Source: Candidatus Gallispira sp. (lineage in GTDB: Bacteria; Bacillota; Clostridia; Lachnospirales; CAG-274). From it: DNA of 64,000 nucleotides. Below, piece by piece: positions 1 to 64,000 of the stretch (position 1 is the stretch's first letter; each line of letters begins with the position of its first letter). The notes below the pieces were generated by a model. The model searched no databases. It was not told the origin of the DNA and saw only the letters and a list, made by a program, of their open reading frames with translations. Location: NCBI GenBank assembly GCA_048359195.1, contig DBGCRA010000196.1, positions 843 to 64,842 of the forward strand, written 5' to 3'. Both the position numbers and the translations under genes were made by a program.

Positions 1-476
1 TTTCAGATTTAAATAAAAGAGCAAATTTAATTCATAAGGATATTACATCGGAAAAAGAAAAACTTGATGTTAAATATATTTTTAATGTCAGCGAGGAAGA
101 TTTTGAAAAAAAGCTTTTTTCATCAAGGGAAAAGGATATTTATTACGGAACAACATCTGTCGGTATCCATAAAGATGACCTTGTATTTAACATAAATGGC
201 ATTAATGCAAGGGATTACGGTTCGCAGGGACAGCAGAGAACTGTTTGTCTTTCTCTTAAACTTGCTGAGGTTGAAATGGTTGAAAAAATAACAGGATATA
301 AACCAATACTTCTTCTTGATGATGTTCTTTCAGAACTTGACAGAAGCAGACAGCTTTATATTTTAAATTCAATTAAAGGTGTTCAAACCATAATTACATC
401 AACAGGAATTGAAGATATTAAGGAAAATATTGAAAATATAAGGATTTTTAATGTAAAAAACGGTGAAGTAAGCTGA
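1..476 (+). CDS. recF: DNA replication/repair protein RecF, C-terminal part (5' end outside window)
   Basis: Frame 3 is open from the window edge. Translation contains ...YGSQGQQRTVCLSLKLAE... and ILLLDDVLSELD, the RecF ABC-type signature and Walker B. It sits directly upstream of gyrB, as in origin clusters. Confidence 0.9.
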   Translation, partial: SDLNKRANLIHKDITSEKEKLDVKYIFNVSEEDFEKKLFSSREKDIYYGTTSVGIHKDDLVFNINGINARDYGSQGQQRTVCLSLKLAEVEMVEKITGYKPILLLDDVLSELDRSRQLYILNSIKGVQTIITSTGIEDIKENIENIRIFNVKNGEVS

Positions 477-610
477 CAGTATATTAAATGTTATTATATT
501 TTTTAGTAATTATACCATATTTTTTAAAAAATCCTTTATTTTGTGTTTATTTTGTGTTATAATGAATTTTATAATAAAGGGTAATATCCCCCTACGAAGG
601 AGTTAGAAAA

Positions 611-2521
611 ATGGCACAGCAGGAATATAATGAAAATCAAATACAAATTTTAGAGGGTCTTGAGGCAGTAAGAAAGCGTCCCGGTATGTATATTGGTTCA
701 ACCTCATCAAGAGGCTTGCATCACTGTGTTTATGAAATTGTGGATAATTCCGTTGATGAGGCTCTTGCAGGCTATTGCAGCCATATTGAGGTTACAATTC
801 ATGAGGATAATACTGTTTCCGTAAGAGATGATGGTCGTGGTATACCTGTAGGCATTCATCCACAAAAGGGTATTCCCGCTGTTGAGGTTGTGTTTACGGT
901 TCTTCATGCCGGTGGTAAGTTTGGCGGCGGAGGATATAAGGTATCAGGCGGTTTACATGGCGTTGGTGCATCTGTAGTCAATGCTCTTAGTGAATGGCTT
1001 ATTGTAGATATTTATCACGAAGGTCAGATTTATGAACAGAAATATGAAAGAGGTGATGCTGTTCACTCTCTTAAGGTAGTGGACACTTGCCCACAGGATA
1101 AAACAGGTACTTATATAAGATTTAAACCTGATGCTGAAATTTTTGAAGAAACTGTTTTTGATTTGGATACATTGAGACATCACCTGCAGGAAACTGCTTT
1201 TCTTACAAAGGGTCTTAAAATTACTTTAACTGATTTAAGGCAGGAGGAAAAGCCACAGTTTGTTTATCATTATTTAGGTGGTATTAAGGAGTTTGTTCAG
1301 AATATAAATGCTTCAAAAACTCCTATGTATGAAGAAATTTTTTATTGTGAAGGAACTTATAACAATATTGCAGTTGAAATTGCTTTCCAGCACAGTGACA
1401 GCTACAATGAAGTTAATTATTCTTATGTAAACAATATTAATACCATTGACGGAGGTACTCATATACAGGGCTTTAGAACTGCTTTAACTAAAACCATAAA
1501 TGATTACGGCAGAAAATTTGGTCTTATTAAGGCAAGTGAAAAAAATCTTACAGGTGAAGATATAAGAGAAGGTATGACCTCCATTGTCAGTGTAAAAATT
1601 GAGGCCCCACAGTTTGAAGGTCAGACTAAGGGAAAGCTTGGAACGAGTGAGGCTGCTCCGGCAGTAAACAATGTACTTTCAGAAAAATTGACTTATTTCC
1701 TTGAAGAAAATCCACAGGTAGGAAAAACAATAATTGAAAAATCACTTCTTGCTTCCCGTGCAAGAGAGGCTGCCAAAAAAGCAAGAGAACTTGTAAGACG
1801 TAAGGATGTACTTGAAAGCGGTAAACTTCCCGGTAAATTAACAGACTGTTCCGAAAAAGACCCAAGTCAGTGTGAAATTTATATTGTAGAGGGTAATTCC
1901 GCAGGCGGTTCTGCTGTTAAGGCAAGAGATGCAAAGACACAGGCTATTCTGCCTTTAAGAGGTAAAATATTAAATGTTGAAAAGGCAAGACTTGACAGAA
2001 TTTTAGGAAATGAAGAAATAAAATCTATGATTACTGCCTTTGGTACCGGTATTCATGAGGACTTTAATATTGAAAAGCTGAGATACCACAAAATTGTGCT
2101 TATGACAGATGCCGATGTTGATGGTGCTCATATTACCACATTACTTTTAACATTTATTTTCAGATTTATGCCTAAGCTTATTGAAGAAGGCTATGTATAT
2201 CTTGCACAGCCTCCACTTTATAAACTTGAAAAAGGTAAAAAGATTGTTTATGCCTATTCCGATGAAGAAAGAGATAAGACTATTGCTGAAATGGGTTCAG
2301 AAGGTATGAAGCCTATTCAAAGATATAAGGGTCTTGGTGAAATGGATGCTTCACAGCTTTGGGAAACTACTATGGATCCAACAAAGCGTATTCTTATTAA
2401 AGTTACTATTGATGATGCAAGAATTGCTGATGAAATATTTGATAAACTTATGGGCGATAATGTTGAACCAAGACGTGAGTTTATTCAGCAGGAAGCTAAA
2501 TATGCTACATTAGATGTATAA
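611..2521 (+). CDS. gyrB: DNA gyrase subunit B
   Basis: 636 aa with [49 protein letters not shown] and [12 protein letters not shown] motifs. AGGAG SD lies 8 nt upstream. Confidence 0.98.
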
Positions 2522-2535
2522 GAGGTAATAATATT

Positions 2536-5019
2536 ATGGACGAAAATAATAAAACACAATATGACAAGATAGTCACGGCAGAAATTTCGGAAACAATGAA
2601 ATCTTCTTATATTGACTATGCAATGAGTGTTATTGTTGCCAGAGCCCTGCCCGATGTACGTGATGGTTTAAAACCTGTTCATAGAAGAATACTTTATTCT
2701 ATGAATGAAATGGGACTTGCTCCCAATAAGGCTCACAAAAAGTCGGCAAGAATTACCGGTGATACAATGGGTAAATATCATCCTCATGGTGATGCGGCAA
2801 TATATGATGCTTTGGTCAGACTTGCACAGGATTTCTCAATGAGATATCCTCTTGTTGACGGTCATGGTAACTTTGGTTCTATAGATGGCTATCCTGCAGC
2901 AGCAGCAAGATATACAGAGGCAAGACTTGCTAAAATTTCTCTTGAAATGCTTGCAGATATTGATAAGGATACAGTTGATTTTATACCTAACTATGATGGT
3001 GACTTTCTTGAGCCTACGGTTCTCCCTTCAAGAATACCAAACCTTCTTGTAAACGGTTCAAGTGGTATTGCCGTAGGTATGGCAACAAATATACCTCCTC
3101 ACAATCTTTCAGAAGTTATTGATGGTCTTGTTAAAATTATTGACAATAAAATTATTGAAAAAAGAGATACAGATATTGATGAGCTATGCTCCATTATAAA
3201 GGGTCCTGATTTTCCTACAGGAGGTAATATACTTGGTAAAGCAGGTATATTAAGTGCTTACAGAACAGGCAGAGGCAGAATTAAGCTGAGGGCACAGGCT
3301 GAAATTATTACTAAGCCTAATGGCAGAGAAGAAATACTTATTACTGAAATTCCTTATCAGGTAAATAAGTCCAAAATGATTGAGGGTATTGCAGACCTTG
3401 TAAAGGATAAGAGAATTGAAGGTATTTCAGGTATTCAAGACAGTACAAATGACAGAAACGGTATCCATATTTTAATTGAGGTTAAAAAAGATGCTTCTGC
3501 TGAAATTGTACTTAATAATCTTTATAAATATTCACAGCTTCAGGAAAATTACAGTGTTAATTTCCTTGCTATTGTTGATGGTATTCCAAAGGTCCTTAAT
3601 ATCAAGGAAATGCTTATGCATTATCTTAAATTCCAAGAGGAAGTTGTTACAAGGAGAACTAAGTTTGATCTTAAAAAAGCCCTTGAAAGAATGCATATTT
3701 TAGAGGGATTTTTAAAGGCTCTTGATAATATTGATGAGGTTATTTCAATATTGAGAGGCTCTCGTACCACTCCTGAGGCTAAGGAAAAACTTATTGAACG
3801 TTTTGGATTTACTGAAATTCAGGTAAATGCCATTTGTGAAATGAGATTCAGAAGTCTTGTAGGTATGGAGAGAGAAAAGCTTCAGACAGAGTATGATGAA
3901 CTTATTGCTCTTACTGATGAGTTAAAGGCAATTCTTGCTGATGAAAACAGACTTTTTGAAGTAATCAAAGAAGAAATGCTTGAAACCAAGAAAAAATATG
4001 GTGATGAAAGACGTACAAGACTTGTAGATGATATGGGTGAAATTGATATGGAGGATATTATTTCCGATGATATGTCAGTTGTAACAATGACCCGGTTAAA
4101 TTATGTTAAGAGAATACCTCTTGACACTTATAAGTCACAGCATAGAGGCGGTAAGGGTGTTATTGGTCTTCAAATGCGTGAAGAGGATGGAGTTAAAAAG
4201 CTCTTTATAAGTACTAATCACAGCTATATTTTATTCTTTACAAATAAAGGTAAAGTTTACAGAAAGAAAACATGGGAAATTCCTGAAGCAGGCAGAAATG
4301 CTAAGGGTACTCCTATTGTTAATCTTCTTGAACTTGAAAAGGGCGAAGAAATTTCGGCTGTTATTCCTGTTAAGAATTTCAGTGAAAATGAATATCTTGT
4401 TATGATAACAAAAAATGGTGTTATAAAAAAGACACCTGCTGAATTTTATTCAAATATAAGAAAGGGCGGTCTTATTGCTCTTAATCTAAGAGATAGTGAT
4501 GAGCTTATTTCAGTATTTGTAACAAAAGGAAACAATGATATATTAATTGCCACAAGAAATGGTATGGGTATCCGCTTTAATGAAAAAGATGCACGCCCTA
4601 TGGGAAGAAGTGCTACAGGCGTTAAAGCAATTACATTAGATAATGATGATTATGTTATTGGTGCTGATGTAATTATTGATGGCTGTAAAATACTTCTTGT
4701 CAGTGAGAAAGGGTTTGGTAAGTGTACCGAACCTGATAATTATAGAATTCAGTCAAGAGGCGGTAAAGGCCTTAAGAGCTATAAAATAACTGATAAAACA
4801 GGCTATGTTGCAGGTGTTGCTGCTGTTAATGACAGTGAGGAACTTATTATGGTAAGCAGCGAAGGCGTAATTATCAGAATTAAGGTTAAAGATATTTCTA
4901 CCGTAGGAAGAGTTACTCAGGGTGTTAAGCTTGTTAATCTTAATGAGGGTGTAACTGTTATCAGTATGGATAAAATTGAAGAAGAATATGCAGATAACGG
5001 TGAAAATATTGAAGAATAA
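2536..5019 (+). CDS. gyrA: DNA gyrase subunit A
   Basis: 827 aa with [24 protein letters not shown], the active-site region [10 protein letters not shown], and C-terminal beta-pinwheel repeats. It immediately follows gyrB. Confidence 0.98.
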
Positions 5020-5025
5020 TTTTAA

Positions 5026-5052
5026 CAGCATAGGGGATAATCCCCTATGCTG
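5026..5052 (+). terminator. Hairpin after gyrA (12-bp stem CAGCATAGGGGA/TCCCCTATGCTG), weak U-tract
   Basis: Perfect 12-bp stem with a 3-nt loop, 7 nt after the gyrA stop. Followed by TAATAAAAAATTT. Confidence 0.55.
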
Positions 5053-5085
5053 TAATAAAAAATTTGAAAAAATTTAAAATTTTTA

Positions 5086-5115
5086 TTGACAAAACTCCCT
5101 CTTATATGTTACTAT
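5086..5115 (+). promoter_or_regulatory. SigmaA-type promoter for rpmG-secE-nusG (TTGACA-18-TGtTACTAT)
   Basis: TTGACA at 5086-5091 and an extended -10 TGTTACTAT ending at 5115. Confidence 0.5.
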
Positions 5116-5118
5116 GAT

Positions 5119-5142
5119 AAAGACGCGTATCGTCTTTTTTTT
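5119..5142 (+). terminator. Intrinsic terminator hairpin with T8 tract, overlapping the rpmG promoter/TSS region
   Basis: AAAGACG-cgtat-CGTCTTT followed by TTTTTTTT. The left arm starts only 4 nt after the -10 element, so it most likely terminates gyrBA read-through. Confidence 0.55.
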
Positions 5143-5214
5143 GTGTGGAAAAATCACATATTTAATAAGACAAATTTAAACAAAAATTTAATTATTCAGA
5201 AAGAGGTGGAAGTC

Positions 5215-5364
5215 TTGAGAACAAGAATTACATTAGCTTGTACAGAGTGTAAGCAGAGAAATTATGACACTATGAAGGACAAGAAAGTACATCCTGACAG
5301 AATGGAAACTAAAAAGTATTGTAAGTTTTGTAGAACACATACTTTACACAGAGAAACTAAGTAA
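5215..5364 (+). CDS. rpmG: 50S ribosomal protein L33
   Basis: 49 aa starting at TTG 5215, with AGAGGTGGA SD 5 nt upstream. Translation [24 protein letters not shown]...[16 protein letters not shown] is the L33 Cys4 zinc-ribbon pattern. The longer listed ORF (5086) runs through the promoter. Confidence 0.9.
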
Positions 5365-5428
5365 TCCGAAGTGTATATAATTCAAAACTGAATTTATTAC
5401 ATTTTACCTCATGAAAGGGGAAGTCAGA

Positions 5429-5632
5429 ATGGAAAAAAAGAAATTTGACTTTTCGTCTTGGGTTAAGGTTCATGTAGCTGAGTTTAAGCGTATTATATGG
5501 CCAAGCAAGGACGAAATAATTAAGGAAACCCTCTCAGTTATTGCAATTTCATTAATTTTTGGTGCTATTATTATCGGATTTGACTACATTGTAGAATTTG
5601 GTTACAACGCATTGGTAAATTTATTAGGTTAA
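5429..5632 (+). CDS. secE: Preprotein translocase subunit SecE
   Basis: Small protein with a single C-terminal TM. AEFKRIIWPSKDEIIKETLSVIAISLIFGAII is SecE-like. Canonical position between rpmG and nusG. Start chosen at the ATG after the AAAGGGGAAG SD. Confidence 0.85.
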   Translation: MEKKKFDFSSWVKVHVAEFKRIIWPSKDEIIKETLSVIAISLIFGAIIIGFDYIVEFGYNALVNLLG

Positions 5633-5650
5633 TGAAGTGAGGTAATAACA

Positions 5651-6187
5651 ATGTCAGAGGAACTTTCAAAACAGCTCAGATGGTATGTTATTCATACTTA
5701 CTCCGGCTATGAAAACAAAGTTAAGACCAATATTGAGAAACTTGTCGAAAACGGTGGTTTGGAAGATTACATTCAGGAAATTTCAGTACCCCTTGAAGAG
5801 GCAGTTGAAATCAAAAATGGTGTTAAGAAGACTGTTCAGAGAAAGAAATTTCCCGGATATGTTCTTCTTAAAATGATAATGAATGACGATACATGGTACG
5901 TTGTCAGAAACACCAGAGGTGTTACCAGCTTCGTAGGCCCTGGCAGTAAGCCTGTTCCTCTTACAGATGCAGAGGTTATGGCAATGGGTCTTGAAAGCGT
6001 CGATATTACTGACATTGATATTGCTGTAGGTGACAGTGTTGTTGTTACATCAGGTGCATTTGCAGACAATGTTGGTACTGTTAAGGAAATTAATTTGACT
6101 AAGAAAACAGTTACTGTTGCAATTTCCTTATTTGGTCGTGAGACTCCAATGGAACTGGACTTTACACAGGTTCAGCCATTAGTATAG
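5651..6187 (+). CDS. nusG: Transcription termination/antitermination protein NusG
   Basis: 178 aa with WYVIHTYSGYENKVK, FPGYVLLKM and a KOW region (GDSVVVTSGAFADNVGTVKEI). Confidence 0.95.
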   Translation: MSEELSKQLRWYVIHTYSGYENKVKTNIEKLVENGGLEDYIQEISVPLEEAVEIKNGVKKTVQRKKFPGYVLLKMIMNDDTWYVVRNTRGVTSFVGPGSKPVPLTDAEVMAMGLESVDITDIDIAVGDSVVVTSGAFADNVGTVKEINLTKKTVTVAISLFGRETPMELDFTQVQPLV

Positions 6188-6220
6188 TAAACTGATGTTT
6201 TATTGAGGATAATATCCTCA

Positions 6221-6252
6221 GTGGGAGGGAAAACCATCCCGCTAATTACCAC
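6221..6252 (+). promoter_or_regulatory. Structured leader element before rplK (GTGG-GAGGGA-loop-TCCC-GCTAATTA-CCAC), candidate L1-binding rRNA mimic
   Basis: Nested helices GTGG/CCAC and GGGA/TCCC lie just upstream of the rplK SD. A near-identical architecture is repeated before rplA. Confidence 0.4.
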
Positions 6253-6272
6253 ATTATAGGAGGTGCCTTAAA

Positions 6273-6698
6273 ATGGCAAAAAAGGTTGAAGGTTTTATTA
6301 AGTTACAGATTGCTGCTGGTAAGGCTACACCAGCACCACCGGTTGGTCCTGCTTTAGGTCAGCATGGTGTTAATATTATGGGCTTCTGTAAGGAGTTCAA
6401 TGAAAGAACTGCTAAGGATGCAGGTCTTATTATCCCCGTTGTTATTACAGTTTATCAGGACAAGAGCTTTACATTCATTACTAAGACTCCTCCTGCTGCC
6501 GTTCTTTTAAAGAAGGCTTGCAAGATTGAGTCAGGTTCAGGTGTTCCTAACAAGACTAAGGTTGCTACTATTTCAAGAGCTGAAGTTCAGAAGATTGCAG
6601 AAATGAAGATGCAGGATTTAACTGCTGCTTCTATTGATGCTGCTATCAGTATGGTTGCCGGTACTGCAAGAAGTATGGGTATTGTTGTTGAGGACTAA
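6273..6698 (+). CDS. rplK: 50S ribosomal protein L11
   Basis: 141 aa. [34 protein letters not shown] is the L11 hallmark. Confidence 0.97.
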
Positions 6699-6713
6699 TT
6701 GTTGTTAGATGTG

Positions 6714-6742
6714 TGGGAGGGAATACTCCCGATATTACCACT
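6714..6742 (+). promoter_or_regulatory. Second copy of the GTGG-GAGGGA-loop-TCCC-GATATTA-CCAC element, before rplA
   Basis: Same nested helix pattern as 6221-6252, ending 2 nt before the rplA SD AAGGAGG. Confidence 0.4.
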
Positions 6743-6757
6743 TAAGGAGGAACTATT

Positions 6758-7453
6758 GTGAAAAGAGGAAAGAAATATCTCGAAAAGAGTAAGCTTGTAA
6801 ATAAGGCTAATTTATATGATGTAACAGAGGCTTGTGCTTTAATTCCACAGGTTAGCACAGCTAAGTTTGATGAAACAGTTGAAGCTCATATCCGTTTAGG
6901 TGTAGACAGCCGTCACGCTGACCAGCAGGTTAGAGGTGCTGTTGTTCTCCCTCACGGTACAGGTAAGACTGTCAGAGTTCTTGTATTTGCTAAGAATGCT
7001 AAGGCTGATGAGGCTCAGGCTGCAGGTGCAGATTATGTAGGTGCTGAAGACTTAGTTGCTAAGATTCAGCAGGAAAACTGGTTTGAATTCGATGTAGTTG
7101 TTGCTACACCTGATATGATGGGTCTTGTTGGTAGAATCGGTAGAATTTTAGGTCCTAAGGGCTTAATGCCTAACCCTAAGGCCGGTACTGTAACAATGGA
7201 TGTTGCTAAGGCTATTGAGGATATTAAGGCAGGTAAGATTGAATACAGACTTGATAAGACTAATATTATCCATGTTCCTGTAGGTAAGGTTTCTTTCGGT
7301 GCTGAAAAGCTTCAGGAAAACTTCCAGACTCTTATGAGCGCTATTATTAAGGCAAAGCCTGCTGCTGCTAAGGGTACTTATTTAAAGTCAGTTGTTCTTA
7401 CAACTACTATGGGTCCTAGTGTGAAGGTTAATGCTGCTAAAATTTCTGAATAA
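6758..7453 (+). CDS. rplA: 50S ribosomal protein L1
   Basis: 231 aa with a GTG start. [34 protein letters not shown] and [15 protein letters not shown] match L1. Confidence 0.97.
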
Positions 7454-7483
7454 ATGAATAATTAAATTTGTTAATAAAAGAGG

Positions 7484-7531
7484 CTGTTGCAAAATAAATG
7501 ATTTTCCATTTGTTTTGCAACAGCTTTTTTT
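7484..7531 (+). terminator. Strong intrinsic terminator after rplA
   Basis: 12-bp stem GCTGTTGCAAAA/TTTTGCAACAGC followed by T7. Confidence 0.8.
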
Positions 7532-7650
7532 GTACCCATAGCGTTGCCTTCGGTCAAAGGCTTTTTTATTATATTTATTTCTTGACAATAATCCGAAATC
7601 ATAGTAAAATAAATTTTATCCGAAAACGGATTTTTAAAGGAGGATTAAAT

Positions 7651-8127
7651 ATGGAGAATGATGTCAGCGAACAAATGATAGAATTTAATAAGATTTATAA
7701 AATGATTGATGATACTTATCATAACTATGCTAAAAGCTGTGATTTGTCAAATGCCTCTTTATGGATATTATATTCCGTATGGGAAAATAATGAAACCTAT
7801 ACACAAAAGGAGCTTTGTGAGGTATGGTCATACAGCAGACAAACTATTAATTCTGCCCTTAAAAATCTTGAAGGACAAGGATTAATTCAGCTTTTACATG
7901 AGCTTGATAATAAGAAAAACAAACAAATTATTTTGACAAAAAGAGGAAAAGGTCTTGCAGAAAAAGTTATTGTTCCTTTAATGGAGGCAGAAAAAAACTC
8001 CTTTGCAAGTTTAAGTAATGAGGAAAGATGTATTTTTTTAAAGCTTATGAAAAAGCATGCAGAATTATTTGGAAAAGAAGTGAAAAAAATAATAGATAAG
8101 TCATCGGAGGATATATCATCACAATGA
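7651..8127 (+). CDS. MarR-family transcriptional regulator
   Basis: About 158 aa with a winged-helix pattern (YTQKELCEVWSYSRQTINSALKNLEGQGLI...KKNKQIILTKRGK). ATG at 7651 follows an AAAGGAGG SD. The upstream part of the listed ORF overlaps the rplA terminator. Confidence 0.8.
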   Translation: MENDVSEQMIEFNKIYKMIDDTYHNYAKSCDLSNASLWILYSVWENNETYTQKELCEVWSYSRQTINSALKNLEGQGLIQLLHELDNKKNKQIILTKRGKGLAEKVIVPLMEAEKNSFASLSNEERCIFLKLMKKHAELFGKEVKKIIDKSSEDISSQ

Positions 8128-8206
8128 TATAATCGAATGGAAGATGTCGGGTGAGCCCGGTTATTTATAGTAACCGAGCTTATATTTTTTTAGAAAGGAA
8201 TTTATT

Positions 8207-8830
8207 ATGAAAATCATTACAATAAGTCGTGAATTTGGAAGTGGCGGAAGAGAACTTGGAAAAAGACTTGCAGATATTTTAGGCTATGCTTATTATGACA
8301 GAGAAATAATAAGTGCTATTGCAGAAAATAAAAAATTGGATGAGAGTTATGTAGAAAAAATTCTTGAAAAAGGATTATTAAATAATTATCCTTTAAAATA
8401 TGGGCGTACTTTTTCAAATACATCAGTTATGCCACAGCATAATATGACAAAAATTCTTGTTGAACAGCAAAAAATTATTAAGGAAATTGCAGCTAAAGAA
8501 AATTGTATTATTGTGGGAAGAAGTTCAAATATTATATTAAAAGAATATGCTCCTTTAAATTTATTTGTATATGCCGATATGAAATATAAAGTACATAGAT
8601 GTCGTAAATATGCAGATGATAAAGAAATATTAAATGAAAAGGAATTAATAAAAAAAATAAAACAGGTTGATAAAGCAAGATCAAGACATCAGGAATTGCT
8701 TACAGATAAGAAATGGGGAAATAAAGAAGGTTATGATTTGTGTATAAATACAACAAACTTGGAAATAAAAGAACTTGCACTTGTGATTGCTGAATATGCA
8801 AAATACAGACTTGGAGGTAATTATAAATGA
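8207..8830 (+). CDS. Cytidylate kinase-like (AAA/P-loop) family protein
   Basis: MKIITISREFGSGGRELGKRLADILGYAYYDREII is typical of the cytidylate-kinase-like family. Overlaps the downstream MATE gene by 4 nt. Confidence 0.7.
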   Translation: MKIITISREFGSGGRELGKRLADILGYAYYDREIISAIAENKKLDESYVEKILEKGLLNNYPLKYGRTFSNTSVMPQHNMTKILVEQQKIIKEIAAKENCIIVGRSSNIILKEYAPLNLFVYADMKYKVHRCRKYADDKEILNEKELIKKIKQVDKARSRHQELLTDKKWGNKEGYDLCINTTNLEIKELALVIAEYAKYRLGGNYK

Positions 8831-10158
8831 GAATAAAGCTATCGGAACATTTTTCATATAAAAAATTATTGAAATTTGTACTTCCATCAATTATTATGAT
8901 GATATTTACATCAATATACGGTGTTGTAGATGGGGTATTTGTTTCTAATTTTGTTGGAAAAACGGCATTTGCTGCCGTAAATCTTATTATGCCAATAACA
9001 ATGGGTATTAGTGTTATTGGATTTATGCTTGGTACGGGAGGAAGTGCCATTGTTTCCAAAACTCTTGGTGAAGGAGATAAAAAGAAAGCAAATCAATATT
9101 TTACAATGATAGTAATAGCAACTGTTATAGGTGGTTTAATTCTCACTGTTATAGGTTTAATATATATTCGTCCTATTGCCATAGCAATAGGAGCTACTGA
9201 AAATATGTTAGATAATTGTGTATTGTATGGCAGAATTTTAATTGGAGCCGAAATAGCTTTTATGCTGCAAAATTTGTTCCAGAGTTTTTTTGTCACTGCA
9301 GAAAAGCCTCAAATAGGTCTTGGAATGACTGTTTTGGCAGGATTAACAAATATAATACTTGACACACTTTTTATAGCAGTGTTTAAATGGGGCATTGCGG
9401 GAGCTGCTTTTGCTACAGCTGCAAGTCAGTTTATAGGTGGTGTTGTTCCTATTTTTTATTTTATAAGAAAAAATGACAGTATACTTCAACTTACAAGGAC
9501 TAATATAAATTTCAAAATATTATTAAAGGCTTGTACAAATGGTTCATCTGAACTTATGACGAATATCTCTTTATCTGTAGTAAATATATTGTATAATTTT
9601 CAGCTTATGAAAATAGCAGGAGAAGATGGTGTTGCAGCTTATGGTGTAATTATGTATGTCAATTTTATATTTTTGGCAATATATATTGGGTATTCAATAG
9701 GAAGTGCTCCTATTATTGGTTATCATTATGGTGCTGCTAATTACGATGAACTTAAAAATTTACTTAAAAAGAGTATAATAATAGTAGGAATGTTTGGATT
9801 TATTTTAACATTTTCTGCAATAGCATTGGCTTCACCTTTATCAAAAATTTTTGTAGGCTATGATGATCAATTGTTTGAAATGACTAAGAATGGTTTTAGG
9901 TTATATTCTTTGTCCTTTATTGTAAGTGGATTTAATATTTTTGGATCAGCATTTTTTACCGCACTTAATAATGGTGTAATTTCTGCGGCAATTTCTTTTT
10001 TAAGGACACTTTTGTTTCAGATAGTTGTTGTGCTTATTCTTCCAATAATATTGGGACTTAATGGTATATGGCTTGCAGTGGCAGTAGCTGAATTGCTTAC
10101 GGTTATTATTACGTTAATATTTTTTGTTAAAAATAAAAATAGGTATCACTATGCTTAA
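8827..10158 (+). CDS. MATE-family efflux transporter
   Basis: 443 aa, about 12 TM. The N-terminus (LKFVLPSIIMMIFTSIYGVVDGVFVSNFVGKTAFAAVNL) is typical of MATE/MatE. Confidence 0.9.
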   Translation: MRIKLSEHFSYKKLLKFVLPSIIMMIFTSIYGVVDGVFVSNFVGKTAFAAVNLIMPITMGISVIGFMLGTGGSAIVSKTLGEGDKKKANQYFTMIVIATVIGGLILTVIGLIYIRPIAIAIGATENMLDNCVLYGRILIGAEIAFMLQNLFQSFFVTAEKPQIGLGMTVLAGLTNIILDTLFIAVFKWGIAGAAFATAASQFIGGVVPIFYFIRKNDSILQLTRTNINFKILLKACTNGSSELMTNISLSVVNILYNFQLMKIAGEDGVAAYGVIMYVNFIFLAIYIGYSIGSAPIIGYHYGAANYDELKNLLKKSIIIVGMFGFILTFSAIALASPLSKIFVGYDDQLFEMTKNGFRLYSLSFIVSGFNIFGSAFFTALNNGVISAAISFLRTLLFQIVVVLILPIILGLNGIWLAVAVAELLTVIITLIFFVKNKNRYHYA

Positions 10159-10202
10159 ATGCTGTAAAGTTGATATACCGGTTATATTATAAATTAAGGA
10201 AA

Positions 10203-10227
10203 TGCAGTGGGAATTGTTCCCACTGCA
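10203..10227. terminator. Bidirectional hairpin between the MATE gene and the Cys-rich micro-ORF
   Basis: TGCAGTGGGA-attgt-TCCCACTGCA, a 10-bp GC-rich stem placed between convergent 3' ends. Confidence 0.65.
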
Positions 10228-10234
10228 CTTAAAA

Positions 10235-10414
10235 TTAGCACTTAGAATCACAAATATTAAAGTTATTGCCGCAGCAGCAGAAGAGTAAAATTAAAATGAT
10301 AATCCATGTGCAGTCATTGCCGCAGCCAAAGAAATTGCCAATGCCGTTATTGCCACAGCCACAGAAGAATAAAATAATGATAATCCATATAAAATTATTG
10401 TTGTTGCAACTCAT
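10235..10414 (-). CDS. 59-aa Cys/Gly/Asn-rich hydrophobic microprotein with internal duplication (YjcZ-like sporulation microprotein?)
   Basis: Not in the ORF track (under 60 aa). The ATG is preceded by TTGGAGGTAA SD. Translation: MSCNNNNFIWIIIILFFCGCGNNGIGNFFGCGNDCTWIIILILLFCCCGNNFNICDSKC. A terminator hairpin follows. Confidence 0.6.
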   Translation of the reverse strand: MSCNNNNFIWIIIILFFCGCGNNGIGNFFGCGNDCTWIIILILLFCCCGNNFNICDSKC

Positions 10415-10522
10415 ATTAAGTTACCTCCAAATTTGAATACATTTAATTCTATGCGGATTTTCATAAATGTTGCACGTCCCATAAAAATTTTTTTATTTAA
10501 TAAAAAAAGGCCGCCAAGCAGC

Positions 10523-11395
10523 CTATTTGTTTGTATTAAACACAGTGGTTATATAAATTTCCTTAATGTGATGCTTTGTTCTTATAAATTTAAGAGCATT
10601 AAGGGCTTTATCATAGTTTTCAAAAAAGCCGAAAACAGTAGGTCCGCTGCCGCTCATAAGTGCTCCCATAGCCCCCTTATCCATCATAGCCCTTTTAATG
10701 GTGTCAATAATAGGATAATTTTTGACGGTAACGCTTTCGAGGACATTGCACATATTATCACATATACCCTGCAAATCCTTATTTTTGATAAGTTCAATCA
10801 TTTTTTCATTGTCAGGGTGTTTATCCACATTATTTAGGTCAAAACTGCCAAAAACAGCAGCAGTTGACACATTAATAGGGGGTTTTGCAATAAGGAGTAT
10901 ACTATCCGGAAATGGAGGAAGTTGTGTAAGTTTTTCACCTATACCCTCTGCAAGTGCAGTACCTCTTAATATGCAATATGGAACATCAGCCCCCAAGGTT
11001 TTGCCAAGCACCATAAGCTCATCGTCGGATGCTTTTATTTTAAGCATATTTCTTATTCCCACAAGAGTTGCGGCACAGTCACTGCTGCCTCCGGCCATAC
11101 CGGCAGCAACAGGTATATTTTTATACAAATGTATTTTCAAGCCCTCTTTTATATTATATTTTTCTCTCATAAGAGCTGCAGCACGATAAACCAGATTTCT
11201 TTCATCACAGGGCAGCCAGCTATAATTTGATGTCATTTCAATAATTCCTGTGTCAGTTGTGCTAATACTTATATTATCACAGAGATTAACTGTCTGCATT
11301 ATCATTGAAAGGTCGTGATAACCGTCCTCTCTTTTCCTTAGAACATCAAGTGTAATATTTATTTTACCCCTTGCATTCAGCTTAATTTGTTTCAT
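10523..11395 (-). CDS. ispE: 4-diphosphocytidyl-2-C-methyl-D-erythritol kinase
   Basis: GHMP-kinase pattern: KINITLDVLRKREDGYHDL, NIPVAAGMAGGSSDCAA, GALMSGSGPTVFG. Start at MKQIKLNA after a GGTGGGA SD. Confidence 0.92.
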   Translation of the reverse strand: MKQIKLNARGKINITLDVLRKREDGYHDLSMIMQTVNLCDNISISTTDTGIIEMTSNYSWLPCDERNLVYRAAALMREKYNIKEGLKIHLYKNIPVAAGMAGGSSDCAATLVGIRNMLKIKASDDELMVLGKTLGADVPYCILRGTALAEGIGEKLTQLPPFPDSILLIAKPPINVSTAAVFGSFDLNNVDKHPDNEKMIELIKNKDLQGICDNMCNVLESVTVKNYPIIDTIKRAMMDKGAMGALMSGSGPTVFGFFENYDKALNALKFIRTKHHIKEIYITTVFNTNK

Positions 11396-11461
11396 ACTAA
11401 TCCCACCTGTCAAATATCCTAATTATAAATTAAGTATACAAGAAGCTGTAATATTAGTCAA

Positions 11462-12250
11462 TCACCTTTTATTTTCAATTTGTGATACTATGTAAGGAAG
11501 TGTTCTAAAGTCATTCATTATATAGTCAGCGCCGGCTTTTTTAAACTTATCGGCAACTTTTTTTCTTGCTGACTTTTTATATTCTTCACTTAATGCTTCA
11601 AATTCAGATTGAGAAAGACCTATTTCAGAGCTTCCGTCAATAACACCTACAGTAACAACACCTGCATTATAGCCTTCTTTAATGTCATTTACTGTGTCAC
11701 CTACTTTAATAACATTGTGAACAGAGCTTACGCCCATTTTTTCCATATTTTTAAATATCATATAAGGGTGAGGTCTGCCTTGTCCCTTAACCTGTTCGGC
11801 ATTAATCCAGCAATCTACGCTAATACCCTTTTTTTCAACAAGTTTTGTCAGGAATTCCATTACTTCTGTTGGGTAGCTTGTAGTTGAACCTATTCTTATA
11901 CCTGATTCTCTTAATTTTATAAGAGTCTGTTTTACATATTCTTTAGGCTGACAGTATTTTATAAGTTTGTCATATATTTTAGCTTCAAAATGTCTGTTAA
12001 GTTCTCTTACATCACCCTCATTAGGCTCCATACCGGTATTTTTAAGCCATAGTTTTGAAATTCTGTCGCTTTCAAGAATAGCCCTTATATGGTCTACCTT
12101 TTCAATACCCATTTTAGTTCTGATTTCCTTAGTGGTAAGATCAATATTAAATTCCTTGAAAATATCTCTGTAAATCTCTTCTGTAGCCATACAGCCGTAA
12201 TCAATAATAGTTCCTGACCAGTCTAAAATAACTGCTTCTATTTTTTTCAT
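11462..12250 (-). CDS. phnX: Phosphonoacetaldehyde hydrolase-like HAD hydrolase
   Basis: IEAVILDWSGTIIDYGC...KMGIEKVDHIRAIL...GIRIGSTTSYP...KVGDTVNDIKEGYNAGVVTVGVI closely parallels Bacillus PhnX, including the DxxGT motif and the Lys-containing cap loop. Confidence 0.72.
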   Translation of the reverse strand: MKKIEAVILDWSGTIIDYGCMATEEIYRDIFKEFNIDLTTKEIRTKMGIEKVDHIRAILESDRISKLWLKNTGMEPNEGDVRELNRHFEAKIYDKLIKYCQPKEYVKQTLIKLRESGIRIGSTTSYPTEVMEFLTKLVEKKGISVDCWINAEQVKGQGRPHPYMIFKNMEKMGVSSVHNVIKVGDTVNDIKEGYNAGVVTVGVIDGSSEIGLSQSEFEALSEEYKKSARKKVADKFKKAGADYIMNDFRTLPYIVSQIENKR

Positions 12251-12383
12251 AAACTCCACTTCCTTATACAATTATACTTATTATAATCATAACATAAAAA
12301 CTATACCAAAATCAACAATTTTTAGTAAATTTATATTAAAATATTTGTATAATGGTTCAAATATTGCTCTTTTATTAAAAAAC

Positions 12384-12412
12384 TTGCAATTTATTAATAT
12401 ATGTTGTATGAT
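12384..12412 (+). promoter_or_regulatory. SigmaA-type promoter (TTGCAA-17-TATGAT) for the ABC-like pair
   Basis: Hexamers at 12384-12389 and 12407-12412. Confidence 0.45.
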
Positions 12413-12468
12413 TATATATATAATTACAATAGCTTTAAGCAAAACAATTATTTACAGGGGGATATAAA

Positions 12469-13242
12469 ATGACTCCGGAAGAAAAAAATGTTATGGCAGA
12501 AAATGTAAATATTTCAGGCAGAGAAAGAAAAAGCAAATTACCTGTAGTTTTTAAAATGGTAAATGTGTCTAAAAAATATGGCTCAAAATTAGTTTTAAAA
12601 AATTGTACCATTACTCTTAAAAAGGGTGAGGTTATGGCTGTTATAGGTCCTGAAAATAATGGTAAATCAACTTTGGCAAAAATTGCATCAGGTCTTGTTT
12701 CTCCTACAAAAGGTACTGTTACCGTAAGAGGCGTAAATGCAGGCAGAATAACTAATTCCATTGTAAGCTATCAGCCGGATATTCCTTTTTTTAAGTATGA
12801 TTATACTGTGTCAGAAATTTTAAATTTATACAGCGGTTTTTTTAATGATTTCAGCTATAAAAAAGCTTATCATCTTTTAAATCATTTTGATATTTCAAGA
12901 CGTACCCGTTTTGAAAATCTTTCAACAACGGCGTTGTTTATTATTCAGGTAATTCTGATTTCAAGCAGAAAGGCAAGTTTGTACATATTTGATGACCCTC
13001 TTGTTCACTGTGATCCTAAATACAGAGGTGAAATTATTACCATGATTGATAAATGCAGAAAAAATGGTGCTGTTTTGCTTTTATCACAGACTGCACAAGG
13101 CCTTGATGATATTACAGATAAGGTTGCTTTTATAAGACGCGGTGAGATTGTTAAAGAATTTCATGATGCCGATGCTTATGAGGCTGAATTTGGTGACAGT
13201 TTGTTAAATGACGTTTACAGGGAGGTTTTTAAGAATGCTTAA
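12469..13242 (+). CDS. ABC-transporter ATPase-like protein with degenerate catalytic motifs
   Basis: Walker A GPENNGKST and the Q-loop are present. The signature is LSTTA instead of LSGGQ, Walker B is LYIFDDP (no catalytic Glu), and the H-loop His is replaced (LLLSQT). Confidence 0.8.
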   Translation: MTPEEKNVMAENVNISGRERKSKLPVVFKMVNVSKKYGSKLVLKNCTITLKKGEVMAVIGPENNGKSTLAKIASGLVSPTKGTVTVRGVNAGRITNSIVSYQPDIPFFKYDYTVSEILNLYSGFFNDFSYKKAYHLLNHFDISRRTRFENLSTTALFIIQVILISSRKASLYIFDDPLVHCDPKYRGEIITMIDKCRKNGAVLLLSQTAQGLDDITDKVAFIRRGEIVKEFHDADAYEAEFGDSLLNDVYREVFKNA

Positions 13243-14038
13243 TCTTTTGTATTATGATATGAAAGCTACTGTTAAAAGAAGCTGGTATTATATTATAATT
13301 GTTGCTTTGGTTGCGTTCCTTGTACGTTTTTTTATGAGTGATGCCTTTAAGTCCTTTTTTGTGGATTTGAATTTTATTTACGGCTATATTATAAGTGTTG
13401 TATCAGCGGGCTTTTTAGGTGCGTTTGGTGTTCTTGTTACTCTTATTATTATTGTTTATCAGACCCAGTGGTTTGATGAAAATATACTGTCCTCTCAGAG
13501 TCAGCTTACTAATATGCTGCCTGTTGCAAGTTGGCAGATAATTTTAAGTAAAATTATTACGGCACTTATTTGGAGTATTATTATTGTTGCTATGACTATA
13601 GGTGTTACCTGTATTGTGGTGGTTAATACAGATTACTTTGAAACCTTTGTCAAATTTGTGGTAGAGGTTGGAGTTGACAATAATATGAATTTAAGTCCGG
13701 TAGGTTTTATTTTGTCATTAGGTATTTATATTGTGACAGGTATTACATCATTTATTGCTCTTTGCTTTTTATCACAAATGATTGGGCAAATATTTGGAAG
13801 TTTCAGGAATCTGTTTGTATTTATTTCATTTCTACTTATTTTGGCTTTAAGTATTGGTGTTTTATGGAATATTGCTCCTTATATAGGAATTGTAATTCCT
13901 GAAAGCATTGCAGCTAATGAGCTTGCTGTTTTTTGTGCACAGGCAGCAATTAAGCTTTCTGTTGTGAATATAATAAATATTGTAGTTTATTGGCTTGTAT
14001 CATCAATAATATTACAGAAATTTTTAAATGTAGCGTAA
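13235..14038 (+). CDS. Polytopic membrane protein (ABC-2-type permease-like partner)
   Basis: About 267 aa, about 6 TM. The start ATG overlaps the upstream stop (ATGCTTAA), with a GGGAGG SD. Confidence 0.7.
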   Translation: MLNLLYYDMKATVKRSWYYIIIVALVAFLVRFFMSDAFKSFFVDLNFIYGYIISVVSAGFLGAFGVLVTLIIIVYQTQWFDENILSSQSQLTNMLPVASWQIILSKIITALIWSIIIVAMTIGVTCIVVVNTDYFETFVKFVVEVGVDNNMNLSPVGFILSLGIYIVTGITSFIALCFLSQMIGQIFGSFRNLFVFISFLLILALSIGVLWNIAPYIGIVIPESIAANELAVFCAQAAIKLSVVNIINIVVYWLVSSIILQKFLNVA

Positions 14039-14043
14039 AATAA

Positions 14044-14070
14044 CCCCGACATATGTCGGGGCATTTTTTT
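14044..14070. terminator. Intrinsic terminator CCCCGAC-atat-GTCGGGG + T7
   Basis: GC-rich 7-bp stem with a T-run, located between convergent genes. Confidence 0.85.
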
Positions 14071-14088
14071 AAGCCGTTAAAGCTTAAA

Positions 14089-14973
14089 TCATCTACAGCC
14101 ACAGCCGCAGTTACAATTTCCGCAGCCACAGCCACGTCTTTCATCGTCGTCACAATCATTATCATTGTCGGCAGGAATATTGCCGCTTATGCCTGCTAAA
14201 AACTCTCTCTTCTGTGGTGGAGCAAATATATCCATTGGGAAATCTAATCCATCAAAGAAATCGCAGGCATTGATGTTGGAAACTTCTTCACACTTCTTAG
14301 GAATGCAGAAGCCCTTTGATTCAACAGAAAGATTAACTATTCTGAAAAGCTTAACAATAGTAAATAAGCCTATAGTAACATTTACGTGGTCAGCGTTGTC
14401 AGCACCGTCACCACAACAACAGCAATTCTTGAATACAAGCTCTGCTGCAAGGGAAACTGCCTTTGACTCAACTAATACGAAAGGCTGACCGCTGGTGTCA
14501 AAGCTTGAGCCTCCTGTTGAGAAGAGGTCAGTTGAAATTAAAGAATCAGTAGCAATAGAACCAAATAATGTTACTTTCTTGTTAAATACACTTTGTGCAG
14601 GGATTGTGCAAAGTATGCCGCCGTTTACATTTCTGAATACAAGATCATATCTGAAAACGTATTTAAGGTCAATATCCCAGTGACCAACCTTAAAAGGACT
14701 TGGTTCCTTTGATACAACAACAACTCTTTCTATACGAAAGTTAGATACAGTAACTGCTGCTGCTGTTTCCGGAGGAGTAATTATTTCGCCCTGTTCAAGG
14801 CAAATGTCCTGACAGAAATTGCCACTTTCAGCAGCTCTTGCAGGACCTATAATTCCACTTTCAAGACAATCCTGCTGTCTGCAAGCATCATACACTTTAA
14901 GGGCAATGATACATTCATCCTTAACCTTGCTGCATCCTGTAACTGCATTTGTGTCAAAATCAAAAATTCCCAT
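14089..14973 (-). CDS. Cysteine-rich hypothetical protein (candidate spore coat/exosporium component)
   Basis: 294 aa with a strong AGGAGG SD. About two dozen Cys, including KNCCCCGDG and the C-terminal tail CDDDERRGCGCGNCNCGCGCR. No signal peptide or TM. Confidence 0.7.
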   Translation of the reverse strand: MGIFDFDTNAVTGCSKVKDECIIALKVYDACRQQDCLESGIIGPARAAESGNFCQDICLEQGEIITPPETAAAVTVSNFRIERVVVVSKEPSPFKVGHWDIDLKYVFRYDLVFRNVNGGILCTIPAQSVFNKKVTLFGSIATDSLISTDLFSTGGSSFDTSGQPFVLVESKAVSLAAELVFKNCCCCGDGADNADHVNVTIGLFTIVKLFRIVNLSVESKGFCIPKKCEEVSNINACDFFDGLDFPMDIFAPPQKREFLAGISGNIPADNDNDCDDDERRGCGCGNCNCGCGCR

Positions 14974-15010
14974 TTTGTTACCTCCTGTTTTTTTATTCCC
15001 CCTCTAATGT

Positions 15011-15037
15011 TAAGATATGAAATAGGTTTATTTTTGT
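15011..15037 (-). promoter_or_regulatory. SigmaK-like promoter (AC-N16-CATATCTTA) upstream of the Cys-rich protein
   Basis: The reverse complement reads AC aaaaataaacctattt CATATCTTA, matching AC-N16/17-CATAnnnTA, about 35 nt upstream of the ATG. Confidence 0.4.
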
Positions 15038-15056
15038 GATTGAGTGTGATATAATT

Positions 15057-15097
15057 AATTAATGTTTATTTTACCAAAGGTTAAATAAACATTAATT
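15057..15097. repeat. Palindromic intergenic repeat, copy 1 (AATTAATGTTTATTTTACC-AAA-GGTTAAATAAACATTAATT)
   Basis: 19-nt arms with one mismatch. Same family as 31578, 35233 and 52976. Confidence 0.85.
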
Positions 15098-15117
15098 TAA
15101 ACTAAAAGGAGAAAACT

Positions 15118-15705
15118 ATGAAAAAACTAATACTGCTTATATTATCATTAACTTTTTTTATGACAGCCTGTACAAGTGATGAAGCACCTGCAGAGTGTAT
15201 TTCACAGGCAAATGAATTTGTGGAATATTTCAGGGAAAAAGATTTTGAAAGTATGTATGCTATGACAAAATATCAGGATCCTTATCTTGCAGGCACATAT
15301 GATAAAAATTCGGCAATAGGTCAAAAACTTTTTAATGCCATGAGTGACCATCTTACATTTGAAATAACAGGAGGCTCAACAGAAGGAAAAAATGCCTATG
15401 TTAAAGCACATGTTACAACTATAGACTTTAAGCAGCTTTTGACAGATGTTGTAGGTCAATATACCGAATATTGTAAAGCTAATGGTGACAATATAACATC
15501 TGATGAAATGGGTCAGGCTCTTGAGAGTATACTTGATGAGGCTTTAAAAAACCCCACTCCTTATGAAAAAGATACTTCAATTGATTTTATAAAAGAAAAA
15601 GGAAAATGGATAATTGAGGATAATGTTGGTATTTATGACGATTTAGCAGGGGGATATATTACATACTGCTTTGGAGTTAATTCTGCAATAGGTGCAAATC
15701 AGTAA
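15118..15705 (+). CDS. Lipoprotein, function unknown
   Basis: Signal peptide with lipobox (LSLTFFMTAC) and a GGAG SD. Confidence 0.75.
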   Translation: MKKLILLILSLTFFMTACTSDEAPAECISQANEFVEYFREKDFESMYAMTKYQDPYLAGTYDKNSAIGQKLFNAMSDHLTFEITGGSTEGKNAYVKAHVTTIDFKQLLTDVVGQYTEYCKANGDNITSDEMGQALESILDEALKNPTPYEKDTSIDFIKEKGKWIIEDNVGIYDDLAGGYITYCFGVNSAIGANQ

Positions 15706-15803
15706 TTTTTAATGAAAAAATCCGTAATAGCATATTGCATTTTTCGACTTTAACATTTATAATTATATTAATATGAATTTAAATTACGCAAGGGGGTTGC
15801 TTA

Positions 15804-18800
15804 ATGAAAAAGAGAATTATTTATGCAGGTATGTCACTTGCCATGGCATTTACAAGCATTGGTTCCATACCCGCATCAGCGGCTATTGACAGCAGTTGGA
15901 TTGTAGATTGGACAGGTAAGGACGGAAGCATTAATTTTAATGTTACAACTACTGCCGATAACAAGGTGGTTATGGAAAATACAAAGGTAAATAACGGCAA
16001 GTTTTCAGATGGTGAAGACAGCATTATTTATTATGCAAAGGAACTTGAATGTTCGGATGATTTTGAATTAAGTGCAAATGTCACTATTAATGAGTACAAC
16101 ACTATGGACGAAAGCAGCAATCCTCAGCAGGGTTCTGTAGGTATTGCGGTTTTGGACTCTCTTTATCATAAAACTGATGATATTTCATTTGATGATGGTG
16201 TATTCTTAGGTACATATGCAAAAAGCAAAACTGATGATTTGACATTCAGAGCAATTTCAAGAAATTCTTCTGACAAAAAAGAAGTGGGAGAGGCTCTTTC
16301 TGATGCCATAGCAAACACAGGCAGCAATTTAGGAACTTTCTCTCTTTCTATTAAGAAAATAGGAGATGCTTATACACTTACCTGTGGTGACAACAGTCAG
16401 GTAGTGGAAATGACTTCTCTTGAAGATACAATTTACCCTTGTTTATATATTGCAAGAAATGTAAAAGCAACTTTTTCTAATGTAAAACTTGAGGAAATTA
16501 AGAGAAAACCTGCATCTATGAAGATTGAGGGAAGCTGTAAAACTGAATATATTTATGGTGACAGTCTTGATCTTTCAGGAATAAAGGCAATGGTAACTTA
16601 TAATGACGGAACAACTGAGGAAGTTAAGGATTATCTTGTAAAGGGCTTTAATTCCAAGAAAATAGGAAAGCAGACTGTAACTCTTGTAAAAGGAAATGCT
16701 AAGGCAAATATTAATGTTGAAGTTAAGAATTTAGAGGTAACGGCTATTAATACTGACTATTTGCCGTTAAAGAGTACTTATGCCAACGGTGATATTTTTA
16801 AAACAGAAGGTATGCAGATAAGTGCTGATTATGCTGACGGTACAAGTGAAATTTTAAATGCTGACAAATATATTTTAAAAATTGACGGCAAGGAAATTAA
16901 AGACGGTGATAAGCTTAAGGATACGGGTAAAAAACAGGTTAAAATTTACAGAGCTGATGAGGAAGGTATCTCATCTAAGGTAATTGGTAATTTTTATATT
17001 AATATTAACAAAAATTCCGTTGATACCATTACTGTTAAAGAGCCGGTAAAAAAGATTTACTACTTAGGCGATGAAATTGATACAACCGGTATGGTTGTTA
17101 CTTCAAGTTATATTGATAATTCAGGAAAAACAATTACTGAAATTTTAAAGCCTTGCGATTATACTGTTTCAGGCTTTGACAGTCAGGATATAGGCGACAA
17201 AACAGTTGTTGTTACTTCAACTGCAAATACAAATGTTTCCGCAAGCTTTAAGGTAAACGTTTTTGAAAGACAGCCTCAGAAAATTCAAATTTCAGAATAT
17301 CCAAGAACTACTTATGCTGTAGGTGAAGAATTTGATGATTCAGATATGATTGTTTCTATTGTTTATGACAATGGTGACATTGAGGCTACCGATAATTATA
17401 CTGTTGACACTTCAGCTTTTAATACATCAGAAGTTGGTGCAACATCAGTTACTGTAAGTGCAGATGGATTTGAAAGTGTTACACTTCCCGTTACAGTAGT
17501 TGCTGAAATGAATAATATTTGGAGAAGTGCTACCTTTGGTCAGAGTTCAGGCTATGACAAAGGTTCTGAATCAGTAGGTGTTACTGTTGAAAATTATGGT
17601 ACTGTTCAGGGCAAGATTAATGTAAAAGCTTGGGATGGTGCAGGCAAGATTACCAATGATCATGACGGTATGACATATTACTTTACTAAGATTGACGGAA
17701 ACAATGACTTTAAGATCAGTGCTGATATTACTGTTGACAAGTATCTTGAGCATGATAATGATGATACAAAGAGAAACGGTCAGGAAGCATTTGGTATTAT
17801 GGCTAGGGATGTTGTTCCTTTAGAGTCTAATGACGGTACGCTTACCATTGACCCTTCTTCAGCTAAAGTTGATGCAGAGGGTGCAGTTGTTCCTGTAAGC
17901 AATAATAAGGTGTTTGCATCCAATATGGCACTTTTGGGCGGATATTCAGGTACAGGCTGGCCAAGTGATCCAAGTGCCGCATCTTATGAAAAGAATGCAA
18001 ATATTAACAGAATTAACCTTCTTGTAAGAGATGGTGTTACTGCAACTGACGGCGGCGGTACAAGAAAAGGTCCTTACGCAGTAAGTTCAGACTTCCCTAA
18101 GGAAGGCAATAAATACAGAATGACCCTTGAAAGATTAAACGGTGGGTTAATGGCTAAGTGCTATAACTATCAGACTGAGGAAACTATGGAATATTATTAT
18201 TATGATGATAGTTTCCTCACCGTTCAGAATGCTGATGCTGCTTATGTGGGATTTTTTGCTGCAAGATGGGCAGAAATTACTGTTGAAAATGTTGATTTTT
18301 ATGAAAGTGCAAAGGCTACTGACAGAGCTATTGTAAGCAATGAAAATATTGCTGAAACTCCTGAGCTTTTGTTTAGAACGAAGCCTTATTCAACAAAGCC
18401 TGTGTATGAATTTGACCTTGACCTTGACAATGCAAAGGGTACTGTTACGGTTAAAATGAATGACAAGGTTATTGCACAGGACAGACCTATTTCAGATGTT
18501 GAGCATTTTACAGCTAATTTGGATACTAACAGGATTAATAAGCTTGTTGCTGTTTTCACTCCTGATGACAGTCTTAACTTAACAAGCTATGAGCCTATTG
18601 TTATAAGAGAGAATATTTATCATAAGAGTGTAAATACTGCTTATACTACTGTTTATGCAAGTCCTGATGGCAGCTTTAAGGGCAATGGTACAGAAGGCAA
18701 TCCATATGATATTTATACTGCAATAGGTTTTTTACAGCCGGGACAGTCTCTTGTATTAAAGGGCGGTACTTATAATATTGATAAGCCTATTGAAATTTTA

Positions 18801-19745
18801 TACGGAGATAACGGTACAGCCTCAAAGATGCTTACCGTTCAGGCTGAAAAGGGTAAAAAGGTTGTTATTGATTGTCAGAAACAGACAGCAGGTGTTATAC
18901 TTGGCGGCGATTACTGGCATTTTAAGGATATTGAATTTACTAATTCTGCCGATAACCAGAAGTGTTTCCATTTAGGCGGCAGCCATAATATTATTGAAAA
19001 TTGTATATTCTCAAACAACGGAGATATGGGTTTACAGATAAGCAGAATAAGCGGCAAGGATCAGCCTGACTTTGAACAGTGGCCTTCTTATAACTTAATT
19101 TTAGACTGTGAAACTTATAATAACTGCGATCCGTCTATGATTAATGCCGATGGTTTTGGTGCAAAGCTTACTGTAGGTACAGGCAATGTATTTAGGAATT
19201 GTAAGTCACATCACAATGTTGATGACGGCTGGGATTTATATACTAAGGTAAGTACAGGTGCTATCGGTGCAGTTACTCTTGAAAACTGTGAATCTTACAG
19301 AAATGGTTGGAGATTAAACGAAGACGGTACTGAAACTCCTTATAATGCAGGCGGCAACAATGGATTTAAGTGCGGTGGAGAAAATGTCGCAGTTCAGCAT
19401 GAATTGATTAACTGTAAGGCATGGGGCAACGGAAATAACGGTATTACTACCAATTCTAACCCTGCCCTTAAACTTGTTAATGTAACAGCCTACAGCAATA
19501 AGGGTTCTAATATAAGACTTTACAGTGATAAGCCTTCTGAATATAATTATGATGTTCAGGGTATAGTTTCTTTAGATGCAGGTGAGCCTGATGTAGTTGC
19601 AACTCTTACGGAAAATACAGAGTATACCAATGCAAGCGAAACTCCTCTTGAAAGCAGTATTAATTACTGGTGCAAGGCAGCAGACAGCGTAGGTATAAAT
19701 GTTCTTGGTGAAACTATATCTGTTGAAAAGGTTGTTAATAAATAA
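15804..19745 (+). CDS. Secreted multidomain pectate lyase-like protein (2 ConA/LamG-like modules, about 5 Big_3 Ig-like repeats, C-terminal PL9-type beta-helix)
   Basis: Signal peptide, then repeated Y..GD.LD..G..V...Y.DG..E.V......V.GF.S...G...V modules. C-terminus has ASPDGSFKGNGTEGNPYDIYTAI, NADGFGAK, DDGWDLY and NNGFKCGG, as in PL9 lyases. Confidence 0.8.
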   Translation: MKKRIIYAGMSLAMAFTSIGSIPASAAIDSSWIVDWTGKDGSINFNVTTTADNKVVMENTKVNNGKFSDGEDSIIYYAKELECSDDFELSANVTINEYNTMDESSNPQQGSVGIAVLDSLYHKTDDISFDDGVFLGTYAKSKTDDLTFRAISRNSSDKKEVGEALSDAIANTGSNLGTFSLSIKKIGDAYTLTCGDNSQVVEMTSLEDTIYPCLYIARNVKATFSNVKLEEIKRKPASMKIEGSCKTEYIYGDSLDLSGIKAMVTYNDGTTEEVKDYLVKGFNSKKIGKQTVTLVKGNAKANINVEVKNLEVTAINTDYLPLKSTYANGDIFKTEGMQISADYADGTSEILNADKYILKIDGKEIKDGDKLKDTGKKQVKIYRADEEGISSKVIGNFYININKNSVDTITVKEPVKKIYYLGDEIDTTGMVVTSSYIDNSGKTITEILKPCDYTVSGFDSQDIGDKTVVVTSTANTNVSASFKVNVFERQPQKIQISEYPRTTYAVGEEFDDSDMIVSIVYDNGDIEATDNYTVDTSAFNTSEVGATSVTVSADGFESVTLPVTVVAEMNNIWRSATFGQSSGYDKGSESVGVTVENYGTVQGKINVKAWDGAGKITNDHDGMTYYFTKIDGNNDFKISADITVDKYLEHDNDDTKRNGQEAFGIMARDVVPLESNDGTLTIDPSSAKVDAEGAVVPVSNNKVFASNMALLGGYSGTGWPSDPSAASYEKNANINRINLLVRDGVTATDGGGTRKGPYAVSSDFPKEGNKYRMTLERLNGGLMAKCYNYQTEETMEYYYYDDSFLTVQNADAAYVGFFAARWAEITVENVDFYESAKATDRAIVSNENIAETPELLFRTKPYSTKPVYEFDLDLDNAKGTVTVKMNDKVIAQDRPISDVEHFTANLDTNRINKLVAVFTPDDSLNLTSYEPIVIRENIYHKSVNTAYTTVYASPDGSFKGNGTEGNPYDIYTAIGFLQPGQSLVLKGGTYNIDKPIEILYGDNGTASKMLTVQAEKGKKVVIDCQKQTAGVILGGDYWHFKDIEFTNSADNQKCFHLGGSHNIIENCIFSNNGDMGLQISRISGKDQPDFEQWPSYNLILDCETYNNCDPSMINADGFGAKLTVGTGNVFRNCKSHHNVDDGWDLYTKVSTGAIGAVTLENCESYRNGWRLNEDGTETPYNAGGNNGFKCGGENVAVQHELINCKAWGNGNNGITTNSNPALKLVNVTAYSNKGSNIRLYSDKPSEYNYDVQGIVSLDAGEPDVVATLTENTEYTNASETPLESSINYWCKAADSVGINVLGETISVEKVVNK

Positions 19746-19761
19746 TTTATTGTAAAATTTT

Positions 19762-19792
19762 AAGACCTCCCTTGTAATGAGGGAGGTCTTTT
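19762..19792 (+). terminator. Intrinsic terminator AAGACCTCCC/GGGAGGTCTT
   Basis: 10-bp perfect stem 17 nt after the stop, followed by TT. Confidence 0.75.
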
Positions 19793-19872
19793 AACAAAAG
19801 ATATTACATTGAAAATACAACATAGCAAACTGCATATGTTGTTACAAGATGTAAAATTAAAGGAAGTTTATT

Positions 19873-20532
19873 ATGACATTTAACGGTTTTAATGAATATA
19901 CAAATGAATATCTTATAGGTATAAAATTTAACAACAACAAGCCTTGGTTTCAGGAGCATAAGGAAATGTATACCGATAATGTACACAACCCCACAGTTGC
20001 CCTTGCCAATGAGCTTTATTTAAAAATGGTGGATTTAGACCCTGAATTTACTGAAAAGCCAAAAGTTTCAAGAGCAAACAGGGATATTCGTTTTTCAAAA
20101 AATAAAGCACCATATAAGGTGTGCAAGTGGTTTTTTTTAAAAAATGAATTTACAAGAGGAAGTATGCCTCATAATGCTCCGGGATATTTCTTTGAAATGT
20201 CATCAGACTGGTGGAGATATGGTCTTTTTTATGGTGATAATCCACAGGAAATGGAAAAATTCAGAGCAAAAATTGCAGCAGACACAGCTAAGTGTGAAAG
20301 AATGTTAAAAATAGCAGACAGTTCCCGTTTTGAGCTTCAGGGCGAAGATTATAAGAGGATTTTTAACAGGGAATTTACATCTGATATTAACAGGTGGGCA
20401 CAGAAAAAGTGGATAACTTATGTTCGCTATGAGGATTTTGATAATATGGATTTTTATTCCTCTAAGTTAGTTGATATTGTCTTTGAAGGCTTTAAAGAAA
20501 TTTATGAAGTATATAAATATTTGAAAAAGTAA
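19873..20532 (+). CDS. DUF2461 (TIGR02453) family protein
   Basis: NNNKPWFQEHKEMY and SRANRDIRFSKNKAPYK motifs are typical of the family. Confidence 0.75.
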   Translation: MTFNGFNEYTNEYLIGIKFNNNKPWFQEHKEMYTDNVHNPTVALANELYLKMVDLDPEFTEKPKVSRANRDIRFSKNKAPYKVCKWFFLKNEFTRGSMPHNAPGYFFEMSSDWWRYGLFYGDNPQEMEKFRAKIAADTAKCERMLKIADSSRFELQGEDYKRIFNREFTSDINRWAQKKWITYVRYEDFDNMDFYSSKLVDIVFEGFKEIYEVYKYLKK

Positions 20533-20544
20533 CAGGTAAAAATT

Positions 20545-21183
20545 ATGGAGAAATATATTACGGTAAAAGGCTTTGGAGAGGCTGAAATTGTAGAGAAAAA
20601 ATCCCGTTTTATCGCTCACGTAAAGCCTATAGCGTCGGAAGAAGATGCGCTTAAATATATAGAAGAAATAAAAAAGAAATACTGGGATGCTCGCCACAAC
20701 TGCTATGCCTATCAGCTTGGTGACAAAAATCAGATACAGCGCTATTCTGATGATGGTGAACCGGGAGGCACGGCAGGTATGCCTATACTTGACGTATTAA
20801 GAGGCAGAGATATTAAGGACACCATTGTTATTGTAACAAGATATTTCGGCGGTACTCTTTTGGGCACAGGAGGACTTGTAAGAGCCTACAGTTCGGCTTC
20901 CAAGGAAGGCATTAATGAGGCAGGGTTAATTGAAAGAATTTCCCATATAAGGCAGCATATTACAGTTGACTACACCCTTTCCGGCAAGGTACAATATGAG
21001 GTGTTAAATGGAGGTCATATTTTAGAGGACACTATTTATACGGATAAAGTAGAGTTTATTGTTTTAAGCGAGGTGAATATGGCAAAAAAGTTTAAGGAGA
21101 ATGTTGTAAACATTACGGGAAATAATGTTGAAATTTTATCAGAGGAAATTCCCGTATATGTAGACAGGGAAATTGAATTTTAA
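20545..21183 (+). CDS. YigZ / IMPACT-family protein
   Basis: EKKSRFIAHV...ARHNCYAY...DDGEPGGTAGMPIL...VVTRYFGGTLLGTGGLVRAY. Confidence 0.85.
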   Translation: MEKYITVKGFGEAEIVEKKSRFIAHVKPIASEEDALKYIEEIKKKYWDARHNCYAYQLGDKNQIQRYSDDGEPGGTAGMPILDVLRGRDIKDTIVIVTRYFGGTLLGTGGLVRAYSSASKEGINEAGLIERISHIRQHITVDYTLSGKVQYEVLNGGHILEDTIYTDKVEFIVLSEVNMAKKFKENVVNITGNNVEILSEEIPVYVDREIEF

Positions 21184-21198
21184 AAAGGAGAGATTTTT

Positions 21199-22254
21199 AT
21201 GAAGAAATTGTTTTTAATTTTGGCAATGGCGCTTGCTATTAATACTACAGTGTTTGCTACATCAACTAACAATGTAACTAAAATTCAGCATTTAAGAGAT
21301 GGTTCATCTCTTGCTTCTGCATCCTTTGAGATTACTCCTCATTCAGAGGTGGAAACAGGCTCATCAATTATTATTACTTTTAACAATGCTACAGTTTTTT
21401 CTCAGGATATAATTGATGGCACAAGCAGCAATACTGAAGAGGTTGGCTACAAGACCGGAGGCTATCAGTATTCGGAAAATGGCATAACATGGAATGGCAA
21501 AGACAGTTTTGATAAGGTTGTGCCTTATACGGCAAGCGGTAAATTGCCTTACTATATAAGAAGAATGAACGATATTCAGATTGAAGTATTTTTAATTAAT
21601 TTACCTGACATTTATGTCGGAGATTCATTAAAGACCGTAAACGGTTCAACAAGAACACCTTATTATTCAATACCTATGGTAGCTTATGCAGATTGTGATG
21701 GTGAAGGTGAGGTTACTGTTGAAATTGACAGCAACGGTACGTCTATAAGCAGTATGGGCGGCAGTACCGTAAACAATAGTCTTGCAACATCTACAACAAC
21801 AACTACAACTGAAACAACTACGGAAACTACTACTTCTGAGGTTAAAGAAGACAGCTCAAAGCTTTCAAATAAGGTTGAAATACAAATTGGCAGCAATGAA
21901 ATTATTGTAAACGGGACAAAGGTAACCATAGACTCACCTGCTTATATTCAGGAGGAGTCAAGCTCTGCAATGATTCCTTTAAGAGCTGTAAGTCAGGGTG
22001 TTGTTGGAAACGAGGATTGTGTTGAGTGGGATGGAGAAACTAAAACTGCAATTATTGAATTTGAAGGTAATGAAGTTAGATTTACATCAGGCTCTAATGT
22101 TGTTTATATTAATGGAAATGCCAAGACAATGGATTATGGTGTTAAGGCTGAAATAACCGACAGCAGAATGTTTGTTCCTTTCAGAGCTCTTGGTGAAGCT
22201 CTTGGAGCAGAGGTTAGCTGGGATGGAGAGAGTAAGAAGGCGTATTTTAATTAA
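21199..22254 (+). CDS. Secreted protein with unknown N-domain, Thr-rich linker and C-terminal copper-amine-oxidase-N-like (stalk) domain
   Basis: Signal peptide. The C-terminus (IPLRAVSQG...WDGETKTAII...SRMFVPFRALGEALGAEVSWDGESKKAYFN) is PF07833-like. Paralog of the next gene. Confidence 0.75.
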   Translation: MKKLFLILAMALAINTTVFATSTNNVTKIQHLRDGSSLASASFEITPHSEVETGSSIIITFNNATVFSQDIIDGTSSNTEEVGYKTGGYQYSENGITWNGKDSFDKVVPYTASGKLPYYIRRMNDIQIEVFLINLPDIYVGDSLKTVNGSTRTPYYSIPMVAYADCDGEGEVTVEIDSNGTSISSMGGSTVNNSLATSTTTTTTETTTETTTSEVKEDSSKLSNKVEIQIGSNEIIVNGTKVTIDSPAYIQEESSSAMIPLRAVSQGVVGNEDCVEWDGETKTAIIEFEGNEVRFTSGSNVVYINGNAKTMDYGVKAEITDSRMFVPFRALGEALGAEVSWDGESKKAYFN

Positions 22255-22276
22255 ATTTATTTAAGAGGATACAAAA

Positions 22277-23356
22277 ATGAAAAAAATATTACTGACATTT
22301 GCCTTAATACTTGCAGTTACTTCTACTGTTTACGGTGGTTCAAGAAATACTATACAGGTAACAGGCATCACAAAATCTGCCGGTGAAGCTGTTTCAGCAA
22401 AGCTTATAATTGAGCCAAGCAATGAAGTGACAACAGGAGCATACATAGAAATAAAGTTTGAAAATGCAGTTGTATTTTCCACAAGTGTAATTGAAGGTAC
22501 GGCTCTTTCAAGTGAAAAAGGCTATAACGGCAGAAATATAGGATATCAGTATCAGGGCTACAAAGGATATAAATGGAACGGTAAAGATGGTTTTTATGAT
22601 GCTATGGCAGACAGACCTGTTTCAGAAGTACCCTATAAAATAACAAGATTAGACGATTATACAATAAAGGTATCACTTTGCAATATTCCTTCTGAGTATG
22701 CAGACAGAAGCCTTGCAGCCTTTAATAATTCTTATAAAGAACCCTATTACTCAATTCCTCTACCCGTATATGTAAAGGATAATGGTGCTGTAAGGCTTAA
22801 AATCAGTGGCAAAACAAATGACAAGGAATTAAGCTATGGAAGCTATGTATTTAACGAAGGAACAGCTGTTAATTCAGAATCCACAACCGAACCGGTTAGC
22901 GAGTCTGTTACGGAAAAAGCTCCTGAAGCTATAATAGATGAGGCTAATACAATAAATAAGGTTGAAGTAACTATAGGCAGAAGTATAATGGTAGTGAATG
23001 GTGAAAATCAGATTATAGATGCAACTCCTTATATTCAGGCAGGAACAGGTTCAACCCTTATACCTTTAAGAGCTGTAAGCATTGCCCTTGCCGATGGCTA
23101 TAGTGGTAACGGAAGTATAAATATAGTATCTTGGAATGGTGATACAAAGACAGCAATTATAAATTACGGCAATGATATTATTGAATTTACGGCAGGCAGC
23201 AGCATAATGAAAGTAAATGGTACTGAAAAGGAAATTACAGGAGGTATTCCTGAAATAAAGGACAGCAGAATGTTTGTACCTTTCAGAGTGCTTGGAGAAG
23301 AGCTGGGTGCAAGTGTAAACTGGATTGCCGAAACTAAAACAGCGGTATTTAATTAG
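22277..23356 (+). CDS. Paralogous secreted protein with the same N-domain and C-terminal copper-amine-oxidase-N-like domain
   Basis: Shares GYQY..., WNGKD.F, PYYSIP and SRMFVPFRVLGEELGASVNW blocks with 21199..22254. Confidence 0.75.
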   Translation: MKKILLTFALILAVTSTVYGGSRNTIQVTGITKSAGEAVSAKLIIEPSNEVTTGAYIEIKFENAVVFSTSVIEGTALSSEKGYNGRNIGYQYQGYKGYKWNGKDGFYDAMADRPVSEVPYKITRLDDYTIKVSLCNIPSEYADRSLAAFNNSYKEPYYSIPLPVYVKDNGAVRLKISGKTNDKELSYGSYVFNEGTAVNSESTTEPVSESVTEKAPEAIIDEANTINKVEVTIGRSIMVVNGENQIIDATPYIQAGTGSTLIPLRAVSIALADGYSGNGSINIVSWNGDTKTAIINYGNDIIEFTAGSSIMKVNGTEKEITGGIPEIKDSRMFVPFRVLGEELGASVNWIAETKTAVFN

Positions 23357-23366
23357 GTAAATTGAA

Positions 23367-24581
23367 ATGAAAACAAAGCATATACTTTACTTATTTTTAA
23401 GTCTTTTATTTGGCTTTTGCACAACTGAATTTATTGACTACAGTTTTAGTGTTGTATATATTACAGCCACCCTTATTTATTGGGTGGCTCTTTGTGGTGT
23501 TGATTATATCTGCTTAAAAAAGGGCAAACCTATTTTGTCCACAGAAAAGAGAGTACGCAGTGGAAAAAGAGAGGTAGGCGGAGATATTGCAAGAGTAATC
23601 GCGGTTATTCTTGTACCTGTTGTTCATTTTTTCGGGCTTACATATTATTACAGTACAAATTTTACTGCTGATATGATATTTCCTACGGCAATAAGGTGGC
23701 TTGGTATTTGTGCCGTACCTCTTTTTATGATTATTTCAGGATATTTTAAGTCAAATGCGACCATTTCAAAAAAACATTACTTTGGAATTATACCTCTGCT
23801 TTGTACCCATATTTTTATAAGCTCTTTAAGAATATGGGTGGATTGGTATTTTCACGGTCAGGCTATTGACACACAGTATATTATAGACAGGCTTATTTAT
23901 TTTAAGTACGGTTGGTATATAAGGCTTTATATAGGTATGCTTTTAATTATGCCCTTTTTTAATGTTGCATATAAGAGTATTGGGGATAAATGGAAGAAGG
24001 AAATTTTTATACTTACTTTTGTAGGCTTAAATGCTCTTGGTCCTCTTACCTTTGATGTTGTTCCTTCAAGCTGGCTTGCTTTTTATGTTTTCGGTTATTA
24101 TATTATTGGCTGCTATCTTGCGGAGTACAGGGTTAAATTAAATCCTTTTATGGGAATTTTTGCCTTGGCTGTTATTCTTGCTTTTATAAGTACTGCTGCA
24201 TATTTCCACTGTAAGGGTGATGTTTTTGACTGGAGCTTTATTGCCTATCAGGCCAATTCGGGTTATTCTGCCATGTGTACCGTTTTTGTGTCTATGATTA
24301 TTATGGTGCTTTGTCTTAATATTGACTTTAATATTAAGCCTGTAAACTTTGTCTTTAAGGCAGTGAGCCTTGTATCTCTTGAAATGTATCTTTTCAGTCA
24401 GATGTTTGACGGCTTTATTTATAAGGATATTATAGAAAACAATGTACCTTTTATGGACAGCTTTAAAAATATAGTTCTTCTTGCAGGCAGTTCCTTTTTA
24501 CTTGCCTTTATTGCAAGCTGGGCAAAAAAGGCTGTATTTATGATAGGTGTTTTATTTAAGAGGAGAAATAAAAATGAGTAG
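23367..24581 (+). CDS. Acyltransferase-3 family membrane protein
   Basis: 404 aa, about 10 TM, with the acyltransferase_3-like N-terminal region (DIARVIAVILVPVVHF...PLFMIISGYF). Confidence 0.75.
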   Translation: MKTKHILYLFLSLLFGFCTTEFIDYSFSVVYITATLIYWVALCGVDYICLKKGKPILSTEKRVRSGKREVGGDIARVIAVILVPVVHFFGLTYYYSTNFTADMIFPTAIRWLGICAVPLFMIISGYFKSNATISKKHYFGIIPLLCTHIFISSLRIWVDWYFHGQAIDTQYIIDRLIYFKYGWYIRLYIGMLLIMPFFNVAYKSIGDKWKKEIFILTFVGLNALGPLTFDVVPSSWLAFYVFGYYIIGCYLAEYRVKLNPFMGIFALAVILAFISTAAYFHCKGDVFDWSFIAYQANSGYSAMCTVFVSMIIMVLCLNIDFNIKPVNFVFKAVSLVSLEMYLFSQMFDGFIYKDIIENNVPFMDSFKNIVLLAGSSFLLAFIASWAKKAVFMIGVLFKRRNKNE

Positions 24582-25473
24582 AAATACAAAAGGAATTTTA
24601 TTTACAATAGTCGGAGGTATATTTTGGGGACTTTCGGGAAATTTCGGTCAGTATCTTTTTCAGGAAAAGGGACTTAATGCTCATTGGCTTGTGTCAGTAC
24701 GTCTTTTAACGGCAGGTATAATTATGATTTTAATTACAGCATTTAATTCTGAAAGCAGAAAAAATATATTTCAGATATTTAAGGGTTATAAAAATATTGT
24801 AGAGCTGTTAATATTTAGTGTTTTGGGTATGCTTGGCTGTCAGCTTACATATTATGTGACTATTGAGGTGTCAAATGCTTGTACGGCAATAGTTTTACAG
24901 TATACATCACCTGTTATTATTATGCTTTATTTGGCAATCAGAAACAGAAAAATGCCTGTGAAATCTGAGATAATTGCTCTTTTGCTTGTAATTATAGGTA
25001 CATTTTTCCTTGCTACTCACGGAAATATTCATAGCCTTGCAATTTCAAAAAAGGCACTTGTGTGGGGTCTTTCATCAGCAGTAACCGTAGTTTTTTATAA
25101 TCTTGTGCCTGTCAGACTTATGAATAAATATGGTACAATAACCGTTCTTGGCTTGGGTATGTTTATTGGCGGCATAGTTTTGTCTTTTTTTACAAAGCCG
25201 TGGATTGTTCCGGGAATATGGGATTATAAGACAGTTTTCGCACTTTTGTTTCTTATACTTATGGGTACAATATTTGCTTTTAGTGCATATCTTTATGGAG
25301 TAAGGCTTATTGGTGCGTGCAAGGCAAGTCTTTTTGCCGCTACTGAACCTTTGACAAGTACTGTTGTGGGTGTACTGTTTATGGGTATTGTAATGACCGG
25401 TATGGATATTCTTGGACTTTTGTGTATACTTTTAGGTGTTGGAGTGTTGTCTGTGGGTAGGAAAAATGAATAG
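24574..25473 (+). CDS. EamA/DMT-family transporter
   Basis: About 299 aa, 10 TM, two EamA-like halves. The start overlaps the upstream stop by 8 nt, with an AAGAGGAG SD. Confidence 0.85.
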   Translation: MSRNTKGILFTIVGGIFWGLSGNFGQYLFQEKGLNAHWLVSVRLLTAGIIMILITAFNSESRKNIFQIFKGYKNIVELLIFSVLGMLGCQLTYYVTIEVSNACTAIVLQYTSPVIIMLYLAIRNRKMPVKSEIIALLLVIIGTFFLATHGNIHSLAISKKALVWGLSSAVTVVFYNLVPVRLMNKYGTITVLGLGMFIGGIVLSFFTKPWIVPGIWDYKTVFALLFLILMGTIFAFSAYLYGVRLIGACKASLFAATEPLTSTVVGVLFMGIVMTGMDILGLLCILLGVGVLSVGRKNE

Positions 25474-25503
25474 AAATTAATTAGTATAATTGTGAATAAA
25501 AAA

Positions 25504-25775
25504 TCCTGTGCATCCAACTTCGACAGTAGCCTCCAAGCGTTACTGCAGGTTTTGACTCAAATCAAGCTACCTTGCAACACACGAGAGGGACTGCTTAGTG
25601 CTGCTTCCTTCCGGATCTGACACGGTTCACAGATTCCCGTTGTGCAAGACTCAATCGTCAACATCAAAAGCCTGCAGGCTGACCCTACAAACTAAAGCCT
25701 CGGTTCGGACATAATCTCTGCTAAAGCGGATTGCAGACTACAGGGCACCGCTACCTCCCCGACTAGCACAGGACT
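25504..25775 (-). ncRNA. ffs: Signal recognition particle RNA, long Bacillus/Clostridium type (scRNA)
   Basis: GC-rich island. The reverse complement reads ...GTGCTAGTCGGGGAGGTAGCGGTGCCCTGTAGTCTGCAATCCGC...GTCAGATCCGGAAGGAAGCAGCACTAAG..., matching the B. subtilis scRNA Alu-domain and helix-8 (GGAAGGAAGCAGC) blocks. 5'/3' ends pair (TCCTGTGC/GCACAGGA) and a T6 follows. Lies downstream of tadA, as in Bacillus. Confidence 0.88.
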
Positions 25776-25780
25776 ATTCT

Positions 25781-25809
25781 ATTCTACTATTAATCAGCTT
25801 AAATGTCAA
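25781..25809 (-). promoter_or_regulatory. SigmaA promoter of ffs (TTGACA-17-TAGAAT)
   Basis: Reverse complement TTGACAtttaagctgattaatagTAGAAT, ending 5-6 nt before the predicted RNA 5' end. Confidence 0.65.
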
Positions 25810-25816
25810 TAAAAAT

Positions 25817-26452
25817 TTAATTAAGAATTTCTCCAAAGCTCAGCAAAAAGTGATCAGCAGCCTTTTTTGTTTCATTCCATTTATCTTTGCTGCTTTCATC
25901 ATAAACTGCAGTTACGGTCATCCCTGCTGCCTTTGCAGATTTAATTCCCTTTATAATGTCTTCATATACAAGGCAATTTTCGGGATTAACACCTAATTTT
26001 TCTGCACAAAGCAGGTAAATATCCGGATAATCCTTATTTCTTACACCGCTTGTGCCGTCAGCAAAGGCATCAAAAAGATGAGCAACCCCTTCCCTTTCAA
26101 GAACAGGTGCATAAAATTCAGGATTGGATGCTGTTGCAATGCCAACTTTTATACCTTGATTTTTGAGCTTGCCTATGTATTCGGCAACATAAGGCTTAAG
26201 TTTTACATTGTTGGCGTATTCATAAAGGGCATGGACATTCCACTCTGCCATAATGTCTTCAATGCTTTCATCAAGATTGTATTTTTCCTTTGTATAAATT
26301 GCACCGCTTACAAAGCTCATTGTGCTAATGGCATCTACATAATCGTCAGGTACAGTCATTCCCCTTGCCCTGAAAAAATCCTCGTCAACTTTTTTCCATA
26401 CGTATGTACTATCTGCTATTGTGCCGTCAAAATCAAAAATTACCGCTTTCAT
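25817..26452 (-). CDS. HAD-superfamily hydrolase (beta-phosphoglucomutase/phosphatase-like, subfamily IA)
   Basis: MKAVIFDFDGTIADS, GIATAS, YEDIIKGIKSAKAAGM motifs. Confidence 0.85.
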   Translation of the reverse strand: MKAVIFDFDGTIADSTYVWKKVDEDFFRARGMTVPDDYVDAISTMSFVSGAIYTKEKYNLDESIEDIMAEWNVHALYEYANNVKLKPYVAEYIGKLKNQGIKVGIATASNPEFYAPVLEREGVAHLFDAFADGTSGVRNKDYPDIYLLCAEKLGVNPENCLVYEDIIKGIKSAKAAGMTVTAVYDESSKDKWNETKKAADHFLLSFGEILN

Positions 26453-26466
26453 AATACTCCTTTAAC

Positions 26467-26913
26467 TTATCTGAATTTTTTAAAAAAATTCTTCATTAAT
26501 TTGGCACACTCCTCTTGTCTTATGCCCTCTGTGATTTCTGCCTTATGATTAAATCTGTCCTCTTGAAGCAGATTGTAGATTGAGCCTGCACAGCCTGCCT
26601 TTGTATTTCTTGTACCAAAGACAACCTCTTTTATCCTTGCCTGAAGTATAGCTCCCGCACACATTGGACAAGGCTCAACTGTTACAAAAAGGGTGCAGTC
26701 CTCAAGCCGCCAGTCCCCCATAAAGCCGCAAGCCTCATTTATGGCTATAATTTCAGCGTGGGCAAGTACATTTCCTTTGGTTATTCTTAAGTTTGCACCT
26801 TTGCCTATAACCCGGTCATTGTATACAATTACACAGCCTATAGGTACTTCGTTGCTGTTGTAGGCAATTTGTGCCTGTTCCAATGCCATATCCATATATT
26901 TTTGGTAGTCCAT
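26467..26913 (-). CDS. tadA: tRNA-specific adenosine deaminase
   Basis: CMP/dCMP deaminase zinc motifs HAEIIAI and TVEPCPMCAGAI. About 148 aa. Linked to ffs. Confidence 0.9.
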   Translation of the reverse strand: MDYQKYMDMALEQAQIAYNSNEVPIGCVIVYNDRVIGKGANLRITKGNVLAHAEIIAINEACGFMGDWRLEDCTLFVTVEPCPMCAGAILQARIKEVVFGTRNTKAGCAGSIYNLLQEDRFNHKAEITEGIRQEECAKLMKNFFKKFR

Positions 26914-27020
26914 AATTTCCCTCCTGTTGGGTAAAATTATTGTTTAGCAGATTAGTTACTCTATAAATTAATATGTATAGCCGTGCTAAACAAATGTGAG
27001 AACCTTGCCATTTAGGCAAG

Positions 27021-27108
27021 AACCTCACGTAAATTCAAAAGCTGCCAATTTTGCTTGGTGCAAAAACCTCACGTAAATTCAAAAGCTGCCAATTTTGCTT
27101 GGTGCAAA
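27021..27108. repeat. Perfect 2 x 44-bp tandem direct repeat
   Basis: AACCTCACGTAAATTCAAAAGCTGCCAATTTTGCTTGGTGCAAA occurs at 27021-27064 and identically at 27065-27108. Confidence 0.95.
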
Positions 27109-27236
27109 AACGATTTTTTATTATAGAATAGGGAAAAATCACGTTTTTGCACAGCATCGCAGTCGTTGTTTGTATATTATTAAAAAATAATATAACAGAC
27201 AAACTTTGTGCGACCGCAAAATGCTTTTGAATTATT

Positions 27237-27266
27237 AACTTCCGATTGGCTTGCCAATCGGAAGTT
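27237..27266 (-). terminator. Hairpin after rsmG (AACTTCCGATTGGC/GCCAATCGGAAGTT)
   Basis: 14-bp perfect palindrome 10 nt beyond the rsmG stop. Poor U-tract. Confidence 0.6.
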
Positions 27267-27276
27267 AAACATTAAT

Positions 27277-27981
27277 TTATAACGGTTTTCTATCAATCTT
27301 CTTAGCTCTTCTGGGATACATATCCGGAGTATTTTTTATCTTTTTTATTACCACAACAGTATGTTTTAAATCGGTATCAGGCAAAGTTATTTCCTCTACA
27401 TTTATAATTTCTCCCCCAAGTTCAGCTACAGCGTTTTTAGCCCTTTCAATTTCATCATATGCGGCAGGTCCTTTTAATGCAATCATAAGTCCGCCTACCT
27501 TAACAAAGGGTAAGTCATACTCGCAAAGTATATTAAGGGGCGCAACAGCTCTTGATAGGGCTATATCAAATTTTTCTCTGTAATTTTCATCCTGTCCCAG
27601 CTCCTCTGCTCTGCCGTGAACAAATTCTGCATTTGTGTTTGTTTTTCTGCATACATCTTTAAGGAAATTAAGCCTTTTTGTAAGTGAGTCCAAAAGTGTG
27701 AGTTTTATGGATGGACAGGTTATTTTTAAAGGCAGTCCGGGAAAACCTGCACCTGTTCCTACATCAATTACATTTTTGTTTTCAAAATCTGCAATATTAA
27801 GAACTGTTACACTGTCTGCAAAGTGCTTTACAGCTACCTCACTGTCTTCGGTAATACCTGTTAAATTCATTACTTTATTCCATTCTACAAGGAGATTTTT
27901 GTATATGACAAAGGTGTCAGCCTGATTTTTGTCAATTTCTATATTCATTTTCTTGAAATAATCTGTTATAAACTTGTTCAT
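27277..27981 (-). CDS. rsmG: 16S rRNA (guanine527-N7)-methyltransferase
   Basis: 234 aa. VDVGTGAGFPGLPLKI SAM motif and an overall GidB-like pattern. Confidence 0.92.
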   Translation of the reverse strand: MNKFITDYFKKMNIEIDKNQADTFVIYKNLLVEWNKVMNLTGITEDSEVAVKHFADSVTVLNIADFENKNVIDVGTGAGFPGLPLKITCPSIKLTLLDSLTKRLNFLKDVCRKTNTNAEFVHGRAEELGQDENYREKFDIALSRAVAPLNILCEYDLPFVKVGGLMIALKGPAAYDEIERAKNAVAELGGEIINVEEITLPDTDLKHTVVVIKKIKNTPDMYPRRAKKIDRKPL

Positions 27982-28721
27982 CAGTCTAAATGCCTTGCCT
28001 TTCTTACTCCCTTTAAAATTACCTTTTTACATTCAACTGCTTTGCTCTTATCCATTGCCTCGACTCCTTTTAATGGATACTCCATACCAAGTGCTTCGTA
28101 TTTTTTAACACCCATTGTGTGATAAGGCAAAACGTCAAGAGCTTTAACATTTTTAAGAGAGCCTATAAACTCTCCGAGCATAAATAAATATTTTTCATCG
28201 TCTGTTATTCCGGGTACAACAACGTGTCTTATCCACATAGGTATATTGTTTTTGTCAAGATATTTTGCAAAGGCAATAATATTGTCATTTTTTTGTGCCG
28301 TAAGGTCGATATGTGAACTTGGGTCAATATGCTTTATGTCAAGCATAACAAGGTTTGTATATTTAATAAGCTCATCGAATTTTGTTGTGTTTTCAGGTGT
28401 AAAAGTTATTCCCGATGTATCAAGACAGGTATGAATATTTTCTTCTCTGCATTTTTTGAAAAGCTCAGTGACAAAATCTATTTGCATTAAAGGTTCACCG
28501 CCTGTTGCGGTAATTCCTCCGTTTTTATAAAATGACCTGTTTCTGTTAAAGGCATCAATAATTTCATCAACTGACATTTCCGTGCCTCCTGTCATTTCCC
28601 ATGTATCAGGGTTGTGACAGTACTTGCATCTCATTGGACAGCCCTTGAAGAAAACCACAAAACGTATGCCCGGACCATCTACGCTGCCAAAGCTTTCTAT
28701 TGAATGTATGTGTGCTTTCAT
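27981..28721 (-). CDS. pflA: Pyruvate formate-lyase activating enzyme (radical SAM)
   Basis: IHSIESFGSVDGPGIRFVVFFKGCPMRCKYCHNPDTW (CxxxCxxC), GGITATGGEPL. Start at MKAHIHS after an AAGGAG SD. Confidence 0.93.
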   Translation of the reverse strand: MKAHIHSIESFGSVDGPGIRFVVFFKGCPMRCKYCHNPDTWEMTGGTEMSVDEIIDAFNRNRSFYKNGGITATGGEPLMQIDFVTELFKKCREENIHTCLDTSGITFTPENTTKFDELIKYTNLVMLDIKHIDPSSHIDLTAQKNDNIIAFAKYLDKNNIPMWIRHVVVPGITDDEKYLFMLGEFIGSLKNVKALDVLPYHTMGVKKYEALGMEYPLKGVEAMDKSKAVECKKVILKGVRKARHLD

Positions 28722-28743
28722 TTTAATCTCCTTTTTTAAAATC

Positions 28744-28775
28744 AAAGTTTATTTTACTTTTGTAAAATAAACTTT
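28744..28775. repeat. Diverged copy of the palindromic repeat family (AAAGTTTATTTTAC-tttt-GTAAAATAAACTTT)
   Basis: 14-nt perfect arms sharing the GTTTATTT...AAATAAAC core, 23 nt upstream of the pflA start. Confidence 0.6.
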
Positions 28776-28791
28776 AATTTTATTATAAACC

Positions 28792-28821
28792 AAAAAAGGC
28801 GGTTAGTAAACCGCCTTTTTC
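28792..28821 (-). terminator. Intrinsic terminator after the glycyl-radical mini-gene
   Basis: On the minus strand: AAAAAGGCGGTTTACTAACCGCCTTTTTTGG. Confidence 0.85.
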
Positions 28822-28827
28822 TTTTAA

Positions 28828-29067
28828 TTAAAATTTATCGTGGAAAGTTCTTGAAATAACTTCATCCTGCTGTTCCTTAGTAAGCTTATTAAAGTTTACG
28901 GCATAGCCTGAAACTCTTACAGTAAGCTGTGGATACTTTTCAGGATGAGCCTGAGCATCAAGTAAAGTTTCCTTTGTAAATACATTTACGTTTAAATGAT
29001 GACCGCCCTTTTCAGCATAGCCATCAATAATATTAACTAAATTATCAATCTGCTGTTCGTTAGACAT
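28828..29067 (-). CDS. Free-standing glycyl-radical domain protein (GrcA/YfiD-like, equals the missing C-terminus of PFL)
   Basis: 79 aa: [79 protein letters not shown]. Contains the RVSGYAV glycine-radical loop. Own GGGAGG SD. Confidence 0.85.
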
Positions 29068-29099
29068 AATAAAAATCCTCCCAATATTCAATTTAAATA

Positions 29100-29309
29100 T
29101 TAATCTTCTCTGTCCATACCCTCAAAGAGAGTGGGAACCTGACAGGCTAAATCTCCTTTAGCGCAGTCAAGAGATGCTGTTTTGTCGATATGGACATTGT
29201 CAGTATTTACATCACCTGTTTCATCAACAGATACATTTAAGTGTCCGCCATCGTTTGACATAAAGCTGTCAATCATAGCAACAATATCATCAATTTTATC
29301 CTGTGACAT
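29100..29309 (-). CDS. 69-aa ORF: truncated, diverged duplicate of the radical-domain N-terminal strand, no glycine loop
   Basis: [28 protein letters not shown]... aligns with the first about 29 aa of the 79-aa ORF, then diverges ([41 protein letters not shown]). AAGGAAGAG SD. Confidence 0.55.
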
Positions 29310-29324
29310 ATTAATCACTCTTCC

Positions 29325-31370
29325 TTATTTTTCTAAATCCAAGTCCACTTCAAGGTCACCGTGGAAAATCTTATCCTCTTTGCCTAAAGCACCCGGGATA
29401 ATTGAGAATGTATCAGAAATACCGTCCTGTGCATCCTTGAAAGGAATCTTTGCAACAGAAGCAAGAGAAGCTACAGCACCATGGCTATCTCTGTGGTGCA
29501 TAGGGTTAGCACCGGGGGCAAATGGTTCTCCCGCCTTTCTGCCATCCGGAGTTGAGCCTGTGTTTTTTCCATAAACTACATTAGATGTAATGGTAAGAAC
29601 AGATGTAGTAGGAACACCGTCTCTGTAAGTGTGGTTCATCTTAACATAATCAAGGAATGTAGATACTAAATCTCTTGCAATATCGTCAACTCTGTCATCG
29701 TCGTTGCCGTACTTAGGGAAATCGCCCTCAACCTCATAGTCAATAACAATGCCGTTTTCATCTCTTACAGTCTTAACCTTAGCATACTTAATAGCTGAAA
29801 GTGAATCGGCAACTACAGAAAGACCTGCAATACCTGTTGCAAACCAACGTGTAATATTTTTATCGTGTAATGCCATTTGCAATCTTTCATAGCTATACTT
29901 ATCATGCATATAGTGAATAATGTTAAGAGCGTTTACATATACGCCTGCAAGCCACTTCATCATATCCTTGTATTTATCCATTACTTCGTCATAATCAAGG
30001 TATTCTGATGTAATAGGTCTGTACTTTGGACCAACCTGCTTCTTTGAAATTTCGTCAACACCACCGTTAATAGCGTATAAAAGACACTTGGCAAGGTTAG
30101 CTCTTGCACCGAAGAACTGCATTTCCTTACCGATTCTCATAGAAGATACGCAGCATGCAATAGCGTAGTCATCACCGTGGTAAACTCTCATAAGGTCATC
30201 ATTTTCATACTGAATTGAAGATGACGCAATAGAAGTCTTTGCACAAAATCTCTTAAAGTTCAAAGGAAGTCTTGTAGACCAGAGAACTGTTAAGTTAGGC
30301 TCGGGAGCTGTACCTAAATTCTGTAAAGTATGAAGGTATCTGTAGCTCATCTTGGTAACCATATGTCTGCCGTCAATCCCAACACCACCGATAGATTCTG
30401 TTACCCAAGTAGGGTCGCCTGAGAAAAGTGCATTGTATTCAGGTGTTCTTGCAAACTTAACAAGTCTTAACTTCATAATAAAGTGATCAACAAATTCCTG
30501 AATTTCATCTTCAGTAAACGTACCATTCTTTAAATCTCTTTCTGCATAAATATCAATAAATGTAGAAGTTCTGCCTAAACTCATTGCAGCACCGTTCTGC
30601 TCCTTAACAGCAGCAAGATAAGCCAAATAAGTCCACTGTATAGCTTCCTGAACATTTGCGGCAGGTCTTTTAATATCAAAGCCGTAAATTTCGCCAAGCT
30701 GAACTAATTCATGCAAAGCTCTAATCTGCTCTGAAATTTCCTCCCTGTTTCTTATAACGTCTTCTGTCATTGTCTGACGGCAACGTGACTTTTCAGCCTC
30801 TTTATCTGCAATAAGTCTGTCAACGCCGTAAAGAGCAACTCGTCTGTAGTCGCCTATAATACGTCCTCTGCCGTAAGCATCAGGCAGACCTGTAATAATA
30901 TGAGCTGTTCTGCAGGCTCTTATTTCAGGAGTGTAAGCATCAAATACGCCGGCATTGTGAGTTTTTCTGTGAGTTGAAAAAAATTCAACAACTTCAGGGT
31001 CAACTTCATAACCATTGTCTTTACATGCCTTAACTGCCATTCTGATACCGCCATAAGGCTGAAGTGAACGTTTAAATGGCTTGTCTGTCTGGAAGCCTAC
31101 AATTTTTTCCTTGTTTTTATCTAAATAACCTGCGCCGTGAGATGTAATGGTTGAAATAACCTTTGTGTCCATATCCAGCACGCCGCCTGCCTCCAATTCC
31201 TTTTTTGAAAGGTCCATAACCTGCTCCCAAAGCTCCTGAGTAGCCTTGGTTGGGCCTGCAAGGAAAGCATCGTCACCATCATAAGGTGTATAATTTTTCT
31301 GAATAAAATCTCTTACATTGATTTCTCTCTGCCATACACCATTGACAAAGCCATTCCATTCTTGATTCAT
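29325..31370 (-). CDS. pflB: Pyruvate formate-lyase catalytic core, lacking the C-terminal glycyl-radical domain
   Basis: 681 aa. PFL N-terminus, active-site [27 protein letters not shown] and [18 protein letters not shown]. Ends ...[27 protein letters not shown], about 80 aa short of full-length PflB. Confidence 0.9.
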
Positions 31371-31577
31371 TTTCTCTCCTCCAAATCATATTGTTAATAA
31401 TCTATTTTAACTGTTGTCAAGTTTTATATTGTTTTGTCTGCTTGACAGCATAATGATATCATACTTGTTAATATTATGTCAATACAAAAATCAAAATAAT
31501 TAATAATAATTATTATTTAAAGTTATTAGCTTTAGCTAACTCATAGTAAAACCGTCGGAAATTAATTTTTTAAAGTT

Positions 31578-31618
31578 AAATATTGTTTATTTCACCAAAG
31601 GTGAAATAAACAATATTT
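31578..31618. repeat. Palindromic intergenic repeat, copy 2 (AAATATTGTTTATTTCACC-AAA-GGTGAAATAAACAATATTT)
   Basis: Perfect 19-nt arms. Lies between the murA 3' end and the pflB upstream region. Confidence 0.9.
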
Positions 31619-31660
31619 TTAAATCAAAGGCATTTTGCCATGCTTGTGTGCAAATAAACT

Positions 31661-32905
31661 CTAATTTATTTTTTCCATCTTTCCTCCAATTAACCCCACC
31701 TTAGCACACATAGCCTCATACCCTCTCTCAATATGGCAGGCACCTTCGATTCTGCTTACTCTTTCGACACCCAAAGCAGCCACAACAAGAGCAGCACCTC
31801 CTCTTAAATCCTTAGCCTCAACATCAGCTCCTTTAAGTTTTTTAACGCCCTTTACAATAAAGGTTTTATTATCTTGCATTTTAATATCTGCTCCCATTTT
31901 ATTAAGTTCCGGTATATGTTTATTTCTTTCTGAAAAAAGTGTTTCATTTATAATACATTCTCCTTCTGCCTTTGCAAGTACAGCCATGATTTGGGGCTGA
32001 GCATCTGTAGGAAAATAAGGATAAGGTCCGGTTACAATTTTATTTAAAGAATATAATTTATTTGGTGCAGCTATATATATTGTGTCCTTTTCGGTTTTTA
32101 TAATACAGCCTGTTTTTTCAAGTATTGACAATATTATGCTTAAATGTTTAGGGTTACAGTTTTTTATATAAAGTTCTCCTCCTGTTGCTGCTGCCATTGC
32201 GCAGTATGTTGCAGCTTCTATTCTATCGGAAACAACGCTGTGTTCAGCACACAGGCTTATATTGCTTTCTTCTATAACTATGGTGTTTTTCTCACGTCTT
32301 ATTCTGCTGCCGCATTTATTAAGATATGATATAAGGTCATCTATTTCAGGCTCTTTTGCACAGTTTTTTATAACTGTTGTGCCTTTTGCATTTGCAGCGG
32401 CAAGTATAATATTTTCGGTAACGCCTACGGATACTATAGGCAGATTTATTTCACAACCTTTAAGTTTGCCCTTGCAAATTATGCTTTCGCCTTTTTCAAT
32501 TATTTCAGCACCAAGCTTTTTCATTGCCCAAAGATGAAGGTCAATGGGTCTTTCTCCAAGCTGACAGCCTCCGGGGCGATATATTGTAACATTACCGAAT
32601 TTACCCAAAAGTGCTCCCATAAAAAGTATAGAGGAACGCATTTTGCTGCTTAAATCCTTGTCTATGACTGTTGTGGAAAGAGAACCTAATATATTTATAG
32701 TATTGTTCTCTGTTTTAATTAATATGCCCAGCTTTTTTAAAATTCCAAGGGTATTTGATACATCTGACAGAAAGGGTATATTTTTTACAGTAGTTTCTCT
32801 TTGCATTGCTGCTGCCGCAAGTATTGGCAATACGGAATTCTTAGCTCCGCTTATAAAAACTTCACCGCTTAATACATTTCCTCCCTCAATTACATAGCCG
32901 CCCAT
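31661..32905 (-). CDS. murA: UDP-N-acetylglucosamine 1-carboxyvinyltransferase
   Basis: 414 aa. ISGAKNSVLPILAAA, the active-site Cys loop GGCQLGERPIDLH, and FPTDAQ. Confidence 0.93.
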   Translation of the reverse strand: MGGYVIEGGNVLSGEVFISGAKNSVLPILAAAAMQRETTVKNIPFLSDVSNTLGILKKLGILIKTENNTINILGSLSTTVIDKDLSSKMRSSILFMGALLGKFGNVTIYRPGGCQLGERPIDLHLWAMKKLGAEIIEKGESIICKGKLKGCEINLPIVSVGVTENIILAAANAKGTTVIKNCAKEPEIDDLISYLNKCGSRIRREKNTIVIEESNISLCAEHSVVSDRIEAATYCAMAAATGGELYIKNCNPKHLSIILSILEKTGCIIKTEKDTIYIAAPNKLYSLNKIVTGPYPYFPTDAQPQIMAVLAKAEGECIINETLFSERNKHIPELNKMGADIKMQDNKTFIVKGVKKLKGADVEAKDLRGGAALVVAALGVERVSRIEGACHIERGYEAMCAKVGLIGGKMEKIN

Positions 32906-33037
32906 AATTTACCCCTTCAATTGAATTAATGTAAATTATGCGGCAACAAGGGAATATGTTACAAAAAAACAGTTTACATCTTAAATAAAAATATGTATAA
33001 TTATTATGTATAAATATGTCTGGACTTGGAGGTCATT

Positions 33038-34522
33038 ATGGACGATAAGAATAAAAACAATGAAATTGAAAATAAAAAAGAAGAAATAAATAATGAAATA
33101 AAAACAAATGAAAATAAGACTGAAAATACCAAAACTTCAGAAACATTAAAGGAAGAAAAGCCGGAGTTAAAGGTGGTTGACGGAAAAAAGAAGCCAAGAA
33201 AAAAAGTAAAGCCGCCTAAAAAAGCATCAAATATAAAAAAACTTAAAGCCATAAAGCCTACAAAGAAAAATATGAAAAAGTTTGTAAAGACAAACAAAAC
33301 ATCATTAATAGCGGTAGGTGCCATAGCTCTCCTTCTTATAATTGCCTTTTTATTTAATTCCAACAATGTAATTAAAATCGGCGAAAAGCAGGTAATGTTT
33401 TCAAAGGAATACAATATGAGCTCAAAGGCGGATTTTTATGTAAGAGATGAAAACATTTTTTATGTATCAAAAGATGGTATGCTTTTTCTTGATAAAAAGG
33501 GTGAAACCTTATGGTCTGATACATTTACAATGTCTGCTCCTTATATGTTAAGTGACGGCGACTATGTTGCTGTTGCCGACAGCAACAGTAAAATAGTCAA
33601 TGTATATGATAAAACAGGCAGACTTTATCAGATTTCTGCGGCAGGACCTATAACCACTTTTGCCATTAATCCTTTAGGCTGCTGTGCCGTTGTGTGTAAG
33701 GTTAATGATGATTACAGAGTTGATGTTTACTCAAACACAGGTGAAACAATGTTTGAATGTGCCAGAGCATCAAAGGACGGTATTCCATTAGGCATTGATG
33801 TATCTGATGACGGTACTATTGTATCTCTTTCTCTTGTGGATTATAATAACATTAAGATTAAGTCAAGTGTACTTTTCTATTATACAGTAAAGGCTGATGC
33901 TCAGTCTACCGAATCCAGTGACGGTCTAATAAGTGCTATTGAAATTCCTGAAGCTATTGCGGCTGTTGTAAAATTTGTTCCTGATAATCAGTGTATAGTT
34001 GCAAGCGATGTATCGGTGATGAACATAAACTGTTCAGGCAGCAGCTTTGAAAAGAAATGGGAAAAAACATTTGATAACTATGTAACTGCCTTTGACATAG
34101 TAAACGGAAAAGAGATTGCTATTGCTTACGGTGAGGCTATAGAACTTACAAGCGAAAGTGCAGTAGCCAATGAAAATACTGTTTATTGGTATAATTTATC
34201 AGGTAAGGAAATAGGCTCTGCAAAGGCTGAGGATAGAATAAGTGATATTTTTTCATCTGAAAAGGGAACAATAATTGCTGTTGATAAGGATTATACGGCA
34301 TATACTTCAAAAGGAAGAGAATTGTGGAAATATTCTGCTATACAGAATGTAAAATCAATGCAGTTTTATAACTCACAGGATAAGGTTATAATTGTTACAC
34401 CTACAAAAATGCAGCTTGTAGATGTTAAAAAGGGTGTGACGATGCAGGAGGAGGAAACAGAGGCTGAAACTGAAAGTTCAGTTTCTGAAAATGAGACTCA
34501 TACTACCACAAATGCACAATAG
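33038..34522 (+). CDS. Membrane-anchored protein with Lys/Asn/Glu-rich N-terminus and predicted beta-propeller ectodomain (DUF5711-like)
   Basis: ATG after a GGAGG SD. Low-complexity N-terminus, one TM (LIAVGAIALLLIIAFLF), then repeated strand-rich units. Confidence 0.65.
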   Translation: MDDKNKNNEIENKKEEINNEIKTNENKTENTKTSETLKEEKPELKVVDGKKKPRKKVKPPKKASNIKKLKAIKPTKKNMKKFVKTNKTSLIAVGAIALLLIIAFLFNSNNVIKIGEKQVMFSKEYNMSSKADFYVRDENIFYVSKDGMLFLDKKGETLWSDTFTMSAPYMLSDGDYVAVADSNSKIVNVYDKTGRLYQISAAGPITTFAINPLGCCAVVCKVNDDYRVDVYSNTGETMFECARASKDGIPLGIDVSDDGTIVSLSLVDYNNIKIKSSVLFYYTVKADAQSTESSDGLISAIEIPEAIAAVVKFVPDNQCIVASDVSVMNINCSGSSFEKKWEKTFDNYVTAFDIVNGKEIAIAYGEAIELTSESAVANENTVYWYNLSGKEIGSAKAEDRISDIFSSEKGTIIAVDKDYTAYTSKGRELWKYSAIQNVKSMQFYNSQDKVIIVTPTKMQLVDVKKGVTMQEEETEAETESSVSENETHTTTNAQ

Positions 34523-34530
34523 GAGGTTAT

Positions 34531-35232
34531 ATGATTAATTATACTGTTGATATTATTATATTGGTTATACTTTTACTTTTTATATTTATATTTGGCTCAA
34601 AGGGTCTTGTTGCAAGTGTATTAAAGTCCTTTTCATGGCTGATATCCATACTTGTGACATATTTTCTTTATCCTGTTGTGAGTGGAATTTTAAGACGGAC
34701 CTTTGTCTTTAATATGCTTAAAAATTCCGTATACGGAGTAATGGGGCTTGAAACTATGGAGGCATCGGTGGGTGCAGGTCAGATTAACGCTATAGAAAGT
34801 CTTACATTGCCTCAAGGGCTTAAAAATATGCTTGTGGACAATAATAATTCCGTTATTTATGAGCTTTTGGGAGCAAACAGCCTTCAGGAATATATTGCGG
34901 GCTATATTGCAAATATTATATTAAATATTGTGACGGGTATTCTTGTATTCTTTATTATAGTGGTTATTATTAAAATTGCTACAGGGACTTTGCAGCTTGC
35001 CGTAAAGCTGCCTGTTATAAAGCAGATAAATGGTATTGGCGGCGGTCTTTTAGGTCTTTTTTGGGGTGTTATGGCTGTGTGGATGGTTATGGCTTTGTCT
35101 ACGGTTTTTATAACTGCGCCTTTTTTTGCTGATATGGTTACCGCTATTGACAGTTCTGTTATAGGAAAAATTTTGTATGATAATAATGTGATTATGAATG
35201 TGCTGTTGGCCAAGTTGTTTGGCTGGGGGTAG
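34531..35232 (+). CDS. cvpA: CvpA-family membrane protein
   Basis: 233 aa, 4-5 TM. DIIILVILLLFIFIFGSKGLV start is typical of the colicin V production protein family. Confidence 0.75.
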   Translation: MINYTVDIIILVILLLFIFIFGSKGLVASVLKSFSWLISILVTYFLYPVVSGILRRTFVFNMLKNSVYGVMGLETMEASVGAGQINAIESLTLPQGLKNMLVDNNNSVIYELLGANSLQEYIAGYIANIILNIVTGILVFFIIVVIIKIATGTLQLAVKLPVIKQINGIGGGLLGLFWGVMAVWMVMALSTVFITAPFFADMVTAIDSSVIGKILYDNNVIMNVLLAKLFGWG

Positions 35233-35279
35233 TAAAATTAATGTTTATTTCACCAAATGTGAAATAAACATTAATTTTA
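35233..35279. repeat. Palindromic intergenic repeat, copy 3 (TAAAATTAATGTTTATTTCAC-caaat-GTGAAATAAACATTAATTTTA)
   Basis: 21-nt perfect arms, starting right after the cvpA stop. Confidence 0.9.
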
Positions 35280-35308
35280 AGAAGAGTCGCCCTCTTCTAT
35301 TTTTTTTA
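35279..35308 (+). terminator. Intrinsic terminator AAGAAGAG-tcgcc-CTCTTCT + T8
   Basis: Hairpin followed by ATTTTTTTT. Confidence 0.7.
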
Positions 35309-35350
35309 TAAAAAATATGAATAAAAACAAAAAAAGCCGCTTAAAACCTA

Positions 35351-35379
35351 TTGACAAAGCGGAAAAATGATGTTACAAT
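35351..35379 (+). promoter_or_regulatory. Consensus sigmaA promoter for rpoBC (TTGACA-17-TGtTACAAT)
   Basis: TTGACA at 35351-35356, a 17-nt spacer, and an extended -10 ending at 35379. Gives an approximately 170-nt 5' UTR. Confidence 0.65.
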
Positions 35380-35555
35380 AATATACTGTATCTTTAAGAA
35401 AAGACACCTTTTAACATATAGAAATTATAACACGAACAGCAGTCCTCTGTCAAGAGGAAAATGTAAATAAAGTGTAAATAATTTGCTTAAATATGAAAAA
35501 AGTGTGAACAGATTTATTGATTATTTTAAAATATAAAGAAGGAGTGAAAGTGCCA

Positions 35556-38500
35556 ATGGAAAAGAACAGATTACGCCCTGTGCAGTATGGTGACACTATG
35601 CGTATGAGTTATGCAAGAGTTGATGAAGTATTGGAAATGCCTAATCTGCTTGCATTACAGAAGGACAGCTATCAGTGGTTCCTTGACGAGGGCATGGCAG
35701 AAGTGCTTGATGATATTTCGCCAATCAGTGATTACAATGGTAATTACATCTTAGAATTTGTTGACTTTAAGCTTGACAACGAAACTAAGTATTCTATTGC
35801 AGAATGTAAGGACAGAGATGCTACCTATGCTACACCTTTAAGAGTAAAGGTAAGACTTCGTACTAAGGGAGATGTGGCTGAAGTTAAGGAGCAGGAAATT
35901 TATATGGGTGAATTTCCTCTTATGACTGGAACGGGTACATTTGTAATTAATGGTGCAGAGAGAGTAATCGTTTCCCAGTTGGTACGTTCACCCGGTATAT
36001 ATTATGATATAGCAAAGGATAAGGACGGTAAGAACCTCCTTACTTCTACTGTTATTCCTAACAGAGGTGCATGGCTTGAATATGAAACAGACAGTAATGA
36101 TGTATTCTCTGTAAGAGTGGACAGAAACAGAAAGGTGCCTGTTACTACACTTATAAGAGCATTAGGTATTGGCACTGATCAGGATATTATTGATCTTTTT
36201 GGCGAGGAACCGAAGATTCTTGCAACTATTGAAAAGGATGCTACCAAGACTCATGAAGAAGGTCTTATTGAAATTTATAAAAAACTTCGTCCCGGAGAGC
36301 CGCCTACAGTTGAGTCAGCCCAGACTATTCTTCACAATATGTTCTATGACTACAAGAGATATGACCTTGCTCATGTGGGAAGATATAAGTTTAACAAGAA
36401 GCTTGCTTTTGCTAACAGAGTTACAGGCTATAAGCTTACTGAAGATGCTGTTGATCCTATGACAGGTGAAGTTTTATGTGAAGCAGGTACTGTTTTAACA
36501 GAGGAAATGTGTAATAAGCTTCAGGACAGCGGCATTCCTGCTATTTATGTTGATGTAAATGGCAGAGGTGTTAAGATTTTATCCAATATGGCTGTTAAGA
36601 TTGATGACTTTATTGCAGGTCTTGGTCTTACGGGCAAAGATTTAAAAATTAAGGAAAGAGTTTATCTTCCTGTTCTTATGGATTTATTAGAGGCTAATGA
36701 TGATGCAGAAAGCTTTAAGGCTGCTGTAAAGGCTAATATGTTTGAGCTTGTTACAAAGCATATTACACTTGAAGATATTATGGCTTCAATTAATTATTGT
36801 ATACATCTTGATTATGGCATTGGTAATAAGGATGATATTGACCACCTTGGCAACAGAAGAATCAGGGCAGTAGGTGAGCTTTTACAGAACCAGTTTAGAA
36901 TCGGTTTTTCAAGAATGGAAAGAACTGTAAGAGAAAGAATGACAACTCAGGATACAGACAGTGTTACACCACAGGCGCTTATTAACATTAAGCCTGTTAC
37001 TGCCGCTATTAAGGAATTCTTTGGCAGTTCTCAGTTATCACAGTTTATGGATCAGAATAACCCTCTTGGTGAGCTTACTCACAAGAGAAGATTATCTGCA
37101 CTAGGTCCGGGCGGTCTTTCAAGAGAAAGAGCAGGCTTTGAGGTTAGAGATGTTCACAATTCTCACTACGGAAGAATGTGTCCTATTGAAACTCCTGAAG
37201 GTCCTAACATTGGTCTTATTAACTCTCTTGCAACATTTGCAAAGATTAATGAATATGGATTTATTGAGGCTCCTTACAGAGTTATTGACAAATCAAGCGG
37301 CGAGTCCGTTGTAACGGACAACATTATTTATATTGCTGCCGATGAGGAAGAAAAGTATGTTATTGCACAGGCTAATGAGCCTCTTGATGAAAACAAGCAT
37401 TTTACTAATGAAAAGGTTACCTGTCGTTTGAGAGAGGATAACATTCAGGTAACTCCTGACAGAGTTGATTTAATGGACGTATCTCCAAGACAGCTTGTTT
37501 CAATAGCTACAGCTCTTATTCCTTTTTTACAGAACGATGACGTTACCAGAGCCTTAATGGGCTCCAACATGCAGCGTCAGGCTGTGCCTCTTTTAACAAC
37601 AGACTCACCTATTGTTGGTACAGGTATGGAATATAAGACTGCTAAGGACTCAGGTGTTTGTGTTATTGCTAAAAATGACGGTATTGTAACATTTGTTGAT
37701 GCCTCAAGAATTGTTGTTAAGACAGATGCAGGCGATACTGACAGATATGACCTTATTAAGTTTAAGAGATCAAACCAGTCTAACTGTATGAATCAGATTC
37801 CTATTGTGGATAAGGGACAGAGAGTTTATGCAGGTGATGTTATTGCAGACGGTCCTTCTACCAAGGATGGCGAGCTTGCTCTTGGTAAGAACCCTCTTAT
37901 CGGTTTTATGACTTGGGAAGGTTATAATTACGAGGATGCCGTTCTTCTTAGTGAAAGACTTGTTATGGATGATGTTTATACTTCTATCCATATTGAAGAA
38001 TATGAAACAGAGGCAAGAAATACTAAGCTTGGTGATGAGGAAATCACAAGAGATATTCCTAATATGAGTGCTGAATCATTAAAAGATTTGGATGAGTTTG
38101 GTATTGTAAGAGTAGGTGCTGAGGTTCAGCCTAACTCTATACTTGTAGGTAAGGTTACTCCTAAGGGTGAAACTGAGCTTACTGCCGAGGAAAGACTTTT
38201 AAGAGCAATCTTCGGTGAAAAGGCAAGAGAAGTAAGAGATACTTCTTTAACAGTACCTCATGGTACAAGCGGTATTGTTGTTGATGTTAAGGTATTCTCA
38301 AGAGAAGATAACGATGAGCTTCCACCGGGAGTAAATAAGACTGTAAGAGTTTATATTGCACAGAAGAGAAAAATTTCCGTTGGTGATAAGATGGCAGGTC
38401 GTCACGGTAACAAGGGTGTAGTTTCAAGAGTACTTCCTGTTGAGGATATGCCATATCTTCCAAACGGCAGACCTCTTGACATAGTTCTTAACCCATTGGG

Positions 38501-39446
38501 TGTTCCTTCACGAATGAACATTGGTCAGGTGCTTGAAATTCATTTGGGTCTTGCAAGTAATGTACTTGGTTGGAAGGTTGCAACACCGGTATTTGACGGT
38601 GCTAATGAAAACGATATTATGAATACCCTTGAAATGGCTAATGATTATGTAAACACTTCTTGGGAAGAATTTAGTGACAAGTGGAAGGATACATTAAGAG
38701 ATGATGTATTCAGTTATCTTGATGAAAACAAGGCACACAGAGTTGAATGGGCAGGCGTACCTATTGACAGAACCGGTAAGGTAAGATTAAGAGACGGCAG
38801 AACCGGCGAGGAATTTGATAATCCTACTACCATTGGTTTTATGCACTACTTAAAACTCCATCACCTTGTAGACGATAAGATTCATGCTCGTTCAACAGGT
38901 CCGTACTCACTTGTAACTCAGCAGCCTTTAGGCGGTAAAGCACAGTTTGGCGGTCAGAGATTTGGTGAGATGGAAGTTTGGGCACTTGAGGCTTATGGTG
39001 CATCTTACACATTACAGGAAATTCTTACAGTTAAGTCTGATGATATTGTAGGTAGAGTAAGTACTTACGAGGCTATTGTTAAGGGTGAAAATATTCCTGA
39101 GCCTGGTATCCCTGAATCATTTAAGGTTCTTCTTAAAGAATTACAGGCACTTGCTCTTGATATTGAAGTATTTAATGAGGGCGAACGCGTTGAAATTGAT
39201 GAGTTTGCTGAGGACAGAGAACTTTCTGTTGATGTTGATATGGAGAAAAATGAACCTGATGAGGACATCAATGTTGAAGATAAGCTTGATGACCTTTTAG
39301 GTGACCTTTCCATTGACGATGTTGATATTGATGATATTGATGACGATGATTTTGTTATAGATGAGGATGAAGAGAGTGATGATGATTTGCTTGACGAATT
39401 TTCTGATCTTGAAAGTCTTTTAATAAATAATAAGGAGGGAGAATAA
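35556..39446 (+). CDS. rpoB: DNA-directed RNA polymerase subunit beta, with acidic C-terminal extension
   Basis: [56 protein letters not shown] motifs. The start could be ATG 35556 or GTG 35550. Confidence 0.97.
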
Positions 39447-39448
39447 TA

Positions 39449-42400
39449 ATGAGTAATGATACTGAAAAGCAGATGGTTTTTGACTCTATTAAAATAGGTC
39501 TTGCTTCTCCCGAAAAAATAAGAAAGTGGTCTTATGGCGAGGTAACTAAGCCTGAAACTATTAACTACAGAACTTTAAAGCCTGAAAGAGACGGTCTTTA
39601 TTGTGAAAGAATTTTCGGACCTACAAAGGACTGGGAATGTGCCTGTGGTAAGTACAAGAGAATCAGAAATAAGGGTATGGTTTGTGAACGCTGTGGTGTT
39701 GAAATTACCAAGAGCAAAGTTAGACGTGAAAGAATGGGTCATATTGAGCTTGCTGCTCCTGTTTCTCATATCTGGTACTTTAAGGGTATACCTTCAAAGA
39801 TGGGTACTATCCTTGGCAAAAGCCCTAAGGAGCTTGAAAAGGTACTTTATTTTGCTAACTATATTGTACTTGATTCAGGTGAAACTAACCTTGTTTACAA
39901 GGAAGTTATTACTGAACAGCAGTACAGAGAAACTATTGAACAGTACGGTCCGGGTTCATGCAGAGTTGGTATGGGTGCAGAGGCTATAAAGGAGCTTCTT
40001 GAGGCTATTGATCTTGATAAGGAATCAGCAGATTTACAGGCAGAGCTTGTAGATGCATCAGGTCAGAAAAAGGCTAAGATTATTAAGAAGCTTGAGGTTA
40101 TTGAATCTTTCAGATTAAGTGGTAACAGACCTGAATGGATGGTTCTTACCGTTCTTCCTGTTATACCTCCTGATTTAAGACCTATGGTTCAGCTTGACGG
40201 CGGCAGATTTGCCACATCTGATCTTAATGACCTTTACAGAAGAGTTATTAACAGAAACAACAGATTAAAGAAATTGGTTGAGTACGGTACTCCTGATATT
40301 ATTATCAGAAATGAAAAGAGAATGTTACAGGAGGCTGTTGACTCACTTATTGATAACGGCAGAAGAGGCAGACCTGTTACGGGTCCCGGAAACAGAGCAT
40401 TAAAGTCTCTTTCTGATTTATTAAAGGGTAAGCAGGGTAGATTCAGACAGAACTTACTTGGTAAGAGAGTTGACTATTCAGGCCGTTCGGTTATCGTAGT
40501 AGGACCTACTCTTAAGATTTATCAGTGTGGTTTGCCAAAAGAAATGGCTATTGAGCTTTTTAAGCCTTTTGTTATGAAGAAGCTTGTAAGTGACGAAATA
40601 GCTGCTAATATTAAGAGTGCCAAGAGAATGGTTGAGCAGCTTAAGCCTGAGGTTTGGGACGTTCTTGAAAGTGTTATTAAGGAGCATCCTGTTATGCTTA
40701 ACAGAGCACCTACTCTCCACAGACTTGGTATTCAGGCTTTTGAGCCTGTACTTGTTGAAGGTAGAGCTTTAAAGCTTCATCCACTTGTTTGTACAGCTTA
40801 CAATGCCGACTTCGATGGTGACCAGATGGCGGTTCACGTTCCTTTAAGTGTTGAGGCACAGGCAGAGTGCAGATTTCTTCTCCTCTCCCCTAACAATCTC
40901 TTAAAGCCGTCTGACGGTGAGCCTGTTGCAGTACCTTCACAGGATATGGTACTTGGTATTTATTATCTTACACTTGCTAAGGACGGCGAGCCGGGAGAAG
41001 GTAAGATATTTATGGATGAAAATGAAGTCTTACTTGCTTATGATAACAAGGTTATAAGCCTTCATGCTAAGATTAAGGTAAGACGTTCGGTTGAAATAAA
41101 CGGCGAGATTAAGTCAGGTCTTGTTGACACTACATGCGGTAGAATTATATTTAATGAAATTATACCTCAGGACTTAGGCTTTGTTGACAGAACTAAGCCG
41201 GAAAATGAGTTAAAGTATGAAATTGATTTCTTAACAGGTAAGAAGGAATTAGGTAAAATTATTAACAGATGTATACACAAGCATCCATCAACAGAAACTG
41301 CTGAAGTTCTTGATGATATTAAGAGCTTGGGCTACAAGTTCTCCACAAGAGCAGCACTTACCGTATCAGTATCTGATATGAAGATTCCTGATGCCAAGTA
41401 TGAATTACTTGCTGAGGGTGATGAAGAAGTTAATAAGATTACCAAGATGTACAGACGTGGTCTTATGACAGACGAGGAAAGACATAACAAGGTTATTTCC
41501 GTTTGGGAAAAGATTGACGATAAGATTACTAAGGCACTTATTGATAACTTAGGTCAGTACAATGATATTTATATGATGGCTCTCTCAGGTGCGAGAGGTT
41601 CTAACAGACAGATTAAGCAGTTAGCAGGTATGAGAGGCTTGATGGCATCTCCTAGCGGTGAAACTATTGAGTTACCTATCAAGGCTAACTTCCGTGAGGG
41701 TCTTACAGTTCAGGAATACTTCATTTCTGCTCATGGTGCACGTAAGGGTCTTACAGATACAGCTCTTAAGACAGCTGACTCAGGTTACCTTACAAGACGT
41801 CTTGTTGATGTTGCTCAGGATATTATTATCAGAGAATATGACTGTGCTGCTGACCTTGACCGGATTCCATATATGGAAGTTGAGGCATTTATGGACGGTC
41901 AGGAAACTATTGAGGGTCTTTTAGACAGAATCAGAGGAAGATATTCAGCAGAGGATATTTTAAATCCTGAAACTAATGAAGTTATTGTTCCTTGTGATAC
42001 ACTTATTACTCCTGATATGGCTGATGCTGTAATTGCAGCAGGTGTTACTAAGGTTAAAATCAGAACTATATTAACCTGTAAGTGCCCTAACGGTGTTTGC
42101 TCTAAGTGCTACGGCTCTAATATGGCAAGCGGCAGACAGGTAAGAATTGGTGAGGCTGTGGGTATTATTGCCGCACAGTCTATTGGTGAGCCGGGTACAC
42201 AGCTTACAATGAGAACATTCCACACAGGCGGTATTTCAGGTAACGACCTTACACAAGGTCTTCCAAGAGTTGAGGAACTTTTTGAAGCGAGAAATCCTAA
42301 GGGACGTTCCATAATTGCTGAATTTGGCGGTAAGGTTACTGTTAATGTAAATAAGGTAACTAAGAAAGAGGATGTAACTGTAACTGCTCCTGACGGAACG

Positions 42401-43120
42401 GTTAAGGATTATTCAATTCCTTATGGTTCAAGAGTTTGTGTTCTTAACGGTGATGTAATTGAAGCAGGCGACCAGATTACGGAAGGTTCTATTTATCCAC
42501 AGGATATTTTAAGAATTAACGGTGTAAGAGGTGTTCAGGATTATATCCTTAAGGAAGTACAGAGAGTTTATCGTTTGCAGGGTGTTGATATTAACGATAA
42601 GCATATTGAGGTTATTGTTAGACAAATGCTTAAGAGAGTAAGAGTTGAAACTGCCGGTGAGACCGGTCTTTTACCGGGTTCACAGGTTGACTGGCTTGCT
42701 TTTGAAACTGCCAATGCTAAGGCACAGGCAGAGGGCAAAGAGGAGGCAACAGGTTCAAGAACTCTTCTTGGTATTACCAAGGCATCTCTTGCTACTGACA
42801 GTTTCCTGTCTGCGGCATCTTTCCAGGAAACAACTAAGGTATTAACTGATGCTGCCGTAAAGGGTAAGGTTGATCCTCTTGTTGGTCTTAAGGAAAATGT
42901 TATTATCGGTAAGCTTATTCCTGCCGGTACAGGGATGAGCCTTTACAGAAAGGTTGATTTAAAGCTTGATAAACCTGATTATGTAGAAGAAATAGAGGAT
43001 AATATAAGTATTGCTGAAATAACTGAAACAGTTCAGGATGAAATAATTGAAACTGCTGAGGATATTAGCGATGATGTTATTGATGCGGCTGTTGAGAGTG
43101 CAGATATTACTGAAGAATAA
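39449..43120 (+). CDS. rpoC: DNA-directed RNA polymerase subunit beta'
   Basis: Zinc finger [24 protein letters not shown], catalytic [28 protein letters not shown]. Confidence 0.98.
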
Positions 43121-43130
43121 TTTGTTTTTA

Positions 43131-43156
43131 AAGGGAGCTTTTTTGGCTCCCTTTTT
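43131..43156 (+). terminator. Intrinsic terminator after rpoC
   Basis: AAGGGAGC-tttttt-GGCTCCCTT followed by TTTT. Confidence 0.85.
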
Positions 43157-43162
43157 AATTCA

Positions 43163-43191
43163 AAAGGCAGAGTCAATTTCGCTCTGCCTTT
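43163..43191 (-). terminator. Intrinsic terminator after hydA
   Basis: AAAGGCAGAG/CTCTGCCTTT 10-bp stem, with TTTT on the minus strand. Confidence 0.75.
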
Positions 43192-43200
43192 AATTTATAT

Positions 43201-44937
43201 TTATTTATTTTTTCTGTTTACATAAGTGGTATGTAGAAGTTTATGTGCTCTTGCTTTACCGGGACTGTCAAAGAATTCATCATAAATCATTTTTATAACA
43301 GGGCTTTCATGGGATTTTCTTATTTTAAGTCCTTTATCTGCATCATAGAGTACCTTTGAACGCAGTCCTTTAAGATCAACATAATTTCTTATGCTATCAC
43401 TTTGCACAGGCTGACCGCCGCCGTTTATACAGCCGCCGGGACAAGCCATAATTTCCACAAAGTGATAATCCTTTTCACCTGACTTTATACTGTCAATTAC
43501 CTTTCTTGCATTTGCAAGACCTGAAGCAACAGCTACATTTATTTTTAATCCGCTTATAGTATATGTAGCCTCTTTAATGGCATCGTTACCTCTGACTTCT
43601 TTAAAGTCGGTTCTTTTAATATCAGAGTTAAGCATATGTGCCGCTGTTCTTAAGGCTGCTTCCATTACTCCGCCTGTAGCACCGAAAATAACACCGCCGC
43701 CGCTTGCAAATTCAAAAGGATTGTCATAGTTTTCATCATTTATTTCATTGAAAACTATACCTGCACCTTTTATCATTTTAGCAAGCTCTCTTGTTGTAAG
43801 AGAAACATCTACATCCTGATAACCCATTGCATTTTGTTCCTTACGGGTTATTTCAAACTTCTTTGCCGTACATGGAATAACACTTACTACAAAAACATCC
43901 TTAGGATGTATTCCTGTTTTCTGGCAATAGTAGCTTTTAAGGAGTGCACCAAACATTTGCTGAGGCGACTTACAGGTGGAAATGTTAGGTATCATTTCAG
44001 GATAATAATGCTCAACAAATTTTACCCAGCCGGGACAGCAGGAAGTGAACATAGGCAGTTTTCCAAAGCCGTTTATTCTTTCAACAAGTTCGTGAGCTTC
44101 TTCCATAATTGTAAGGTCTGCCGTAACATTCATATTAAATACTTTGTCTACACCAAGACGTCTTATAGAGGCAACCATTTTACCTTCTACATCGGTTCCG
44201 GGAGGCATATTAAAACATTCGCCAAGTGTTGCACGAATTGAAGGTGCCGTAAACATAATGACATGCTTATCAGGATTGGAAATTGCTGACCAAACCTCAT
44301 CAATCTGGCTTTTTTCGCTTAAAGCACCTACAGGACAGGCAACTATACATTGTCCGCAGCCGACACATGGAGAATCTGCAAGGCTCTTTTCAAAGGCACA
44401 GCCTACGTGAACATCATAACCTCTTTTAATAGGACCTATTACGGAAACTGACTGTACATTCTTACAGGCGGCAACACATCGCATACACTGTATGCACTTA
44501 CTGTTGTCCCTTACAATATAAGGTGACAAATCGTCAATAGGATATAAAGCGTCATCACCCTTAAATCTGTCCTCGTCAACACCGTAGTCAAAAGACAGCT
44601 TTTGAAGTTCGCAGTGATTACCTCTTACACAGGAAAGGCATTTTTTGTGGTGACTGGAAAGTATAAGCTCAATAGTAGTTTTTCTTGAGGCACGCACCTT
44701 TGGAGTATTTGTAAGTACCTCCATACCCTCTTCAACAGGGTATACACATGAGGCAACAAGACCGTTTCTTCCCTTGATTTCAACTACACATACTCTGCAT
44801 GCACCTATACAGTTTATGTCCTTTAAATAACAAAGTGACGGTATCTCAATATGTATTGATTTTGCTGCCTGCAAAATAGTATAATTGGCAGGCACAGTTA
44901 CAGGAATATTATTTATTTTTAAATTAACCGTATCCAT
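43201..44937 (-). CDS. hydA: [FeFe]-hydrogenase catalytic subunit (HydA, group A3 type)
   Basis: N-terminal 2Fe-2S and FeS domains. H-cluster motifs FTSCCPGWV, IPCTAKKFE, EIMACPGGCINGGGQP. Confidence 0.9.
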   Translation of the reverse strand: MDTVNLKINNIPVTVPANYTILQAAKSIHIEIPSLCYLKDINCIGACRVCVVEIKGRNGLVASCVYPVEEGMEVLTNTPKVRASRKTTIELILSSHHKKCLSCVRGNHCELQKLSFDYGVDEDRFKGDDALYPIDDLSPYIVRDNSKCIQCMRCVAACKNVQSVSVIGPIKRGYDVHVGCAFEKSLADSPCVGCGQCIVACPVGALSEKSQIDEVWSAISNPDKHVIMFTAPSIRATLGECFNMPPGTDVEGKMVASIRRLGVDKVFNMNVTADLTIMEEAHELVERINGFGKLPMFTSCCPGWVKFVEHYYPEMIPNISTCKSPQQMFGALLKSYYCQKTGIHPKDVFVVSVIPCTAKKFEITRKEQNAMGYQDVDVSLTTRELAKMIKGAGIVFNEINDENYDNPFEFASGGGVIFGATGGVMEAALRTAAHMLNSDIKRTDFKEVRGNDAIKEATYTISGLKINVAVASGLANARKVIDSIKSGEKDYHFVEIMACPGGCINGGGQPVQSDSIRNYVDLKGLRSKVLYDADKGLKIRKSHESPVIKMIYDEFFDSPGKARAHKLLHTTYVNRKNK

Positions 44938-44949
44938 AAAAGCACCCCC

Positions 44950-46845
44950 TTATTTAGTCATAATAGCGTTAAATTTACAGTTTTTAACGCAAAGACCACA
45001 TTTGATACATACATTTTTGTCAATAACATGAGGCTTTTTAACCTCGCCGCTAATGGCATTAACAGGACAGTTTTTAGCACATTTTGTACAGCCTTTGCAA
45101 AGCTTTGGCTGAATTTCATAATAAAGAAGTGATTTACATACTCCTGCGGGACAGGTTTTATCCACAATATGAGCAAGGTATTCATCTCTGAAATACTTTA
45201 TTGTGGAAAGAACAGGGTTAGATGCTGACTGACCAAGAGCACAGAGAGAAGATGTTTTCATATGCATTGAAAGCTCTTCTATTTTGTCAAGGTCTTCAAG
45301 CTCGCCCTTGCCTGAGGTAATCTTTTCAAGAAACTGCATAAGTCTTCTTGTGCCTATTCGGCAAGGTGTACATTTACCACAGGATTCGTCAACGGTAAAT
45401 TCCAGATAAAATTTTGAAATATCTACCATACAGGTATCTTCGTCAAGAATAATAAGACCGCCTGAGCCCATCATAGAGCCTAAAGCAATAAGGCTGTCAT
45501 AATCAATAGGAGTGTCAATATGACAGGCAGGTATACAGCCACCTGAAGGACCGCCTGTCTGTGCTGCCTTAAACTTTTTGCCGTTAGGTATTCCTCCGCC
45601 TATTTCCTCTACGATTTCACGAAGTGTAGTACCCATAGGTATTTCCACAAGACCTACATTTGTTATTTTTCCGCCAAGAGCAAAAACCTTTGTGCCCTTT
45701 GATTTTTCTGTACCTATACTGCTGAACCATTCTGCACCATTTAATATAATCTGTGCTATGTTTGCATTTGTTTCTACATTGTTAAGTACTGTAGGTTTAC
45801 CGAAAAGACCCTTTACAGCAGGGAATGGAGGACGGGGACGAGGTTCGCCTCTGTGACCTTCAATAGATGTCATAAGAGCTGTTTCTTCGCCGCATACAAA
45901 TGCACCTGCACCAAGTCTTATTTCTATATCAAATGAAAAATCCGTTCCAAATATGTTTTCGCCTAAAATACCATATTCTCTTGCTTGATCTACTGCAATT
46001 TGAAGTCGCTGAACGGCAATAGGATACTCTGCACGAACATAAACATAACCTTTTTGTGCTCCTATACTGTAGCCTGCTATTGCCATAGCCTCTATAACAC
46101 AGTGAGGATCACCTTCAAGTATTGATCTGTCCATAAATGCACCGGGGTCGCCTTCATCAGCATTACAGCATACATATTTAATATCGCCTTCTGCCGCTTT
46201 TGCAAATGCCCATTTTCTGCCTGTAGGGAATCCGCCACCGCCTCTGCCTCTAAGACCTGATTTAAGTACTTCTTCAATAACTTCGTCACCGCTCATTGAT
46301 GTAAGAACTTTTGCAAGTGCCTGATAACCGTCAAGAGCTATGTATTCCTCTATTTGTTCGGGGTCAATAACACCGCAGTTTCTAAGAGCAACTCTCATTT
46401 GCTTTTTGTAGAACTGAGTTTCATTTAATGACACTATACTTCCATCACTGTGTATAGTTTCCCGGTAAAGAAGTTCCTTAACAATATTGTTGTTTTTAAG
46501 ATGTTCTTCAACAATTTTTTCAACACCCTCCGGAGTTACCTGACTGTAAAAACAGCCTTCGGGATATACAATCATTACAGGACCAAGGGCACATAGACCA
46601 AAACAGCCTGTTTTGACAACAAGGATTTCTTTTTCAATGCCGTTTTTCTCCAGTGCGGCTTCAAGAGCAGCAATAACTTTGTGAGAGCCTGATGAAGTAC
46701 AGCCGGTACCTCCGCATATAAGTACCTGCTTTTTGTAGCCTGTTTTTTTGGCAAGCTCTTCGCCCTGCTCCTTTATAACCTTACGAACCATTACCAAATC
46801 TCTTTTGGAATCTCTGATTTTGTTTAATTCTTCAATGGTTATCAT
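44950..46845 (-). CDS. hydB: NADH-binding flavoprotein subunit of bifurcating hydrogenase (HydB / NuoF-like)
   Basis: GLRGRGGGGFPTGRKW FMN/NAD site, the SLBB region, CGKCTPCR, and two C-terminal ferredoxin-type CxxCxxCxxxCP motifs. Confidence 0.9.
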   Translation of the reverse strand: MITIEELNKIRDSKRDLVMVRKVIKEQGEELAKKTGYKKQVLICGGTGCTSSGSHKVIAALEAALEKNGIEKEILVVKTGCFGLCALGPVMIVYPEGCFYSQVTPEGVEKIVEEHLKNNNIVKELLYRETIHSDGSIVSLNETQFYKKQMRVALRNCGVIDPEQIEEYIALDGYQALAKVLTSMSGDEVIEEVLKSGLRGRGGGGFPTGRKWAFAKAAEGDIKYVCCNADEGDPGAFMDRSILEGDPHCVIEAMAIAGYSIGAQKGYVYVRAEYPIAVQRLQIAVDQAREYGILGENIFGTDFSFDIEIRLGAGAFVCGEETALMTSIEGHRGEPRPRPPFPAVKGLFGKPTVLNNVETNANIAQIILNGAEWFSSIGTEKSKGTKVFALGGKITNVGLVEIPMGTTLREIVEEIGGGIPNGKKFKAAQTGGPSGGCIPACHIDTPIDYDSLIALGSMMGSGGLIILDEDTCMVDISKFYLEFTVDESCGKCTPCRIGTRRLMQFLEKITSGKGELEDLDKIEELSMHMKTSSLCALGQSASNPVLSTIKYFRDEYLAHIVDKTCPAGVCKSLLYYEIQPKLCKGCTKCAKNCPVNAISGEVKKPHVIDKNVCIKCGLCVKNCKFNAIMTK

Positions 46846-47363
46846 TAATTGTCACCTCCCTTTTTATCTTTTTTCATATATTTATCTATAATTGCGTCTA
46901 CCTGATCTACAGTCATTTTGCCGTAAACATCATCGTTTATCATCATAACAGGTGCAAGACCGCAGGCACCTATGCACCTGGTAGAATCAAGAGAGAATTG
47001 TCTGTTTTTAGTACATTCGCCGCTTTTGATTCCAAGCTTTTTTTCTATTGCCTCCAGTATTTTGTCAGCTCCCTTAACATAACAGGCAGTACCAAGACAG
47101 ACGCTTATTCTGTTTTCTCCTTTTGGTGAAAGTGAAAATTGGGAATAAAACGTAGCTACCCCGTATACTTCTGACAAAGGTACATTAAGTCCTTCTGCTA
47201 TCATACTTTGAACTTCAATAGGCAGGTAGCCGTATATTTCCTGAGCATCCTGCAATACAGGCATTAAACCTCCGGGCTGTTTAAGATGCTTTTCAATAAC
47301 ATCTTTAAGTTGATGTTCTTGTGCTGCCGTGCCTCTAAAGTTATGGACTGATTTTTTTTCCAT
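46845..47363 (-). CDS. hydC: Thioredoxin-like [2Fe-2S] subunit (HydC / NuoE-like)
   Basis: VCLGTACYVKG...CIGACGLAPVMMIND pattern. The stop overlaps the hydB ATG (TAATG). Start at MEKKSVH after an AAGGAGG SD. Confidence 0.88.
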   Translation of the reverse strand: MEKKSVHNFRGTAAQEHQLKDVIEKHLKQPGGLMPVLQDAQEIYGYLPIEVQSMIAEGLNVPLSEVYGVATFYSQFSLSPKGENRISVCLGTACYVKGADKILEAIEKKLGIKSGECTKNRQFSLDSTRCIGACGLAPVMMINDDVYGKMTVDQVDAIIDKYMKKDKKGGDN

Positions 47364-47568
47364 AAAATACCTCCTTATCATATTTGTTATACATTAATAA
47401 TTAATTCAGTAAAATATTTAATTATTAAAATAAAAAATTGAAAATTATGCTGTTTGTTAAAATTCAACATTTTATTAAATATAATTATAATATAAATATG
47501 GAAAATAAACAATGATTTTTGAGTGGAGTTTTTGGTTTTTGTGAATTTTTACATAAATTTGCGGCATA

Positions 47569-47604
47569 AAAAAACTCCCCAAAGGAATCTTTGGAGAGTT
47601 TTTT
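47569..47604 (-). terminator. Intrinsic terminator after prs
   Basis: CTCTCCAAAG-attc-CTTTGGGGAG (one mismatch), flanked by A/T runs. Confidence 0.7.
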
Positions 47605-47614
47605 ATAATTAAAA

Positions 47615-48574
47615 TTAATATTCAAATATTCTTGAAACAGGCAAGCCTTCGTGAATTCTGTAAATTGCATCAGCAAATACCTTAGCAACAGACTTCTGTT
47701 TAATTTTAGGAATAGCCTTTTCAGATGTAAGAGGTACTGTATCAAGTACAAGTAATTCTTTAATCCGGCTGTTCTGTATTCTTTCAATGGCAGCACCTGA
47801 AAGAACACCGTGAGTACAGCATGCATAGACCTCCTTGGCACCTCTTTCAATAATAGCATTAGCTGCATTTGTAATAGTGCCGGCAGTATCAATCATATCG
47901 TCATAAAGAATAACGGTTTTATCCTTAAAGTCGCCGATAATATTCATAATTTCAGATACGTTAGGCTTAGGCCTTCTCTTGTCTACAATAGCAATAGGAA
48001 TGTCAAGCTGCTCAGCAAATGATCTTGTTCTTGTTACAGAGCCAAGGTCAGGTGATACAGCTACGAGATTATCATTGCCATAACCGAACTTTTCACCATA
48101 ATACTTTGAGAGTAAAGGCATACCAACTAAATGGTCAACAGGGATATTAAAGAAACCCTGAATTTGTGCACAGTGTAAATCCATAGTGATTACTCTGTCT
48201 GCACCTGCACTTGTAATAAGGTCAGCAACGAGCTTAGCTGAAATTGGATCTCTGGCCTTAGCCTTTCTGTCCTGACGTGCATAACCGTAGTAAGGTATAA
48301 CAGCATTAATTCTGCCCGCTGATGCTCTCTTAACAGCATCAATAGTAATGAGAAGCTCCATTAAATTATCATTAACCGGATTGCTTGTAGGCTGAACGAT
48401 AAAAATGTCATTGCCTCTTACTGTTTCGTTGATTCTAACACTGATTTCGCCGTCACTGAATTTGCTTACTTCACATTTACTAAGTGAAAGACCTAATTCT
48501 GAAGCAATTCTTTCAGCTAAGACGTGGTTACCGTTGCAACCGAAAATCTTAATGCCACCACCGCTAATATTCAT
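47615..48574 (-). CDS. prs: Ribose-phosphate pyrophosphokinase
   Basis: IKIFGCNGNHVLAERIA, YYGYARQDRK, DLHCAQIQGFF, ILYDDMIDTAGT. Start at MNISGGG after an AGGAGG SD. Confidence 0.93.
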   Translation of the reverse strand: MNISGGGIKIFGCNGNHVLAERIASELGLSLSKCEVSKFSDGEISVRINETVRGNDIFIVQPTSNPVNDNLMELLITIDAVKRASAGRINAVIPYYGYARQDRKAKARDPISAKLVADLITSAGADRVITMDLHCAQIQGFFNIPVDHLVGMPLLSKYYGEKFGYGNDNLVAVSPDLGSVTRTRSFAEQLDIPIAIVDKRRPKPNVSEIMNIIGDFKDKTVILYDDMIDTAGTITNAANAIIERGAKEVYACCTHGVLSGAAIERIQNSRIKELLVLDTVPLTSEKAIPKIKQKSVAKVFADAIYRIHEGLPVSRIFEY

Positions 48575-48926
48575 TAATAATTCCTCCTGATGAAACTGCT
48601 TAAACCAATACTGGTTTTCTTCGCTTTTATACATATTAATTATAATATTAATTTAAGTCGTTGTCAAATATTGTTGAATGAAAAGTTTACCTAAATTATC
48701 CATATTTTTTACCAAATTTAGTTATTATTTTTAGCATATTTACTGTTGTTGTTGCATAATTTATATTTTATTATATGTTTATTAATAATTTTTAGTCAAA
48801 TTGCGAATAGATTATTAATAATGGAGTAATAATATTTTTTATTTTACTGATGAATATTTTAAATAAAAAATACATTTTTAATTGCTTTAATAAAATATGA
48901 ATTTATTTAAAATTTATATAATTTTA

Positions 48927-48955
48927 TTGATTTTTTTATAAAGCCGGTTTATAAT
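48927..48955 (+). promoter_or_regulatory. SigmaA-type promoter (TTGATT-17-TATAAT) for the ade leader
   Basis: Hexamers at 48927-48932 and 48950-48955. Confidence 0.45.
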
Positions 48956-49117
48956 TTACTTATTAATATATATTTTTAAAGCTGACTGAAAGGTTTTGGG
49001 CAACTGAAGTGATGTTGTTTGGATATTTAATAGGTTAATATTTACATTTGTTGATGCTTGCGGTCGGTGATTAAAGCTGTGTTTTAAAATACTTATGCAG
49101 TAAATGACATCTTCATT

Positions 49118-49147
49118 TCCCCCTAATTTTCACGGAGGGATTTTTTT
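49118..49147 (+). terminator. Terminator-like hairpin + T7 inside the ade 5' leader (possible attenuator)
   Basis: TCCCCCT-(9 nt)-GGAGGGA followed by TTTTTTT, 40 nt before the ade ATG. A second AAGGGGA+T7 follows. Confidence 0.45.
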
Positions 49148-49186
49148 GTTTTAAGGGGATTTTTTTAAAATTATAGGAGGTATTTT

Positions 49187-50836
49187 ATGCTTAAAAATGT
49201 TATTCAGTCTGCTCTTGGCAATGAAAAGGCAGATTTAGTGTTAAAAAACGGAAAGATTATAGATGTGTTAAACCATAGAATAGTTGAAGGCAATGTAGCA
49301 GTAAAAGATGGCATTATTATAGGAATAGGCGACTATGAGGGTGTTGAGGAAACAGATGTTAAAGGGGCTTATATCACTCCGGGGTTTGTGGACAGCCATG
49401 TTCATATTGAGTCAGCTATGGTAACTCCTGCACAATATGCAAAGGCTGTTATGCCAAAGGGGGTTACAACAATTATAGCTGACCCTCACGAAATCGCTAA
49501 TGTAAAGGGTGAGGAAGGACTTGCATTTATGATTGAAGACGGTAAAAAGGCACCTTTAGAGGTACATTTTATGCTGCCTTCCTGCGTTCCCGCAACACCT
49601 TTTGACCATTCGGGCTGTGTTATTGACGGCGATAAAACTGCTGAGCTTTTTGAAAAGTATGACTTTTTAGGTCTTGGTGAAATGATGAATTATCCGGGTG
49701 TAATTGGCTGTGTATCTGATGTTTTGAAAAAGCTTGAATCAGCAGAATATATTGACGGCCACGCTCCTATTATAAAAGGAAAGGGGTTAAATGCTTATGC
49801 CTGCGGCGGTATAAGAAATGACCACGAGTGCAGCAGTGCAAATGAAGCTCTTGAGAAAATAAGCAATGGTTTTGATATTTTTGTAAGAGAGGGTACAGGT
49901 GCCAAGAATCTTAAGGAACTTATGAAGGCTGTAAATCCATATAATTTAAGGCATTTTGCTTTTTGTACCGATGACAAGCATCCTGCTGAAATTATTAAAG
50001 AGGGAACAATATCACATTGTATAGACAAGGCAATTAAACTTGGTTATGATCCTTTGGATGTTTATACCATTGCCTGCTATAACTCCTGTGTAAGCTATAA
50101 CCTTGGCAGAAAGGGAGCGGTTGCAAGCGGCTTTGAGGCTGATATTGTTGTTACAAGGGATATTAATGCAACTAAAATTGAAAGAGTTTATAAAAAGGGT
50201 GTTCTTGTGGCTGAAAACGGCAAGGCTCTTTTTGATACAGCGGGTGCAGATATTTCAGCTGTTGAAAATACTGTGAATACAGATACTGTTAAAGCAGAGG
50301 ACCTTTTTCTTGAATTTGACAGCAAAAATTTGGTTATTGCTTTGAATGAAGGCAGTTTAATAACTGATGGTGTTTACTGTGAAAATGCCGAAGGACTTTC
50401 TCTTTGTGCAAATATTGAAAGGCATAATAAAACAGGCAATATTGGTAAGTGCTATGTAAAAGGCCTTGATATTGCAAATGGAGCTATTGCTCAGACTATA
50501 GGTCATGATTCTCATAATATAAGTGTTATTGGCAGCGACAGTGAAAATATGGCGGCAGCTGTTAATGCCCTTGGTAAACAGGGCGGCATTGTTGTAGTTA
50601 AGAATAATAAAATTCTGGCAAAAATGGAGCTTAAAGTAGGCGGTATTATGTCAGATAAGGATATTAATGATGTTGTATGGGAACACGAAAAAATTGTTGA
50701 GGCTGCAAAAGCTCTTTCTCCAAGCGGAAGTAATGAAACCCTTATGATACTGGGTTTTATATCACTTCTTGTTATTCCTCATTATAAATTAGGGGATAAG
50801 GGAGTATTTAATGTTGATGATTTTAGATATGAATAA
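49187..50836 (+). CDS. ade: Adenine deaminase
   Basis: 549 aa. Amidohydrolase metal site PGFVDSHVHIES, DPHEIANV, plus the adenine deaminase C-terminal domain. Confidence 0.88.
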   Translation: MLKNVIQSALGNEKADLVLKNGKIIDVLNHRIVEGNVAVKDGIIIGIGDYEGVEETDVKGAYITPGFVDSHVHIESAMVTPAQYAKAVMPKGVTTIIADPHEIANVKGEEGLAFMIEDGKKAPLEVHFMLPSCVPATPFDHSGCVIDGDKTAELFEKYDFLGLGEMMNYPGVIGCVSDVLKKLESAEYIDGHAPIIKGKGLNAYACGGIRNDHECSSANEALEKISNGFDIFVREGTGAKNLKELMKAVNPYNLRHFAFCTDDKHPAEIIKEGTISHCIDKAIKLGYDPLDVYTIACYNSCVSYNLGRKGAVASGFEADIVVTRDINATKIERVYKKGVLVAENGKALFDTAGADISAVENTVNTDTVKAEDLFLEFDSKNLVIALNEGSLITDGVYCENAEGLSLCANIERHNKTGNIGKCYVKGLDIANGAIAQTIGHDSHNISVIGSDSENMAAAVNALGKQGGIVVVKNNKILAKMELKVGGIMSDKDINDVVWEHEKIVEAAKALSPSGSNETLMILGFISLLVIPHYKLGDKGVFNVDDFRYE

Positions 50837-50909
50837 AATAATTTTATTTTTTTATATTATCATTAGGGCTGTTTAATTTGATAAATATATATGTAAGGAG
50901 AATAAAAAT

Positions 50910-52973
50910 ATGAAGCTTAAAAAAATAATATCGCTTACTCTTAGTTTGGTGCTGACAATGTCAGTATCAGCATTCGTCTATGCTGAAACTACAGATTTTA
51001 AACCGATAATCTACAATTTTACATCAGATTACATTCAGGGTTCAAAGGTTATAAAAAAGGTAAATAAGTATGACTGTGATACAGGCTATGGTTTTGTGAA
51101 CAAAACAACATCTATGCCTGAAAGAACTGTCAATATGTCAAAAATCAAGACAGAGGACAATGGCTTTACTATTGTTGAGCAAAGTGTGTCTATGTTTAAT
51201 ACGATTGACAAAGACGGCAATAAGCTTGATATTAATAAGGCTACCTGCTACAACTATGGTGGTATGGTATTCAGAGTAAAGGCACCTGCCGGCGGATATC
51301 ATATTGAAGTAGATATTGAGGGCGGTGAAAATAACGCTCTTTTAAGTGTAAGCGCAATGCAGACTTACAGGCTTGAAAATTCGCCTTACTGGGATGCTGC
51401 AAAGAAAGTACCTAACTTACACCCTGCCAAGTGGGAGGGTGATATATGGTCCTTTGACTATGCCAATGGCAGAGATTTTATTGATATTGAAATTGAGGCA
51501 AAGGAAATAAATAAGCCGGTTACACTAAGGACTATTAAGATAACTCCTGTTGAAAATAAGATTAGTGAGAAACCGTCAGTTTATCTTCTTGGAGATTCCA
51601 CTTTAAAGTCTTATCTTTTTGAGGAAGCACCTATGTGCGGTTGGGGTCAGGTATTTGACAGACTTTTTGACAGCAGCAAAATTAATGTGGTAAATTACTC
51701 AATGGGAGGTCGTTCCGTTAAACAGATGTATCAGGAGGGCAGATTAAACGATGTTCTTATGACAGGCTGTGAGGGCGATTTTGTACTTATTCAGTCAGGC
51801 CACAATGATGAGAAAAAGGGCAGTGATACAGGTACTGCATCTGACCCTACGGCACGTTTTGGCGTTGGCTCAACGGAGGCTATGTATAAGGAATATCTTG
51901 AAAAGTGTTATATTCCGGCAATAGAAGCCAGAGGTATGATTCCTGTCCTTGTTACGCCTATGACAAGAACAAGCAAGTATGAGGATGGTCAGTTTAAGAA
52001 TACATTTACAACAGAGGACAGAGAGTTTGTTAAGGTAATGAAAAATGTTGCATCTGAAATGAATGTACCTCTTGTGGATTTAAACACATTAAGCTGTGAA
52101 TATCTTACAGAAATAGGTTATGATGAGGCTATGGCTGTTGTAATGAGTCTTGAGGCAGGAGAAACTCCGGGCAAAACCAATAGCGGAAGCTATGCCAACG
52201 GTCATCCTGACAATAAGATTGATACAACTCATATGAAGGAGGCACTTGCAAAGCAGTATGCAAGGCTTGTTGTTGAGGAAATAAAAACTCTTTCAGATGC
52301 TTATACACAGCTAAAGCCAATGACAGATTCAATGACTTCTGATGTTAAGGCAGGAAATTGGGAAAAGGTTTATCCTGAGGTTTGCAAGGATGTTAAGGGT
52401 GAAAATGCTTATTACAGAAATCAGATAGAAAAAATGGTACAGCTTGGCATAATGTATAAAAACAGTGAAGGTTGTTTTGAGCCAAAGGCAGAAATGACCG
52501 TAGAAGATTATGCTGATGCTATGGCTAAGCTTTATGGCAGTGACAAGGTAGATACTTCAAAATACGGCACAGGCATACTTACAAGAGAGGTAATGGCACA
52601 AATTAATCTTGATGCTTATAAAGCCAATTTCGGTCAAAAGCCTAAGTATATGACAGACTATAATGGCACAAATATTTCTCCTGATGACCCTAATTATGAT
52701 CCTAATTTAGTAGGCGAGGAGGCTCAGTATTATCCTCTTGTAGGCTATGGCAATATTACTGATAAGGATGAAATTTCAGCAGAATACAAGGAAACTGTGG
52801 AGGAGGCTTATGAGCTTGGTTTAATCCGCAGTGAGGACGTTGAAAGAGGTAAAATGGAAAATGGCTATACTCTTGATCCTAAGGGTGTTGTTACAAGAGA
52901 AAAGGCGGCTAAGTCACTTTATTTTATGTATGTTCTTGGGTCTGATATAAATAGTGAGAATGATGTATATTAA
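50910..52973 (+). CDS. Secreted SGNH/GDSL esterase (rhamnogalacturonan acetylesterase CE12-like) with N-terminal binding module and C-terminal SLH-like repeats
   Basis: Signal peptide. VYLLGDSTLKSY (GDS block), GWGQ, SMGGRS, GHNDE blocks. SLH-like segments in the C-terminal third. Confidence 0.75.
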   Translation: MKLKKIISLTLSLVLTMSVSAFVYAETTDFKPIIYNFTSDYIQGSKVIKKVNKYDCDTGYGFVNKTTSMPERTVNMSKIKTEDNGFTIVEQSVSMFNTIDKDGNKLDINKATCYNYGGMVFRVKAPAGGYHIEVDIEGGENNALLSVSAMQTYRLENSPYWDAAKKVPNLHPAKWEGDIWSFDYANGRDFIDIEIEAKEINKPVTLRTIKITPVENKISEKPSVYLLGDSTLKSYLFEEAPMCGWGQVFDRLFDSSKINVVNYSMGGRSVKQMYQEGRLNDVLMTGCEGDFVLIQSGHNDEKKGSDTGTASDPTARFGVGSTEAMYKEYLEKCYIPAIEARGMIPVLVTPMTRTSKYEDGQFKNTFTTEDREFVKVMKNVASEMNVPLVDLNTLSCEYLTEIGYDEAMAVVMSLEAGETPGKTNSGSYANGHPDNKIDTTHMKEALAKQYARLVVEEIKTLSDAYTQLKPMTDSMTSDVKAGNWEKVYPEVCKDVKGENAYYRNQIEKMVQLGIMYKNSEGCFEPKAEMTVEDYADAMAKLYGSDKVDTSKYGTGILTREVMAQINLDAYKANFGQKPKYMTDYNGTNISPDDPNYDPNLVGEEAQYYPLVGYGNITDKDEISAEYKETVEEAYELGLIRSEDVERGKMENGYTLDPKGVVTREKAAKSLYFMYVLGSDINSENDVY

Positions 52974-52975
52974 TT

Positions 52976-53018
52976 AAATTATTGTTTATTTCACCAAAGG
53001 TGAAATAAACAATAATTT
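52976..53018. repeat. Palindromic intergenic repeat, copy 4 (AAATTATTGTTTATTTCACC-AAA-GGTGAAATAAACAATAATTT)
   Basis: 20-nt perfect arms, beginning 3 nt after the stop codon. Confidence 0.9.
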
Positions 53019-53076
53019 TAATTCAATGGCAAAACTTTCAAGACTGTTTGGCACGGCTATAAATAGTCATTTATAG

Positions 53077-53120
53077 AGTTTGTATGCCCCAAATGCGTAC
53101 GCGTTTTGGGCATACAAACT
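53077..53120. terminator. Long hairpin abutting the 3' end of the minus-strand deacetylase gene
   Basis: AGTTTGTATGCCCCAAA-(tgcgtacgcg)-TTTTGGGCATACAAACT, about 16 bp with one bulge. Confidence 0.6.
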
Positions 53121-53894
53121 TTAATTTATAACCTCACTTACAAATACAAAATCTACCTTATCCCCCACTTCATTTGTTACTTCCTTTATAGCCTTGGCAG
53201 TAACCGTTCCTCCTTCGGCGCCAACGTGACCTATAGCAATGGCACTTCCTTTTTCCTCAGCAATTTTTACTGCTTTTCTTATATTTTCCTTTATTTTATT
53301 TATATCTTGGGTGCTGTCAAGAAATACATCTCTTTTACCATAAGGAATGCCAACTTCTTTGGCAGCTTCACCTGCAACGGATTTCCCTGTTGTAACGCTG
53401 TCAATATAAAACCAACCTCTTTCTTTGGCAATTTCAAGCATAGCTTTCATTTTTTCTCTATCCTCGGTTATAAGGGATCCCATATGGTTATTAAAGCCAA
53501 CAGCATTTTTTAGCTGGTCAGCGTTTTTGGTAAATGTTTCCTTTACCTCATCAATAGACATATTACCTAAAATTGGAGTTTCCCCAAGCCAGCTTCTTTG
53601 ACCTGTATGAGCTTCCATAGGCTGATGAAGTATTACTTCCTTGCCCTTTGAAATTAAAAGATTTTCTTCCTCCACGCTTTTGGGCATATAGGGCATAACT
53701 GCTCCTGTAAATTTTATGGGAAGGTTTAACATTTCTTCCGTTCCGGCAGAGCCGTTGCCAAAGTCATCTATAATTATTGCTACCTTTGGTTTTTCCATAT
53801 TTGCTGTGGTTTTGGTTTTGGGGTGAATAAGCCTTAGAATTAAAACTAAAAATATAAGTAAAAGGACTATAATAATTATTTTGCTTATTTTCAT
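53121..53894 (-). CDS. Divergent polysaccharide deacetylase family protein (YibQ-like)
   Basis: N-terminal TM, then VAIIIDDFGN...HQPME...NNHMGS pattern. Confidence 0.78.
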   Translation of the reverse strand: MKISKIIIIVLLLIFLVLILRLIHPKTKTTANMEKPKVAIIIDDFGNGSAGTEEMLNLPIKFTGAVMPYMPKSVEEENLLISKGKEVILHQPMEAHTGQRSWLGETPILGNMSIDEVKETFTKNADQLKNAVGFNNHMGSLITEDREKMKAMLEIAKERGWFYIDSVTTGKSVAGEAAKEVGIPYGKRDVFLDSTQDINKIKENIRKAVKIAEEKGSAIAIGHVGAEGGTVTAKAIKEVTNEVGDKVDFVFVSEVIN

Positions 53895-53954
53895 ATTTAC
53901 ACCTCTGCTTTTTTTTGTTAAAATTATTGTAAATAATTAAGAAGGAGAATAGTT

Positions 53955-54500
53955 ATGAAATTAATGTTTGCGTCTGATATTCACGGCTCTCTTTATTATG
54001 CTGAAAAAACTGTTGAAGCATATAAGGAAGAAAAGGCTGAAAAACTTGTTTTACTTGGAGATTTGTTATACCACGGTCCAAGAAACGATTTGCCAAAGGA
54101 CTATAATCCAAAGGCTGTTATTGCACTTTTAAACAGCATTAAGGCAGAAATTGTTGCCGTAAGGGGCAACTGTGAAGCAGAAGTTGACCAAATGGTTCTT
54201 GAATTTCCTGTTATGGCAGAGTATGCCCTTATGTTTGTTGAGGGCAGAATGTGGTTTATTACTCATGGTCATAACTTTAATACATCTAATCCCCCAATGC
54301 TTAAAAAGGGTGACCTTCTTATTCACGGTCACACCCATATTCAGGCTATGGAAGAACAGCCTGAAGGCTATGTTTATATTAATCCGGGTTCTGTGTCAAT
54401 ACCTAAAAACGGCAATAAACACAGCTATATGATTTATGAAGCCGGTAAATTTACAATTAAGGATTTTGAGGGAAACAAAATAAAGGAGTATAATTTATAA
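53955..54500 (+). CDS. YfcE-type metallophosphoesterase
   Basis: MKLMFASDIHGS, LGDLLYHGPRN, VRGNCE, THGH, IHGHTH motifs. Confidence 0.85.
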   Translation: MKLMFASDIHGSLYYAEKTVEAYKEEKAEKLVLLGDLLYHGPRNDLPKDYNPKAVIALLNSIKAEIVAVRGNCEAEVDQMVLEFPVMAEYALMFVEGRMWFITHGHNFNTSNPPMLKKGDLLIHGHTHIQAMEEQPEGYVYINPGSVSIPKNGNKHSYMIYEAGKFTIKDFEGNKIKEYNL

Positions 54501-55489
54501 TGTCTACACTTATTTTTTCCATTAATGCAGTAATGCCTATTATTTTAGTCATTTTTCTTGGCTATTTTTTGCAGAAAATAGAGCTTTTGCCTGAAAGCTT
54601 TTTTATAAATGCCAATAAACTTGCCTTTAATGTGGCTATTCCTGTTTATCTTTTTTACAGTGTTTATAATATCGAAAGTATTTCCGATATTAACTGGAAA
54701 CTGGTGCTTACTGCGGCACTGCTTGTTGTTGCAGCCTGTGGCCTGGCTACTCTGTTCTTTATGGTTTATACTAAGGACAGCGGTAAAAGAGGCGTGCTTA
54801 TACAGTGTGCTTTCCGTTCCAACTATGCTATTATAGGTATTCCTTTGGCTAAGGCAATGGGCGGTGAGGCAGCTCTTGCTACTGCTGCCGTTGTTTCTGC
54901 CATAGGTATTCCTACATTTAATATTCTTGCTGTAGTTGTACTTTCTGTTTTCAGCTATGACAACAGCGGTAAAAAAACATCAGCTTTGGATATTTTTAAG
55001 TCAATATGTAAAAATCCTCTTATAATAGGTGTAGGCTGTGCCTTGGTGTGCCTTGTTTTAAGGAATTATGTGCCTTTTACAATTAAAGAGGATATACCAT
55101 TCCTTTATGAAACCATTAAGGACGTAGGCTCCATAGCATCACCTATTGCACTTCTTGTATTGGGCGGAAGATTTCGGGTGTCTGCCATTAAGGAGCTTGC
55201 AAGGGATATTACTCTTGGCGTGCTTTGGCGTCTTGTTATTGTACCTGCAATATGCCTTACTGCAATTTTGCTTATTGCAAAAACCGGATTTTTCCCATTG
55301 ACAAAGGCTGATTTCCCTGCACTTATTGCTTTTTACGGTTCTCCTGTTGCCGTAAGCTCTGCTATTATGGCTGAAAGTATGCATAACCACGGTGAGCTTG
55401 CAAGACAGCTTGTAATATGGTGTAATGTGGCATCAATTATTACTGTATTTTCAATGATAGTTTTATTTAAAAGTGTTGGACTTATATGA
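54500..55489 (+). CDS. AEC (auxin efflux carrier) family transporter
   Basis: 329 aa, about 10 TM, with a typical AEC N-terminus. ATG overlaps the upstream stop (TAATG). Confidence 0.82.
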   Translation: MSTLIFSINAVMPIILVIFLGYFLQKIELLPESFFINANKLAFNVAIPVYLFYSVYNIESISDINWKLVLTAALLVVAACGLATLFFMVYTKDSGKRGVLIQCAFRSNYAIIGIPLAKAMGGEAALATAAVVSAIGIPTFNILAVVVLSVFSYDNSGKKTSALDIFKSICKNPLIIGVGCALVCLVLRNYVPFTIKEDIPFLYETIKDVGSIASPIALLVLGGRFRVSAIKELARDITLGVLWRLVIVPAICLTAILLIAKTGFFPLTKADFPALIAFYGSPVAVSSAIMAESMHNHGELARQLVIWCNVASIITVFSMIVLFKSVGLI

Positions 55490-55498
55490 TTTTTAATT

Positions 55499-55525
55499 CG
55501 GCATAGGGGATCAGCCCCTATGTCG
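55499..55525. terminator. Bidirectional hairpin CGGCATAGGGG-atcag-CCCCTATGTCG
   Basis: 11-bp stem between convergent genes. Sequence-similar to the post-gyrA hairpin. Confidence 0.65.
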
Positions 55526-55529
55526 TAAT

Positions 55530-55907
55530 TTATTTTAGATTTATTCCTATTACTCCGCCTAAACCGCCTCCTGCTATGGCAAGCATAAGGCTTACAATAA
55601 GTTTAGATGTAACAGAATAATCAGGTATAAGGGCAAAGCCTAAAATACACATTATGGCAACATAGCTTATTCCTGAAATTATTCCCCAAATAAGTCCGCC
55701 CTTATTTGCTGATCCTGCCGTAATAAGTCCGCTTAATATACAGACCAGGGCTGTAGTAACTTTTATTACCGTTCCAATGTGTTTTTCGTTTATATCAGTG
55801 TATGTGATCAGCAGAGCAAAGATAATAAATACAGCCATTGTAATTATGTAGCTTATTAGTATACCCTTAAACAGGGCAAAAACAGGTGAACTTTTGGATT
55901 TGAACAT
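55530..55907 (-). CDS. TIGR04086-family small membrane protein
   Basis: About 125 aa, 4 TM, Gly-rich C-terminus. Start at MFKSKSS after a GGGAGG SD. Confidence 0.7.
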   Translation of the reverse strand: MFKSKSSPVFALFKGILISYIITMAVFIIFALLITYTDINEKHIGTVIKVTTALVCILSGLITAGSANKGGLIWGIISGISYVAIMCILGFALIPDYSVTSKLIVSLMLAIAGGGLGGVIGINLK

Positions 55908-55961
55908 AAAAAAACCTCCCGAATATCTTTTTATAATTAAGATATTCAAGGAGGTTTATTT

Positions 55962-56600
55962 TTATACCTTAAATTTATTTACTTCTTTAATAAGCCTTTG
56001 ACAGGCAGAACCAATATCCTTCTGTGCAAATATGGCAGATACTACAGCTATACCGCTGACACCATAGTCATAGAGAAGGTGAGCATTTTCTTCATTAATG
56101 CCGCCTATTGCCACTGTGGGAATGTTAACGGCAGCATTTATACTTTGCGCAAGCTCTCTGGTCATATGTGTGGTACCTTCTTTTGTGGTAGTGTTAAATA
56201 CCGCACCTATACCAAGATAGTCTGCACCTTCATTATATGCCTTAATGGCTCTTTCCAGGGTTCTTGCAGTGCCTCCGACAATTTTATTGTTTCCAAGTAT
56301 TTCCCTCGCTTTTTTAACAGACATATCATCAGCACCAATATGTACACCGTCAGCGTCAATTTCTTTGCAAAGCTCTACATTGTCATTAATAATAAGAGGT
56401 ATGTTGTATTTGTCCGTAACCTTTTTTATGTCAACGGCAATTTCCTTAGATTCAGCGTAAGGAGTGTCCTTTTCTCTTATCTGTATAATTGTTGCTCCGC
56501 CCTTTATTGCTTCCTCTACTGCTTGTGAAAGGCTTTTGTCTTTTAGCCACCGGCGATCTGTTATGGCATATAGCTTTAAGCTGTTTGATGTGAATTTCAT
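55962..56600 (-). CDS. thiE: Thiamine-phosphate synthase
   Basis: LYAITDR..., GATIIQIREK, INDNVELC...DGVHIG, AIGGI motifs. Confidence 0.92.
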   Translation of the reverse strand: MKFTSNSLKLYAITDRRWLKDKSLSQAVEEAIKGGATIIQIREKDTPYAESKEIAVDIKKVTDKYNIPLIINDNVELCKEIDADGVHIGADDMSVKKAREILGNNKIVGGTARTLERAIKAYNEGADYLGIGAVFNTTTKEGTTHMTRELAQSINAAVNIPTVAIGGINEENAHLLYDYGVSGIAVVSAIFAQKDIGSACQRLIKEVNKFKV

Positions 56601-56645
56601 TGTTGACTCTCCTTTGGGTATAAATATTAATTTAACTATACCATT

Positions 56646-57668
56646 TCACTCGCCCCTTTTCAACCCCTTTAGTTTTTCAATTTCCTTTTTCAATTTTTCA
56701 ACTTCATTAAAGCTGTTATTTATAAAGGGGCAATATCTGACTTCATAAGGAAAATTCACATCAGTTATAAGCTCTGATGCAACAAAATTATCAGGGCTTT
56801 GCTTTGTATAGTCATAAAATACGGTTTTATTAAACACAAACTGTTCAATGCTTTCTGTTCTTCTGAATGTATTACCCATATCATAGGAGATTATTCTGTT
56901 ATTTCCCAAAATAGTGGAAAATATAATTACTATTTTGCTGTTTTCTATTGAAATATGACAGCCCTTTACAAAACCATCATAAAGAATTTTTGTTTTTGAA
57001 ATCCCGCCGTTGTCTTTTTTTATATAAATAAGCCTGTTACCTCTGTTAGTAAGCACAACAGCACATAAATGGATTTCATCACAGGTCAGTGCAAGGGAAT
57101 AGTCGAGTATTTTATAACCTGTTGAATAAAGCATTTTAAATTCACCTATTGAGTATCTGCCTATTTCTCTGTAGCCTATTTGCTGTTCAGGGACATTTTT
57201 GGAATAAAACAGTATGTAGTTATCCCCTATGCTTACAAGTTTTGTTAAATTGGCATTTGATATGTATTTGTCAAGGGGAACAGCCTTTGACCAGCTTCCG
57301 TCTTCTCTCCTATGCTGTTCCGTAATATAGCTTTCACTGATATAATCCCTGTTATAAAAGAGTTGTATTGTATTTTCCCTTAATATACCTTTAATATGTA
57401 GGGGAGAAGAGCCCTCTGATGTATTTCTCAGGACCATTCTGTGAGGATTGTCGCCTCTTGCTGCCATTAAATTTCCTTTACTGTCCTGATAAAGTATAAC
57501 AGGTTCTCCCTCCGGACAGCCCATAATGGAAAAGCCTCCCATGGTGTTTTTGGCTATTATTTTTGCTTCATTCCATTTATCATCATTTCTTTTTCTTATG
57601 CGGATGGTACTTTTTTCTTTGTATATTGCATATATCGTTTCATTGTTTCTTACTATGCAGCTTTCCAT
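56646..57668 (-). CDS. Hypothetical protein, repeated beta-strand units with short C-terminal coiled coil
   Basis: 340-aa ORF upstream of and co-oriented with thiE. No recognisable catalytic motif. Confidence 0.65.
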   Translation of the reverse strand: MESCIVRNNETIYAIYKEKSTIRIRKRNDDKWNEAKIIAKNTMGGFSIMGCPEGEPVILYQDSKGNLMAARGDNPHRMVLRNTSEGSSPLHIKGILRENTIQLFYNRDYISESYITEQHRREDGSWSKAVPLDKYISNANLTKLVSIGDNYILFYSKNVPEQQIGYREIGRYSIGEFKMLYSTGYKILDYSLALTCDEIHLCAVVLTNRGNRLIYIKKDNGGISKTKILYDGFVKGCHISIENSKIVIIFSTILGNNRIISYDMGNTFRRTESIEQFVFNKTVFYDYTKQSPDNFVASELITDVNFPYEVRYCPFINNSFNEVEKLKKEIEKLKGLKRGE

Positions 57669-57802
57669 ATTATCATTCTCCTTTCTGCTTTTATTTTATG
57701 TTATTTCAAATTTTATAGTACAAAAAAGTTACTTTGGTATTTTCAACTTTGGTTATTTGTGGTATACTAATGTATATGTACAAAGAAAGGAAAAAATATA
57801 TT

Positions 57803-58498
57803 ATGAAAGAAAAATTAAGCTTTAATAAAATAGTTTATATAATTATAGGAATTTTAATTGCTGTAATTATTTTGACGGCAATATTTATTGCTGTAAATAA
57901 TAAGTCAACTGATGTTGAAACACTTGAAACTGATAATGGCGGCAGTGATGTAGAGTACCATGTCAATACAGAAGCAGAAATTTCAGAAATTGAAGAGGGT
58001 GATTTACCTTCAAAGAGTGAGCTTAGTGAGCTTGGACTTGAAAATGTAATGCAGACAAGTAAAATTAATCAGCAGTTTAATTTGAATAATTATGAAATTA
58101 CCGATAATGGTATTAAATACAATTATCTTGCAAATGCTGTTACTAACGGAGAAAGACTTTCAATAACAGCAAAGGCAATGACAGAAGCAGAGTATAGTGA
58201 AATGCTGCCAAAAGCAAAGGCACAGAATGGTACTGTAGGAGATGTAGATGTTGTTTATAATAACAGAAGTCTTTACCACACAACAGATGAAACCGGTCTT
58301 CCGGCATATATTAAAAAAGCACAGGAGGCAGGTAATGTTGTTGTAAGAGAGGGCAATTCTCTTTCTGAGCTTTTGCCAATGCAGCAGCTTATGTGGTACA
58401 GTGACGGCATAGGTTACACGCTTGAGTCTATTGCAAGAAACTATACTTACGATGATATGGCGGCACTTGCAGAAGATTTTTTCAATCAGGTAAAATAA
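57803..58498 (+). CDS. Membrane-anchored hypothetical protein
   Basis: ATG 57803 after an AAAGGAAA SD. N-terminal TM (IVYIIIGILIAVIILTAIFIAV) and a soluble C-terminal domain. Confidence 0.6.
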   Translation: MKEKLSFNKIVYIIIGILIAVIILTAIFIAVNNKSTDVETLETDNGGSDVEYHVNTEAEISEIEEGDLPSKSELSELGLENVMQTSKINQQFNLNNYEITDNGIKYNYLANAVTNGERLSITAKAMTEAEYSEMLPKAKAQNGTVGDVDVVYNNRSLYHTTDETGLPAYIKKAQEAGNVVVREGNSLSELLPMQQLMWYSDGIGYTLESIARNYTYDDMAALAEDFFNQVK

Positions 58499-58522
58499 TT
58501 TAATTTAAGGGGATAGATTTTA

Positions 58523-59896
58523 ATGTTATTAAAGGATTTTAATAAAATTCATTTTATAGGCATAGGCGGCATAAGTATGTCAAGTCTTGCAGAAATACTT
58601 TTGCACAAGGGTAAGAAAATAAGCGGCTCTGACGGTGTTCAGTCAGCAGTTACCAATAGTCTTGTTGAAATGGGTATTAGTGTAGAAATAGGTCAGAGGG
58701 CAGAAAATATTAACGATGATATTGACCTTGTAGTTTACACTGCGGCAGTTAATGAAGATAACCCTGAACTTGTGGCGGCAAGAACCTCTAAGGCAGTTGT
58801 TATAGACAGAGCGGAACTTGTAGGTATGCTTATGCTTGAATACAAGCATCCTATTTCAGTTGCGGGTACTCACGGTAAGACTACAACATCTTCACTTGTT
58901 ACTGAAATTCTGCTTGCAGCAAATGCAGAGCCTACAGTATCAATAGGTGGTATGCTGCCAAGTATAGGGGGCAATTACAAAATAGGCAGTGATGATTATT
59001 TTGTGCTTGAAACTTGTGAATACTGCGACAGCTTTTTGAAGTTTAATCCTCATTCAGCTATAATTTTAAATGTCGATAAGGACCATATAGATTATTTCAA
59101 AAATCTTGATAATATTTATAAGTCCTTTAATAAGTTTGCAAAGAGACTGCCCAAAAACGGTTTTTTAATTATTAATAATGAAATTCCAAGATTTGATGAG
59201 GTTGTTGATGGTATTAATTGTCCTTATGAAACTTATGGAATTGACAGCAGTGCAGACTGGTATGCAACAAATATAAGCTATAATTCAATGGGTCACGGTA
59301 CTTATAAGGTTAATTACAGGGGCAAAGAAATTGCTGAAGTAAGTCTTTCTATACCGGGTGAGCATAATGTGTATAACTCACTTTCAGCATTTGCTCTTTG
59401 TTATAGGTATGGTGTTTTGGTTGATGATATTGTTAAGGGTATTGACAATTACCACGGTACAGACAGACGTTTTCAGTATAAGGGAAGCTTTAATGGTGTG
59501 CAGGTAATAGATGATTATGCCCATCACCCAACGGAAATTGCAGCTACAATAAACAGTGCAAGGGCAAATGATATTGGAAAGCTTTGTATAGTTTTTCAGC
59601 CTCATACCTATACAAGAACATACGAACTTTTAGACGATTTTGCAAAAGTCCTTTCAAAAGCGGATAAAGTGGTACTTGTAGATATATATGCCTCAAGAGA
59701 AAAGGATACCGGTCTTGTCAGCAGCAAGGATTTAGCACAAAAGATTGTCGAACATGGCGGAGATGCAGAGTACTGCGGAACGTTTGAAAATGCCGAAAAT
59801 TATATTATTAACAATTGTAATCCACAGGATATGTTGATAACTATGGGTGCAGGTGATATAGTAAAATTAGGGGAAAAGCTTGTATCACAGCAGTAA
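58523..59896 (+). CDS. murC: UDP-N-acetylmuramate--L-alanine ligase
   Basis: HFIGIGGISMSSLAEIL, VAGTHGKTTTSS, DDYAHHPTEI. Confidence 0.95.
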   Translation: MLLKDFNKIHFIGIGGISMSSLAEILLHKGKKISGSDGVQSAVTNSLVEMGISVEIGQRAENINDDIDLVVYTAAVNEDNPELVAARTSKAVVIDRAELVGMLMLEYKHPISVAGTHGKTTTSSLVTEILLAANAEPTVSIGGMLPSIGGNYKIGSDDYFVLETCEYCDSFLKFNPHSAIILNVDKDHIDYFKNLDNIYKSFNKFAKRLPKNGFLIINNEIPRFDEVVDGINCPYETYGIDSSADWYATNISYNSMGHGTYKVNYRGKEIAEVSLSIPGEHNVYNSLSAFALCYRYGVLVDDIVKGIDNYHGTDRRFQYKGSFNGVQVIDDYAHHPTEIAATINSARANDIGKLCIVFQPHTYTRTYELLDDFAKVLSKADKVVLVDIYASREKDTGLVSSKDLAQKIVEHGGDAEYCGTFENAENYIINNCNPQDMLITMGAGDIVKLGEKLVSQQ

Positions 59897-59905
59897 TTCA
59901 CAAAG

Positions 59906-59967
59906 TTATCCTACTTATCCACAAAAACAAAACATATTTTCGTGTGGACAAAGCTAAGTTTTCCACA
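59906..59967. promoter_or_regulatory. DnaA-box cluster (4 boxes in 62 bp)
   Basis: TTATCCTAC (59906), perfect TTATCCACA (59915), TGTGGACAA (59943, rc TTGTCCACA) and TTTTCCACA (59959). Confidence 0.6.
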
Positions 59968-60076
59968 AGTTTTGATGTTTTCGAAAAATTATCGAACATT
60001 GTTACACTTAGATTACAAACATTACAACAAAATTACAGACATGTATGACAAATATGTTAAAAAACGAAAATATATA

Positions 60077-60105
60077 TTGCTTTTTTTCTAAATATAGGGT
60101 ATTAT
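60077..60105 (+). promoter_or_regulatory. SigmaA-type promoter for efp (TTGCTT-17-TATTAT)
   Basis: Hexamers at 60077-60082 and 60100-60105. Confidence 0.45.
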
Positions 60106-60148
60106 AGAATATATAATTATGTTAATTACTATTAAGGAGGAACTTTTT

Positions 60149-60712
60149 ATGATTTCTGCCGGTGAATTTAGAAACGGTGTTACTATGGAATATGAGGGTA
60201 ATATTTACCAGATTATTGAATTCCAGCATGTTAAACCGGGTAAGGGTGCAGCTTTCGTTAGAACTAAGTTAAAGAATCTTGTATCCGGTGCTGTTGTTGA
60301 AAAAACTTTTAGACCAACTGAAAAGATGCCAAAGGCTCATATTGACAGGAAGGATATGTCTTATCTTTATAACGATGGTGAGCTTTATTACTTTATGGAT
60401 ATTGAAACTTATGACCAGATTCCTATTCCTGCAAGCGAAGTTGGCGATACTCTTAAATTTGTTAAGGAAAATGAGGCTGTTAAGGTACTTAGCTATCAGG
60501 GTAAGGTATTCGGCATTGAACCACCTATTGCTGTTGAGCTTGAGATAACAGATACTGAGCCGGGATTTAAGGGTGATACTGCTACAGGTGCTACTAAGCC
60601 TGCTACTGTTGAAACAGGTGCAACTGTTAATGTACCATTATTTATTAATCAGGGTGAGATTATTAAGGTTGATACGGCTACAGGTGAGTATTTAGGCAGA
60701 GTAAATAAGTAA
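60149..60712 (+). CDS. efp: Elongation factor P
   Basis: [52 protein letters not shown]. Confidence 0.96.
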
Positions 60713-60720
60713 TTTATTTT

Positions 60721-60745
60721 AAAAGGACGTGTATACGTCCTTTTT
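60721..60745 (+). terminator. Intrinsic terminator after efp
   Basis: AAAAGGACGT-gtat-ACGTCCTTTTT. Confidence 0.85.
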
Positions 60746-60772
60746 GGTTTATATTTATAAAGGAGTGATAAT

Positions 60773-61519
60773 ATGAATATTAACTGGGATGCTGACAGAT
60801 ATTCCGCTGATTTTCAGTTTGTACATAAATATGGTGAGGATGTTATGGAGCTTTTGCAGTCGCCAAAGGGCAGCAGAGTTGTTGACCTTGGCTGTGGCAA
60901 TGGCAGGCTTACCGTCAAGCTTAAAGAAAAAGGCTATAATGTAACAGGTATTGATGATTCGGCGGATATGCTTAAAGCAGCCGGGGAAAATTATAGTGGT
61001 ATCGATTTTGTTAAGGGAAATGCTCTTAACTTTAATATTGAGCCCTGTGATGCCATATTTTCAAATGCTGTTCTTCATTGGATAGATAAGAGAAGACATC
61101 AGGAGCTTTTAAATAATATTGCATCTAATATTAAAAAGGGCGGCGAATTTGTGTGTGAGTTTGGCGGATTTGGCTGTGCTGAAAGGGTACACTCCGCTTT
61201 ACAAGCCATTTTTGAGGAAAGAGGTCATAGGTATTTTAAAAATTTCTACTTTCCTACTGTAGGGGAATATGCTCCTCTTCTTGAAAATGCAGGTTTAAGG
61301 GTTAAGTACGCCATTCTTTTTGACAGACCTACTTATCAGCAGGGAGGTCTTGAGGGCTGGATAAGAATGTTTAATATGGCACCTTTTGAGGGTATGAGTA
61401 ATGATGAGGTTAATGAGATAATTGGAGAAGCTGAAAAAAGACTTGCCGATGTACTTTGTAAAGAGGGTAAGTGGTATATTGATTATGTAAGAATAAGATT
61501 TAGGTGTGAAAGGATATAA
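60773..61519 (+). CDS. Class I SAM-dependent methyltransferase (Tam-like)
   Basis: VVDLGCGNGRLT motif I, DDSADML, FSNAVLHWI. Confidence 0.85.
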   Translation: MNINWDADRYSADFQFVHKYGEDVMELLQSPKGSRVVDLGCGNGRLTVKLKEKGYNVTGIDDSADMLKAAGENYSGIDFVKGNALNFNIEPCDAIFSNAVLHWIDKRRHQELLNNIASNIKKGGEFVCEFGGFGCAERVHSALQAIFEERGHRYFKNFYFPTVGEYAPLLENAGLRVKYAILFDRPTYQQGGLEGWIRMFNMAPFEGMSNDEVNEIIGEAEKRLADVLCKEGKWYIDYVRIRFRCERI

Positions 61520-61631
61520 ATTAGAGTTTAGCTGACTAAATAGATGTTAGTTGTATTTCTATAGTTGAGTACAGCGGACGGACAATATCGGGGCTGCTGT
61601 AATTTTTCTGTTTTGCAACAACCCCATTTAT

Positions 61632-62579
61632 TTATTCTTTCACAATACTTATGCTTGCCCAAACATCATCATTTTTTTCAACAGACAAATCTCCCTGCCA
61701 GCTGTCATTTTGCGTTTGATAAATTTGCTGTTTCTTATTATTAATATACTGCTCTCTTATTTCCGGTTCAATGCTTTCAATACTGCTGCTTGTTATATCG
61801 ACAATTTTAAAAATATGGTAGCCGTCTACATCTTCAACAAGGAAGACATCTCCTTTATTATGGCTGTATATCTGCTGCAAAGTGTTTTCGGTATAAAGAC
61901 TTGGGTCAAGCTCAAAAGGTTCTTTGCTGCTTTCAGGAGAAATTTCAGAAAGGACGTCATTAAAATCTGCACCGGTTTTTATTTTATTATAAGCATCTGT
62001 TATTTTATCCTTGTTCTCACTGCCTGATATGTCAGGCTGAAGGAAAATTTCGTTTATAATATAGGTAGTAAATTCAGCCTTATGCTCTGCATAATAGTTA
62101 TTAAGATACTCTTTAAATTCAGCTTCATTTACGGTATAACTGTCAGTAACATAGGCATATACCTTCTGCTGAAGAGCAACTTCCTCCATAATTTTATATA
62201 TTTTGTCCCTGCTAAGTTCAAGATTTTCAAGGTCCTCCGCATCGAACTCACTCATAAGCTCATCTGTCTGGCTTTCAACATTTTTAATGTCTTCATCATT
62301 TAATGTAATGCCAAGCTCCTTGGTTTGCTTGACTGCTGTTTTTACCATAACAAGAGTATTCACGGCATTTTGCTTGGCAACCTCTTCAGCATTTACACCG
62401 TCAAAGTCAGCCTCCCAAATATCACTGCCTCCCTGTGCCTCAAAGCTTTTCTTTTGCTCCATAAGATATACAAGGTATTCACCTCTTGATATTTTATCAT
62501 TTCCCATTTTAACTACGTATTCACTGCCTGTACAGCCAAAAAGCATAATGGCAAGTATAAAAATTATAATTTTTTTCAT
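61632..62579 (-). CDS. Lipoprotein, SurA-N/PrsA-like foldase
   Basis: Lipobox LFGC. SurA-N-like region and a short rotamase-like segment (GDVFLVEDVDGYHIFKI). Confidence 0.7.
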   Translation of the reverse strand: MKKIIIFILAIMLFGCTGSEYVVKMGNDKISRGEYLVYLMEQKKSFEAQGGSDIWEADFDGVNAEEVAKQNAVNTLVMVKTAVKQTKELGITLNDEDIKNVESQTDELMSEFDAEDLENLELSRDKIYKIMEEVALQQKVYAYVTDSYTVNEAEFKEYLNNYYAEHKAEFTTYIINEIFLQPDISGSENKDKITDAYNKIKTGADFNDVLSEISPESSKEPFELDPSLYTENTLQQIYSHNKGDVFLVEDVDGYHIFKIVDITSSSIESIEPEIREQYINNKKQQIYQTQNDSWQGDLSVEKNDDVWASISIVKE

Positions 62580-62773
62580 TAGTAATCTCCACCTTTAAAT
62601 AGTCTCCTTAAGTATAATATATTACAAAATTTAATTCAATAATTTTGAGTAATATGTAACATAAATGATAAATTTTTTAGTGTGTTTTTAATTACGCCTG
62701 TTGTATTTTGTATAAAAATAGGATATACTATTAATGGACAAGAGTTACGTTAAAATCGGAAAGGGAAAAAAAT

Positions 62774-64000
62774 ATGACCGGTAATGAAAAGATAAAAACT
62801 AAACTTTACATAGGAGCAGTTGTTATACTGGCAGCTCTTTTTGCAGCCTTTGCTTTTACAAATGAGGGAGGAGCAGTCAATACAGGTTGGTCTCTTGTGC
62901 CTCCTGTTGTTGCCATTATACTTGCACTTGTTACAAAGGAGGTTTATTCTTCTCTTTTTATAGGTATAGCAACAGGATTTTTATTTTACTTTAATCTCAA
63001 TGTTGAAAAGGCTTTTGTGGCAATTTTTCAGGGAGTTGAGGTTGATGGAGAAATGACGGCAGGTGTTATACCAAAGCTTGCTGACAGTTGGAATGTAGGT
63101 ATTCTTGTGTTTCTTGTACTTTTAGGCATCCTTGTTGTTATGATTAACAGGGCAGGTGGTTCTGAAGCCTACGGAAAGTGGGCACAGACTAAAATAAAGA
63201 CTAAGAAATCCGCACTTCTTGCTACCTTTGGACTTGGTGTTCTTATATTTGTAGATGATTATTTCAATTGCCTTACAGTGGGCAGTGTTATGAGGCCTAT
63301 TACCGATAAATACAAGGTTTCAAGGGCAAAGCTTGCTTATATTATTGATGCTACGGCAGCACCTATATGTATTATTGCTCCTATTTCATCATGGGCGGCG
63401 GCAGTTACAGGCGTTGTTGAGGGAACTAACGGTCTTGAGCTTTTTATAAAGGCCATTCCTTATAATTTGTATGCACTTCTTACTATTGTTATGGTAATTA
63501 CAATTTCAGTTCTTGGTATAGATTTCGGACCTATGAAAGAACACGAAAAGCTTGCCAAAGAGGGTGATCTTTTCGGTGGAAGAGAGGCAATAAAGGATAA
63601 TTCTCTTAAGGTTTCGTCAAAGGGTAAGGTTATTGATCTTGTGTTTCCTGTTTTAATGCTTATCATATTTTGTGTTACAGGTATGATTTATTCCGGAGGA
63701 TTTTTTGACGGCACAAGTGAAAATTATTTTAATTTTATAGGTGCCTTTGCAGGTTCTGATGCTTCTGTTGGTTTGGTTTTAGGTTCAGCAGCAGCAGTAA
63801 TATTTACATTTCTCATTTATATTACAAGAGGTGTATTAAGTTTTAATGAAATTATGGAGGCATTTCCCGAGGGCTTTAAGGCAATGGTACCTGCTATATT
63901 GATTTTAACATTTGCGTGGACACTAAGCAGTGTTACAAATCTCCTTGGTGCAGATATGTTTGTGGCAGGCGTTTTGGCAGATAAGGCTGAAAGTCTTAAC
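62774..64000 (+). CDS. NhaC-family Na+/H+ antiporter-like membrane protein (3' end outside window)
   Basis: Open frame from ATG 62774 to the window edge (not in the ORF track because it has no stop). SLVPPVVAIILALVTKEVYSSLFIGI and FVDDYFNCLTVGSVMRPITDK are NhaC-like. Confidence 0.82.
   Translation, partial: MTGNEKIKTKLYIGAVVILAALFAAFAFTNEGGAVNTGWSLVPPVVAIILALVTKEVYSSLFIGIATGFLFYFNLNVEKAFVAIFQGVEVDGEMTAGVIPKLADSWNVGILVFLVLLGILVVMINRAGGSEAYGKWAQTKIKTKKSALLATFGLGVLIFVDDYFNCLTVGSVMRPITDKYKVSRAKLAYIIDATAAPICIIAPISSWAAAVTGVVEGTNGLELFIKAIPYNLYALLTIVMVITISVLGIDFGPMKEHEKLAKEGDLFGGREAIKDNSLKVSSKGKVIDLVFPVLMLIIFCVTGMIYSGGFFDGTSENYFNFIGAFAGSDASVGLVLGSAAAVIFTFLIYITRGVLSFNEIMEAFPEGFKAMVPAILILTFAWTLSSVTNLLGADMFVAGVLADKAESLN

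Follow-up and report, generated by a model that had tools for sequence, protein, structure and literature searches.

The locus described here raises the question of how a pyruvate formate-lyase (PFL) could operate when its catalytic core and its glycyl-radical domain (GRD) are encoded by separate genes. It lies in a 64,000-nucleotide stretch of a Candidatus Gallispira sp. contig (hereafter the window), the minus strand of which carries, as one transcription unit, three ORFs encoding a 681-aa PFL core, a 69-aa protein, and a 79-aa radical domain, followed by a terminator and then by pflA (Table 1). A preliminary description of this DNA had recognized a core with its Cys-Cys site but no radical domain, the missing segment as an ORF of its own about 260 nt downstream, and a terminator after the third ORF with pflA behind it, all of which stands. 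The ATG of grcA3 is located 257 nt after the core stop codon, with the GGGAGG motif 9 nt upstream of it, and all three ORFs carry their own start and Shine-Dalgarno sequence. The middle ORF shares the frame of the core, from which it is separated by one TAA and five codons. A promoter-like site with 11 of 12 consensus matches and an extended -10 element is found ~80 nt upstream of the core ATG, and the terminator is the sole strong terminator-like site between the start of the core and pflA. The latter begins ~100 nt downstream of grcA3, its stop codon overlaps the ATG of rsmG, and a gene caller likewise gives 246 aa for it on an identical contig; its product scores 308.5 bits against the PFLA model TIGR02493 (cut-off 231.75), which identifies it as the cognate radical-SAM activase. 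No RNA element was found in an Rfam scan of the locus. An intein or trans-splicing was also considered and dropped, as intein motifs are absent and the pieces are all normal genes that have Shine-Dalgarno sequences of their own.

Table 1 Features of the split PFL locus, with positions in the window
Feature	Position	Strand	Remarks
PFL catalytic core	29325..31370	-	681 aa; Cys-Cys site ACCVSSM; no glycyl-radical loop; acidic tail at C-terminus
Middle ORF	29100..29309	-	69 aa; own Shine-Dalgarno AGGAAGAG at 29325..29318
grcA3 (free-standing glycyl-radical domain)	28828..29067	-	79 aa; ATG at 29067; GGGAGG Shine-Dalgarno at 29082..29077
Intrinsic terminator (hairpin and T-run)	28792..28821	-	13-pair stem with 5 GC pairs; ends the core/middle ORF/grcA3 unit
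pflA, PFL-activating radical-SAM enzyme	27981..28721	-	246 aa from ATG at 28721; Shine-Dalgarno AAGGAG
Sigma-70-type promoter-like site	31453..31482	-	TTGACA, 18 nt, TG-TATCAT; consensus match only

The 681-aa core matches the PFL-like domain PF02901 (733.5 bits) and scores above the cut-off of the formate C-acetyltransferase model TIGR01255 (1118.4 bits, cut-off 994.2) over profile positions 2-665 of 744, and its residues 4-670 align to E. coli PFL 10-682. Its Cys-Cys pair, which we take to be C418/C419 of E. coli PFL, aligns with the same segment in solved PFLs. The RVSGYAV loop is not on this polypeptide, which stops at E. coli position ~682, but on the 79-aa ORF, so that the catalytic motifs are all retained across the two proteins; we presume that these motifs, in the core as well as in RVSGYAV, match the catalytic residues known from E. 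coli PFL. The cut is a clean split at a domain boundary, as the preliminary description had it, and three coordinate systems show this: the Pfam Gly_radical model (PF01228, 106 positions) is divided into positions 1-51 in the core and 50-106 in the 79-aa protein, TIGR01255 into positions 2-665 and 663-743, and E. coli PFL into residues 10-682 and 680-756. No other glycyl-radical domain is present in the operon or elsewhere in the 64-kb window.

The 79-aa protein contains the GGHHLNVNV strand, ends in RTFHDKF, and is a member of the family that NCBI names GrcA3 (NCBIfam NF038360; 170 bits, cut-off 158, profile positions 2-77 of 78). Its residues 5-76 align to E. coli PFL 680-756 and its residues 19-77 to YfiD 67-125. 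Against the GrcA/YfiD model TIGR04365 (spare_glycyl) it reaches 96.9 bits, below the cut-off of 170, and only positions 65-124 of 126 are matched, the YfiD-type N-terminal region being absent. RVSGY is invariant in 16 members of the GrcA3 family, and GrcA3 proteins are 85-95% identical across Clostridia. The name is already in use in RefSeq and GenBank for proteins of Blautia, Allofournierella, Catonella, Sellimonas, and others.

The split form is widely distributed. The exact core protein occurs on 3 contigs, the best 120 core matches are all 681 aa long and 92-98% identical, and this length is kept in hundreds of clusters, one of them represented by at least 1000 contigs, the largest 2.3 Mb long, which answers the concern about an assembly artefact raised in the preliminary description. 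The order core (~680 aa), small ORF, ~80-aa radical domain, and pflA is kept in four distant relatives, with cores 74-87% identical to that of the window and middle ORFs ~55-65% identical. For every gene, pN is far below pS, the latter being saturated (0.6-0.95) while pN stays at 0.10-0.19 in the core and at 0.10-0.21 in the radical domain. Among the best 80 GrcA3-like loci of GTDB species genomes, 75 are split, including those of Blautia, Ruminococcus callidus, Collinsella aerofaciens, Veillonella, and Atopobium; isolates of C. aerofaciens and the complete genome of R. callidus ATCC 27760 are among the carriers. In Blautia schinkii, Catonella, and Allofournierella, cores of 690-696 aa are followed by GrcA3 and then by pflA. 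In Collinsella, pflA does not adjoin the split pair, and in a strict motif search only 29 of the 75 split loci had it within 1.2 kb downstream. Gene order in relatives, low pN versus saturated pS, and the 75 split loci strongly support the initial reading of an evolved split, as opposed to decay.

We consider it likely that this locus encodes a functional PFL, the C-terminal GRD of which has been turned into a separate gene and probably serves as an obligate, in-trans, and replaceable radical subunit; from the sequences, we naturally infer that the core depends on it. Beyond the anatomy, homology, conservation, and distribution observed above, we infer docking in trans, activation by PflA, and a replaceable-part logic as follows. 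Barrel, Cys-Cys loop, and substrate sites would come from the core, whereas the 79-aa GrcA3, equivalent to E. coli PFL ~680-759, would add a helix, strand beta-10 of the barrel, the radical loop with RVSGY, and the helix at the C-terminus. GrcA3 would dock non-covalently in the empty socket of the core, PflA, encoded next door, would put the glycyl radical on it, and the complex would then act as an ordinary PFL. Oxygen inactivates PFL by cleavage of the chain at the radical glycine; in the split enzyme, such damage would cost just the 80-residue subunit, which could be replaced without remaking the ~77-kDa core. Complementation in trans appears feasible, since E. coli YfiD and phage T4 Y06I restore the activity of oxygen-cleaved PFL (PMC8683613; PMC13450708). 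However, removing residues 696-733 from cleaved E. coli PFL weakens the binding and activation by YfiD (PMC8683613), so that a core without that strand is not automatically a good acceptor.

Another explanation, which we regard as improbable, is that GrcA3, like YfiD, is a conventional spare part for an intact PFL encoded elsewhere and that the truncated core is a non-catalytic or differently functioning relic. If the genome did contain an intact PFL elsewhere, GrcA3 could indeed be such an ordinary spare part; its NCBI short name, rad_fix_GrcA3, implies a repair role, and the sole validated GrcA-type proteins repair intact PFL (PMC8683613; PMC13450708). A relic is nevertheless difficult to reconcile with a core that retains all catalytic motifs, exceeds the PFL equivalog cut-off despite its truncation, has been under strong purifying selection as indicated by its pN and saturated pS, and lies directly upstream of GrcA3, usually in one operon, in the 75 split loci. 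In addition, there is no second PFL within the 64-kb window.

The preliminary description had named the third component of the locus, the middle ORF, in passing; the ORF is indeed present, but it had not been recognized as a conserved protein related to the radical domain. Its N-terminus, a helix and a beta-strand, is homologous to that of GrcA3 (hhalign probability 95.9% over 31 columns; weak match to positions 2-31 of the GrcA3 profile, E 2e-4), and its C-terminus consists of an acidic Cys motif with two Cys and no RVSGY. In other lineages, it is the C-terminal tail of the core that carries this Cys motif, as a fusion. Homologues of the middle ORF form 45 clusters at 90% identity, and 13 columns of their alignment are invariant although identity falls as low as 51%; the wider family comprises 210 representatives at 50% identity (E ≤ 1e-3), with lengths of 31-160 aa among the 150 matches listed. 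In pairwise comparisons, pS is at least 0.52 (saturated in all available pairs) and the median pN/pS is 0.48, consistent with constraint. Searches of Pfam (E ≤ 0.1), including the glycyl-radical domain PF01228, and of the PDB gave no match to it. AlphaFold2 run on the middle ORF alone (23 homologues) yielded a pLDDT of 54.2 and predicted only the N-terminal helix, residues 3-18. The sequence evidence identifies the middle ORF as a conserved small-protein family, without annotation until now and new here.

On one related contig of 2.5 kb, core and middle ORF are naturally fused in frame (P0012, 760 aa). The AlphaFold2 model of this fusion, computed from an alignment of near-identical sequences alone, was unusable (pLDDT 35.8), and the short middle-ORF homologues could not be aligned with MAFFT to the tail of so long a protein. 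The fusion, together with the shared frame and the single TAA plus five codons that lie between the two ORFs of the window, might suggest recoding, by which readthrough of the in-frame TAA would join core and middle ORF into a protein of PFL length (~755 aa). We rejected stop-codon readthrough, to which we attach very little probability, because the frame relation is not kept: core and middle ORF are in frame in 6 of 17 loci, the level expected by chance, and in several loci they overlap in different frames. Moreover, the middle ORF has its own Shine-Dalgarno sequence and ATG, the region contains no Rfam element, and joining the two would not supply the missing radical glycine. Although a lone premature stop is a common artefact of metagenome-derived contigs, the distribution data already refute an error of sequencing or assembly, or a pseudogene of recent origin, the same stop position recurring in hundreds of clusters, at least 1000 contigs, and isolate genomes. 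Each piece also has its own start and Shine-Dalgarno sequence, the intergenic sequences are not translatable as PFL, and a related native protein in the PDB has a tail of this kind at its end.

Returning to the obligate split enzyme that we favor, the middle ORF can be read, from its sequence, as a pseudo-GRD, produced by tandem duplication of the GRD and degeneration of the first copy. It is a conserved accessory; its helix and strand would fit the same socket, with the acidic Cys motif replacing the radical loop, and the protein might serve to keep the socket occupied or to regulate it, as a redox switch, or to bind a metal. Two proteins sharing one socket should compete, which is a difficulty for a productive enzyme. 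We tentatively propose, while considering it rather doubtful, that the middle protein may be a pseudo-radical-domain devoid of catalytic activity, competing with GrcA3 for the core socket via its conserved helix and strand, and that its acidic Cys motif (also present in PDB entry 38lb, see below) may act as a redox-sensitive, metal-binding, or radical-quenching gate or switch on the docking or activation of the radical subunit; such a pseudo-domain might also fill the silent protomer of a half-of-sites dimer. If this gate exists, the locus would encode a three-component, self-regulating glycyl-radical enzyme, a layout that, to our knowledge, has not been described in this superfamily.

PFL is the most widespread glycyl-radical enzyme and, in gut anaerobes, one of the main ways of turning pyruvate into acetyl-CoA and formate. 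Should the split form be obligatory, many abundant gut taxa, including Blautia, Ruminococcus, Collinsella, Veillonella, and many Lachnospiraceae and Oscillospiraceae, would rely for their central metabolism on a radical enzyme of two or three pieces, the oxygen-sensitive one being cheap and disposable, and the textbook "spare part" would be a constitutive design, not a repair device. A natural split system would also offer a handle on how the radical domain exits the barrel, encounters the activase, and returns, for which engineered fragments were needed in E. coli, and the conserved Cys module and pseudo-domain are testable candidates for the control of radical installation or for oxygen protection. 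At present, annotation pipelines hide this architecture by calling the middle protein "hypothetical" and the core an ordinary formate C-acetyltransferase.

The preliminary description knew of no characterized PFL with this organization. We found no published description of a natural split PFL in the literature searched, nor any paper there on "GrcA3" or on GrcA with Lachnospiraceae, and the split form is absent from a June 2026 review of glycyl-radical enzymes; its novelty was nonetheless overstated, as the layout is common and the split is already catalogued, in NF038360 and in PDB entries 38la and 38lb. NF038360 ("autonomous glycyl radical cofactor GrcA3") is only an annotation family, silent on the truncated partner and on the middle ORF, and its name implies repair whereas we propose an obligate subunit. 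The two PDB entries ("Formate acetyltransferase"), for which we found no accompanying paper, are, like the core of the window, naturally truncated PFL cores without radical domain (1180 bits to the window core over 674 residues). The chain of 38lb ends in an acidic Cys-containing tail (...ALGKSGNVMFGECDMCEMKELDD...ENKPDCACAADASAKEGCEDNK) that is fused to the core (type B), whereas the window encodes a separate small protein, and 38la is the same protein cut after ALGKSG. Among the loci that we collected, the cores closest to these entries are those of Atopobium (81%). No GrcA3-like chain has been deposited in the PDB. A lead on co-expression comes from Fannyhessea vaginae, in which co-regulation is strongest for grcA and pflB (PMC11979175); it would bear on the present layout if the pflB of that strain is split.

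E. coli GrcA/YfiD (PDB 6owr) and phage T4 Y06I resemble GrcA3 in being small autonomous proteins with a GGxHLNVNV strand, an RVSGYAV loop, and a helix at the C-terminus; both are activated by PFL-AE and complement a PFL body that has no working radical domain, and we propose by sequence likeness that GrcA3 may do the same. The differences are nevertheless substantial. The client of YfiD is an intact 760-aa PFL that oxygen has damaged, whereas the core of the window never has a radical domain, so that the small protein would be obligatory. YfiD has 127 aa with a disordered 60-residue N-terminus, whereas the 79-aa GrcA3 starts with the helix equivalent to PFL 680-692, and YfiD is unlinked to pflB, whereas GrcA3 is in an operon with the core. 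The middle ORF, in turn, recalls benzylsuccinate synthase beta/gamma and the small subunit of 4-hydroxyphenylacetate decarboxylase, also small Cys-containing proteins encoded beside a catalytic subunit, at least one of which influences access to the radical domain. Those subunits, however, use at least four Cys to bind [4Fe-4S] clusters and have no relationship to the radical domain, and in those enzymes the radical glycine stays on the large subunit, whereas the middle ORF combines two Cys with an N-terminus homologous to the radical domain itself.

In the window, pyruvate formate-lyase (PFL) is encoded in pieces, as the preliminary description had claimed: Pfam and NCBIfam profile scans place its catalytic core and its glycyl-radical domain on separate ORFs. 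The core matches Pfam PFL-like at 733 bits and also exceeds the cut-off of TIGR01255, the NCBIfam equivalog for PFL (1118 bits against 994), over profile positions 2-665 of 744 only. The 79-aa protein covers TIGR01255 positions 663-743 and positions 50-106 of Pfam Gly_radical, positions 1-51 of which fall on the core. With the solved E. coli PFL as reference, residues 10-682 are matched by the core and residues 680-756 by the 79-aa protein, which puts the cut precisely at the boundary of the barrel body and a C-terminal unit comprising a helix, strand beta-10, the loop with Gly734, and the final helix. Both the Cys-Cys pair and the RVSGYAV loop are intact. The 79-aa protein scores above the cut-off of NCBIfam NF038360, “autonomous glycyl radical cofactor GrcA3” (170 bits vs 158), and below that of the E. 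coli-type GrcA model (96.9 vs 170). Neither a further PFL nor any other glycyl-radical enzyme was found in the 64-kb window.

Re-reading of the ORFs, motifs, Shine-Dalgarno sequences, terminator, and pflA found all the sequence details quoted in the preliminary description correct. The first base of the rsmG ATG is the last base of the pflA stop codon, a gene order repeated on an identical contig (L001), and the activase and ribosome modification genes appear to be translationally coupled. The window is chromosomal, with gyrB-gyrA at its start, and also contains a large SRP RNA and a hydrogenase-like gene pair.

Features of the PFL locus and other landmarks in the window
Feature	Coordinates	Strand	Details
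Promoter-like site	31482..31453	-	TTGACA, 18 nt, TG-TATCAT; near-consensus
PFL core	31370..29325	-	681 aa
Middle ORF	29309..29100	-	69 aa; Shine-Dalgarno AGGAAGAG
Radical-domain ORF (GrcA3)	29067..28828	-	79 aa; Shine-Dalgarno GGGAGG
Terminator	28821..28792	-	strong hairpin and T-run
pflA	28721..27981	-	246 aa; stop overlaps start of rsmG
rsmG	27277..27981	-	16S rRNA m7G methyltransferase (GidB)
Large SRP RNA	25506..25771	-	Rfam RF01854, 187 bits
gyrB-gyrA	611..5019	+	
Gene pair	43201..46845	-	resembles HydA and HydB subunits of electron-bifurcating [FeFe] hydrogenase

An assembly artefact or gene decay is ruled out by repeated contigs, by relatives with the same layout, and by non-synonymous divergence far below saturated synonymous divergence. 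The identical core protein occurs on three contigs with the same neighbours, and single core clusters, including “Eubacterium sp. CAG:274” and Lachnospirales MAGs, span at least 1000 contigs, some as long as 2.3 Mb. Nearly all of the best 120 core homologues are 681 aa long, or 682 or 691 aa where the start differs, with 92-98% identity. In two core homologues, P0001 (805 aa) and P0003 (821 aa), a stretch of about 125-140 residues is exactly repeated within the protein, probably an assembly artefact. Four relatives, picked via distant middle-ORF homologues, have cores 74-87% identical to that of the window, and all show a core of 679-689 aa, a small ORF, and a GrcA3 of 79-81 aa, usually with pflA. 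Compared with these relatives, the window shows saturation at synonymous sites (pS 0.6-0.95) and a far lower pN: 0.10-0.19 for the core, 0.10-0.21 for GrcA3, 0.21-0.34 for the middle ORF, and 0.27-0.30 for pflA. The shared layout and low pN bear out the evolved split proposed earlier.

Judged by its sequence conservation, the middle ORF encodes a genuine and conserved protein. Its 45 homologous clusters at 90% identity are all free-standing, 69-116 aa long, and labelled “hypothetical”; when 23 sequences are aligned, the most distant of them 51% identical to that of the window, 13 columns are invariant and the consensus is IDDIV.M.D.FM...GGH.NV.V, followed by a variable linker and a C-terminal Cys motif. 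A profile search of 1.84 billion representatives gave 210 matches at E<=1e-3, 83 of them at E<=1e-10; the 150 matches listed are 31-160 aa long and include no full-length PFL. Profile-profile comparison showed the GrcA3 helix and strand to be homologous to the first 31 middle-ORF columns only (95.9% probability), and the middle ORF lacks RVSGY; Pfam and PDB searches detected neither a family nor a relative for it. In the window it lies in the frame of the core after a single TAA. Readthrough of this stop codon as a conserved feature is ruled out, since only 6 of 17 loci are in frame, the level expected by chance, and several middle ORFs overlap the core in another frame. In P0012, a 760-aa core homologue on one 2.5-kb contig, a sense codon replaces the stop and yields an in-frame core and middle-ORF fusion, which may reflect either an error in sequencing or a true variant.

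The split is widespread. GrcA3-like proteins (~80 aa) are very abundant, 85-95% identical, and many are already named GrcA3 by NCBI; in Blautia schinkii, Catonella, and Allofournierella massiliensis a 690-696-aa core is followed by the GrcA3 gene and pflA. When one genome was scanned for each GTDB species, at least 598 matching stretches emerged, and among the best 80 loci 75 are split, one encodes a single polypeptide, and four are ambiguous or cut by contig ends. Carriers include Lachnospiraceae, Oscillospiraceae, Christensenellaceae, Atopobium, Veillonella, and Spirochaetales, as well as Ruminococcus callidus ATCC 27760 (complete genome) and many Collinsella aerofaciens isolates, a distribution over several phyla that points to horizontal transfer. 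In its simplest form, that of Collinsella, the split consists of a 683-aa core without Cys tail, a spacer of 86 nt, and a GrcA3-like protein of 83 aa, and pflA is absent downstream of the pair. The spacer of Collinsella sp. AM34-10 (L037 3898..3983) holds a GC-rich inverted repeat. At two split loci (L002 6746..6916 and L004 6424..6594) a gene for a 56-aa 2x[4Fe-4S] ferredoxin, a candidate electron donor for the activase, lies directly 3' of pflA; the window has no such gene there. Two unrelated loci of the window's layout, L004 (2453..2653, -) and L008 (2391..2609, -), carry a small DUF1858 (PF08984) gene divergent from the core.

Core tails and middle ORFs divide the 75 split loci into four types. 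Type A cores (10 loci) end in ...GDIEVDLDC.NGAC.TPTLFEGLD, the same motif as the middle-ORF C-terminus; type B (14 loci; Blautia, Allofournierella, Atopobium, Veillonella) has shorter Cys tails such as DCACCEPN, type C (39 loci, chiefly Collinsella) has none, and type D (12 loci), that of the window, combines a short acidic core tail with a separate middle ORF. Ruminococcus-type middle ORFs, ending in DC...GACCQPTE, bridge types A and B. The C-terminus of P0003 is a type-B tail, ...EPDCACCEPNLSVDEAE. The sole “intact” locus, L028 from a Treponemataceae MAG (1856..4240, a 794-residue open stretch), has a Cys-containing linker of ~35 aa (…NYGNCMSCDTATIMAAP…) between ALGK and the GrcA3-like domain. 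A crude neighbour-joining tree built from 37 cores, rooted at the midpoint and lacking support values, has type D in several of its deep branches, with A to C scattered between them; L028 is nested among split forms, so that it may be a re-fusion. We infer that the radical domain was duplicated in tandem and that the first copy degenerated, its remnant being kept as a protein of its own (D), trimmed to a tail (A, B), or lost (C).

An obligate two-part PFL is the best-supported view and, in our judgement, a probable one; layout, conservation, and spread all support this interpretation of the preliminary description. GrcA3 would dock into the core, its strand completing the barrel and its radical loop being set beside the Cys-Cys loop; it would be activated by PflA and be exchangeable after oxygen cleavage. 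In-trans complementation is established with E. coli fragments, where YfiD binds more weakly once the equivalent strand is deleted from cleaved PFL (PMC8683613), so that natural cores are presumably adapted to the missing strand. We infer that the helix and strand common to the middle protein and GrcA3 form the socket-binding element; the middle protein would thus be expected in the same socket, where it might serve as a placeholder or a regulator, or pair with a silent protomer. Redox switching, metal binding, and thiol quenching are candidate roles for the acidic CX4-6C module.

Among spare-part proteins, only E. coli YfiD/GrcA and T4 Y06I have been validated (PMC8683613; PMC13450708), and a June 2026 review of glycyl-radical enzymes lists the same two without mentioning natural splits (PMC13450708). 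Our literature searches found neither the name GrcA3 nor any description of a split PFL. In the Fannyhessea vaginae transcriptome, grcA and pflB, the latter split or intact there, are the top two co-regulated genes (PMC11979175). Two PDB entries, 38lb and 38la, are both titled “Formate acetyltransferase”; their nearest cores among the loci compared are those of Atopobium (81%), and no GrcA3-like chain is deposited. Entry 38lb (1180 bits to the window core) has 739 residues, including ~21 N-terminal extras that do not align to the window core and are taken to be a tag, and has a native C-terminal tail that is acidic and contains Cys, ...GECDMCEMKELDD...ENKPDCACAADASAKEGCEDNK. Entry 38la contains the same protein, truncated immediately after ALGKSG. 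The split architecture is thus known to NCBI curators and at least one structural group, but seems to be unpublished. The arrangement is therefore less novel than the preliminary description implied, being common (75 of the best 80 loci) and catalogued (NF038360; 38lb and 38la); even so, it has escaped description in the literature and is richer than first noticed, through a conserved pseudo-domain and a Cys module.

Follow-up and report, generated by a model that had tools for sequence, protein, structure and literature searches.

A conserved small protein of split pyruvate formate-lyase loci that combines a docking-like segment with a cysteine module

Background

What is the role of a 69-codon open reading frame (ORF) that lies between the gene for the core of a pyruvate formate-lyase (PFL) and the gene for its glycyl radical domain? 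The question is raised by a contig of Candidatus Gallispira sp., of which a stretch of 64,000 nucleotides (hereafter the window) was analysed, and for which a preliminary description had offered two interpretations of the ORF: a placeholder or cap without a radical, in competition with the radical domain, or what is left of a partial tandem duplication. PFL holds a central place in anaerobic sugar fermentation and is abundant in gut bacteria, and both the exit of its glycyl radical domain from the barrel to meet the activase and the recognition of damaged enzyme by spare-part proteins have been studied with engineered truncations of the Escherichia coli enzyme. The locus bears on both processes, as this type of locus represents a natural, dissected version of the enzyme, consisting of a core, an apparent docking-segment mimic with a Cys module, a radical subunit and an activase. 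At least 253 species carry such a locus, culturable Hungatella, Lacrimispora and Enterocloster among them, and it offers a system, widespread in gut Clostridia, for experiments on recognition, activation and oxygen repair.

Two elements of this arrangement are already known: the 79-aa neighbour of the ORF has the NCBI name GrcA3, and the PDB contains a relative of the core that has a Cys tail. The small protein itself is annotated as hypothetical in the source databases, and no Pfam family, NCBIfam family or paper describing it was found. Literature searches likewise found no paper on split PFLs, GrcA3 or the PDB entries 38la and 38lb, and in a 2026 review on glycyl radical enzymes a keyword search met with the E. 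coli type of spare part only. Annotation pipelines label the neighbouring protein a 'spare' cofactor; in these loci it is the sole radical domain encoded next to the core. The present analysis adds an unannotated protein family to this very common gut operon.

Results

Organisation of the split PFL locus

The core gene occupies positions 29325..31370 of the minus strand and encodes a protein of 681 aa with an active-site Cys-Cys pair at residues 406-407 and no glycyl radical domain. A Pfam scan identifies a PFL-like domain followed by only positions 1-51 of the 106 in the Gly_radical model, and positions 2-665 of the 744 in NCBIfam TIGR01255 are covered; residues of the core were related to E. 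coli PflB by alignment. The remainder of the Gly_radical model (positions 50-106), including the RVSGYAV loop, is found in the 79-aa protein encoded at 28828..29067 on the same strand, which scores 170 bits against NF038360, the autonomous glycyl radical cofactor GrcA3 (cut-off 158), and has E. coli PflB residues 680-756 as its aligned counterpart. With the two halves of Gly_radical split over the core and the 79-aa gene in this way, the radical domain of the enzyme is a separate gene. Downstream, at 27981..28724 on the minus strand, lies the gene for a radical SAM PFL activating enzyme (NCBIfam TIGR02493, 308 bits; Pfam Radical_SAM and Fer4_12).

The small ORF is present between the core and the 79-aa gene, as had been described, at 29100..29309 on the minus strand, with an ATG at 29309 and a TAA at 29102-29100. 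It shares the frame of the core gene, from which it is separated by one TAA and four codons. The Shine-Dalgarno sequence previously assigned to it (AAGGAAGAG) exists, but it is only moderate in the window; the equivalent ORFs of relatives have a clear AAGGAG or GGAGG 6-8 nt 5' of the ATG. Upstream of the core gene, a promoter-like site (TTGACA-18-TATCAT with a TG extension; 31453..31482, minus strand) has 11 of 12 matches, as a consensus match only, and a hairpin resembling an intrinsic terminator lies 3' of the radical-subunit gene (28792..28821, minus strand). No terminator-like or strong promoter-like site was detected on the coding (minus) strand between the three ORFs by a promoter and terminator scan, and this layout suggests that core, small ORF and radical subunit are co-transcribed.

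Several other features were observed in and around the locus. Sub-threshold Rfam matches to sraA (36.5 bits), STnc40 (33.8 bits) and, on the opposite strand, Spy1786666 (30.4 bits) lie at 28781-28877, over the terminator and the 3' end of the radical-subunit gene; our guess is that coding sequence conserved at the 3' end of pfl or grcA has been included in these 'sRNA' models. In several related loci (L004-L008), a gene for a 56-aa 2x[4Fe-4S] ferredoxin, a possible electron donor, lies directly 3' of the activase; the window has no ferredoxin after the activase, and rsmG takes its place. Between that gene (rsmG/gidB, 27277-27981) and a deaminase-like gene (26467-26913), two tandem 44-nt units that are 98% identical occupy the intergenic positions 27016-27103 and are followed by an 18-nt inverted repeat at 27102-27152. 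The bacterial large SRP RNA (Rfam RF01854, 187 bits) is encoded at 25506-25771 on the minus strand. In the core itself, six radical-domain-less cores agree at F130, A276, H398, S410, H630 and G671, where nine canonical PFLs have other residues; two of these positions, H398 and S410, lie on either side of the active-site Cys loop. The comparison is small in sample and phylogenetically confounded.

A docking-like N-terminal module

The first part of the small protein (residues 1-28; 29226..29309, minus strand) is made up of a helix and a strand, GGHLNVSV, and has paralogues in the N-terminus of GrcA3 and in the beta10 region of PFL. The resemblance to the start of the 79-aa protein that had been noted from the sequence is detected by BLASTP (11 identities in 27 positions, residues 2-28 against 3-29, E = 1e-6) and also by comparison of the profiles of the two families (96.8% probability, E = 2.4e-10, residues 2-33 against 3-34). 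No similarity between the two extends past residue 33 in the profile-profile comparison; hence the kinship is limited to the helix and first strand, in agreement with the proposed partial duplication of the docking segment, the homology at profile level being confined to the first ~30 residues. The only NCBIfam match of the small protein is a sub-threshold one to GrcA3 (21.3 bits against a cut-off of 158, model positions 2-31), and it falls below the cut-offs of NF038360, NF008341 and TIGR04365. No Pfam family matches it at E <= 1, Gly_radical (PF01228) included, and a sequence search of the PDB with the family profile finds no relative.

Within this module, none of the 45 homologues departs from D14, G22, H23 and N25, and over 134 cluster representatives the conservation of these residues is 85-93%. 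The same conserved residue class is found in the small protein and GrcA3 families at 14 of 27 positions, which include a hydrophobic helix face, D13, an aromatic residue and the motif G-H-x-N-[VI]-x-V. This sharing of conserved classes suggests that the two proteins use the same kind of socket, namely the beta10 position of the barrel. Identity of the module to the GrcA3 of the same genome (0.39) is no higher than that to the GrcA3 of other genomes (0.40), indicating that the duplication is old; judged from these alignments, the N-terminal module is an old paralogue of the N-terminus of GrcA3, that is, of the beta10 strand of the PFL barrel. An AlphaFold2 model of the small protein alone, built with the 45 homologues, has a pLDDT of 51.7 and contains only a helix at residues 3-18, and the predicted disorder outside this one helix fits a protein that folds on a partner.

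Conservation and linkage of the small ORF

The small protein has 45 close homologues of 50-100% identity. A profile search over 1.84 billion cluster representatives extends the family to 216 clusters at 50% identity, nearly all of them stand-alone proteins of 60-90 aa, and a scan of one genome per species finds relatives in 253 species genomes, with hosts such as Lacrimispora, Hungatella hathewayi, Enterocloster bolteae and Eubacterium sp. CAG:274. The reading frame is undisrupted in each of the 89 loci collected. Pooled Nei-Gojobori estimates give a dN/dS of 0.27 overall, reflecting purifying selection, with values of 0.21 for residues 1-28, 0.37 for a linker that varies in length and sequence (residues 29-45; 29175..29225, minus strand) and 0.18 for residues 46-66, which constitute the most conserved part of the protein (29112..29174, minus strand). 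No overlapping element that could own this conserved signal was found.

These data bear directly on the suggestion that the ORF is a non-functional remnant of a partial tandem duplication, which would explain why its likeness to the radical domain is confined to the N-terminal segment, and with which the frequent sharing of one frame by core and small ORF (55 of 89 loci) would also agree, an excess that may reflect shared ancestry among the loci. Decay of this kind is extremely improbable given that the ORF is everywhere intact and under constraint, that the half without homology to the radical domain is the most constrained, that the family is deep and diverse, and that its C-terminal motif also occurs on the tails of other cores. 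The ORF is a real, widely conserved gene under purifying selection, modular in construction, and not a decaying duplicate.

The order of core, small ORF and radical subunit, usually followed by the activase, is found in 88 of 88 related loci with differing flanking genes, a figure biased by the collection, since most loci were located via the small ORF itself. The small ORF is thus strictly linked to the split PFL in a locus sample that was mostly collected through it. On one 1.4-kb contig (L092), a gene like the small ORF is followed by a YitT-family gene and not by GrcA3.

Stop-codon read-through or fusion between core and small ORF was also considered, and no genuine fusion was found among the 89 loci. 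The only fused database sequence (P0207, from L090), a candidate 'Rosetta stone', was rejected as a probable sequencing artefact: relative to the 97%-identical locus L014 it carries seven substitutions clustered in 33 nt, mostly T to G, which abolish two stop codons and the ATG on a contig of 4.7x coverage. An AlphaFold2 model of this sequence reached a pLDDT of 38.8, too low to be of use.

The Cys module

The C-terminal half of the protein had been characterised as unrelated, acidic, with two Cys and without RVSGYAV. The last three properties all hold for the 69-aa sequence, and the glycine-radical loop is missing from all 45 homologues as well; 'unrelated', however, undervalues what is the best conserved part of the protein and is also found fused to other cores. 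The motif here is D-C-x(n)-A-C-x-[VI]-P-T-L-x-x-G-x-D, in the context S-L-D-C-A..., and acidic residues come after it. C49, C56, T60, L61 and G64 are invariant in the 45 homologues and the module is conserved over the 134 cluster representatives, in which the two Cys, at 92-96%, are the best-conserved residues of all. The spacing between them ranges from 1 to about 30 residues across the family and the core tails.

The position of Gly52 between the two Cys raises the possibility that the small protein is an alternative radical carrier, in which this residue would be a non-canonical radical site for the activase. By inspection, 23 residues separate the strand from Gly52, against 25 from the strand to the radical Gly in GrcA3. 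Nevertheless, only 54% of family representatives have Gly52, and the loop around it varies in length and is missing from CxC tails. The sequence also lacks an RVxG[FWY] context, a Pfam match to Gly_radical and any profile similarity past residue 33, so that a radical at Gly52 has a negligible probability. On the combined evidence of dN/dS, conservation, profiles and core tails, both the remnant and the Gly52 radical site are effectively excluded.

Supply of the Cys module in cis or in trans

The core of the window ends in an acidic, strand-like tail (29328..29369, minus strand), whose pattern ALGK[ED]Dx[IV]FxGD[LI][ED][VI][DE]L is conserved in 84 cores; among the 84 cores of loci bearing the small ORF, none has a Cys in its tail. 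Searches of the PDB and of sequence databases with the core bring to light a broader class of PFLs without a radical domain. Very close to the window core are two PDB sequences, 38lb (739 residues) and the tail-less 38la (687 residues), both named 'Formate acetyltransferase'; when the PDB is searched with the 79-aa radical-domain protein, neither 38lb_A nor 38la_A is among the matches. Structural work on a related core evidently exists. A metagenomic relative with 95% identity (P0316, from L103) has a Cys-rich acidic tail, ..GSCDMCE...DCACEADASAKEGCED, and its gene has GrcA3 and an activase downstream.

Among 120 C-terminal fragments related to 38lb, 50 have Cys tails, 68 have short acidic Cys-free tails resembling that of the window core, and one is canonical. 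In many of the Cys tails, the motif of the small ORF directly follows the acidic strand-like tail of the core (GD[IL]EV[DE]L-DCxxGACxxPTLFEGLD), while shorter forms end in ...EKPDCAEC (Collinsella), ...DCGCC or ...DCACCEPNL. The four Cys-tail lineages that were inspected (L089, L103/L104, L105/L106 and L107) have GrcA3 28-183 nt downstream of the core gene and no small ORF. By contrast, two acidic-tail cores that were located independently of the small ORF, in Subdoligranulum variabile (L094) and a Ruminococcus metagenome-assembled genome (L109), are both accompanied by a diverged small ORF. The locus of S. variabile TSDC17.2-1.1 comprises the split PFL, a small ORF (..QIDALVERIDAFMKNGGGRMRV..RCAACCGEGAAEAC..), GrcA3 and activase. 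A further acidic-tail core (L110) has neither small ORF nor Cys tail, in a broken locus of 3.4x coverage. The occurrence of the same motif on Cys-tailed cores that have no small ORF indicates a single module, supplied either in cis or in trans; the two are not found together. This alternation provides strong comparative evidence that the Cys module works on the core.

Two side observations concern these genomes. S. variabile TSDC17.2-1.1 also encodes a canonical 759-aa PFL with its own activase (L098), and two core homologues of 805 and 821 aa (P0196 and P0198; L089, 4001-6466) contain internal tandem duplications of ~120-140 residues, which are taken to be assembly artefacts.

The tails also bear on how the small protein might sit on the enzyme. 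It could be a permanent third subunit, a clamp bound together with GrcA3 and tethering the non-covalent radical subunit, for example by adding a strand beside that of GrcA3 and wrapping its Cys and acidic peptide over it. Such an arrangement is consistent with the permanent attachment of the Cys module to the core in the Cys-tail lineages, with the strand-like acidic tail that the core itself keeps, which implies that several strand elements coexist, and with residues 696-733 of the E. coli enzyme remaining in place while YfiD is bound (PMC8683613). It is nonetheless somewhat unlikely, the 14 conserved positions of 27 that the N-terminal module has in common with GrcA3 pointing to the same socket and not to a neighbouring one.

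An alternative emphasis on the cysteines would make the small protein a redox-sensing or metal-binding regulatory subunit, in which the pair forms a disulfide or binds a metal or Fe-S centre, possibly between protomers or together with the active-site Cys pair, and gates activity or oxygen protection, loosely as in the Fe-S small subunits of benzylsuccinate synthase or 4-hydroxyphenylacetate decarboxylase. The exceptional conservation of the two Cys is in keeping with this, as are a spacing that runs from CxC and CxxC to C-x6-C and longer, which disulfide or metal loops tolerate, and the CxxC-like motifs in which some tail variants end. Against it, 70 of the 84 family members have only these two Cys, too few for a cluster of their own, GrcA3 has essentially none, and neither Pfam nor NCBIfam detects a match to the known small subunits. 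A four-Cys site completed by Cys376 and Cys429 of the core was rejected, as these are not specific to split cores and are present in canonical PFLs of Listeria, Clostridium butyricum, Agathobacter, Fusobacterium and Bacteroides. A regulatory centre of this sort must be considered quite unlikely.

Discussion

A proposed role in loading the radical subunit

The small protein represents an undescribed family belonging to the split PFL, built from a pseudo-docking segment and a Cys module, and it probably helps to load the detachable radical subunit onto the enzyme. The PFL of these loci would be assembled from three pieces, a radical-domain-less core, the small protein of ~70 residues and the detachable GrcA3, and be served by the PFL activase. 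Of the two modules of the small protein, the N-terminal helix and strand would dock in or beside the socket of GrcA3 and thereby keep the radical-less core occupied and stable; docked in this position, the protein would serve as a recognition or hand-over element for the binding of GrcA3 and its activation by the activase. The C-terminal module, a Cys finger with an acidic peptide (D-C-x(n)-A-C-x-V-P-T-L-F-E-G-x-D), probably fills or guards the cavity by the active-site Cys pair, or else senses redox state. A probability of about 0.45 is assigned to this reading, with the small protein occupying and stabilising an otherwise empty socket and mediating the recruitment and activation of GrcA3; the binding site, the competition with GrcA3 and the role of the cysteines are inferred.

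Of the two interpretations in the preliminary description, that of a placeholder or cap without a radical, in competition with the radical domain, remains the most plausible. Indirect support comes from the interface residues common to the small protein and GrcA3 and from the behaviour of residues 696-733 of the E. coli enzyme. Taken alone, this model leaves the two conserved Cys with their variable spacing unexplained. A more far-reaching proposal, although an unlikely one, is that these are 'replaceable-cofactor' PFLs. The Cys module, fused to the core or carried on a small protein together with a dummy docking segment, would then control, in response to oxygen or redox state, how the 79-aa radical subunit, itself sacrificial, is loaded, retained and exchanged. 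PFL is known for half-of-sites behaviour, and a dummy subunit could hard-wire this, one protomer being occupied by the radical subunit and the other by the dummy.

Comparison with known systems

The small protein is similar to GrcA/YfiD and GrcA3 in being small, stand-alone and encoded with a PFL, and it has in common with them the helix and beta10 segment (I-D-x-[IL]-V-x-[ML]-[IL]-D-x-[FY] ... G-H-x-N-[VI]-x-V). It differs in lacking RVSGYAV and the C-terminal two thirds of the domain, in place of which it has the Cys motif; with no glycine loop, a GrcA3 score of 21 against 158 bits and no Gly_radical match, it cannot carry the radical. The Cys-tailed cores (the close relative of 38lb/38la and sequences from metagenome-assembled genomes and Collinsella) have the same type of core with GrcA3 and activase downstream, and the same motif, DCxxGACxxPTLFEGLD, or its shorter DCxxC forms. 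They differ in that the motif is fused to the core, with neither a helix and beta10 module nor a small ORF.

Short Cys-containing accessory proteins encoded next to the gene for the catalytic subunit are also found in other glycyl radical enzymes, namely the beta and gamma subunits of benzylsuccinate synthase (BSS) and the gamma subunit of 4-hydroxyphenylacetate decarboxylase (HPAD). These bind [4Fe-4S] clusters by four Cys each, whereas the small protein has two conserved Cys and no sequence relationship to them detectable with Pfam or NCBIfam. The BSS accessory subunit is reported to regulate radical transfer (PMC12590467).

The closest parallel is with an enzyme that has been damaged. Oxygen cleaves E. 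coli PFL at Gly734, leaving residues 696-733, which include the beta10 strand that is duplicated by YfiD/GrcA (PMC8683613). When these residues are removed from the cleaved enzyme, binding of YfiD is no longer measurable, and activation by installation of the glycyl radical is 32-fold lower with kcat unchanged (PMC8683613). Andorfer et al. (2021) concluded that the 696-733 segment is a recognition element that must move aside and not be removed (PMC8683613). Like the small protein, it is a copy of beta10 that has no radical glycine and is found beside a spare radical subunit with the same strand. By contrast, it belongs to a damaged chain and is made by oxidative cleavage, whereas the protein of the window is separately encoded, carries a conserved Cys module and accompanies an enzyme that never has a radical domain of its own. 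By this analogy, the core would correspond to the truncated PFL, GrcA3 to a truncated YfiD and the small protein to the 696-733 element, so that the system in the window looks like a genetically fixed version of the cleaved E. coli enzyme.
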